Of a DNA stretch of 32,000 nucleotides, positions 1-32,000 are shown piece after piece; within the stretch, counting starts at the first letter, position 1, and every line of letters starts with the position of its first letter. The position numbers were made by a program, and so were the translations under genes. The notes below the pieces were generated by a model. The model was not told the DNA's origin, ran no database searches, and was given only the letters and a program-made list of their open reading frames with translations. Source of the DNA: an uncultured archaeon. Its GTDB lineage: Archaea; Asgardarchaeota; Thorarchaeia; Thorarchaeales; CAZPUN01. Location: assembly GCA_964589775.1 (NCBI GenBank), contig CAZPUN010000059.1:25474-57473 (forward strand). Direction: 5' to 3'.

Positions 1-48
1 GAACAATTAATCGAGGCGATTAGAAAATTATTCAAAAGAAGAAGATAA
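1..48 (+). CDS. 3' end of a gene entering from the left edge (EQLIEAIRKLFKRRR*)
   Basis: Frame 1 is open from base 1 to TAA at 46-48 and is followed by an AT-rich spacer. Too short to assign. Confidence 0.55.
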   Translation, partial: EQLIEAIRKLFKRRR

Positions 49-132
49 ATAAAATACACATACCGAACACTTAATAAGAACTAATTTAACTTTTTTTATT
101 TCAAAAGTCGCCCCATGAATTGGTGAGAAAAA

Positions 133-1830
133 TTGGCATTTGATCCCACAAACCCACTGATTATCCAGAGCGACCGCTCAATTCTTTTAGAAGTTGATAA
201 TCCAAAATTTGAAGAGGCTAGAGACTTCTTGAGTAGGTTTGCAGAAATAATAAAGAGCCCGGAATATGTGCATACATATAGTATAACACCACTGTCATTA
301 TGGAATGCAGCATCTGCAGGAATGACTGCAGAAGAGATTATTGAAGGCCTAAAGAAATTTTCCAAGTATCCGGTCCCATCAAATGTAATACGAGATATAA
401 AGGACTATATTTCTAGATATGGTCGTGTAAAGATCATAAAAGAAAATGATGAATTTTACCTGAAATGTGACTCGGAAGTCCTAGCAGATGAAATTTGGTC
501 AAATAAAAAGACCAGACAATATCTTATCGAGAGAATTGATGATATTACATTCATTTTCGATGAAGGCGACCGAGGCTTCTTAAAACAAGCACTTGTTGAA
601 ATCGGATATCCAGCAGAAGATCTCGCAGGATATGTTGAAGGCGAATATTTAGATATTGAATTGAGAAAAATCACTCGCTCTGGAAAACCATTCGAACTTA
701 GAGATTATCAAAAAGAAGCTGCAGAAGCGTTCTATGCAGGGGGTAGCGTACATGGTGGAAGTGGGGTCATCGTATTACCATGTGGAGCAGGTAAAACAAT
801 TGTGGGTCTTGCAGCAATGGCGCTAGTCAAATCATCAACTTTAATTTTAGCAACAAACTTGGTAGCTGTACGCCAATGGATTTCAGAAATAATTGATAAG
901 ACCACAATAGATCCAAGCCTTGTAGGAGAATATTCTGGCGAAAAGAAGGAAATAAAACCCATAACGGTGGTTACATATCAGGTATTGACGTATCACTCTT
1001 CTAAAGACTCACCATTCGAACACTTGGACATATTTATGGCACGAAATTGGGGACTGATAATTTACGATGAAGTTCATGTATTACCGGCGCCTATTTTTAG
1101 AGCAACAGCAAAAATACAGGCAACTAGAAGATTAGGATTAACTGCCACACTTATTCGAGAGGATGGACGAGAAAGTGATGTGTTTTCCCTGATCGGGCCT
1201 AAGAAATTCGATAAGCCATGGAAAACCCTTGAGAATCAAGGATGGATTGCAGAAGCAATTTGTCACGAAATTAGAGTCGAATTACCTGATGAACTGTTAC
1301 GTAAGTATGCAGTGGCGGATGATAGAAACAAATATAGGATTGCAGCAGAGAATCCCGAAAAAATCAAAATTGTCAAAAAAATACTTGAAAAGCACAAAAA
1401 AGACAATATTCTCATTATAGGTTTATATTTATCTCAATTAAGACAAATTGCAAAAGAAATCAATGCCCCGATAATTACAGGAAAAACACCACAAAAGGAG
1501 AGATTGGAATTATTCAAACAATTTAGAGAAGGAAAAATAAAGGTTTTAGTAGTATCAAAAGTCGCAAATTTTGCAATAGATCTACCAGATGCAAATGTTG
1601 CAATCCAAATATCAGGAACATTCGGTTCCAGACAAGAAGAAGCACAAAGACTTGGTCGTATACTTAGACCCAAAGAAGATGGCAGCCAAGCACACTTTTA
1701 TTCAATTGTCACTAAAGATACAAAAGATATGGACTTTGCAGCGAAAAGACAATTATTCCTCACTGAACAAGGATATCAATACATTATTCAAGATCCTGAA
1801 GCATTATTTGGTGAAGTTGAAGAATCTTAA
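133..1830 (+). CDS. xpb: XPB/Ssl2/Rad25-family SF2 DNA helicase/translocase with N-terminal XPB-NTD (Helicase_C_3) domain
   Basis: Walker A LPCGAGKT, DEVH, LGLTAT, the XPB RED motif (LIREDG), QEEAQRLGRILR and C-terminal RQLFLTEQGY. N-terminal FLSRFAE..SPEYVHTY.ITPLSLWNA domain. GGTGA SD at 122-126 before the TTG start. Confidence 0.95.
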   Translation: MAFDPTNPLIIQSDRSILLEVDNPKFEEARDFLSRFAEIIKSPEYVHTYSITPLSLWNAASAGMTAEEIIEGLKKFSKYPVPSNVIRDIKDYISRYGRVKIIKENDEFYLKCDSEVLADEIWSNKKTRQYLIERIDDITFIFDEGDRGFLKQALVEIGYPAEDLAGYVEGEYLDIELRKITRSGKPFELRDYQKEAAEAFYAGGSVHGGSGVIVLPCGAGKTIVGLAAMALVKSSTLILATNLVAVRQWISEIIDKTTIDPSLVGEYSGEKKEIKPITVVTYQVLTYHSSKDSPFEHLDIFMARNWGLIIYDEVHVLPAPIFRATAKIQATRRLGLTATLIREDGRESDVFSLIGPKKFDKPWKTLENQGWIAEAICHEIRVELPDELLRKYAVADDRNKYRIAAENPEKIKIVKKILEKHKKDNILIIGLYLSQLRQIAKEINAPIITGKTPQKERLELFKQFREGKIKVLVVSKVANFAIDLPDANVAIQISGTFGSRQEEAQRLGRILRPKEDGSQAHFYSIVTKDTKDMDFAAKRQLFLTEQGYQYIIQDPEALFGEVEES

Positions 1831-2663
1831 TGATTCAATTCTTTTTCAATTTCCTTTAATTGCATATTAATATAAGACTTGAATGCCGCAGCATATTCGG
1901 GATTCAATCCTAAAGCAACCATAAATTCAGTCCATAATATATTTGCAACGCGTACAAATACAGATATTTTCTTAGCATGTGTGATCAATGACTCGGATAT
2001 CACATTTCTAAGACATGATAATTTTTCCAAATTTAAATTATGCTCAACGATTAAATTCGCAAGATCAAATGATAAATCACCAATACCCGCATATTCCCAA
2101 TCGATCAGAAATATATACTTTTTAGACTGAACAATCAAGTTTTCAAAACGAAAATCACCGTGAACTAATTTACTAGATGATGCATTTGAAAGTGTTGATA
2201 ACAAATCATGTAAAGGCGCGATATATTTGGACACTGATGAGGCGTAGCCATTTTTCTTCAATAAATTAATACGCTCTACAATGAATTTTTCAAAATATGA
2301 TTCTAAATCATACTTTATCGTTGCCTGTTTTAAATTGATCTTTTGTAGATATCCAAGCAAGTTACATATCAGGTGTGGTTCGAGATTTAGTGCTTTAATA
2401 GGTATTCCGGGGAGATATTCAAGCCATAAAACAGGAAGAGAAAAAGATTCCTCATCAAAGAAAATAACTTTGGGCGAAACGTAAGAGCCTTCTATTTGTT
2501 TTAAAATAGCATATTCGTTGTACGTGTTATCTACAAAATGTTCATGAATTGGCACTTTAACGACAAACTTATGATAATTTGTAATCACCAAATAATTAAT
2601 GTGCATATATCCACCTAAGCGCCCAAACTTTATTACGGGCTCATTAAATATTTTTTCAGACAT
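1827..2663 (-). CDS. aminoglycoside phosphotransferase / choline kinase (APH) family protein
   Basis: VVKVP lysine, Brenner motif HGDFRFEN, IDWEY and GDLSFDLA. Start at ATG 2663 (MSEKIF) is preferred over the track's 2747, but the start is uncertain. Confidence 0.8.
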   Translation of the reverse strand: MSEKIFNEPVIKFGRLGGYMHINYLVITNYHKFVVKVPIHEHFVDNTYNEYAILKQIEGSYVSPKVIFFDEESFSLPVLWLEYLPGIPIKALNLEPHLICNLLGYLQKINLKQATIKYDLESYFEKFIVERINLLKKNGYASSVSKYIAPLHDLLSTLSNASSSKLVHGDFRFENLIVQSKKYIFLIDWEYAGIGDLSFDLANLIVEHNLNLEKLSCLRNVISESLITHAKKISVFVRVANILWTEFMVALGLNPEYAAAFKSYINMQLKEIEKELNH

Positions 2664-2796
2664 TCTTACAAAGTATGAGACTATTTTCTTAAACATAATA
2701 ATCACTATTACGCAAAGCCTTATTATTAAATAGATGGATTCTAACAAAAAATATTATATGCATAAGAATTGCGTTTGAATATGGTGAGATATCTTC

Positions 2797-3078
2797 ATGA
2801 AAGGCCCGGATATTTTGAAAACATGCGCACTACCATTCAGGAGATACGGAGATAAAATCACAGAGGACCAGTTTGTATATCATCTCTCATTTACTCTAAA
2901 ACTAGCACCACCAAGTAAAATACGCCAACTCCTGTATATTGCAATAAAAGAGAAAGAAATAATAAAAGTTGAAAATGAATATATGGTACCTGTATTTCAA
3001 CCACATATTCTTCGTATTCCGTTCAATTATGCACCAACTTTTGACTTCGGAAAAGAGGTCCCACAATATTATTCTTAG
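2797..3078 (+). CDS. DUF2240-like archaeal protein (short, N-terminal portion only)
   Basis: ALPFRR..G..I....F...LSF....PP.....L..A pattern and IPFNYAP recall DUF2240. GGTGA SD upstream. Confidence 0.6.
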   Translation: MKGPDILKTCALPFRRYGDKITEDQFVYHLSFTLKLAPPSKIRQLLYIAIKEKEIIKVENEYMVPVFQPHILRIPFNYAPTFDFGKEVPQYYS

Positions 3079-4199
3079 TTAGATGTAGATTTTATGAATT
3101 GTTCGTATGCATATGCAGTCGAAATCAATAAGTGCATCAGGTGTATATCTGGATATTTTCCTTTAACTAATTCAAATTCACGCTCACTAGTTATATCTAG
3201 GATTTTCATTTTTAGATCTCGTGGGAATGATGAATTAAGGATCATTTCTGCAAATGCTTGTATTATTTGTTCGGGGGAATACTGTTCAATCGCAATCAAC
3301 TTGCGAATTTCTTTCATAGTAGTCGCGAATTTTTTAGAAAGCGTTTGCTCAAATAAATTCTTTAATTTAAACTGTAAATCTTGCTCATGAATCGAATATA
3401 GAAGGTCTTCTGTTATATGTTTAGACTTTAGAGATGCAACTTGCAAATATGTAATTGCAAGCTTCAAATCACCATTTGAGAGCCAGTGTAGCGCATTTAG
3501 TGCGCCTTTTTCAAACTGTATTTTTTCTTTTTGCGATACACTTGCGAAAAATTTCTCAAAATCATCAATAGTTAATTTTTCAAAAGAAATAATAGAACAA
3601 CGCGAACGAATAGGTGTAATTATCCCTGCAAGAGATGAGGATACAAATACAAATCTACAAACAGAACTATATTTTTCAATAACCCGGCGCAGCCCATGTT
3701 GCATGGACCGCGTTAGTAAATCCGCATCGCGTAAGATTAGAATTTTAAATGGAGCATCACCAAGGATCTGCTCACTTGCAAATAGTCTAATAGCACCAAG
3801 TAAAATATCCTTCTTATTGGGGTTTCGCGATATTCCTTGTGATTTTAAATTATTCAAAACATCAATATAAACTCGCGATAAGTACTTTTCTGTGCGAGTG
3901 TATTTTCTGGAATCAGCTGCCATCTTATCAAGTGATTTTTTCATAACAGTTAAGGTTGTTCGTAATATATCAGAGACATTTAATTCAAGAATGTAATCAT
4001 TATATGACTCACCCAAAATTTCCCGCGCAGTAAGTAACAACATGCTTGTTTTAAGAGAACCACGAGGACCAACTAATAACAAATGTGGTAGAGTCTTTTG
4101 CCGAATATAACCTTGAAATATTTCAATATTAGAAGAATTACCAACAACTTCATTCCAATTTTGAGGGCGATATTTTTCGATCCATAATGGGGAGTCCAT
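3075..4199 (-). CDS. replication factor C small-subunit paralog with degenerate ATPase motifs and an internal insert
   Basis: WIEKYRP, LPHLLLVGPRG, ILELNVSD, FKILIL.DAD.LT...QHGLRRVIEKYS, IITPIRSRC and GDLKLAI..LQ, plus a C-terminal collar domain. Confidence 0.9.
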   Translation of the reverse strand: MDSPLWIEKYRPQNWNEVVGNSSNIEIFQGYIRQKTLPHLLLVGPRGSLKTSMLLLTAREILGESYNDYILELNVSDILRTTLTVMKKSLDKMAADSRKYTRTEKYLSRVYIDVLNNLKSQGISRNPNKKDILLGAIRLFASEQILGDAPFKILILRDADLLTRSMQHGLRRVIEKYSSVCRFVFVSSSLAGIITPIRSRCSIISFEKLTIDDFEKFFASVSQKEKIQFEKGALNALHWLSNGDLKLAITYLQVASLKSKHITEDLLYSIHEQDLQFKLKNLFEQTLSKKFATTMKEIRKLIAIEQYSPEQIIQAFAEMILNSSFPRDLKMKILDITSEREFELVKGKYPDIHLMHLLISTAYAYEQFIKSTSN

Positions 4200-4358
4200 T
4201 TGAAATTCCTCATCAATTTAGGTGACATTTTAATATTTGAGATTTCTGTTTGATAGCCGATTCCATAGAATTAATATGTATATTTTTGATTGAAGTCTAG
4301 AATTAAACATAAGAATTTCAGCTATAGGATTTTTATGCGTGCAGGGTAGGTATTAATA

Positions 4359-6071
4359 ATGGAACTTGACAAGACCTTAAGAAGGGAACTTGAATATATT
4401 TCTCGTGATGATCTAATGAAAGCTGCTCTATTATGGGGCATAGATTTCAAAAATAAAAAATTTTCAGATAATTTGTTAGACCTTCTCGCCGTTGAAATGA
4501 GCAAAGAAGAAAAAATCCACAAGATAATCAACGATCTAGATGATTTAGAACGTGATTTTTTAGGCTTATTGCTATTAAATAGAGGTGCAATGATACAACG
4601 AGAGTTGAGGGTTTTTGCACGTAAGTACAGTTCAGGTAAACTTACTGCAACAGAAAAATCATTGAGAAACAAAGGATTAATATATCGTCGTATTATACCT
4701 ACAAGAACCGAATATGTATCAAGCTCCGTAGAATACCGTATAATATCAAAATTTGTGCCATATTTAACTGAATTATTAGAAAAATACCCTGCAGAAGAAG
4801 ACGTCACTGAGAAAATAGATAATGTAGACTCCCAAGGAAATAGTATGCTTGTAGATATTCTTCAATTTGCTTCATACATTGATAAAAATAAAATCAAGTT
4901 AAGTATGAGCTTTGAGTATCCTAAAAAGCACTTGGATAAAATAAAATCAATTCTGAGTGATCCATCCGATGAAAGATTTGAAAAAGTAGATAGATATTCA
5001 CGAAGGGCTGAAGTCTATTATGTGGATAACAAAAACTACATAAATTTAGGAGATGTACTGGGTATCTTTTCTGGGCCTCAAGAATTTGTTACACTACGAT
5101 TTATCAAAGAATATTTAGGAAGATCCCGATCATCTTGGTCAGCAGATGAAACTTCATCAGAACAGTTCTTGAATATAATCGTATGTAGATTAAGACAAAA
5201 AACAGATACATGGATGACAATAGATGGTCTTGTAAAATGGATTAAAGCTGAAATATTTAGGGCTAAGGAAGGAAGACTTTGGATTCAAATACAAAAAATG
5301 AGAATAATTGAGGCATTAAAGTTATTCTATGATTTCGGAATTGTAGAATATGGATATAAAAATGGTGAGCTATTTGCCATAAGAGTGACTGATTTTGGTA
5401 AAAATGTATTATTTGAAAAAGCAGACCCATCAAAAACTGGACGACAAGATGGCTTTATTGTCAGACCAGACTTTGAAATTATTGTTTTTTCGAATGAAAT
5501 AGATCTAGCAATCCAATTTTTACTTGCGAGATTTACTGAACCAACCCGTACAGATGTTGTTTGCAGTTATAAATTAACAGAGGACACCGTATTTGGTGCA
5601 ATTGAACAAGGTATTAGTGTACAAAACATTCTAACCTTCTTGAAAAAACATAGTAGAAAACCAATTCCAGATAATGTCAAAAGAACAATTGAGGGATGGG
5701 CTTCAAGAGCACTTTCGGCAAAAATTTCTACAGTAACATTATTAGAAACAGATTCAGAGCGAGATATGATTAATATTTTGAGCTTTCCATTTATGAAAAA
5801 CTATTTCGTACGAAAGATTTCACCAACCGCAATAATAATTCAAGGAGACATAAACGCACTGTCAAAAGAACTAAGGAAAAAGAAATGCTCCATAAACTTA
5901 CCAGAAGAAGAAACCTCACGAATGAAGATTATTGCATATACACCTAGAAAATACACACGAGAAAACAGAAGCTCAATTCCGGAATCATGCAGAGATTGTC
6001 CAGCAGCAGATAGTTGTTTCTTAATATACAAAAAGGACAAATCATGGAACCGATTTATGCATATATATTAA
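4359..6071 (+). CDS. XPB-partner protein with helicase-associated (Helicase_C_3 / p52 clutch-like) domain and C-terminal CxxCx5C motif
   Basis: GFIVRPDFEII...LLARFTE...SYKLTEDTVFGAIEQGISVQNILTFLKKHS..PIPDNV..TIEGW aligns by eye with the XPB N-terminus in this window. No Walker motifs. Ends with CRDCPAADSC. Confidence 0.85.
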   Translation: MELDKTLRRELEYISRDDLMKAALLWGIDFKNKKFSDNLLDLLAVEMSKEEKIHKIINDLDDLERDFLGLLLLNRGAMIQRELRVFARKYSSGKLTATEKSLRNKGLIYRRIIPTRTEYVSSSVEYRIISKFVPYLTELLEKYPAEEDVTEKIDNVDSQGNSMLVDILQFASYIDKNKIKLSMSFEYPKKHLDKIKSILSDPSDERFEKVDRYSRRAEVYYVDNKNYINLGDVLGIFSGPQEFVTLRFIKEYLGRSRSSWSADETSSEQFLNIIVCRLRQKTDTWMTIDGLVKWIKAEIFRAKEGRLWIQIQKMRIIEALKLFYDFGIVEYGYKNGELFAIRVTDFGKNVLFEKADPSKTGRQDGFIVRPDFEIIVFSNEIDLAIQFLLARFTEPTRTDVVCSYKLTEDTVFGAIEQGISVQNILTFLKKHSRKPIPDNVKRTIEGWASRALSAKISTVTLLETDSERDMINILSFPFMKNYFVRKISPTAIIIQGDINALSKELRKKKCSINLPEEETSRMKIIAYTPRKYTRENRSSIPESCRDCPAADSCFLIYKKDKSWNRFMHIY

Positions 6072-6162
6072 TAAAACACATTTGAAAGGCAAAAGCTTTT
6101 TTACATATTATTTTTTGATATGATTCAAAAACACTTACAACATAGGTGGTGTTGCTAAGAAT

Positions 6163-6999
6163 ATGACTTCAAAATTTGTAAAATTTATTCAGGAATATCG
6201 ATATAAAATGGCGACACTTCCAATGCTAGTAGCATTTGGAACAATATTTTTCAGACAAGAGATATGGTTTAATGGCGTCGGATTAGGATTAATTATTGCC
6301 AGCTTAACGTTACATGGCATTTATCCTCTTGACGATTATATGGAAGGCAAACGTTCAGACTTACCAAAAACAGCAATATGGATGATTATAGCATCATTTG
6401 TATTAGTTCCAGTAATTGTAGCAATTGCACAAGTATTATGGTTAACACCTGGCGCAACACTACTAGAAATACTCTTTTCAGTTGGAGAATTACCATTATG
6501 TCTTGCATTTATGATGGTTGGCTTTTATATGACTGAAGCAACAGAGTATTTTGGAAGAAATCCTCTAACCGAACGTATTGAAAATGTTGGCGATTTACTA
6601 TTCTATGGTGGTCCAATATTCTTCATAGGACACGTTTGGAGCTTACTCATACCTGCGCTTTTACTCTGTATAGGAATCGATTCTATTCATAAAATAGCCC
6701 ATAATGAAACATCAAGCGAAACAATCTCATGGATCTGTTATTTCTTATTCCCACTAACTGCGCCCCTATTCTATAACATGACAGAAATAATGGCTATTGC
6801 ATTATTATCAATTCCTGCATTTGGACTATATGCATATATTAGACCGCAATATACAAAATGGCTTGCAGTACATTCAATTTCATTTGCACTGATTTTACTA
6901 TTTGTCGTAATTCTATCATTATTTGGAATTCAAACACCGTTATGGTTTGAAGCAGTCCCTGATGTGCCGATACCTGATAAATTATTACCATGGTTCTGA
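6163..6999 (+). CDS. polytopic membrane protein (about 8 TM), possibly divergent UbiA-like
   Basis: Many hydrophobic segments. Acidic LDDYMEG loop after the second helix. GGTGGTG SD-like site upstream. Confidence 0.65.
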   Translation: MTSKFVKFIQEYRYKMATLPMLVAFGTIFFRQEIWFNGVGLGLIIASLTLHGIYPLDDYMEGKRSDLPKTAIWMIIASFVLVPVIVAIAQVLWLTPGATLLEILFSVGELPLCLAFMMVGFYMTEATEYFGRNPLTERIENVGDLLFYGGPIFFIGHVWSLLIPALLLCIGIDSIHKIAHNETSSETISWICYFLFPLTAPLFYNMTEIMAIALLSIPAFGLYAYIRPQYTKWLAVHSISFALILLFVVILSLFGIQTPLWFEAVPDVPIPDKLLPWF

Positions 7000-7012
7000 A
7001 AAGTAAAAATGA

Positions 7013-7044
7013 CCGGCGAATCGCCGGATCTTCTTTTTATTTTA
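7013..7044. terminator. GC-rich inverted repeat with T-tract between convergent genes
   Basis: ccggcga-a-tcgccgg (7013-7027) followed by ttctttttatttt, with an A-rich tract on the other side. Confidence 0.7.
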
Positions 7045-7281
7045 TTCAACTTTTGGCTCTTTAGGAGGACGCCCTCGACTGTATATGCTGGTATCCATGC
7101 CTTTCGTTTTGCTAAGGATCATATAATATCCAATGATTTGTAGCACAACTGAAAATTCTCCAGCACTAGCAACTTTGATCAAAGCCTCATGTGTAGTTAA
7201 TCCGTACAATGGAATCACTGCATATAATATGGCTTGAATTATAATGGAGATCAGTAAAATCCATGTCCATTTTTCGCGCAT
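7042..7281 (-). CDS. small two-TM membrane protein (79 aa, MREKWTWILL...)
   Basis: Two hydrophobic helices and a basic tail. ATG at 7281 is preceded by a GGTG SD, so it is preferred over the track start at 7380. Confidence 0.65.
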   Translation of the reverse strand: MREKWTWILLISIIIQAILYAVIPLYGLTTHEALIKVASAGEFSVVLQIIGYYMILSKTKGMDTSIYSRGRPPKEPKVE

Positions 7282-7578
7282 TTCATAACACCGATTTATT
7301 TCCATATATACATGCTTATTTATTTTTCTAGTGATTAACTGCAGAAGTGTAAAATAATATTTGATAAAAGACAAAATCAAATGATATGTTTATACATTCA
7401 AACAAAAACGAATGCAAGAATAATATTTCAAAAAAAATAGCCTGAAAAAATGTAACAAATCCGCACCAATAAATTATTAATTTCGAAAATAAAAAATAGG
7501 CAATACAATAAACATAAATGTAAATTTTGCACACGAAAATAGATGACGATGGAGGAATCGTCGGGAAGTGTGATAGAT

Positions 7579-8940
7579 ATGCCAGAAGAAAAGAAACTTA
7601 CGAAAGAAGAGCTTTTGAAAAAAGCAGAAAAACCATCTCATGATGCTATGATTTTACATCCATTTTATCAAGGAAAGATCCAAATGGTGCCAAAGTGCCC
7701 TGTAAGGTCTCTGTCTGACTTTTCAATTTGGTATACACCTGGTGTAGCTGCACCTTGTAGAGCAATCCACAAAAATAAGGCAGATGTATATAAATACACA
7801 AATAAAGGGAATACCGTTGCTGTGGTAAGCGACGGAACTAGAGTACTAGGCTTAGGCGATATTGGTCCAGAGGCAGGACTACCGGTTATGGAAGGAAAAG
7901 CACTAATTTTCAAATATCTTGGTGGTGTCGACGCAGTTCCAATTGTTATAGATACAAAAGATCCTGATGAACTAATCCGCACAGTACGTCTATTACAGCC
8001 CTCATTTGGTGGTATTAACTTAGAAGACATCAGCAAACCAAAATGTTACAAAGTCCTTGATGAATTAAGAAAACAAATGGATATTCCTGTATGGCACGAT
8101 GATGCTCAAGGAACTGCTACAGTTATATTAGCTGGCGTTTTTGGTGCGCTCAAAGTTGTAAAGAAGAAAATTGAGGAATCTGTATTTACACTATTAGGAG
8201 CCGGAGCTGCAAATACGAGAACTGCGTACTTATTGATTGCAGCAGGTGCAGATCCTGGCAATATAAGAATGGTAGATCGCAAAGGACTCATATACAAAGG
8301 TAGAGAAGATATCGTTGAGCAGAAAGACTACGACCCATACAAATATGATTTGTCACTAAAGACAAATAAAGATCAAATGACTGGAACTCTTAAGGATGCA
8401 ATGGAAGGCGCAGACTTCATAATATCAGCATCAACACCAGAACCCGGAACAATTAAGAAGGAATGGATTGGATTAATGAATAAGGATCCTGTAGTTTTCG
8501 CATGTGCAAATCCATTACCTGAAATATGGCCATGGGATGCAAAAGAAGGCGGCGCACGTGTTGTAGGAACTGGAAGAGGAGACTTTCCAAATCAAGTAAA
8601 CAATAGTTTGGGATTCCCAGGTATTTTCCGTGGTGCATTAGATGTACAGGCGAAGACAATTACTGATGAAATGTGTATTGCAGCAGCAAAAGCACTAGTT
8701 AAAGTTGCAGAAATGCATGGACTAAGCGAAGATTATGTCTTGCCAAACATGGAGCAGTGGGAAGTATATCCAGAAGAAGCAGTAGCAGTAGGTATGATGG
8801 CAATCGAACAGGGAATCGCACGAGTAGAGATGGAAGAGAAAGAACTCAGAAAAATTGCCGAACAACGTATTCGTCATGCAAGAAACATGACACAAAGCTT
8901 GATGAAAAACGAATTCATTCCACCACCTCCAGAACTTTAA
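7579..8940 (+). CDS. mae: NAD(P)-dependent malic enzyme (short archaeal/bacterial type)
   Basis: YTPGVA, VSDGTRVLGLGDIG, PVMEGKA, INLEDI, WHDDAQGT, GAGAA, ANPLPEI and TGRGDFPNQVNNSLGFPGIFRG. Start is either 7579 or 7543. Confidence 0.95.
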   Translation: MPEEKKLTKEELLKKAEKPSHDAMILHPFYQGKIQMVPKCPVRSLSDFSIWYTPGVAAPCRAIHKNKADVYKYTNKGNTVAVVSDGTRVLGLGDIGPEAGLPVMEGKALIFKYLGGVDAVPIVIDTKDPDELIRTVRLLQPSFGGINLEDISKPKCYKVLDELRKQMDIPVWHDDAQGTATVILAGVFGALKVVKKKIEESVFTLLGAGAANTRTAYLLIAAGADPGNIRMVDRKGLIYKGREDIVEQKDYDPYKYDLSLKTNKDQMTGTLKDAMEGADFIISASTPEPGTIKKEWIGLMNKDPVVFACANPLPEIWPWDAKEGGARVVGTGRGDFPNQVNNSLGFPGIFRGALDVQAKTITDEMCIAAAKALVKVAEMHGLSEDYVLPNMEQWEVYPEEAVAVGMMAIEQGIARVEMEEKELRKIAEQRIRHARNMTQSLMKNEFIPPPPEL

Positions 8941-9234
8941 AACATTTTTTCTTCTCTCTTTTTTATAACAATAATAGGTTCATAAATCCATAAAATCAGT
9001 ATTTTAAATACATTAAATTATATTATTATAATATTCATTTAAATCATATAAACTGGGATTTGATTTGAAACATTGATAGTAATACTTCGATTATGATACA
9101 AAGGCATATTCGTTTGGTAAAAATTCCGAACCTTAGAACAAATCTCATGAGAACTCTGAATAAAGAGCATTAAAGAATACTTTCGGATTACTCTCTTGTG
9201 GAGTTTATATATGATTTTTTTGTAGAAGTTTACG

Positions 9235-10368
9235 ATGACAATGATCGTTAATCCAAAAGGCTTGTTTGACCCATATTACGTTCCTACGAGACTATTATAT
9301 AGAGACCAAGAACTTGGATTCTTAGAGCAAACATATTATGAAGGTTTTGAAGACCAATATGGCATTACAGTGCTTGTCAAAGGAATGAGTGGAATAGGAC
9401 GAACCGTTCTATCGCGATATTTCATAACGCGAGTAATTCCGGAAAAGTTTGACGCTGCAACAATTTATGTAGATGCCGCGTACAAATCAGAACTTGAAAT
9501 AGTATCATCATTAAACGAGAAATTATCTCGAATTGCAAATGAACCATTTACCATTACATTTGATCTTGCATCTTTGTGGACTAACTTTCAACACAAGATG
9601 AATTTAATTGGCTCAGGAACTGTATTAGTAATTGACAATTTAAGCACGAATTCAGAGAGACTGTATCAGAAAATAGCAAGACTCTCAAAGGAGTTGAATA
9701 CCACAACAATTGGAATCCTATCGAGTTTTGATTATCGGGCACTAGTTCGAGGAAATGCACGGAAAATAAGCTCGGACTTTGAATTAAGCCTTGAAAATTA
9801 TACACAGAGTCAATTAATAGATATTCTAAAAGCTAGAGTTAGTGAAACATTTCCAACACCACTTAGACCAGAAATAATTAGTTACATTACAGATATTGTA
9901 TTCGAGTTCGATGTTGGGAAACCCGCAACATCAATAGACGCATTAAAGAGTCTGTGGCCAATGACACAAAAAGGTTTAGAAATCACAGCTGAAGCAATCA
10001 GAAAAGCCACAACTTCAGTTATAGGAACTGATTGGGATGAATCTTTATTTGACATTGTAGAGTTTTTGAGTGTTTCAGACTTTACAACAATTTTAGTATT
10101 AGATGTGATTTGTGAATATTTTATAAACAATCCACATGAGCCATATATTTCGTATGATCAGATACATGATTTATCAATTGTGAAATTTGAGGAAATGGGG
10201 CTTGAATATAGTACACCTGTTGTAAACAAAGCAATACAAATTTTGCTTGTACAATCCATCTTATTTGAATCAAATGCTGAAGAAAATATGTATTATATAG
10301 TGGCAGCACCAGAGTTCATTAAGGATAATATTGATTCTATAAAAGAAGACATATACAGCAAAATGTAA
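9235..10368 (+). CDS. divergent Orc1/Cdc6-like AAA+ protein with degenerate Walker motifs
   Basis: LFDPYYVPTRLLYRDQEL N-terminal motif, GMSGIGRT (Walker A), LVIDN (Walker B), NYTQSQLIDILKARV, and a winged-helix-sized C-terminus. Confidence 0.8.
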   Translation: MTMIVNPKGLFDPYYVPTRLLYRDQELGFLEQTYYEGFEDQYGITVLVKGMSGIGRTVLSRYFITRVIPEKFDAATIYVDAAYKSELEIVSSLNEKLSRIANEPFTITFDLASLWTNFQHKMNLIGSGTVLVIDNLSTNSERLYQKIARLSKELNTTTIGILSSFDYRALVRGNARKISSDFELSLENYTQSQLIDILKARVSETFPTPLRPEIISYITDIVFEFDVGKPATSIDALKSLWPMTQKGLEITAEAIRKATTSVIGTDWDESLFDIVEFLSVSDFTTILVLDVICEYFINNPHEPYISYDQIHDLSIVKFEEMGLEYSTPVVNKAIQILLVQSILFESNAEENMYYIVAAPEFIKDNIDSIKEDIYSKM

Positions 10369-10406
10369 GAGGGACTAAGCTATTGATGAATGGCTTTAGT
10401 CCTTCT
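10368..10406. terminator. long stem-loop directly after the cdc6-like stop codon
   Basis: agagggactaagctatt-gatg-aatggctttagtccttct forms an approximately 17 bp stem with G-U pairs and one bulge. Confidence 0.6.
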
Positions 10407-10532
10407 CATAGCTAATCTATTGATTCGCTGTTGAATTATGCGTTCATGTATATATTGGTCGATAACTACGCGACCATGCTTGCGAGCTGGATTTATAGTA
10501 TCAGCTCTTGAAATTCTAATTTTTCTTGCCAT
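10380..10532 (-). CDS. small basic protein, 50 aa (MARKIRISRADTINPARKHGRVVIDQYIHERIIQQRINRLAMRRTKAIHQ), not in the ORF track
   Basis: Hand translation from ATG 10532 to TAG 10380. GGTGAT SD just upstream. Fills an otherwise empty gap. Confidence 0.65.
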   Translation of the reverse strand: MARKIRISRADTINPARKHGRVVIDQYIHERIIQQRINRLAMRRTKAIHQ

Positions 10533-10618
10533 TTTATATCACCTATAAAAAATGTATTACGTTTTAAAACAAATCCAAAAGAAAACAAAGAGAGGATAAC
10601 TACTCCAATAAGGGATGT

Positions 10619-10807
10619 TTATCTTAGTCCCATCCAGGGCTTGAAGTAGACATCCACTCTAAATGCTTCTGCTGGATAAAGCTTTTCTGGAATTTCGCCA
10701 CGAACATATGGCTTTTCAATTTCTTCTGCCTTTGCAGCCTTGGAAGTTTTTCCTCTTCGGAAGATCTTGCTTATGGTTGTTGATACAACTTCAATGCTTA
10801 ATGACAT
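10619..10807 (-). CDS. small hypothetical protein, 62 aa (MSLSIEVV...KPWMGLR)
   Basis: Strong GGAGGTG SD at 10814-10820 ahead of ATG 10807. A hairpin and T-rich tract lie downstream. Confidence 0.7.
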   Translation of the reverse strand: MSLSIEVVSTTISKIFRRGKTSKAAKAEEIEKPYVRGEIPEKLYPAEAFRVDVYFKPWMGLR

Positions 10808-10948
10808 TTTCAGCACCTCCATTTCTGGAACGATTTATTTCAAGTATACCTATTTTAGATTCATTTATAAAATCGACACACCTTTTAGAATCTCGATAAA
10901 GAGACACAAATTGTTACTAGCCAAATATAAAGGAGAATTGAGACAAAA

Positions 10949-11551
10949 GTGACACATAAATTTGACAATTTATCAACATGGGATAAAATAGCTCATGATT
11001 ATAAAAGGACATCATTCTTTGGGAGGCGCTTATTTAAAGGCGAAAAAGAAAGACTATATTCAATAATTGATTCGCCAACAACTCTAATAGATATAGGATG
11101 CGGTACTGGCAGACACCTCAAATTCTTAAAGCATGTACAATATATAGTTGGACTGGATTTTTCATATAATATGTTATACAACATACCCACAACTGTAAAG
11201 GAATATACAAGCTTAGTTCAAGCAAATGCAAAAAGCATACCATTTCCAGACAAATTTTTTGATATTGCAATAATGCTTGGAAATGCCTTAGGAAATGTTA
11301 GAAAGCATGATAGAAAAAGGGCAATGAATGAAGCCATACGCGTATCAAAGAAAGCAATTTTTGAATTACGAATTTCAAAAGATGCAAAAGATGAATTAAG
11401 ACAATGGAAAAATGATCCAAATAAAAAATATATGAGCCATACGTGGACAATAGAGGAGATTAAGGAGTTTTTTATAAATCATCAGTTCGATATAGTACAA
11501 AGCACTACGATGAAAAACTTGAAGATGATGTATGTAATAGTTCACAATTGA
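10949..11551 (+). CDS. class I SAM-dependent methyltransferase
   Basis: LIDIGCGTG motif I, VGLDFS and IPFPDKFFDI. Confidence 0.9.
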   Translation: MTHKFDNLSTWDKIAHDYKRTSFFGRRLFKGEKERLYSIIDSPTTLIDIGCGTGRHLKFLKHVQYIVGLDFSYNMLYNIPTTVKEYTSLVQANAKSIPFPDKFFDIAIMLGNALGNVRKHDRKRAMNEAIRVSKKAIFELRISKDAKDELRQWKNDPNKKYMSHTWTIEEIKEFFINHQFDIVQSTTMKNLKMMYVIVHN

Positions 11552-11597
11552 TAATATATTTAACAAAAAACCATATCGTATAAATGAGGCATTAGAT

Positions 11598-11897
11598 ATG
11601 AAAAAGAAAGAGAAGAATCCAGTAAAAATAACTAGAGATCATGAAATAACAGTTAAAGTGTGCCCACGATGTAAATCAACGCGGGTTAGACAGGTAAAAT
11701 CAACAATTTCCGGTTGGCTAGCCCCCGCACTATATGTTTGCGAAGATTGTGGATTTCAGAGTTATACATTTGTAGAAATTCCACTTGACGAATTGGACGC
11801 ATTTAGACGAGCTGTAGAAGAAAATGAAGAGAATAATTCTGAAGAATATGATGAAAAAGACAAAAAAATCATAGAAGACTTATTAAGTGATGATTAA
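11598..11897 (+). CDS. small zinc-ribbon protein with acidic tail
   Basis: CPRC ... CEDC pairs and a Glu/Asp-rich C-terminus. Confidence 0.75.
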   Translation: MKKKEKNPVKITRDHEITVKVCPRCKSTRVRQVKSTISGWLAPALYVCEDCGFQSYTFVEIPLDELDAFRRAVEENEENNSEEYDEKDKKIIEDLLSDD

Positions 11898-12889
11898 TGA
11901 AATTTGAAAAGGAATATTGGGATGAGTTAGGCAATCTATTTAGACGAAAGGCAATAAATAGAAAAACCTCACAAAATAAACTAGAAACAATTTATTCATT
12001 ACACAGCACCAATAAAATAGATATAAACAATATTAGCGTTGAAGATTTAATTGCATTATTAGAGCTGATTTTAGAAGGAAAAATTACAGAAACAAGTACA
12101 ATAATTGAAGCTGCGAAGAGATTTTCAGATGATATAGATATACAATATTTAATTGCAGCAATACTATTCATGAAAGGTAAAAATGAAATAGCGTTATCGA
12201 GTATCAATAAACTATTAGGACAATTAGAGAATATTGAAGCTTTGAATTTGAAAGCTATGATATTATGGAAAAATAGACAGATTGGGGAGTTAGAGTATAT
12301 ATTAAATAAGGCACTGCTTTTAGACCCAGATAACATAGAAATTTTATTTAACAAGGGACTTTTTTCACTTGAAATCGAAGATTACGTTAATGCCGCAAAT
12401 TCATTTAAGCGAATATTAGAGATTAACCCAGATCATGCACCAACACTCCTAAGAATGGCAAATGTAATAATGCAATCGCAAAGAGTCGATAATGTTAATT
12501 ATGACGCAGCAATCAAGCTTTTAAAGCGAGCATTAGACTTGTCTCCAGACATTCCAGAAATTTTAGAAACATTGGGTATTGCTTTATTTAATTTAGGAAA
12601 TATCACAGAAGCCGAGAAATATTTTCAAAAGTTAATAAAAACCCAAAAAGAAGAAGCTGCATGGTATTATTTGGGCTTAGCAGCTTTTTCAAGAGGTAAT
12701 ACAGAGCAAGCAATGGCATTGTTCTCCCAAGCTCTGAAAATCAATCCGACAAATCCGGATCTATGGTATTATCATGGATTAGCTGCAATGTATTCAAACA
12801 AACCAGAAGAAGCAAAATCCAGTTTACAAAAGGCAATAGACTTAGACCCATCATTAATTGAAGCACGCGATTTTTTGAAAATGCTATAA
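11897..12889 (+). CDS. tetratricopeptide repeat protein
   Basis: Repeated 34-aa units (ALLLDPDN, ILEINPDH, ALDLSPD, ALKINPTN, AIDLDPS). Coupled to the upstream gene by a TAATG overlap. Confidence 0.9.
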   Translation: MKFEKEYWDELGNLFRRKAINRKTSQNKLETIYSLHSTNKIDINNISVEDLIALLELILEGKITETSTIIEAAKRFSDDIDIQYLIAAILFMKGKNEIALSSINKLLGQLENIEALNLKAMILWKNRQIGELEYILNKALLLDPDNIEILFNKGLFSLEIEDYVNAANSFKRILEINPDHAPTLLRMANVIMQSQRVDNVNYDAAIKLLKRALDLSPDIPEILETLGIALFNLGNITEAEKYFQKLIKTQKEEAAWYYLGLAAFSRGNTEQAMALFSQALKINPTNPDLWYYHGLAAMYSNKPEEAKSSLQKAIDLDPSLIEARDFLKML

Positions 12890-12998
12890 AAATTTTCGTC
12901 AAATCAAAATCTCTAAAAGGCACAAAAATACTATGCCTCTTGTTTTTTAATACAGTTTCAAGTCAGATACGCGAAAACCAAGTAATTTGGTGAAAAAT

Positions 12999-14216
12999 AT
13001 GACAGAATACTCTGAAAGAATTGTTAGGATCAAACCATCGATTATTAGAAATTTAGATGAACTTTTGAGAACGCGGCCTGACGCTGTTAATTTATCCATC
13101 GGGCAAAATTATCTTGCTGAAATTCCACCTGTGATTAATGAAGCCATTGCAAATATGAAGAAACCATGGTTATACAATCCGACCGCGGGCCCTAGAGATG
13201 TCTTAGAACATGTTGCAGATCATATGAACGAGCAATACAAAGCGGGATTGGCAGCAGAAGATATTATTCTAACAGATGGAGGGTTTGGAGGGCTAAGAAC
13301 TTCAATTCAAGTATTATTATCAAAAAACTCACACTTTATTGTAGATTCGCCAACATTTGCATATCCTGTCGAAGCTGCAAGATTACTAAATGACTTCCCA
13401 TATACAAATGTTCATTGGTTGCACGGGTTACATGATAAACTAAAGCCGGATGTAGATGATCTACAAAGAATTGTTGAATATATCCGAGCACAAAATTGTA
13501 AGGGCAATATAGTATATTATACACAATTAATGTTCAATCCGCAAGCAAAAGGTAGAACAGAGGCAGAAGTTAGAAAATTAGTAGAATATGCAGAATCTGA
13601 AGGCATTATTTTAATTTTAGATAATGTTTATCGGGATCTATGGCGAAATGAGCCCCGCCCATTCCTTGCAAGTACATTCTCAGATACAGGAAAAGGAATC
13701 ATAGATATTGAAGCATTATCTAAGAATTTAGGAACTATGGGTATTAGAGTTGGTGCAATGATATCAAAGGATAAAGAATTCATGAAGTATGCAAAGAAAG
13801 CATACCAGTTTACAGCAGTATGTCCTAATTCGACAGCAGTTACAATTTGGGATACACTCGCAACAAAATATTCAGAAGTCAAACCATATATTGAAATCAC
13901 TCGCAAGCGCATAATGGAGAATATTGATGCGGTTTCAAATATTTTGCGAGGCGTCCCGGGAATAAAATTTGAAGAACCAGATGGCGCAATATATCATTTC
14001 TTCAATTTTGAAGACATAATTGATTCACACTTTAGCAATTCAATAGAACTAAGTGAAGCATTAATAAAAGAAGTCGGAGTCGGATTAGTCCCAGGTGTTG
14101 CTTTTACAGAACCTCATGATCCAATTGGGCTAACATACCTCAGACTTAATGCCGCACACAAGGACGCAGTAGAAGGTGCAAAACGACTTAGGACCTTCTT
14201 AGAAAATCTAAAATAA
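12999..14216 (+). CDS. PLP-dependent aminotransferase class I/II
   Basis: NLSIGQ, FNPQ, LDNVY, LSKN..(G)IRVG PLP-lysine motif, PDGAIY and VPGVAF. GGTGA SD at 12989-12993 favours ATG 12999. Confidence 0.9.
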   Translation: MTEYSERIVRIKPSIIRNLDELLRTRPDAVNLSIGQNYLAEIPPVINEAIANMKKPWLYNPTAGPRDVLEHVADHMNEQYKAGLAAEDIILTDGGFGGLRTSIQVLLSKNSHFIVDSPTFAYPVEAARLLNDFPYTNVHWLHGLHDKLKPDVDDLQRIVEYIRAQNCKGNIVYYTQLMFNPQAKGRTEAEVRKLVEYAESEGIILILDNVYRDLWRNEPRPFLASTFSDTGKGIIDIEALSKNLGTMGIRVGAMISKDKEFMKYAKKAYQFTAVCPNSTAVTIWDTLATKYSEVKPYIEITRKRIMENIDAVSNILRGVPGIKFEEPDGAIYHFFNFEDIIDSHFSNSIELSEALIKEVGVGLVPGVAFTEPHDPIGLTYLRLNAAHKDAVEGAKRLRTFLENLK

Positions 14217-14243
14217 GGAGAGATTTTATTCTTAACTCTCCTT
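14215..14243. terminator. inverted repeat at convergent gene ends
   Basis: aaggagag (14215-14222) pairs with ctctcctt (14236-14243). Confidence 0.45.
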
Positions 14244-15470
14244 TTCTTCGTATTTTCTGAAAAAGCTATAGAATGTAGATATTGACAATACATACAAAAT
14301 TGAAGCGATAAAGAATTGTTCGCGATACATATTTTGTGACATCATCCAACCACCAATAGTAGCAGCGATGCCACGCACTAATGAATCACCGGAATTTACG
14401 ATGCCATTTGCCATTTCTCGTTCTTCACGATTTATCGTTTCCATAAAGAATGATGTACTCACTGGATGTACCATATTCATTAGAGTTGCACGTGAAACGA
14501 AGAATATTGCAGCAATTTGGATCGTGGGAGCAAGACCAAGACCAATCATCATTGGGATGGAAAGAGCTTGAGAATAGACAATCGTATGTATTTTTCCAAT
14601 CCGCTTGCTAATTATGGGAGCCAATAAGAATCCTATTGTAAGAAACAGAGTGTTTGCTGAAAACAGCATACCAATAACGTAAGTTTCAGCTGCAAAGACA
14701 TCTTTAAACCATACATTCATGAATCGGACGAATAGCCCTGCACCAAGTCCCACTAGCCAAACAGGAATGCCATATTTTATAATAAAACCCTTATGTGTAA
14801 TGTTTTTGAAAGTGAATTGTTCAAATAATGATTCCTTATTTACTGCAGGCTGGATTCTTCGTAATCGTGAGAGTGGTATTAACGCAGAAAAGATAAATAT
14901 TTGCGAAAACAATAAGGTAGCTTGATATGCTTGCCAAGAATTTGGAGGAATTAGTAAAATATTTCCAAAAAAGTACGGCATAAATCCGCCGAGAAGATTC
15001 CCCACAAATACAGCACCGACAGATGCAGCTCTAATGTAACTAAATACATGATCTCGATTTTCTTTTACAGATACTTCAGTTATATATGGCGATGAGGCAA
15101 CCCCGGCAAAGGATGAAGATATTCCAATAATCAAGTTTCCACTAAACAACACGACAGGTATAGGAAACATATATTGAAGAAACAAAGAAATTGCATTTAT
15201 TGAACTTGAAGATATAATAATAGTTTTTGCAGAAAATCTTGAAGCAATACCACCGGCAATTAACGCAATAAATGCCATAGCAAAAGTTGATGTTGAAAGG
15301 TAAAGCCCTAACATATCCTTAGTATAACCTAACGCAATGAAAAACAAATTGAAAACAACTGATGCCATTCCGCTACCAAAGCTACCGATCATACGACCTA
15401 TTGTAAAAAGTTTAACATCACGAGAGAAGTTCTTGACAATATCTACTTGCTCTGCAATTATTCCCACCAA
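14232..15470 (-). CDS. MFS transporter
   Basis: About 12 TM in two halves. Motif-A-like GGIASRFSAK and APIISKRIGK loops. Confidence 0.9.
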   Translation of the reverse strand: MVGIIAEQVDIVKNFSRDVKLFTIGRMIGSFGSGMASVVFNLFFIALGYTKDMLGLYLSTSTFAMAFIALIAGGIASRFSAKTIIISSSSINAISLFLQYMFPIPVVLFSGNLIIGISSSFAGVASSPYITEVSVKENRDHVFSYIRAASVGAVFVGNLLGGFMPYFFGNILLIPPNSWQAYQATLLFSQIFIFSALIPLSRLRRIQPAVNKESLFEQFTFKNITHKGFIIKYGIPVWLVGLGAGLFVRFMNVWFKDVFAAETYVIGMLFSANTLFLTIGFLLAPIISKRIGKIHTIVYSQALSIPMMIGLGLAPTIQIAAIFFVSRATLMNMVHPVSTSFFMETINREEREMANGIVNSGDSLVRGIAATIGGWMMSQNMYREQFFIASILYVLSISTFYSFFRKYEEKES

Positions 15471-15612
15471 CAGTCACCTGCGATAGTCCGTGATTTTTAA
15501 AAGGTTTTTGAAATTTAATCTTTGCTCATTTAGGCAATTTTGCCGCAAAATAAAATGGAAATCTTTATACATTTTAATAATAAAATCATTTTTATCAAGT
15601 GGGGTGCAATTT

Positions 15613-17073
15613 ATGTTTTTGAAAGACCTACCCGACACTGCAGATATTGTAATTATAGGCGGAGGCGTTATAGGATGCTCAATAGCTCGAGAATTATCAC
15701 GATACAAATTGAATATAGTACTATTAGAGAAAAACCCGGATATTGCGTGGGGTACAACAAAAGCAAATCTAGGAATGGTCCATGCATTCGTTACACCAAT
15801 TAAATCACTAAAGGGCAAATTATGTTTAAAAGGAAATGAAATGTTTGACGAACTTTCTAAACAACTGGATGTTGAGTTTAATCGTCCGGGGCTAATTCTC
15901 GTAGCATTAACACATAGACAAAATCTAATGAGGTTTGTCGTGTATATCTGGGCAAAAAAGAATAAAATCCCCGTAAAGTGGATTAGCAGAAAATGGCTAT
16001 TGAAAGAAGAACCAAATATCAATAGGCATGTAAAAGGAGGTCTACTGTTTCCGACAGCTGGTATTATATCGCCTTATGAATTTACGATTGCACTCGCAGA
16101 AAATGCGATTGAAAATGGTGTAAAAATATATCTAGACACAGAAGTGAAAAATATAAATAAGGATCAAGGTGGTTTAGAAGTAGAAACAAATCGTGGAAAA
16201 ATTAAAACAAAATATGTAATAAATGCTGCAGGAGTCTATGCAGATAAAATAGCAAATATGGTAGGCATTGATAATTTTAAAATATATCCAAGAAGCGGAA
16301 CAATGCTCATTTTTGATAAACAATTAAAAGGCCACTATAAACATATTTACTCATTAATTCCAGCAAAAGTAGATCCTAGAACAAAAGGTGGTGGTGCTGC
16401 TTTTACAACTGAAGGAAATCTAATATGGGGACCAAATCTAAGAGAAATAAATGACAAAGAGGACAGATCTGTAACTCGTGAAGATATTGAACTTGTTTTT
16501 AAAAAATTTAGCCAGATATTTCCATCAGTTAGGAAAAAGGACATCATCAGATTTTTTGCAGGAATTAGAGCTGCCGCAAATGGAGGAGATTTTATAATTG
16601 GAACTACAAAAGTTAAAGGATTCATAAATGTAGCAGGAATTCAATCTCCGGGACTTACAGCTTCTCCGGCAATAGCTAAGATGATTGTAGAGATTTTAAA
16701 GCGCGATGGCTTAGAAATGCCTGAGAAAAGATTTATACCAACAAGAAAAAGAATTACAAGATTTGCAGAAGCAACTATAGAAGAAAAATCAAGATTAATT
16801 GAGATGAATCCAAAATATGGACACATAATTTGTAGATGTGAATACGTATCAGAAGCTGAGATTATAGAAGCCATAAAAAGAGGCGCAACAACAATAGACG
16901 GGATAAAATTTAGAACGCGAGCAGGAATGGGACGATGCCAGGGCGGATTCTGCACTACACGAATTATTGAGATTCTATCACGTGAATTAAAAATGGATCC
17001 TTTGAATATCAGAAAAAATAGTAAAGAGTCGTATGTGTTATGCTGCGAAACAAAATCCTTAAGGAGGAATTAA
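15613..17073 (+). CDS. FAD-dependent oxidoreductase, GlpA/LhgO-like, with C-terminal BFD-like [2Fe-2S] domain (probable glycerol-3-phosphate dehydrogenase subunit)
   Basis: IIGGGVIG, GTTKAN.G.VH, GIQSPGLTASPAIA and ICRCE...RAGMGRCQGGFC. GGGGTG SD before ATG 15613. Confidence 0.85.
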   Translation: MFLKDLPDTADIVIIGGGVIGCSIARELSRYKLNIVLLEKNPDIAWGTTKANLGMVHAFVTPIKSLKGKLCLKGNEMFDELSKQLDVEFNRPGLILVALTHRQNLMRFVVYIWAKKNKIPVKWISRKWLLKEEPNINRHVKGGLLFPTAGIISPYEFTIALAENAIENGVKIYLDTEVKNINKDQGGLEVETNRGKIKTKYVINAAGVYADKIANMVGIDNFKIYPRSGTMLIFDKQLKGHYKHIYSLIPAKVDPRTKGGGAAFTTEGNLIWGPNLREINDKEDRSVTREDIELVFKKFSQIFPSVRKKDIIRFFAGIRAAANGGDFIIGTTKVKGFINVAGIQSPGLTASPAIAKMIVEILKRDGLEMPEKRFIPTRKRITRFAEATIEEKSRLIEMNPKYGHIICRCEYVSEAEIIEAIKRGATTIDGIKFRTRAGMGRCQGGFCTTRIIEILSRELKMDPLNIRKNSKESYVLCCETKSLRRN

Positions 17074-17074
17074 A

Positions 17075-18319
17075 GTGAAAACGCGAACAATCGATTTAGC
17101 GATAATCGGAGGGGGACCAGCAGGACTCGCAGCAGCCGTTAGAGCCTATGAACTTGGATTACGGGACATTATCGTTTTTGAACGCGATAACAGGCTTGGC
17201 GGAATTCTACCACAATGCATACATAATGGCTTTGGGCTTCATTATTTTGGTGAAGAACTGACCGGCCCAGAATTCGTTTTCAGATTTATTGATAAAATAA
17301 AGAAATACAATATAGAAACACAACTAAATACAATGGTTATTGAAGTTAATAAAAATCGTGAATTGATTACAGTTAATGCGTATGAAGGCATTGTCAAATA
17401 CAAATCGAAAGCAATAATCTTTGCTGTAGGTTGTCGAGAACGAACACGAAGTGCAATACAAATTCCAGGAAGCAGACCCGCAGGAATATATACCGCAGGA
17501 ACCGCACAACGAATGATCAATATTGAAGGATACTTGCCGGGAAAAGAGATAGTCATACTTGGCTCGGGAGATGTAGGACTGATTATGGCAAGAAGATTTA
17601 CATTAGAGGGCGCAAAAGTAAAGGCAGTTTTAGAAATCATGAAGTACCCAGGAGGACTTGCACGAAATGTATCCCAATGCTTAGAAGATTTTGATATTCC
17701 TCTTCTTTTGCAGCACACCATTGTTAATATAGAAGGAAAAGATCGTGTAAAAAGTGTCACAATTGCCAAGGTAGATGATTCATGGAATCCAATACCAAAC
17801 ACGGAACAAAAAATTTCATGCGATACGGTAATATTATCTGTAGGACTAATTCCCGAAAACGAGCTTGCATCTCAAGCAAATGTGGAGATTAATCATGCTA
17901 CAGGCGGCGCATTTGTAAATGAATGGATGGAAACAAACGCACCGGGCATATTTGAATGTGGAAACGCGTTAGCAGTCTTTGATCTCGTGGATTATGTTGT
18001 TCAAAATGCAGAAAGAGCAGCAGAAGGAGCCTATAAATACATACACAATGAAATTCCATCCCAAAAAATCAAAGTCACACACGACGAAACAATACGTTTT
18101 GTAATACCGAATAGAGTCAGTGGAAACCATAGTAATAGATTTTATTTACGGGTTACAAAACCAATGGAGAATGTAATTTTAGAAATCCCAGAAATATCAT
18201 TGAAAGTAAGATATGAACATGTAACACCATCGGAGATGATAAGCATCAAACTACGGGATAGAATAATACAACGAACCGAAAATAAGCTAACGTTCAAAAT
18301 TATTAAGCAGGAGGAGTAA
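17075..18319 (+). CDS. FAD/NAD(P)-dependent pyridine nucleotide-disulfide oxidoreductase (GlpA-associated)
   Basis: IIGGGPAGLAAA, GGILPQCIHNGFG, GCRER, ILGSGDVGLIMARR and CGN. Confidence 0.9.
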   Translation: MKTRTIDLAIIGGGPAGLAAAVRAYELGLRDIIVFERDNRLGGILPQCIHNGFGLHYFGEELTGPEFVFRFIDKIKKYNIETQLNTMVIEVNKNRELITVNAYEGIVKYKSKAIIFAVGCRERTRSAIQIPGSRPAGIYTAGTAQRMINIEGYLPGKEIVILGSGDVGLIMARRFTLEGAKVKAVLEIMKYPGGLARNVSQCLEDFDIPLLLQHTIVNIEGKDRVKSVTIAKVDDSWNPIPNTEQKISCDTVILSVGLIPENELASQANVEINHATGGAFVNEWMETNAPGIFECGNALAVFDLVDYVVQNAERAAEGAYKYIHNEIPSQKIKVTHDETIRFVIPNRVSGNHSNRFYLRVTKPMENVILEIPEISLKVRYEHVTPSEMISIKLRDRIIQRTENKLTFKIIKQEE

Positions 18320-18323
18320 TAAA

Positions 18324-18686
18324 ATGAAGAAAAAGTCTTTCAATTGTATTTTATGCCCTCTAAGCTGCAGAATTAAAGTTATATTGGACAATAACACAAT
18401 CAAGAGCATCAAAGGGTATAAATGTCCCCGTGGAAAAGAGTACATCATTCAAGAGATTACAAATCCAGTACGTATTTTAACCACAACTATTAGATTAGTA
18501 GATAGCAAACAAAAGCTCGTGTCTGTAAAGACGGATAAACCAATACCCAAGAATCTATTATTAGATGCCATGAATTATTTGGCACAAATAGAAGTTCGAC
18601 CCCCTATAGAAATCGGACAAATATTGGTTGAAAATTTACTGGATACAGGTGCAAACATCATTGCTACAACAAAAATAGAGAGATGA
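18324..18686 (+). CDS. DUF1667-family small Cys-rich (4Fe-4S/metal-binding) protein
   Basis: CILCPLSC...CPRG, P.RILTTT and VSVKTDKPIPK. Third gene of the conserved trio. Confidence 0.85.
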   Translation: MKKKSFNCILCPLSCRIKVILDNNTIKSIKGYKCPRGKEYIIQEITNPVRILTTTIRLVDSKQKLVSVKTDKPIPKNLLLDAMNYLAQIEVRPPIEIGQILVENLLDTGANIIATTKIER

Positions 18687-18698
18687 AAGATTTTTGCT

Positions 18699-19820
18699 TT
18701 ATTCGATCATCTCTAACAGTTCAGTAATCTCCATGACTTTAACGCCTACATGTTCTCCAGCGGCAGACAGACCCATACGGCAATTCTGACAAGATGTAAC
18801 TACAACATCTGCACCAAGATCTTTTGCCTCTTGCATTCGATTAATTCCGATTTTTAAGGCAAGATCGGCATCAAATGCATTAAGGGCACTGCCATTGCCA
18901 CAACAGAATGAATTCTTACCAATTCGCTGTAATTCCTGGAAATTGTCCACCATCGAATTAAGCACGAAACGTGGCTCATCAATTATATCAACATCTCTAA
19001 GACGACATGGATCATGAAAACTATATGTTTTACCATCAGTCTTTTTCTTAAGTTTAATTTTACCGTCTTTTATCAAATCTTCTAAGAATTTCACATAATA
19101 GATGATCTCACCATCAATCTGAATATCAAATTTCTTGTAGGTACGTGTTAACGTCTTATTACAATTGGGACACAATGTAAGAATGATTTTAGAACCACTT
19201 GAATTAATAATATCGGCATTCTTTTGTGCCACCTTTTTAGCATCATCAATAAGACCAAAACCAAACAAAGGCGCACCACAACAGTGCTCTTTGCCGCCAA
19301 GCAGCGATACGTGATATCCAACTTTCTCCAATATTTTTACAACACGTTCTATAGTATCCTGCCCTTTAAGACCGGTTTTACAACCCGTATAAATTAATAT
19401 TTCAGATGATGCAGAATCTAAACCAAGCTTTTCCACGGGCATATTGCGTTGTGAATTATCGATACCATATACATTTCCGGTTGTAAGAATGTTGTTCAGT
19501 ATCTTTTTGGGGGGATTCAACACAATTCCACGTTTTACAGCTTCACGACGTGCAGCCAAAATTATCTGAGGTACATCAATGTGCAAATCGCATGCCTCTT
19601 TGCAGCGACCACACATAGTACATCGATAAAATGGCATGGCTGTTTCAGCAGACCAGTCTAGACGGCCATTGACCAGCTCATAAAGAATTGCCATTTTACC
19701 AGATGGCGTATCAGATTCAAGACCGCTCTCACTACTTACAGGGCATACATCCCTGCACATTTTTAGGCAAGACATACATGTTTGTATTTGTTCAGTCATT
19801 TCAGATAGACTCATAACCAT
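18699..19820 (-). CDS. Fe-S oxidoreductase, GlpC/HdrD-like (2x[4Fe-4S] plus two CCG domains)
   Basis: CMSCLKMCRDVCP, CTMCGRCKEAC, HCCG, CPNC, HDPCR, FCCG and SCQNC. Confidence 0.9.
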   Translation of the reverse strand: MVMSLSEMTEQIQTCMSCLKMCRDVCPVSSESGLESDTPSGKMAILYELVNGRLDWSAETAMPFYRCTMCGRCKEACDLHIDVPQIILAARREAVKRGIVLNPPKKILNNILTTGNVYGIDNSQRNMPVEKLGLDSASSEILIYTGCKTGLKGQDTIERVVKILEKVGYHVSLLGGKEHCCGAPLFGFGLIDDAKKVAQKNADIINSSGSKIILTLCPNCNKTLTRTYKKFDIQIDGEIIYYVKFLEDLIKDGKIKLKKKTDGKTYSFHDPCRLRDVDIIDEPRFVLNSMVDNFQELQRIGKNSFCCGNGSALNAFDADLALKIGINRMQEAKDLGADVVVTSCQNCRMGLSAAGEHVGVKVMEITELLEMIE

Positions 19821-21247
19821 TCAACTCCGTTAAAACCTAATTTCCCAGGATTCATTATATTCGAAGGATCAAGAGTTTCCTTGAGCTTTTTCAGCAACAG
19901 ATATGAACTACCCAGTTCATCTTTCAACCATGGATTTCTTGCAATTCCAACCCCATGATGATGGCTTATTGTCCCACCAACCTCAAGTATGGCGTTCATT
20001 GCAGAATCCCAGGCATTTCTAAGATTTACATAAGGATCAGGACCATCAGCAATTTCACCAACAAAGGTAAAATAAATTGCAGCTCCGGTCCTGTATAAAT
20101 GTGAAAAATGCGCCAAGACCATCAAGTCATTCGATTCTAAAGCCTCACGGACTTTAGTATATAATTCATTGATTTTATCCCAAGTCGTTGCAACTTCAAT
20201 AGTATCTGCAAATCCACCTTCTAGAACTTCAGGCAGGTCAAAATATTGTTTATAACGATGTTCCCACCAATGCCAACCGATTTTTGGATCCATTGCCTTT
20301 GCATTATGCGATTTACAAATTTCATCAATTATTTTAGATTCGGTTTCCACAATTCGTTTATCACCATCAAGCAATAAAAATAGTAAGTTTCCTTGTGCAG
20401 AAATATTAATACGATTTAAAGTTAGAAATGTATCATATTCATCATAGAGTCGCACAATTGCAGGATAGATATCTTTTTGCAAAATTTCGCGTATTGCATT
20501 AATTGCATTATTTAGATCTTCAAATAAATATACACGGAACTCTCTGGACTCAGGAATTTTGTGAAGCTTAAGGGTAATTTCTGTAATAACACCTAATGTG
20601 CCTTCAGAACCAATGAATATCCGATTTAAATCAGGACCATTCGATGCTTTGGGTGTCGCTTTTGTTCGTATGATTTCACCAGTAGGAAGAACAACCTCAA
20701 GTGCCATAACCATATCATCGATATTTCCATATTTTGTTGACATAATTCCTGATGCACGAGTTGCAACAAAACCACCAATAGTAGAGGTAGTCAAACTCAT
20801 AGGATAATGGCCCAGTGTAAGCCCAAATCTATTTAAACGCTCCTCCAAGTTTTGCCCGATAATTCCAGGCTGAACAACTGCAACCAATGAATTCTTATCT
20901 ATACGAATGACATTATGCATCTTCTTTAAGTCTAAAATGATACCGCCTTTTGATGCAATGATCCCACCAACAACACCAGCTCCACCCCCATAAGGAATAA
21001 TAGGAACACGATATTTAGTTGCAATCTTAAGAATTTCAGAGACTTGTTGAGTATTTTCAGGCCAAACAATCGCATCAGGAAGGGGAAGATCTTCTAATCG
21101 CTTGAATTTGATAACTGAAAGGATCCAAGCATCTTTAGAATACACGTATTTATCATGCAATGCGAAAGAGATGTTTGAATTCCCCACAACGTTTTTAATC
21201 TCATCTAATGCTGCTTCTAAAACTTCCATTTTAATCATCTCATACAT
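19811..21247 (-). CDS. FAD-linked oxidase (VAO/PCMH family), alkyl-dihydroxyacetonephosphate synthase-like
   Basis: PYGGGAGVVGG, STIGGFVATRASG..STKYG.I.D, GSEGTLGVITE, PAIVRLYD, GAAIYFTF, SHHHGVG and DPSNIMNPGK. Confidence 0.85.
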   Translation of the reverse strand: MYEMIKMEVLEAALDEIKNVVGNSNISFALHDKYVYSKDAWILSVIKFKRLEDLPLPDAIVWPENTQQVSEILKIATKYRVPIIPYGGGAGVVGGIIASKGGIILDLKKMHNVIRIDKNSLVAVVQPGIIGQNLEERLNRFGLTLGHYPMSLTTSTIGGFVATRASGIMSTKYGNIDDMVMALEVVLPTGEIIRTKATPKASNGPDLNRIFIGSEGTLGVITEITLKLHKIPESREFRVYLFEDLNNAINAIREILQKDIYPAIVRLYDEYDTFLTLNRINISAQGNLLFLLLDGDKRIVETESKIIDEICKSHNAKAMDPKIGWHWWEHRYKQYFDLPEVLEGGFADTIEVATTWDKINELYTKVREALESNDLMVLAHFSHLYRTGAAIYFTFVGEIADGPDPYVNLRNAWDSAMNAILEVGGTISHHHGVGIARNPWLKDELGSSYLLLKKLKETLDPSNIMNPGKLGFNGVEWL

Positions 21248-22694
21248 CTAATTCTGATGCTGCGGACAACATCATTTCTTGATATTTTTCATAATATTCA
21301 GAATAACGCTCATAATTTGCACTATCCGGATTATGGGTTTTCTCAATATGAACCATGGAATGTATTGCATCTTCAATCGTTTTGTATATACCAGTACCAA
21401 CTGATGTGAGAATCGCTGCGCCAAGAGAACTTGCATTCTCAATACTTTGTGTTAATATAACGGGTTTATTGGTAATATCAGCTTGTATCTGCCGCCATAA
21501 TTCAGATTTTGCGCCTCCGCCATCAACACGTATATTCTCAATAGAAATACCAAATTCATCAAACATATCCAGGAAGAATCGAATACTATAGCCATTACTT
21601 TCCATTATGGCTCTTGCAAGACTATGACGATTATGACTAAACGAGAGCCCATAAATGATACCTTTACCAAAATTAAAAAGAGGAATTACACCCAAACCAT
21701 CAGAACCGGGAGAGACTGATGCTGCCTTTTCCGCAATAATATCATAAACATCAACACCAGTTTTCTGGGCTTCATCTTTCTCCGGAAATGCAAAATTATC
21801 GCGGTACCATTTTAATATAGCACCAGTCCCGGGAATTACAGCTTCGATCATCCATTTGTTAGGAAGTGCATGCGGCAAAACAAAGAGATGCGTCATCTTA
21901 TTATAAAATTCAAATAAAGGCTCATCGATTGTCACATCAATAAAAGTTCCTGTACCTGTCGTAGCTTTTAGAGATGAGCTGTCGATCCCGCCAAGTCCCA
22001 ACAAAGAACATTGTTGGTCCCCAGCACCCATTACAATTTTTACATCTTCGGGAAGAGAAAGTTCTTTTGATGCATCTTTTGTAATTTCGCCAAGCAGTGA
22101 ACCAGATGAAACGATCTGAGGAACTTTTTCAATAGGAATTTCAGTTTTCTCAAGCACATCAACAAGTAATTTTCCTTCAGAAACACTATATGGAAAATAT
22201 GCAGCATTTGATGAATTCATAACAAATTTTCCTGTAAGTTTGAAATAAATAAAGCTATCAACTGGAAGGAACATAAATGCATTATTAAACACGTCTGGCT
22301 TATTTTGCTTTAGCCAAAGCAGTTTTTGCGTTGTAGTTCGCTGTAATAGAAATTCAGATAACTCTACATCATCAATCTCTGGAGTACGAGCATCCATCCA
22401 TGTAATTGCATTATGAATTGGTTCGCCATTGTTATCCACAGGAATTACAGTCGCACGCTGTGAGGAGATGCTTAATCCCACTAACTTTTCAAGTTTTGAT
22501 TTGTGAGATTTTATTGCTTTTTTTGATGCTATCCACCAATCCAAAGCATTTTGCTCAACAATTTTTGGCTCAGGAGTAATAAGATTGTATTCAGATACAG
22601 TCTTTTCAATAACATTCCCAACCGAATCAAAAATAGCAGCTGTAACATTTGTCGTGCCAATATCTAATGACATGAAAAACAATTTTTCATCCAT
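21240..22694 (-). CDS. FGGY-family carbohydrate kinase (xylulose/glycerol kinase-like)
   Basis: SLDIGTT, SSQRAT, ITWMDAR, GAGDQ, TTGTG, DGGGAKSELWRQIQADI and LGAA. GGTGA SD. Confidence 0.92.
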   Translation of the reverse strand: MDEKLFFMSLDIGTTNVTAAIFDSVGNVIEKTVSEYNLITPEPKIVEQNALDWWIASKKAIKSHKSKLEKLVGLSISSQRATVIPVDNNGEPIHNAITWMDARTPEIDDVELSEFLLQRTTTQKLLWLKQNKPDVFNNAFMFLPVDSFIYFKLTGKFVMNSSNAAYFPYSVSEGKLLVDVLEKTEIPIEKVPQIVSSGSLLGEITKDASKELSLPEDVKIVMGAGDQQCSLLGLGGIDSSSLKATTGTGTFIDVTIDEPLFEFYNKMTHLFVLPHALPNKWMIEAVIPGTGAILKWYRDNFAFPEKDEAQKTGVDVYDIIAEKAASVSPGSDGLGVIPLFNFGKGIIYGLSFSHNRHSLARAIMESNGYSIRFFLDMFDEFGISIENIRVDGGGAKSELWRQIQADITNKPVILTQSIENASSLGAAILTSVGTGIYKTIEDAIHSMVHIEKTHNPDSANYERYSEYYEKYQEMMLSAASELDV

Positions 22695-22881
22695 TTTAAT
22701 TCACCTAAGCCATATGTATATTTGTCATATTTTTTCACTTATTAATTTATTTGGTCAATTTTAATAAATAATAGTTTCAAAATGAAGCACAAATCAACTA
22801 CAAATTAATAATTTAAATCCAAGATACGTAAAAATGGCTTCTATCAAAAGTTTATTATTCGCAGCCTCTAATGAAATTATT

Positions 22882-24096
22882 ATGATTAAGAACGCTGTAA
22901 TTATTAGGTATAATGAAATTGCTATAAAATCAAGACAGACTAGAAGAAGATTTGTAGATCTATTAATTAAATCATTTAAGAAAGCGTTAAAATATTACAA
23001 AATTGAGGATTACAAAGTTCGAGTTGAGTTCGGACGTATTTTCATTGATACTGATGAACCATATGAAGTAACAAAAATAGTTACAAAAATTTTTGGCGTT
23101 CATTCAGCTTCGCCAGCTTTCAAATTAAAAACGAATTTTGAAAATATTTTACAAACAGGACTAGAATATGCTATAGAAATTAAACATATAGGCAGAAAAT
23201 TTGTGGTACGTGCAAGGCGTGTTGGAAATCATGAATTCACTAGCGATGATATTAATCGAAAATTAGGAGAAAAAATATTAGAAAATATTCCAGATCTTCA
23301 AGTGAGCCTAAAGAATCCCGATTGGACAATATATGTAGAAATACGTAATGAGGATACATATATTTTCCACGAAATTTTTGAGGGCGTAGGTGGATTGCCT
23401 ACAGGAACACAAGGGAAGATAATTGCAACAATCTCAGGAGGATTAGATTCACCAGTCGCAATTTATAAGGCAATAAAGCGAGGTTGTATCCCAGTATTCG
23501 TTCATTTCAATAATGGACAATTTGTAGACAAAATGAATCTCAAGAAAGCACTAGAATCTGCAAAAATACTTGCATCATATATTTGGACTCATGATGTAAA
23601 AATGTACATAGTACCGCATGAATTGGATTTGATGCATGCATTAGAATATACACATCCAAAGATGATTTGTATATTTTGCCGAAGAAATATGTACAGATTA
23701 GCGGAAAGAATTGCCCTCAAAGAGAATGCAGACGCAATAATAACGGGAGAAATGATTGGCGAACAAGCTTCACAAACATTACGCAACTTGCGAGTAACAT
23801 CACAAGCGATCACACAAATACCAATTCATAGACCAGTAATTGGAGATGATAAATTAGATGTAGAAAAAGTCGCTAAGCAAATTGGAACATATGAAATAAA
23901 TGCAATTCCTTCAAAGTCATGTGGATTGGCACCCAAATATCCAATAATAAATGCAGATCTAAAGAAAATTTTGGAACTCGAGTCTCATATGGATATAGAG
24001 AATGTATTAAGACAAGAATTAGAAAATATTTCAGTAATCTATCTTGTTAAAGATGGAGAACCTACAAACATTAATATCGACGATATAAAAATATAA
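22882..24096 (+). CDS. thiI: tRNA 4-thiouridine synthase ThiI (THUMP + PP-loop, archaeal CxxC+C type)
   Basis: IRYNEIAIKS, GVGGLPTGTQG, SGGLDSPVA, CIFCRRNM, TGEMIGEQASQT and a distal SCG. No rhodanese domain. Start is either 22882 or 22834. Confidence 0.95.
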   Translation: MIKNAVIIRYNEIAIKSRQTRRRFVDLLIKSFKKALKYYKIEDYKVRVEFGRIFIDTDEPYEVTKIVTKIFGVHSASPAFKLKTNFENILQTGLEYAIEIKHIGRKFVVRARRVGNHEFTSDDINRKLGEKILENIPDLQVSLKNPDWTIYVEIRNEDTYIFHEIFEGVGGLPTGTQGKIIATISGGLDSPVAIYKAIKRGCIPVFVHFNNGQFVDKMNLKKALESAKILASYIWTHDVKMYIVPHELDLMHALEYTHPKMICIFCRRNMYRLAERIALKENADAIITGEMIGEQASQTLRNLRVTSQAITQIPIHRPVIGDDKLDVEKVAKQIGTYEINAIPSKSCGLAPKYPIINADLKKILELESHMDIENVLRQELENISVIYLVKDGEPTNINIDDIKI

Positions 24097-24205
24097 AAAA
24101 ACGTTATATATTAATCAAAATGAACAAAATACATAAAGAAATGTTTAAATAAAAGAAAGTCGATTTATAAGATTGATTGCCCATAATAAAGGAGGGAAGA
24201 ATGAA

Positions 24206-24439
24206 ATGCCAAGATCTAAAAAAGGTAGAATAATTCCCGTAGCACCAGTTGATAAGCTCATCAGAGAAATTGGCGCTCATAGAGTCAGTGCTGACGCAGC
24301 TGAAAAACTTGCAGAGATCCTAGAAGACATGGGAAAAGAAATTGCTCGCCAAGCCAATGAATTCTCATCATTTGCAAAAAGAAGAACAGTAACACAGAAA
24401 GACATAGAACTCGCATACAAAATGTGGAGAAAAACATAA
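24206..24439 (+). CDS. archaeal histone (HMf family) with short basic N-terminal extension
   Basis: IPVAPVDKLIREIGAHRVSADA...RRTVTQKDIELA histone fold. GGAGG SD before ATG 24206. Confidence 0.95.
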   Translation: MPRSKKGRIIPVAPVDKLIREIGAHRVSADAAEKLAEILEDMGKEIARQANEFSSFAKRRTVTQKDIELAYKMWRKT

Positions 24440-24462
24440 ATTAGTTAAATCTGAGCCCCAAT

Positions 24463-25179
24463 ATGAGGGAGAAAATTAAAGTGAGGAAATTTATAAAAAA
24501 AGTTGTGCCTGACAGAACACTCATAATATCCATCCATGATGCGGTACCATACTATGAATATGAATTCGGTCAAGTTCTCAATTTGTTCAGAGAATACAAC
24601 ATTACAGATTTTTCAATTCTCATTCCGATGCATTATAAAAGAAAAGGATACAATTTAATCCCTCAAAAGGCTCATTTTATTTCTTTATTACTTGGTCTAA
24701 AAAAAGAATTAGTACTACACGGCTATTTTCATGAAAAGAAGAATGGAGAACCAGATGAGTTTTTCGATGAAGTTGAAGAATTAGCCGTAAACAGATTTAG
24801 ATTAGCAATAGATGCATATCATAGAAGTTTTAGAAAATATCCAGATGGATTCATTCCGCCAATGTGGAGAATGAGTCAAACTATTTTTGATTTAACACTT
24901 GCATATAAATTAAGATATACGGTAAAAGGAAATTCAATATACGATCTGAAAAACAATATTGTTTATCAAACAAATGCCATGATAATTGGACCGGGAAATA
25001 TACCCATAACTCCATATTACGCATTATTCGAAATAGAACTTGGTGGTCCAATACAAGTAGCTATTCACCCGCTCGATGCAAATAGGATGGAGAATCTAAG
25101 ACGCCTTTTGACGAACTTAATTGATGATAATAAATATAAGCCAATAAGTTATTCAAGCATCATAAATTCACAAAAATAA
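24463..25179 (+). CDS. polysaccharide deacetylase-like protein (DUF2334 / CE4)
   Basis: ISIHDAVP, LHGYFH, GFIPPMW and VAIHP motifs. Confidence 0.8.
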   Translation: MREKIKVRKFIKKVVPDRTLIISIHDAVPYYEYEFGQVLNLFREYNITDFSILIPMHYKRKGYNLIPQKAHFISLLLGLKKELVLHGYFHEKKNGEPDEFFDEVEELAVNRFRLAIDAYHRSFRKYPDGFIPPMWRMSQTIFDLTLAYKLRYTVKGNSIYDLKNNIVYQTNAMIIGPGNIPITPYYALFEIELGGPIQVAIHPLDANRMENLRRLLTNLIDDNKYKPISYSSIINSQK

Positions 25180-25191
25180 GGAGTAAATACA

Positions 25192-25800
25192 ATGGCAACC
25201 TCTAAGAGTATTTCATTAATAGCCATATTTGGAGCCATAATTGGAATTTTAGAGATTTTCCCAATCATTGGAATAACAGATATTCCATTTCCATTATATC
25301 CAAAGCTAACGATTGATCCCACAGGTATAGTAATAATACTTGGATATTTGATACTGGGATTCATTCCATCATTAACATTATGCGGATTCGCATTAATATT
25401 TATAGGCTATAGAAATATCTTTGGTGCAATTTTCAAAGTTCTTTCAGAGTTATTTAATTTAATTGGTTTTGCAATTGGCTTTACATTGAATAGAAAAATA
25501 AAGCTCAAGAATGAATTCATAATGCCATTTATTTTCGGAATAATTTTTAGAGTTATTTTAATGCATATATCCAATTACTTCTTGCTCCAGATATTTTATG
25601 GAATTCCACCTGAAGTAGTTATTGCGTTACTACCAATTATAGATATATTCAACACATTACAAGGTTCAATAAATATGACAATAGCTCCATTAATAATACG
25701 AGCGTTACCAAAAGAAATAATTGAAAAATTTGGCAATCATTCTTCATCCGTAGAAGATTCCACATTCTCCCATTCGGATACAAAATCACCAAGCATCTGA
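25192..25800 (+). CDS. ECF transporter S component (vitamin-binding)
   Basis: About 6 TM. LE...(P)...LTIDPTGI N-terminal pattern and FNTLQGSIN. Confidence 0.7.
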   Translation: MATSKSISLIAIFGAIIGILEIFPIIGITDIPFPLYPKLTIDPTGIVIILGYLILGFIPSLTLCGFALIFIGYRNIFGAIFKVLSELFNLIGFAIGFTLNRKIKLKNEFIMPFIFGIIFRVILMHISNYFLLQIFYGIPPEVVIALLPIIDIFNTLQGSINMTIAPLIIRALPKEIIEKFGNHSSSVEDSTFSHSDTKSPSI

Positions 25801-26018
25801 ATTAGTGTTCTAGCTTGTTTCAGATTATTTATTTTATATGAAGTTTGCTTTCTAAATCCCTCATTAACCTTTTTGTATTTGTACAAGGAGAGACTGATTT
25901 TTCCAGTTTTGGGATCCCGTAGAAGAACAAGGACACTCCACCAGCCGCCACTGTAACTTATCGTGCTATATTTTAATATTTCGTAATAATCGATAGGAGG
26001 TTCCCCTAGATTACTCAT
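25737..26018 (-). CDS. small conserved-looking hypothetical protein (beta-strands plus C-terminal helix)
   Basis: Coupled to the upstream minus-strand gene by an 8-bp overlap. GWWSVLVLL..P.TG...LSLYKYKK pattern. Confidence 0.7.
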   Translation of the reverse strand: MSNLGEPPIDYYEILKYSTISYSGGWWSVLVLLRDPKTGKISLSLYKYKKVNEGFRKQTSYKINNLKQARTLIQMLGDFVSEWENVESSTDEE

Positions 26019-26682
26019 CGGATTTTATCACCACTTTTCTTTTTACAAATAGTAGTGCAATTCCAGCAAAGATAAGTCCAGAAATGCCCATAATTATAAT
26101 TACTTCTATGAAATAAATTAACGCATCATATAGATTTGGAACTTGTGATATATATACAATATTACGTTCGACTGAATGCGAAACAATTAATGTCCGCCAA
26201 CTTGAATTGATGAAATACACAGTTATTTCTAGTATTATGTGTAAATCTGCTGTGCTCGAAACATTATTAGAAAGATCCATTACGAAACGGTCTGATTTGT
26301 AAGTATAGTCAGAAAGCCGAACATTAAGGCTTTTTGAAACTTTTGCATAAACATGTCCATTTGGAAGAGACCCATTTTCATAGGGCGCAAAATTATGCTC
26401 ACATAAGACAAAGGTTACACTATTAAGTATAACATGATAATTTTCATTACTAGCCCTATATTGTACATCAAATGATGCAGCACCGGACATACCTATAGTA
26501 TAACCGTCATGAGCATACCAGTTTACGGTAATACCACCAGCATATGATAATGAATTATTATTAAAGTACAACTCTCTATGGAGCCAACTCATAGAATATG
26601 CATTCACTGGGAGTATAGTCCCGGAAATAACTACAAGTATTATTAGAGGTATGACACGATGCTTCATTAAATTCAGCCTCAT
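26011..26682 (-). CDS. exported, C-terminally membrane-anchored glycoprotein
   Basis: Signal peptide ending PVNA, beta-rich body, sequons NNS/NGS/NVS/NSS, and a C-terminal TM followed by KRK. Start uncertain. Confidence 0.75.
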   Translation of the reverse strand: MRLNLMKHRVIPLIILVVISGTILPVNAYSMSWLHRELYFNNNSLSYAGGITVNWYAHDGYTIGMSGAASFDVQYRASNENYHVILNSVTFVLCEHNFAPYENGSLPNGHVYAKVSKSLNVRLSDYTYKSDRFVMDLSNNVSSTADLHIILEITVYFINSSWRTLIVSHSVERNIVYISQVPNLYDALIYFIEVIIIMGISGLIFAGIALLFVKRKVVIKSDE

Positions 26683-26697
26683 AACACACAATATGTA

Positions 26698-26715
26698 TAA
26701 TCTTATATAAGATTA
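26698..26715. promoter_or_regulatory. 18-bp perfect palindrome containing a symmetric TATA box between divergent genes
   Basis: taatcttatataagatta equals its own reverse complement. Its centre is about 25 nt from ATG 26682. Confidence 0.6.
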
Positions 26716-26763
26716 GCCTATTGGATTTATACAAAAAATGTTTATCAAATTGTTGGTGATTTC

Positions 26764-27015
26764 ATGGAATCGAAAAACGGTACCCACATAAACTTTCCAA
26801 CTTCATTGTATGTATTCTATTTGATGTTTGGGCTTTGGTTATTCGCATTATTGGTTTATGTTTTATCATTTTTCAAATATACGGGATGGCTTTTCGTTTG
26901 CATAATTTCAGGTATCGTAATGATCATCAGTTTAAGAGCCGCTTTAAAATGGGGAAAAGAATTAGAAAAGAAAATGCGGCAGGAAAAAGATGAACAAGAA
27001 GATTTACTTCTGTAA
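26764..27015 (+). CDS. small two-TM membrane protein
   Basis: Two hydrophobic helices and a charged tail. GGTGAT SD. Confidence 0.75.
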   Translation: MESKNGTHINFPTSLYVFYLMFGLWLFALLVYVLSFFKYTGWLFVCIISGIVMIISLRAALKWGKELEKKMRQEKDEQEDLLL

Positions 27016-27103
27016 CATCTAAATTTAGGATAGATAGATTATTTAAGTAAAAAATACGTAATAAATAATGATAGTAAAATAGTTTAAACAGAGAGGGTTA
27101 AAA

Positions 27104-28387
27104 ATGGGAATACCATTTCTTTCTAGTTTCATTGATGGACTGAAATTGCTATTTAAATCAAAACGAATGATCTGGTTTACATCGATCTTCTTCATCGGTA
27201 TAATATTTAGTTCATACATTGGATATTTAATACCAGTAAGTACTGGACAAATTGGAGATCTATTAAAAGGCGCATTTCTATATATTGGTAGCACTACTAC
27301 AATCTACTTTATCTTTGCAACGGTAGGAACTGTTGCTGGAAAAGATAAATGGTTCTATCGTAGAAGGGACCTGAAAAATACGGTAACTCTAACAGCCGTA
27401 TGGCTTATTGCATCATTCTGGATATCAATACTATTCGCGGTCTATCTTGATATAATTATGCTTTTCATTTTTGTAATCGCATGCTGGATCGGTTGGATTG
27501 GTTTCCAGTCATATATGTCTTCCAGAACTGCATTGAGAATAGCAACCTTATCAGAACCAACAAAAACAGGAATATTAACGAAATTCTTTGGATTCTTTAT
27601 AATGCTCTTGAGTTATGCAACATATGGTGGATTAGGCTATTTCATGTTTATTATGAATGGTACAGCCCCAAGATTACTTGAAAATTACTCATTAATAATC
27701 ACAGGATTCATATTCTTAGGTCTTTTCCTACTACTCAATACATTTCTATTCCTGAGATATCTTTCAAGAGGCACTAGTCTTAATGTGGCATTGATGTCTT
27801 TCTTCGTATTAATCTATACTGGCTATTTCTCATATGGAATACTATTTAAATCAAGTCCAAAAGCAACAGCAATCGACTTTCTGGTTTCGATCTTCTTCTT
27901 GCTATACTCATTATCAGGTATCGGAAAAACAATTTCTACATTCTTAGAAGATGAAAAACCAAAAGGTATCCAGCCAGAAGCAGGACTCTTCTTTGTATTC
28001 TTCTTAGCATCCGGGTACTTCTTCGTAGATTCAATAATTGCATTACCACAAATTCAAGCATTCGCAACAAGTAACGTATTTGGAATACTATTTAAGGACG
28101 TTGTAAAATTCTTACTATTCCCAATAATTGCAACGATCGTATCAATATATTACGTTAAAGTACAGAGAGTTAAACGATTATTAGAGAAAGCAAAGGAAAC
28201 AGGCGAACAAATAGAACTTACAGAGGAAGAACGAGAAGTAGCAGAAAAGATTATCGCGGAGGAGAAAGCAAAGACACCATATACAGGACCCCCAAGATAC
28301 AGTGACTCAAAGAGACTGAAGATAGATGAAAGCCGTCGTCTAGGTCCTGCAAAGAGATATAAACCAGGTGAAGATGAGGAGGAATAA
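27104..28387 (+). CDS. polytopic membrane protein (about 10-11 TM) with long charged C-terminal tail
   Basis: Hydrophobic segments over roughly 350 aa, then a K/E/R-rich tail. No family recognised. Confidence 0.8.
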   Translation: MGIPFLSSFIDGLKLLFKSKRMIWFTSIFFIGIIFSSYIGYLIPVSTGQIGDLLKGAFLYIGSTTTIYFIFATVGTVAGKDKWFYRRRDLKNTVTLTAVWLIASFWISILFAVYLDIIMLFIFVIACWIGWIGFQSYMSSRTALRIATLSEPTKTGILTKFFGFFIMLLSYATYGGLGYFMFIMNGTAPRLLENYSLIITGFIFLGLFLLLNTFLFLRYLSRGTSLNVALMSFFVLIYTGYFSYGILFKSSPKATAIDFLVSIFFLLYSLSGIGKTISTFLEDEKPKGIQPEAGLFFVFFLASGYFFVDSIIALPQIQAFATSNVFGILFKDVVKFLLFPIIATIVSIYYVKVQRVKRLLEKAKETGEQIELTEEEREVAEKIIAEEKAKTPYTGPPRYSDSKRLKIDESRRLGPAKRYKPGEDEEE

Positions 28388-28541
28388 AAGCCTCATTATC
28401 TTTTTTAAATTTTTTAAAGAATTCTTAAAGGATTTCACATAAAAATAATAAGAATAAACCATATCTATACACTTTATTTTCATTTACAAAAAAATGTTTC
28501 TTATATATAAACTACGTCAATAATATCTCAGGTGAATAATA

Positions 28542-29666
28542 GTGAAAAAAGTGCAAATTATTGCATTAAGTTTAGTTATGATATTTATATTCAGTGCAGT
28601 TTCACCAATACAAGCATCAGCAGATCCCAACATTCCAGAAAAATCAATCCAACTTACAACAGATCCCCACACAGGTACAATTATTGTAAAAACAAATCTT
28701 CTAACCGTTAAACTAAATCCGACCTTTCCAGCATTTACATACTTTTATACATCTGAAGATGGACAAGGAATTCTGTATTATTCAGGATACAGTCAATTAA
28801 TTGAATTCAATGATCAAAATGGGGACCTTGCATTTCAAAGAAATGAAACTGTAAAATTGATATCTTTACCAATATTTCGCTGGTCAATTACAACAAATCA
28901 AATCACATACAGTAATGGAACATTGAAAGAGATTAGAGTGACTTATACAAAAGTAGGACTCAATAGAGAAATGATCATGAAACATCCAAATATTCCAATG
29001 AATTATTCATTAGACGCGCTCAATAACTTTACAATGCAATTTGTAGCACACATATATACATACAATTTCGTAGGAACCATTCAAACGGACAACGAATCTG
29101 TAAAATATACAGTGACTCCAAATTCTGAAATGAAAGTAGACATAATTATGGGTAACTTTCCGTTCGTAAACGATACAGACCTTATTACACTTAGAGTTGA
29201 TCTAAGAACAGTCACAACAAAAGAACTACGAATTATGCACAGAATAAGAACAATGAATCGTACTGAGCTCGTAAATGTATCGGAGAATTGGTATAAAACA
29301 GGAAAAATGGAACGATTGATTAATAGATTAAGAAATCAAACACTATCTGAAATCGATCTCAGCAACGAAACGCGAACTGGCTTTTACAAATGGCTTAATA
29401 CAGCAACTATAACATATCCGGGAGAGTCTGAAAAACTAGTCAACGTATCGGCCACTTATGCTCCTGACGGCATAGGCATTAGATTATTCCTAACATACCC
29501 CAATTTTGATAGTGGTATACTAGTCCATGATCCCTCCATTGGACTGAGTGAAATATCTGCGACCGAGCCAAATGATATATTATCTCCATCCATGCAAACC
29601 GTAGTATTTGGAATCGCTATAATTACTGTGATTGCTATGGCAGTCATAGTAAAAAAGCGATCATAA
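28542..29666 (+). CDS. cell-surface glycoprotein: signal peptide, beta-rich ectodomain, C-terminal TM anchor
   Basis: MKK plus hydrophobic signal, 11 N-X-S/T sequons counted, a DQNGD loop, a VHDPSIG motif, and a TM followed by KKRS. GGTGA SD. Confidence 0.85.
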   Translation: MKKVQIIALSLVMIFIFSAVSPIQASADPNIPEKSIQLTTDPHTGTIIVKTNLLTVKLNPTFPAFTYFYTSEDGQGILYYSGYSQLIEFNDQNGDLAFQRNETVKLISLPIFRWSITTNQITYSNGTLKEIRVTYTKVGLNREMIMKHPNIPMNYSLDALNNFTMQFVAHIYTYNFVGTIQTDNESVKYTVTPNSEMKVDIIMGNFPFVNDTDLITLRVDLRTVTTKELRIMHRIRTMNRTELVNVSENWYKTGKMERLINRLRNQTLSEIDLSNETRTGFYKWLNTATITYPGESEKLVNVSATYAPDGIGIRLFLTYPNFDSGILVHDPSIGLSEISATEPNDILSPSMQTVVFGIAIITVIAMAVIVKKRS

Positions 29667-29667
29667 T

Positions 29668-29708
29668 GAGATAGAAGGCAAATGCCTTCGTCTCCTATTT
29701 TTTATTTT
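29668..29708. terminator. stem-loop with T-tract between convergent genes
   Basis: gaga-ta-gaaggca-aa-tgccttc-g-tctc followed by ctattttttatttt. Confidence 0.7.
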
Positions 29709-29711
29709 ATA

Positions 29712-30446
29712 TCACTTTCCAATAGATATTGAACCATTAACAGCGTTTACTTTGGCTTTTACTTTTTTACTTCCTGAAGAAAGCGTGAAGTAGTAGAAGG
29801 GAACAATCAAACGTAAAACAGATTTAGCAGTAAGATTTAGTTCAACAATTCGCTTTGCACCCTTTGGTTTGTCAGATAAAATCTTGCCGAGATATTCATC
29901 TACTTTATCGGGTTTAATTTTCATAACAATTGGATTATCATCGAGCCATGAGTCCGGTTTAGAGCTCTTGCGACCTTGTTCAATGAAATTGGGAATTATT
30001 CCAAGTATTTGCCCATGCGTTCCATCTATTAGAGCATCAATATCCTTCTCAATCGATATGAGTTCTATGGCAGGGATCTTTACAACTGTAACTGTTTCAG
30101 TAGAATCTGCACTAATTTTTGTCTTAGTGGGTTTAAAAATCTCATCACCAATCAGTAAAGCGTCAACTTGAGACGAAACACCATTCTCAAACACCTTTTT
30201 AACGAGGTATTTTTGTGTAAAATCGCCGGTCACTCTGTAATAAATATTATATTTCAATTTAGGCTTAGAAATCTTTATATCAGAACCAGAAATAAGGTCG
30301 TTCTTTTCTTCTTCAATTATGCTTGCAGCGTCCTCCTCTTTTACAACAATTTTATACACGTAATTTTTTACTTTTGATGCTTTAAATGTGAATTTAGCAT
30401 CTTTCCCCTTTATATTAAAAATAGATTTCGAAATTCCTTTAACCAC
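29712..30446 (-). CDS. hypothetical lysine-rich soluble protein
   Basis: 244-aa ORF with a strong GGAGGAGAGG SD before GTG. No family recognised. Confidence 0.8.
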   Translation of the reverse strand: MVKGISKSIFNIKGKDAKFTFKASKVKNYVYKIVVKEEDAASIIEEEKNDLISGSDIKISKPKLKYNIYYRVTGDFTQKYLVKKVFENGVSSQVDALLIGDEIFKPTKTKISADSTETVTVVKIPAIELISIEKDIDALIDGTHGQILGIIPNFIEQGRKSSKPDSWLDDNPIVMKIKPDKVDEYLGKILSDKPKGAKRIVELNLTAKSVLRLIVPFYYFTLSSGSKKVKAKVNAVNGSISIGK

Positions 30447-30492
30447 GTAACCTCTCCTCCGCTTAAATTTATTTAATAATAAAAGGCAACTG

Positions 30493-30538
30493 CCAGAAAT
30501 AAAGATATCTGGAGGCTGGAATAAAAATTTACCAGCCT
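30493..30538. terminator. tandem hairpins downstream of alba
   Basis: ccaga(30493-97)/tctgg(30508-12) and aggctgg(30513-19)/ccagcct(30532-38). A T-tract follows on the minus strand. Confidence 0.55.
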
Positions 30539-30545
30539 TTCCCCT

Positions 30546-30830
30546 TTACTCACCAATTGTCAGTGTTATTTCGATCGCGGATTTCTTGGTCTTACCGCCT
30601 TCGGAGCGGTCGATAGATTCTGTTGTGATTTTGATGTCACTAACTACCGCGTTCTTAATAAATTCGCGACGCAGTATTTCTGCACAGTCTACGGCTCTAA
30701 CAATAGATCTACCGCGACCTTTAATAACAATCTTCTTTGCTCCTTTTTGGATTTGAGTCATACAAGCTCGTACATAGTTCATAACTGGTTTCTTTCCAAT
30801 GTAAACGGTGTTATCCGTGTTTTCAGACAT
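30546..30830 (-). CDS. albA: DNA/RNA-binding chromatin protein Alba
   Basis: VYIGKKPVMNYV, IKGRGRSIVRAVDCAEI.R and SAIEITL. Confidence 0.97.
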   Translation of the reverse strand: MSENTDNTVYIGKKPVMNYVRACMTQIQKGAKKIVIKGRGRSIVRAVDCAEILRREFIKNAVVSDIKITTESIDRSEGGKTKKSAIEITLTIGE

Positions 30831-30989
30831 CAGGGTTGTCCTCCTGCTGTTTAAGGCTGTATTTTATTTGGCAATGCCAACACAAAAAACACCACAACGT
30901 TAACTTAAATAATTTGCGATAAAAAGATATGCATTTTATATTAAATTAGGAATCAAAAACAAAAAAAGTAATAGAAATGCGCCATTTAA

Positions 30990-31775
30990 TCAAAGAATAC
31001 CACCAAAATATGCGGCCATAAGAATCAGTGCATATAAAATAAGCAACGATGCATTAGAATAAAGCCATGATTTAGCTTGACGCTTTGTAAGATTTTTACC
31101 AAATCCCTTTATTCCAGTGGGAGCCTCATCAAATGGCGATATGACACGCCAAATCAGATCAAAAATATTCTTGTTTGATGGGTAAATATCCAACATTAAA
31201 TGTGAGGCATATCCGATAAGGAACATAGCCATCAAGAAGTATTGAACATCTGTAGTTACTAATGGAAGACCCGCTAGAAAATGTGAGACAATGTCGTAAA
31301 TCCCGCCTGCAGTGAAGATTAAAGGCACAATAGCTGAATGAAATAGGATATTCCTATGTGCGCCCACGCCCATTAAGATAATATCCCAATCAGGAACAAG
31401 ACCTCCGATAATTGTAATAAGAGCACCAAGTGGTATGTTTATATTCCCAATTATAGGAATATGATAATAATAAGACATAATCAAAATTGTTGCAAGAATT
31501 CCGAATGAGAATGAAACTAGGAATAAGGCGCCAATTGTGGCTTTGTGACTACTAAATGATTCATCAGGTCTTTCTTTATGTACATTTGCACGAGAATAGA
31601 AAATAGGAACCAAAATAAATGATACCGCAAATCCACCAATAGTGATATTTAACAACATATCATAAAAATGTGTATCACCACTTAAATACATACTATAGAA
31701 GAAAATGCCAACGAATATCGTGGTATATATCCAAAACGCAAATATCAAGTGATTTAAGCGATTCATTTTTATCAC
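30990..31775 (-). CDS. membrane-bound metal-dependent hydrolase (YdjM-like)
   Basis: N-terminal His (LNHL), PDWD, HRNILFHS and GYASHLMLD, with multiple TM segments. Confidence 0.75.
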   Translation of the reverse strand: MIKMNRLNHLIFAFWIYTTIFVGIFFYSMYLSGDTHFYDMLLNITIGGFAVSFILVPIFYSRANVHKERPDESFSSHKATIGALFLVSFSFGILATILIMSYYYHIPIIGNINIPLGALITIIGGLVPDWDIILMGVGAHRNILFHSAIVPLIFTAGGIYDIVSHFLAGLPLVTTDVQYFLMAMFLIGYASHLMLDIYPSNKNIFDLIWRVISPFDEAPTGIKGFGKNLTKRQAKSWLYSNASLLILYALILMAAYFGGIL

Positions 31776-31810
31776 AATAATACAATATCAAAAGGCGCTT
31801 ATATAAACAC

Positions 31811-31999
31811 CTATCTTATCAACTCAATTATCTTTTGAATTTTTTCAGAAAGTTCCATTAACCGATACATTACACTTTTGTGAGAACGATGCTGAGATAA
31901 CTTTTCAATAAGAACTTCAATATCGGCATACGCAATATCTTTGATCCATAAAAGTCCGATAGAATTCCAAAAATAATTCTCGGATATCTTACCAGATTC
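31811..31999 (-). CDS. 3' end of a gene entering from the right edge (...ESGKISENYFWNSIG...KIIELIR*)
   Basis: Open minus-strand frame from the window end to TAG at 31811-31813. Confidence 0.65.
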   Translation of the reverse strand, partial: ESGKISENYFWNSIGLLWIKDIAYADIEVLIEKLSQHRSHKSVMYRLMELSEKIQKIIELIR

Positions 32000-32000
32000 A

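What the first reader, a model, noticed from the sequence alone, without database searches (positions are those of the whole stretch)
133..6071. TFIIH-core-like XPB + p52/Tfb2-like pair in an archaeal chromosome
Seen: the XPB has an N-terminal domain (FLSRFAE..SPEYVHTYSITPLSLWNAASAGMTAEEIIEGLKKFSKYPVPSNVIRDIKDY...DSE...RQYLIERIDDITFIF). The non-ATPase protein at 4359-6071 carries a clear paralog of the same two-domain block (LLARFTE..TDVVCSYKLTEDTVFGAIEQGISVQNILTFLKKHSRKPIPDNVKRTIEGW...DSE...KNYFVRKISPTAIII; about nt 5451-5840). Established: in eukaryotic TFIIH the XPB NTD and the p52 clutch domain share a fold and form a pseudo-symmetric dimer that stimulates the XPB ATPase, whereas the studied archaeal XPBs lack the NTD and pair with the Bax1 nuclease. 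From memory, the partner also resembles p52 upstream of the clutch (L..F..FG.V...GFIV). Inference: this is a minimal XPB-p52 module for repair bubble opening or promoter melting, and a candidate relative of the TFIIH ancestor. Caveat: similar XPB + helicase-associated-domain pairs exist in bacteria (e.g. mycobacterial Rv0861c/Rv0862c), so horizontal transfer is a real alternative.
Basis: partly seen in the sequence, partly recalled or inferred. Interest (0 to 1): 0.85.

Follow-up and report, generated by a model that had tools for sequence, protein, structure and literature searches.

The report
Thorarchaeal XPB with p52-like partner
This Asgard (Thorarchaeota) genome encodes the DNA-opening motor XPB and, 2.5 kb downstream, a protein predicted to fold like the whole of p52, which holds and activates XPB in eukaryotic TFIIH; the same pair also occurs in other archaea and many bacteria, so it is an old prokaryotic module and not shown to be the direct ancestor of TFIIH.

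Summary
The 565-aa XPB (133-1830) has an N-terminal Helicase_C_3 domain. The 570-aa protein at 4359-6071 carries a paralogous copy (31% identity, E 9e-11). Its predicted structure aligns along almost the whole of human and yeast p52 (Foldseek E 7e-11; VIA Z 15, 389 residues).

The pair and its gene order (XPB, DUF2240, RFC-like, partner) are conserved across Thorarchaeota. The domain was found in 0 of 313 genomes of other Asgard families. The nearest relatives of both proteins are in other archaea (Methanofastidiosa and unnamed lineages) and in bacteria, often as adjacent genes or operons.

This XPB is 50-56% identical to bacterial XPBs but about 33-40% identical to eukaryotic ones. In the ML tree eukaryotes sit outside all prokaryotic long-form XPBs (support 99/97). 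An AU test does not reject a Thor+eukaryote clade (p 0.17), so ancestry stays open.

No p8, p44 or p34 was found. A Bax1 gene lies elsewhere in the genome. Binding is inferred, not shown.

The papers I could search say prokaryotes lack p52. This scan has already reported the same pair in several other Thorarchaeota genomes and in many bacteria.

The parts
133..1830 (+). Long-form XPB DNA translocase/helicase, 565 aa, TTG start
   Evidence: Pfam hits are Helicase_C_3, ResIII and ERCC3_RAD25_C. NCBIfam NF045503 repair_heli_XPB scores 869 bits against a 610 cut-off. TIGR00603 rad25 scores 388.6 bits against 328.7. The best PDB sequence hits are yeast Rad25 (322 bits) and human XPB (314-317 bits), against A. 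fulgidus XPB at 163 bits. GAGKT, DEVH and RED are invariant in alignment A2.
157..540 (+). XPB N-terminal domain (residues 9-136), the p52-docking domain of eukaryotic XPB
   Evidence: PF13625 positions 1-125 of 125, 125 bits. It aligns to human XPB in one stretch from residue 6 (8ebt_A).
4359..6071 (+). p52/Tfb2-like partner protein, 570 aa, no enzymatic motif found
   Evidence: Foldseek: the top 20 PDB hits are all p52/Tfb2 chains (8ebs_D E 6.9e-11, 522 columns). VIA: 8ebu_D Z 15.1, 389 residues aligned, model 43-511 against p52 28-461. The intact ORF is conserved in 40 of 41 genomes of the order.
4506..5411 (+). Partner residues about 50-351: three or four winged-helix modules, equivalent to the N-terminal half of p52
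   Evidence: Secondary structure of model m8c7e710f2b6b. VIA: 6tru_A (p52 N-terminal half) Z 9.6, model 61-354. MarR/PadR-type winged-helix hits fall on 50-147.
5439..5879 (+). Partner residues 361-507: clutch domain (361-453) plus a small alpha/beta C-terminal domain (459-507), paralogous to the XPB N-terminal domain
   Evidence: PF13625 at 366-477. BLASTP to the XPB N-terminal domain gives E 9e-11. VIA: human XPB 71-163 against model 361-451, Z 15.5, rmsd 1.6 A. p52 chains align through model 508-511, corresponding to p52 458-461.
5886..6017 (+). C-terminal tail with four invariant cysteines (C510 ... C544-x2-C547-P-A-x2-S-C553), a putative metal site absent from p52
   Evidence: These are invariant columns in the 10-sequence alignment A1. 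pLDDT is below 50 there, so no fold can be assigned.
3075..4199 (-). Divergent RFC-small-subunit-like gene, transcribed divergently from the partner; a conserved neighbour with no functional link shown
   Evidence: Pfam Rep_fac_C and DNA_pol3_delta2. It scores below the NCBIfam RFC-S cut-offs (241 against 303). It sits about 1.25 kb upstream of the partner on the opposite strand in nearly all Thorarchaeota loci. A canonical RFC-S lies elsewhere, at G000:C12.
2797..3078 (+). DUF2240 small protein (93 aa), a conserved neighbour
   Evidence: PF09999 at 38.4 bits. tblastn matches in 29 Thorarchaeota loci at the same relative position.

Best explanation
The window encodes a prokaryotic XPB-p52-like module. 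XPB is an SF2 double-strand DNA translocase of the long form, meaning it has the N-terminal domain that eukaryotic XPB uses to dock p52. The 570-aa partner has the architecture of p52: winged-helix modules, then a clutch domain paralogous to the XPB N-terminal domain, then a small C-terminal alpha/beta domain. It also has a lineage-specific four-cysteine tail.

The most likely mechanism is inferred from TFIIH. The partner's clutch pairs pseudo-symmetrically with the XPB N-terminal domain and tunes XPB's ATPase and translocase activity. Its winged-helix part tethers the motor to DNA or to another factor. The likely role is opening DNA at lesions or stalled complexes.

The pair was already present in the ancestor of the order, since both families have it. 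It belongs to an archaeal sub-family, with Methanofastidiosa and unnamed archaea, of a module that is widespread in bacteria. It works without the rest of TFIIH.

Shown here: homology, fold, synteny and distribution. Inferred: binding, activation and the DNA-repair role.
For: 1. Paralogy: XPB N-terminal domain against partner 388-505, E 9e-11. Both pass the PF13625 cut-off.

2. Fold: the top 20 Foldseek PDB hits are p52/Tfb2 (E down to 6.9e-11). VIA gives Z 15.1 with 389 aligned residues spanning p52 28-461, and the clutch against human XPB N-terminal domain gives Z 15.5, rmsd 1.6 A.

3. Co-occurrence and synteny: the partner is in 40 of 41 genomes of the order. PF13625 is in 83 of 86 genomes of family f2 plus this genome, mostly two hits per genome, and in 0 of 313 genomes of other Asgard families. 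XPB lies 3.4-7.5 kb upstream on the same strand in nearly every locus with enough flank.

4. Independent recurrence of adjacency: an overlapping XPB-partner operon in archaeal locus L102, and divergent pairs in L100 and L103. In bacteria there are an operon in Paenibacillus, a near-adjacent pair in Deinococcus and an adjacent pair in Gloeocapsopsis, and each of these partners has a Helicase_C_3 match (Gloeocapsopsis at 31.5 bits, just under the 34.2 cut-off).

5. XPB looks active: GAGKT, DEVH and RED are invariant and NF045503 scores 869 bits.

6. Family size: 3041 representative proteins match the partner profile at E<=1e-3.
Against: No direct evidence of binding exists. The two genes are not co-transcribed here: three genes, two of them on the opposite strand, lie between them.

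In sequence the partner fails Pfam's Tfb2 cut-off (25.1 against 34.5). It matches only the last third of that profile. Its clutch scores better against the XPB N-terminal domain than against p52.

The model has moderate confidence (mean pLDDT 74, from 10 sequences). Global TM-scores to p52 are low (0.2-0.3) because domain orientations differ.

No p8 homologue was found. The genome also has a Bax1 nuclease gene, so XPB may have another partner or an additional one.
Confidence: 0.6

Rival explanations
1. Direct TFIIH ancestor. Under this reading, the Thorarchaeota pair descends vertically from the Asgard module that eukaryotes inherited as XPB-p52. Other Asgard lineages then lost it or replaced it with short-form XPB.
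For: The organism is an Asgard archaeon. The partner covers the whole p52 architecture. Long-form XPBs, including this one, are sister to eukaryotic XPB to the exclusion of the classical archaeal XPBs of other Asgards (100/98). The AU test does not reject a Thor+eukaryote clade (p 0.168, delta lnL 10.2). Mean identity to eukaryotes is marginally higher for Thorarchaeota (33.1%) than for bacteria (31.3%).
Against: The ML tree joins all prokaryotic long forms against eukaryotes (99/97), with Thorarchaeota nested with other archaea among bacteria. Conserved columns give 50 Arch=Bac≠Euk against 1 Euk=Arch≠Bac. This XPB is 50-56% identical to bacterial XPBs and about 33-40% identical to eukaryotic ones. 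PF13625 was found in 0 of 313 genomes from 31 or more other Asgard families, so many losses would be needed. No p8, p44 or p34 was found.
Confidence: 0.12
2. Horizontal import. Under this reading, the pair entered archaea from bacteria once or a few times, and reached the Thorarchaeota ancestor either directly or through another archaeon. It serves as an accessory repair or defence-type module with no bearing on eukaryogenesis.
For: The pair is broadly present across bacterial phyla: Cyanobacteriota, Actinomycetota, Deinococcota, Bacillota, Planctomycetota and Verrucomicrobiota. The archaeal sub-clade (98/98) branches among bacterial rows. The pair is often on large plasmids and next to mobile or defence genes.
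Against: The backbone branches that nest archaea inside bacteria are weak (83/78, 85/77, 89/86). The root inside the prokaryotic clade rests on the long eukaryotic stem (2.05 changes per column). The archaeal partners share a full-length N-terminal region that the listed bacterial-type matches lack; those align only over profile positions about 305-510. This is compatible with a long separate history in archaea.
Confidence: 0.45
3. Independent protein. Under this reading, the partner does not bind XPB. It is a multi-winged-helix DNA-binding or regulatory protein that merely shares a domain with XPB, and the gene proximity reflects a DNA-transaction neighbourhood (RFC-like, DUF2240, Orc1/Cdc6-like).
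For: The partner is not in an operon with XPB here. It is transcribed divergently from the RFC-like gene, and that pairing is at least as conserved as the link to XPB. Some relatives have no XPB gene within the 7 kb read on each side: Methanofastidiosa locus L099 and locus L101. G401, the genome that holds L101, does carry an XPB-type N-terminal domain on another contig.
Against: Either both or neither was found in the 400 genomes of the phylum that were sampled, apart from incomplete genomes with a single hit. Overlapping XPB-partner operons occur in unrelated lineages. The shared domain is the one that mediates XPB-p52 docking in solved TFIIH structures (PMC6422496, PMC7708078).
Confidence: 0.2

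Closest known systems
XPB-p52(-p8) translocase sub-module of eukaryotic TFIIH (human ERCC3/GTF2H4/GTF2H5; yeast Ssl2/Tfb2/Tfb5; e.g. PDB 6NMI, 8EBS-8EBU, 7NVV, 6TRS)
   Same: Both have an XPB with the N-terminal docking domain, RED motif and SF2 core. The partner has the p52 domain order of winged-helix modules, clutch and small C-terminal domain, and it aligns with p52 28-461. The clutch is a paralog of the XPB N-terminal domain.
   Different: No p8, p44 or p34 was found. The partner fails the Tfb2 Pfam cut-off and is only 12-14% identical to p52. It has an extra N-terminal helical segment and a four-cysteine tail. XPB lacks the eukaryotic N- and C-terminal extensions (565 aa against about 780-840). 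Binding has not been shown.
Bacterial XPB (NCBIfam NF045503, e.g. M. tuberculosis Rv0861c) with the neighbouring 'helicase-associated domain-containing protein' (PF13625)
   Same: The XPB is 50-56% identical over its full length and passes the equivalog cut-off. The partner carries PF13625 and lies near XPB.
   Different: This one is in an archaeon. The genes are separated by three others instead of being adjacent or overlapping. This partner has no WYL domain, which some relatives have, and has a cysteine tail instead. The N-terminal winged-helix region aligns in full only with archaeal relatives.
Archaeal XPB-Bax1 helicase-nuclease (A. fulgidus, S. tokodaii; PDB 6P4F, 6P66)
   Same: Both are XPB-family SF2 motors in an archaeon. 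A Bax1/DUF790 gene exists in this genome.
   Different: This XPB belongs to another clade: 163 bits to AfXPB against 322 to yeast Rad25, and it separates from Asgard short-form XPBs at 100/95. It has the N-terminal domain rather than the short DRD. Bax1 is on another contig, next to a DUF4139 gene and an ABC ATPase gene, not next to a helicase.

Membership tests
Long-form XPB (NCBIfam NF045503 / TIGR00603 rad25) | Scores above the curated cut-offs over the full length | tested here: met
   NF045503 scores 869.2 bits (cut-off 610), profile positions 1-547 of 548. TIGR00603 scores 388.6 bits (cut-off 328.7).
Long-form XPB (NCBIfam NF045503 / TIGR00603 rad25) | N-terminal XPB domain (PF13625) ahead of the two RecA-like domains | tested here: met
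   PF13625 at residues 9-136 with 125 bits, then ResIII at 187-341 and ERCC3_RAD25_C at 366-552.
Long-form XPB (NCBIfam NF045503 / TIGR00603 rad25) | Catalytic motifs: Walker A GxGKT, DEVH and the RED motif | tested here: met
   G218-A-G-K-T222, D312-E-V-H315 and R342-E-D344 are invariant in 14 sequences.
p52/Tfb2 (Pfam PF03849) | Pfam gathering score over the Tfb2 profile | tested here: not met
   The score is 25.1 bits against a 34.5 cut-off, and only profile positions 243-356 of 358 are matched. One archaeal relative, P0023, passes at 38.9 bits.
p52/Tfb2 (Pfam PF03849) | p52 domain architecture: N-terminal winged helices, a clutch homologous to the XPB N-terminal domain, and a C-terminal p8-like domain | tested here: met
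   Foldseek: the top 20 hits are p52/Tfb2 chains. VIA: model 43-511 against p52 28-461, Z 15.1, 389 residues aligned. 6tru_A (N-terminal half) gives Z 9.6 and 6trs_B gives Z 11.9. This rests on a predicted model with mean pLDDT 74.
p52/Tfb2 (Pfam PF03849) | Binds the XPB N-terminal domain and stimulates the XPB ATPase | not testable with these tools
   This needs biochemistry or a structure; see Tried and rejected.
p52/Tfb2 (Pfam PF03849) | Has a p8/Tfb5 partner for its C-terminal domain | tested here: not met
   The best PF06331 hits in the genome are E 0.12 and 0.45, both below the cut-off and no better than hits in control genomes. The genome is 96.75% complete. A very divergent small protein could have been missed.
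TFIIH core (XPB, XPD, p62, p52, p44, p34, p8) | p44/Ssl1 and p34/Tfb4 are present | tested here: inconclusive
   Neither PF04056 nor PF03850 gave a match at E<=0.01. The Tfb4 control matched in none of the control genomes, so that search has no positive control. p62 was not searched.
TFIIH core (XPB, XPD, p62, p52, p44, p34, p8) | An XPD-type Fe-S helicase is present | tested here: met
   There are three DEAD_2 (PF06733) helicases, on C13, C46 and C1. None is in this window, and no link to XPB is shown.
Archaeal XPB-Bax1 system | Short-form XPB encoded next to Bax1 (DUF790) | tested here: not met
   Bax1 is at G000:C6:9182-10393, flanked by a DUF4139 gene and an ABC ATPase gene. No classical XPB was found in this genome at E<=1e-15. 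This XPB is separated from short-form XPBs at 100/95.
Prokaryotic XPB + helicase-associated-domain (PF13625) protein pair | Both proteins carry PF13625 and are encoded close together | tested here: met
   Both pass the cut-off. They lie 2.5 kb apart on the same strand, and the arrangement is conserved across Thorarchaeota. The same pairing occurs in bacteria and in other archaea.

The most novel reading that the evidence does not exclude
The archaeal XPB-p52-like pair, seen here in a deep-branching Thorarchaeota family, is the surviving descendant of the module from which eukaryotes built the XPB-p52 arm of TFIIH. On this reading the first TFIIH-like DNA opener arose in the Asgard ancestor and was lost in the other Asgard lineages.
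Probability: 0.12. Interest if true: 0.85.

Novelty: new variant of a known kind. Interest (0 to 1): 0.6.

Why it matters
Reviews and primary papers treat p52 as a eukaryotic invention. They state that bacteria have no p52 homologue (PMC3353954) and that archaeal XPB, lacking a TFIIH-like assembly, works with Bax1 (PMC13024598).

A full-length p52-like protein paired with a long-form XPB in Asgard archaea, other archaea and many bacteria would change that picture. It would mean the XPB-p52 partnership predates eukaryotes. It would also offer small, soluble two-protein systems without disordered regions for studying how p52 controls the XPB motor, which matters for xeroderma pigmentosum and trichothiodystrophy mutations at this interface. 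And it would make the origin of TFIIH testable by phylogeny and biochemistry.

It does not, on present evidence, show that eukaryotes obtained the module from Asgard archaea.

Tried and rejected
- Complex prediction of XPB 1-165 with partner 310-515, both given as alignments, returned 'no answer' (score 0.19 and 0.11; the mark is 0.32).
- A second AU test (eukaryotes plus the 12-row archaeal sub-clade) returned the same numbers as the first to four digits. I suspect a reused saved run and do not use it.
- The word-indexed homologue search with the partner found only itself and one 84%-identical relative. The profile search was needed to go further.
- The homologue search with full XPB returned only close relatives at 61-96% identity; every hit that carries an organism name is archaeal, nearly all Thorarchaeota. 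Eukaryotic and long bacterial XPBs were reached by searching the helicase core among longer proteins.
- No eukaryotic p52 sequences could be fetched, so no p52 tree was built.
- The profile search of PDB sequences finds p52 only at E 0.33. The p52 link therefore rests on fold and on the sub-threshold Pfam hit.
- I could not name the organisms behind loci L100-L104, neither through cluster names nor through accession searches in papers. Their archaeal nature is inferred from neighbouring genes: TFIIB, Rpr2, archaeal ribosomal proteins and PGF-CTERM.
- Literature searches for XPB with p52, Asgard, Helicase_C_3 or WYL found no description of a prokaryotic p52-like partner.
- The 93-aa ORF at 2797-3078 was checked as a possible p8 analogue. 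It is DUF2240, not Tfb5-like.

Full report
**What is there.**
The window comes from contig C59 of a 2.16-Mb genome that is 96.75% complete. Record titles of homologous loci place its order in Thorarchaeota, an Asgard lineage. It is the only genome of its family (f1) in the collection. All the other genomes of the order that were searched (86) belong to family f2.

The gene order in 133-6999 is as follows:
- XPB (133-1830, +)
- an APH-like kinase (1827-2747, -)
- a 93-aa DUF2240 protein (2797-3078, +)
- a divergent RFC-small-subunit-like gene (3075-4199, -)
- the 570-aa partner (4359-6071, +)
- a polytopic membrane protein (6163-6999, +)

**Observation check.**
XPB has Pfam Helicase_C_3 at residues 9-136 (125 bits), ResIII, and ERCC3_RAD25_C. 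The partner has Helicase_C_3 at 366-477 (48.6 bits, above the cut-off). It also has a sub-threshold Tfb2 match (25.1 bits against 34.5) at 318-432, which corresponds to the last third of the Tfb2 profile. BLASTP of the XPB N-terminus against the partner gives 31% identity over 123 residues, E 9e-11.

**XPB.**
It passes NCBIfam's prokaryotic XPB equivalog model (869 bits, cut-off 610) and the rad25 subfamily model (388.6 bits, cut-off 328.7). Against PDB sequences it scores 322 bits to yeast Rad25 and 314-317 bits to human XPB. It scores 163 bits to A. fulgidus XPB and 148 bits to Sulfolobus XPBII. GAGKT, DEVH and RED are invariant among 14 relatives. It is therefore a long-form XPB and probably active.

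**Partner.**
An AlphaFold2 model built from 10 sequences has mean pLDDT 74 and pTM 0.62. In Foldseek against the PDB, the top 20 hits are all p52/Tfb2 chains of TFIIH structures. The best is 8ebs_D at E 6.9e-11 over 522 columns, followed by the XPB N-terminal domains. TM-scores are low (0.2-0.3) because domain orientations differ.

VIA-align gives these results:
- Against human p52 (8ebu_D): Z 15.1, 389 residues aligned, model 43-511 against p52 28-461.
- Against the N-terminal half of p52 (6tru_A): Z 9.6, model 61-354.
- Against human XPB 71-163: model 361-451, Z 15.5, rmsd 1.6 A.

The partner therefore has the full p52 layout of winged helices, clutch and small C-terminal domain. It adds about 40 N-terminal residues and a tail with four invariant cysteines (C510, C544, C547, C553) that p52 lacks.

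In sequence the clutch is nearer to the XPB N-terminal domain than to p52. A profile search of PDB sequences gives E 8e-5 for XPB and 0.33 for p52.

**Distribution in Asgard archaea.**
The partner was found in 40 of 41 genomes of the order. PF13625 was found in 83 of 86 genomes of family f2 plus this genome, usually as two hits (XPB and partner). It was found in 0 of 313 genomes from 31 or more other families of the phylum. Many of those genomes do carry XPB-type helicases of other kinds: short forms of 460-570 aa and forms of 670-750 aa. None scores above 161 bits to this XPB core.

In the Thorarchaeota loci fetched by name, the gene order is nearly invariant wherever enough flank is present:
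- XPB lies on the + strand, 3.4-7.5 kb upstream.
- DUF2240 lies on the + strand.
- The RFC-like gene lies on the - strand, about 1.25 kb upstream.
- The partner follows on the + strand.

XPB is 64-72% identical across the two families, while the partner is 33-38% identical.

**Distribution elsewhere.**
A profile of the partner finds 3041 representative proteins at E<=1e-3. The only non-Thorarchaeota matches that align over nearly the full length (P0009, P0010, P0023, P0030, P0064 and others) come from contigs with archaeal neighbours. One of these is Methanofastidiosa.
- In L102, XPB and the partner overlap as an operon.
- In L100 and L103 they are divergent neighbours.

Most of the other listed matches align only over profile positions about 305-510.

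Named bacterial XPBs are 50-56% identical to this XPB over its full length. They include Gloeocapsopsis, Acaryochloris, Tsukamurella, Nonomuraea, Deinococcus, Actinomyces, Arthrobacter and Paenibacillus. Four of them were inspected:
- In Gloeocapsopsis, Deinococcus and Paenibacillus a gene with a Helicase_C_3 match sits next to XPB. Gloeocapsopsis scores 31.5 bits, just under the 34.2 cut-off.
- In Tsukamurella a gene annotated 'helicase-associated domain-containing protein' lies about 3.5 kb upstream.

**Phylogeny of XPB.**
phmmer scores against this XPB are as follows:

| Group | Bits |
|---|---|
| Thorarchaeota f2 | 811-894 |
| Other archaea with the pair | 741-811 |
| Bacteria | 425-687 |
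| Eukaryotes | 318-338 |
| A haloarchaeal plasmid form | 255 |
| Other Asgard XPB-type helicases | 111-194 |

I built a careful IQ-TREE tree (LG+C20+F+G4 PMSF; 48 rows, 556 columns). Two rows with long inserts, P0290 and P0300, were left out. The tree was rooted on Asgard short-form XPBs.
- Eukaryotes are monophyletic (100/100) on a long stem (2.05).
- They are sister to one clade of all prokaryotic long forms (99/97).
- Within that clade, Thorarchaeota (92/98) sit in a sub-clade with the other archaea (98/98), among bacterial rows.
- The backbone branches there are weak (83/78 to 89/86).

Two rows that I had pre-labelled 'Thor' from the hit list (P0275 and P0277) fell outside the Thorarchaeota clade, so I treated them as unknown.

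Among strongly conserved columns, 119 are identical in all three groups. Fifty read Arch=Bac≠Euk, 2 read Euk=Bac≠Arch and 1 reads Euk=Arch≠Bac. Mean identity to eukaryotes is 33.1% for Thorarchaeota and 31.3% for bacteria.

The clade is therefore not the ML solution and no character supports it, but the data do not reject it.

One robust result is that eukaryotic XPB groups with the long-form prokaryotic XPBs and not with the classical archaeal XPBs of other Asgards (100/98). This agrees with the 2012 observation that bacterial and eukaryotic XPBs share the N-terminal domain (PMC3353954).

**Other TFIIH parts and Bax1.**
No Tfb5/p8 was found (best E 0.12). Neither Ssl1/p44 nor Tfb4/p34 was found, but the Tfb4 search had no positive control. 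Three XPD-like DEAD_2 helicases lie elsewhere. A Bax1/DUF790 gene lies on contig C6 between a DUF4139 gene and an ABC ATPase gene, not beside a helicase. No classical XPB was found in this genome. The long-form XPB may therefore also be Bax1's motor; this was not tested.

**How it most likely works.**
The mechanism is inferred by analogy with TFIIH (PMC6422496, PMC7708078). The partner's clutch docks on the homologous XPB N-terminal domain and modulates the translocase. The winged helices anchor the motor to DNA or to other factors. The cysteine tail may bind a metal. The likely role is DNA opening in repair.

Homology, fold, synteny and distribution are shown. Binding, activation and biological role are inferred.

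**Literature and earlier scan notes.**
[quoted passage not shown] They also say archaeal XPB lacks a TFIIH-like assembly and pairs with Bax1 (PMC13024598). I found no paper describing a prokaryotic p52-like partner.

This scan has already reported the same pair in several other Thorarchaeota genomes and in many bacteria. I re-tested those claims here and reached the same reading. I add four points:
- The pair is also present in a second, divergent Thorarchaeota family.
- The nearest full-length relatives of the partner are in other archaea.
- An AU test leaves a Thor-eukaryote clade unrejected.
- The cluster with the RFC-like and DUF2240 genes is conserved.

**Verdict.**
This is a real, conserved archaeal version of the XPB-p52 pair. 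It is a new variant relative to the literature and is of solid interest for TFIIH evolution and mechanism. It is not shown to be a TFIIH core or the ancestor of TFIIH.

Noticed in passing
window 3075-4199 (-): A divergent RFC-small-subunit-like gene scores below the NCBIfam RFC-S cut-offs (241 against 303). It is transcribed divergently from the p52-like gene in nearly every Thorarchaeota locus examined. The genome has a canonical RFC-S elsewhere, at C12:17222-17476. The conserved head-to-head pairing could mean co-regulation with the partner.
   Followed up: partly
window 2797-3078 (+): A 93-aa ORF is a DUF2240 protein (PF09999, 38.4 bits). It is conserved at the same relative position, just beyond the RFC-like gene, in 29 Thorarchaeota loci.
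   Followed up: partly
window 5886-6017 (+), partner residues 510-553: The partner has four invariant cysteines (C510 and the motif C-x2-C-P-A-x2-S-C) in a low-confidence C-terminal tail. They are conserved in both Thorarchaeota families. The tail is absent from p52, and the archaeal relatives P0009 and P0030 end in a WYL domain in its place. It could be a Zn or Fe-S site.
   Followed up: partly
window 6163-6999 (+): A polytopic membrane protein with no Pfam family is 42% identical to the gene downstream of the partner in another genus. A homologue lies 1.8-3.2 kb downstream of the partner's start in most Thorarchaeota loci, on either strand.
   Followed up: partly
G000:C6:9182-10393 (L016): A Bax1/DUF790 nuclease gene (185 bits) stands alone between a DUF4139 gene and an ABC-type ATPase gene, although no classical XPB was found in the genome.
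   Followed up: partly
L119, L123 (G116, G107) and L117, L118, L122 (G324, G335, G333): Other Asgard families carry XPB-related helicases of 670-750 aa. These form their own clade (100/95), separate from both the short-form and the long-form XPBs. The roughly 735-aa type begins with a Cys-rich, zinc-ribbon-like N-terminus.
   Followed up: no
L111:5759-6088 (Deinococcus taeanensis plasmid): A 109-aa ORF with no Pfam match sits between XPB and the helicase-associated-domain gene. Whether it is a p8-like third component was not tested.
   Followed up: no
window 9235-10368 (+): An AAA+ protein has only weak, sub-threshold Pfam matches (AAA_16, KaiC). I did not examine it.
   Followed up: no
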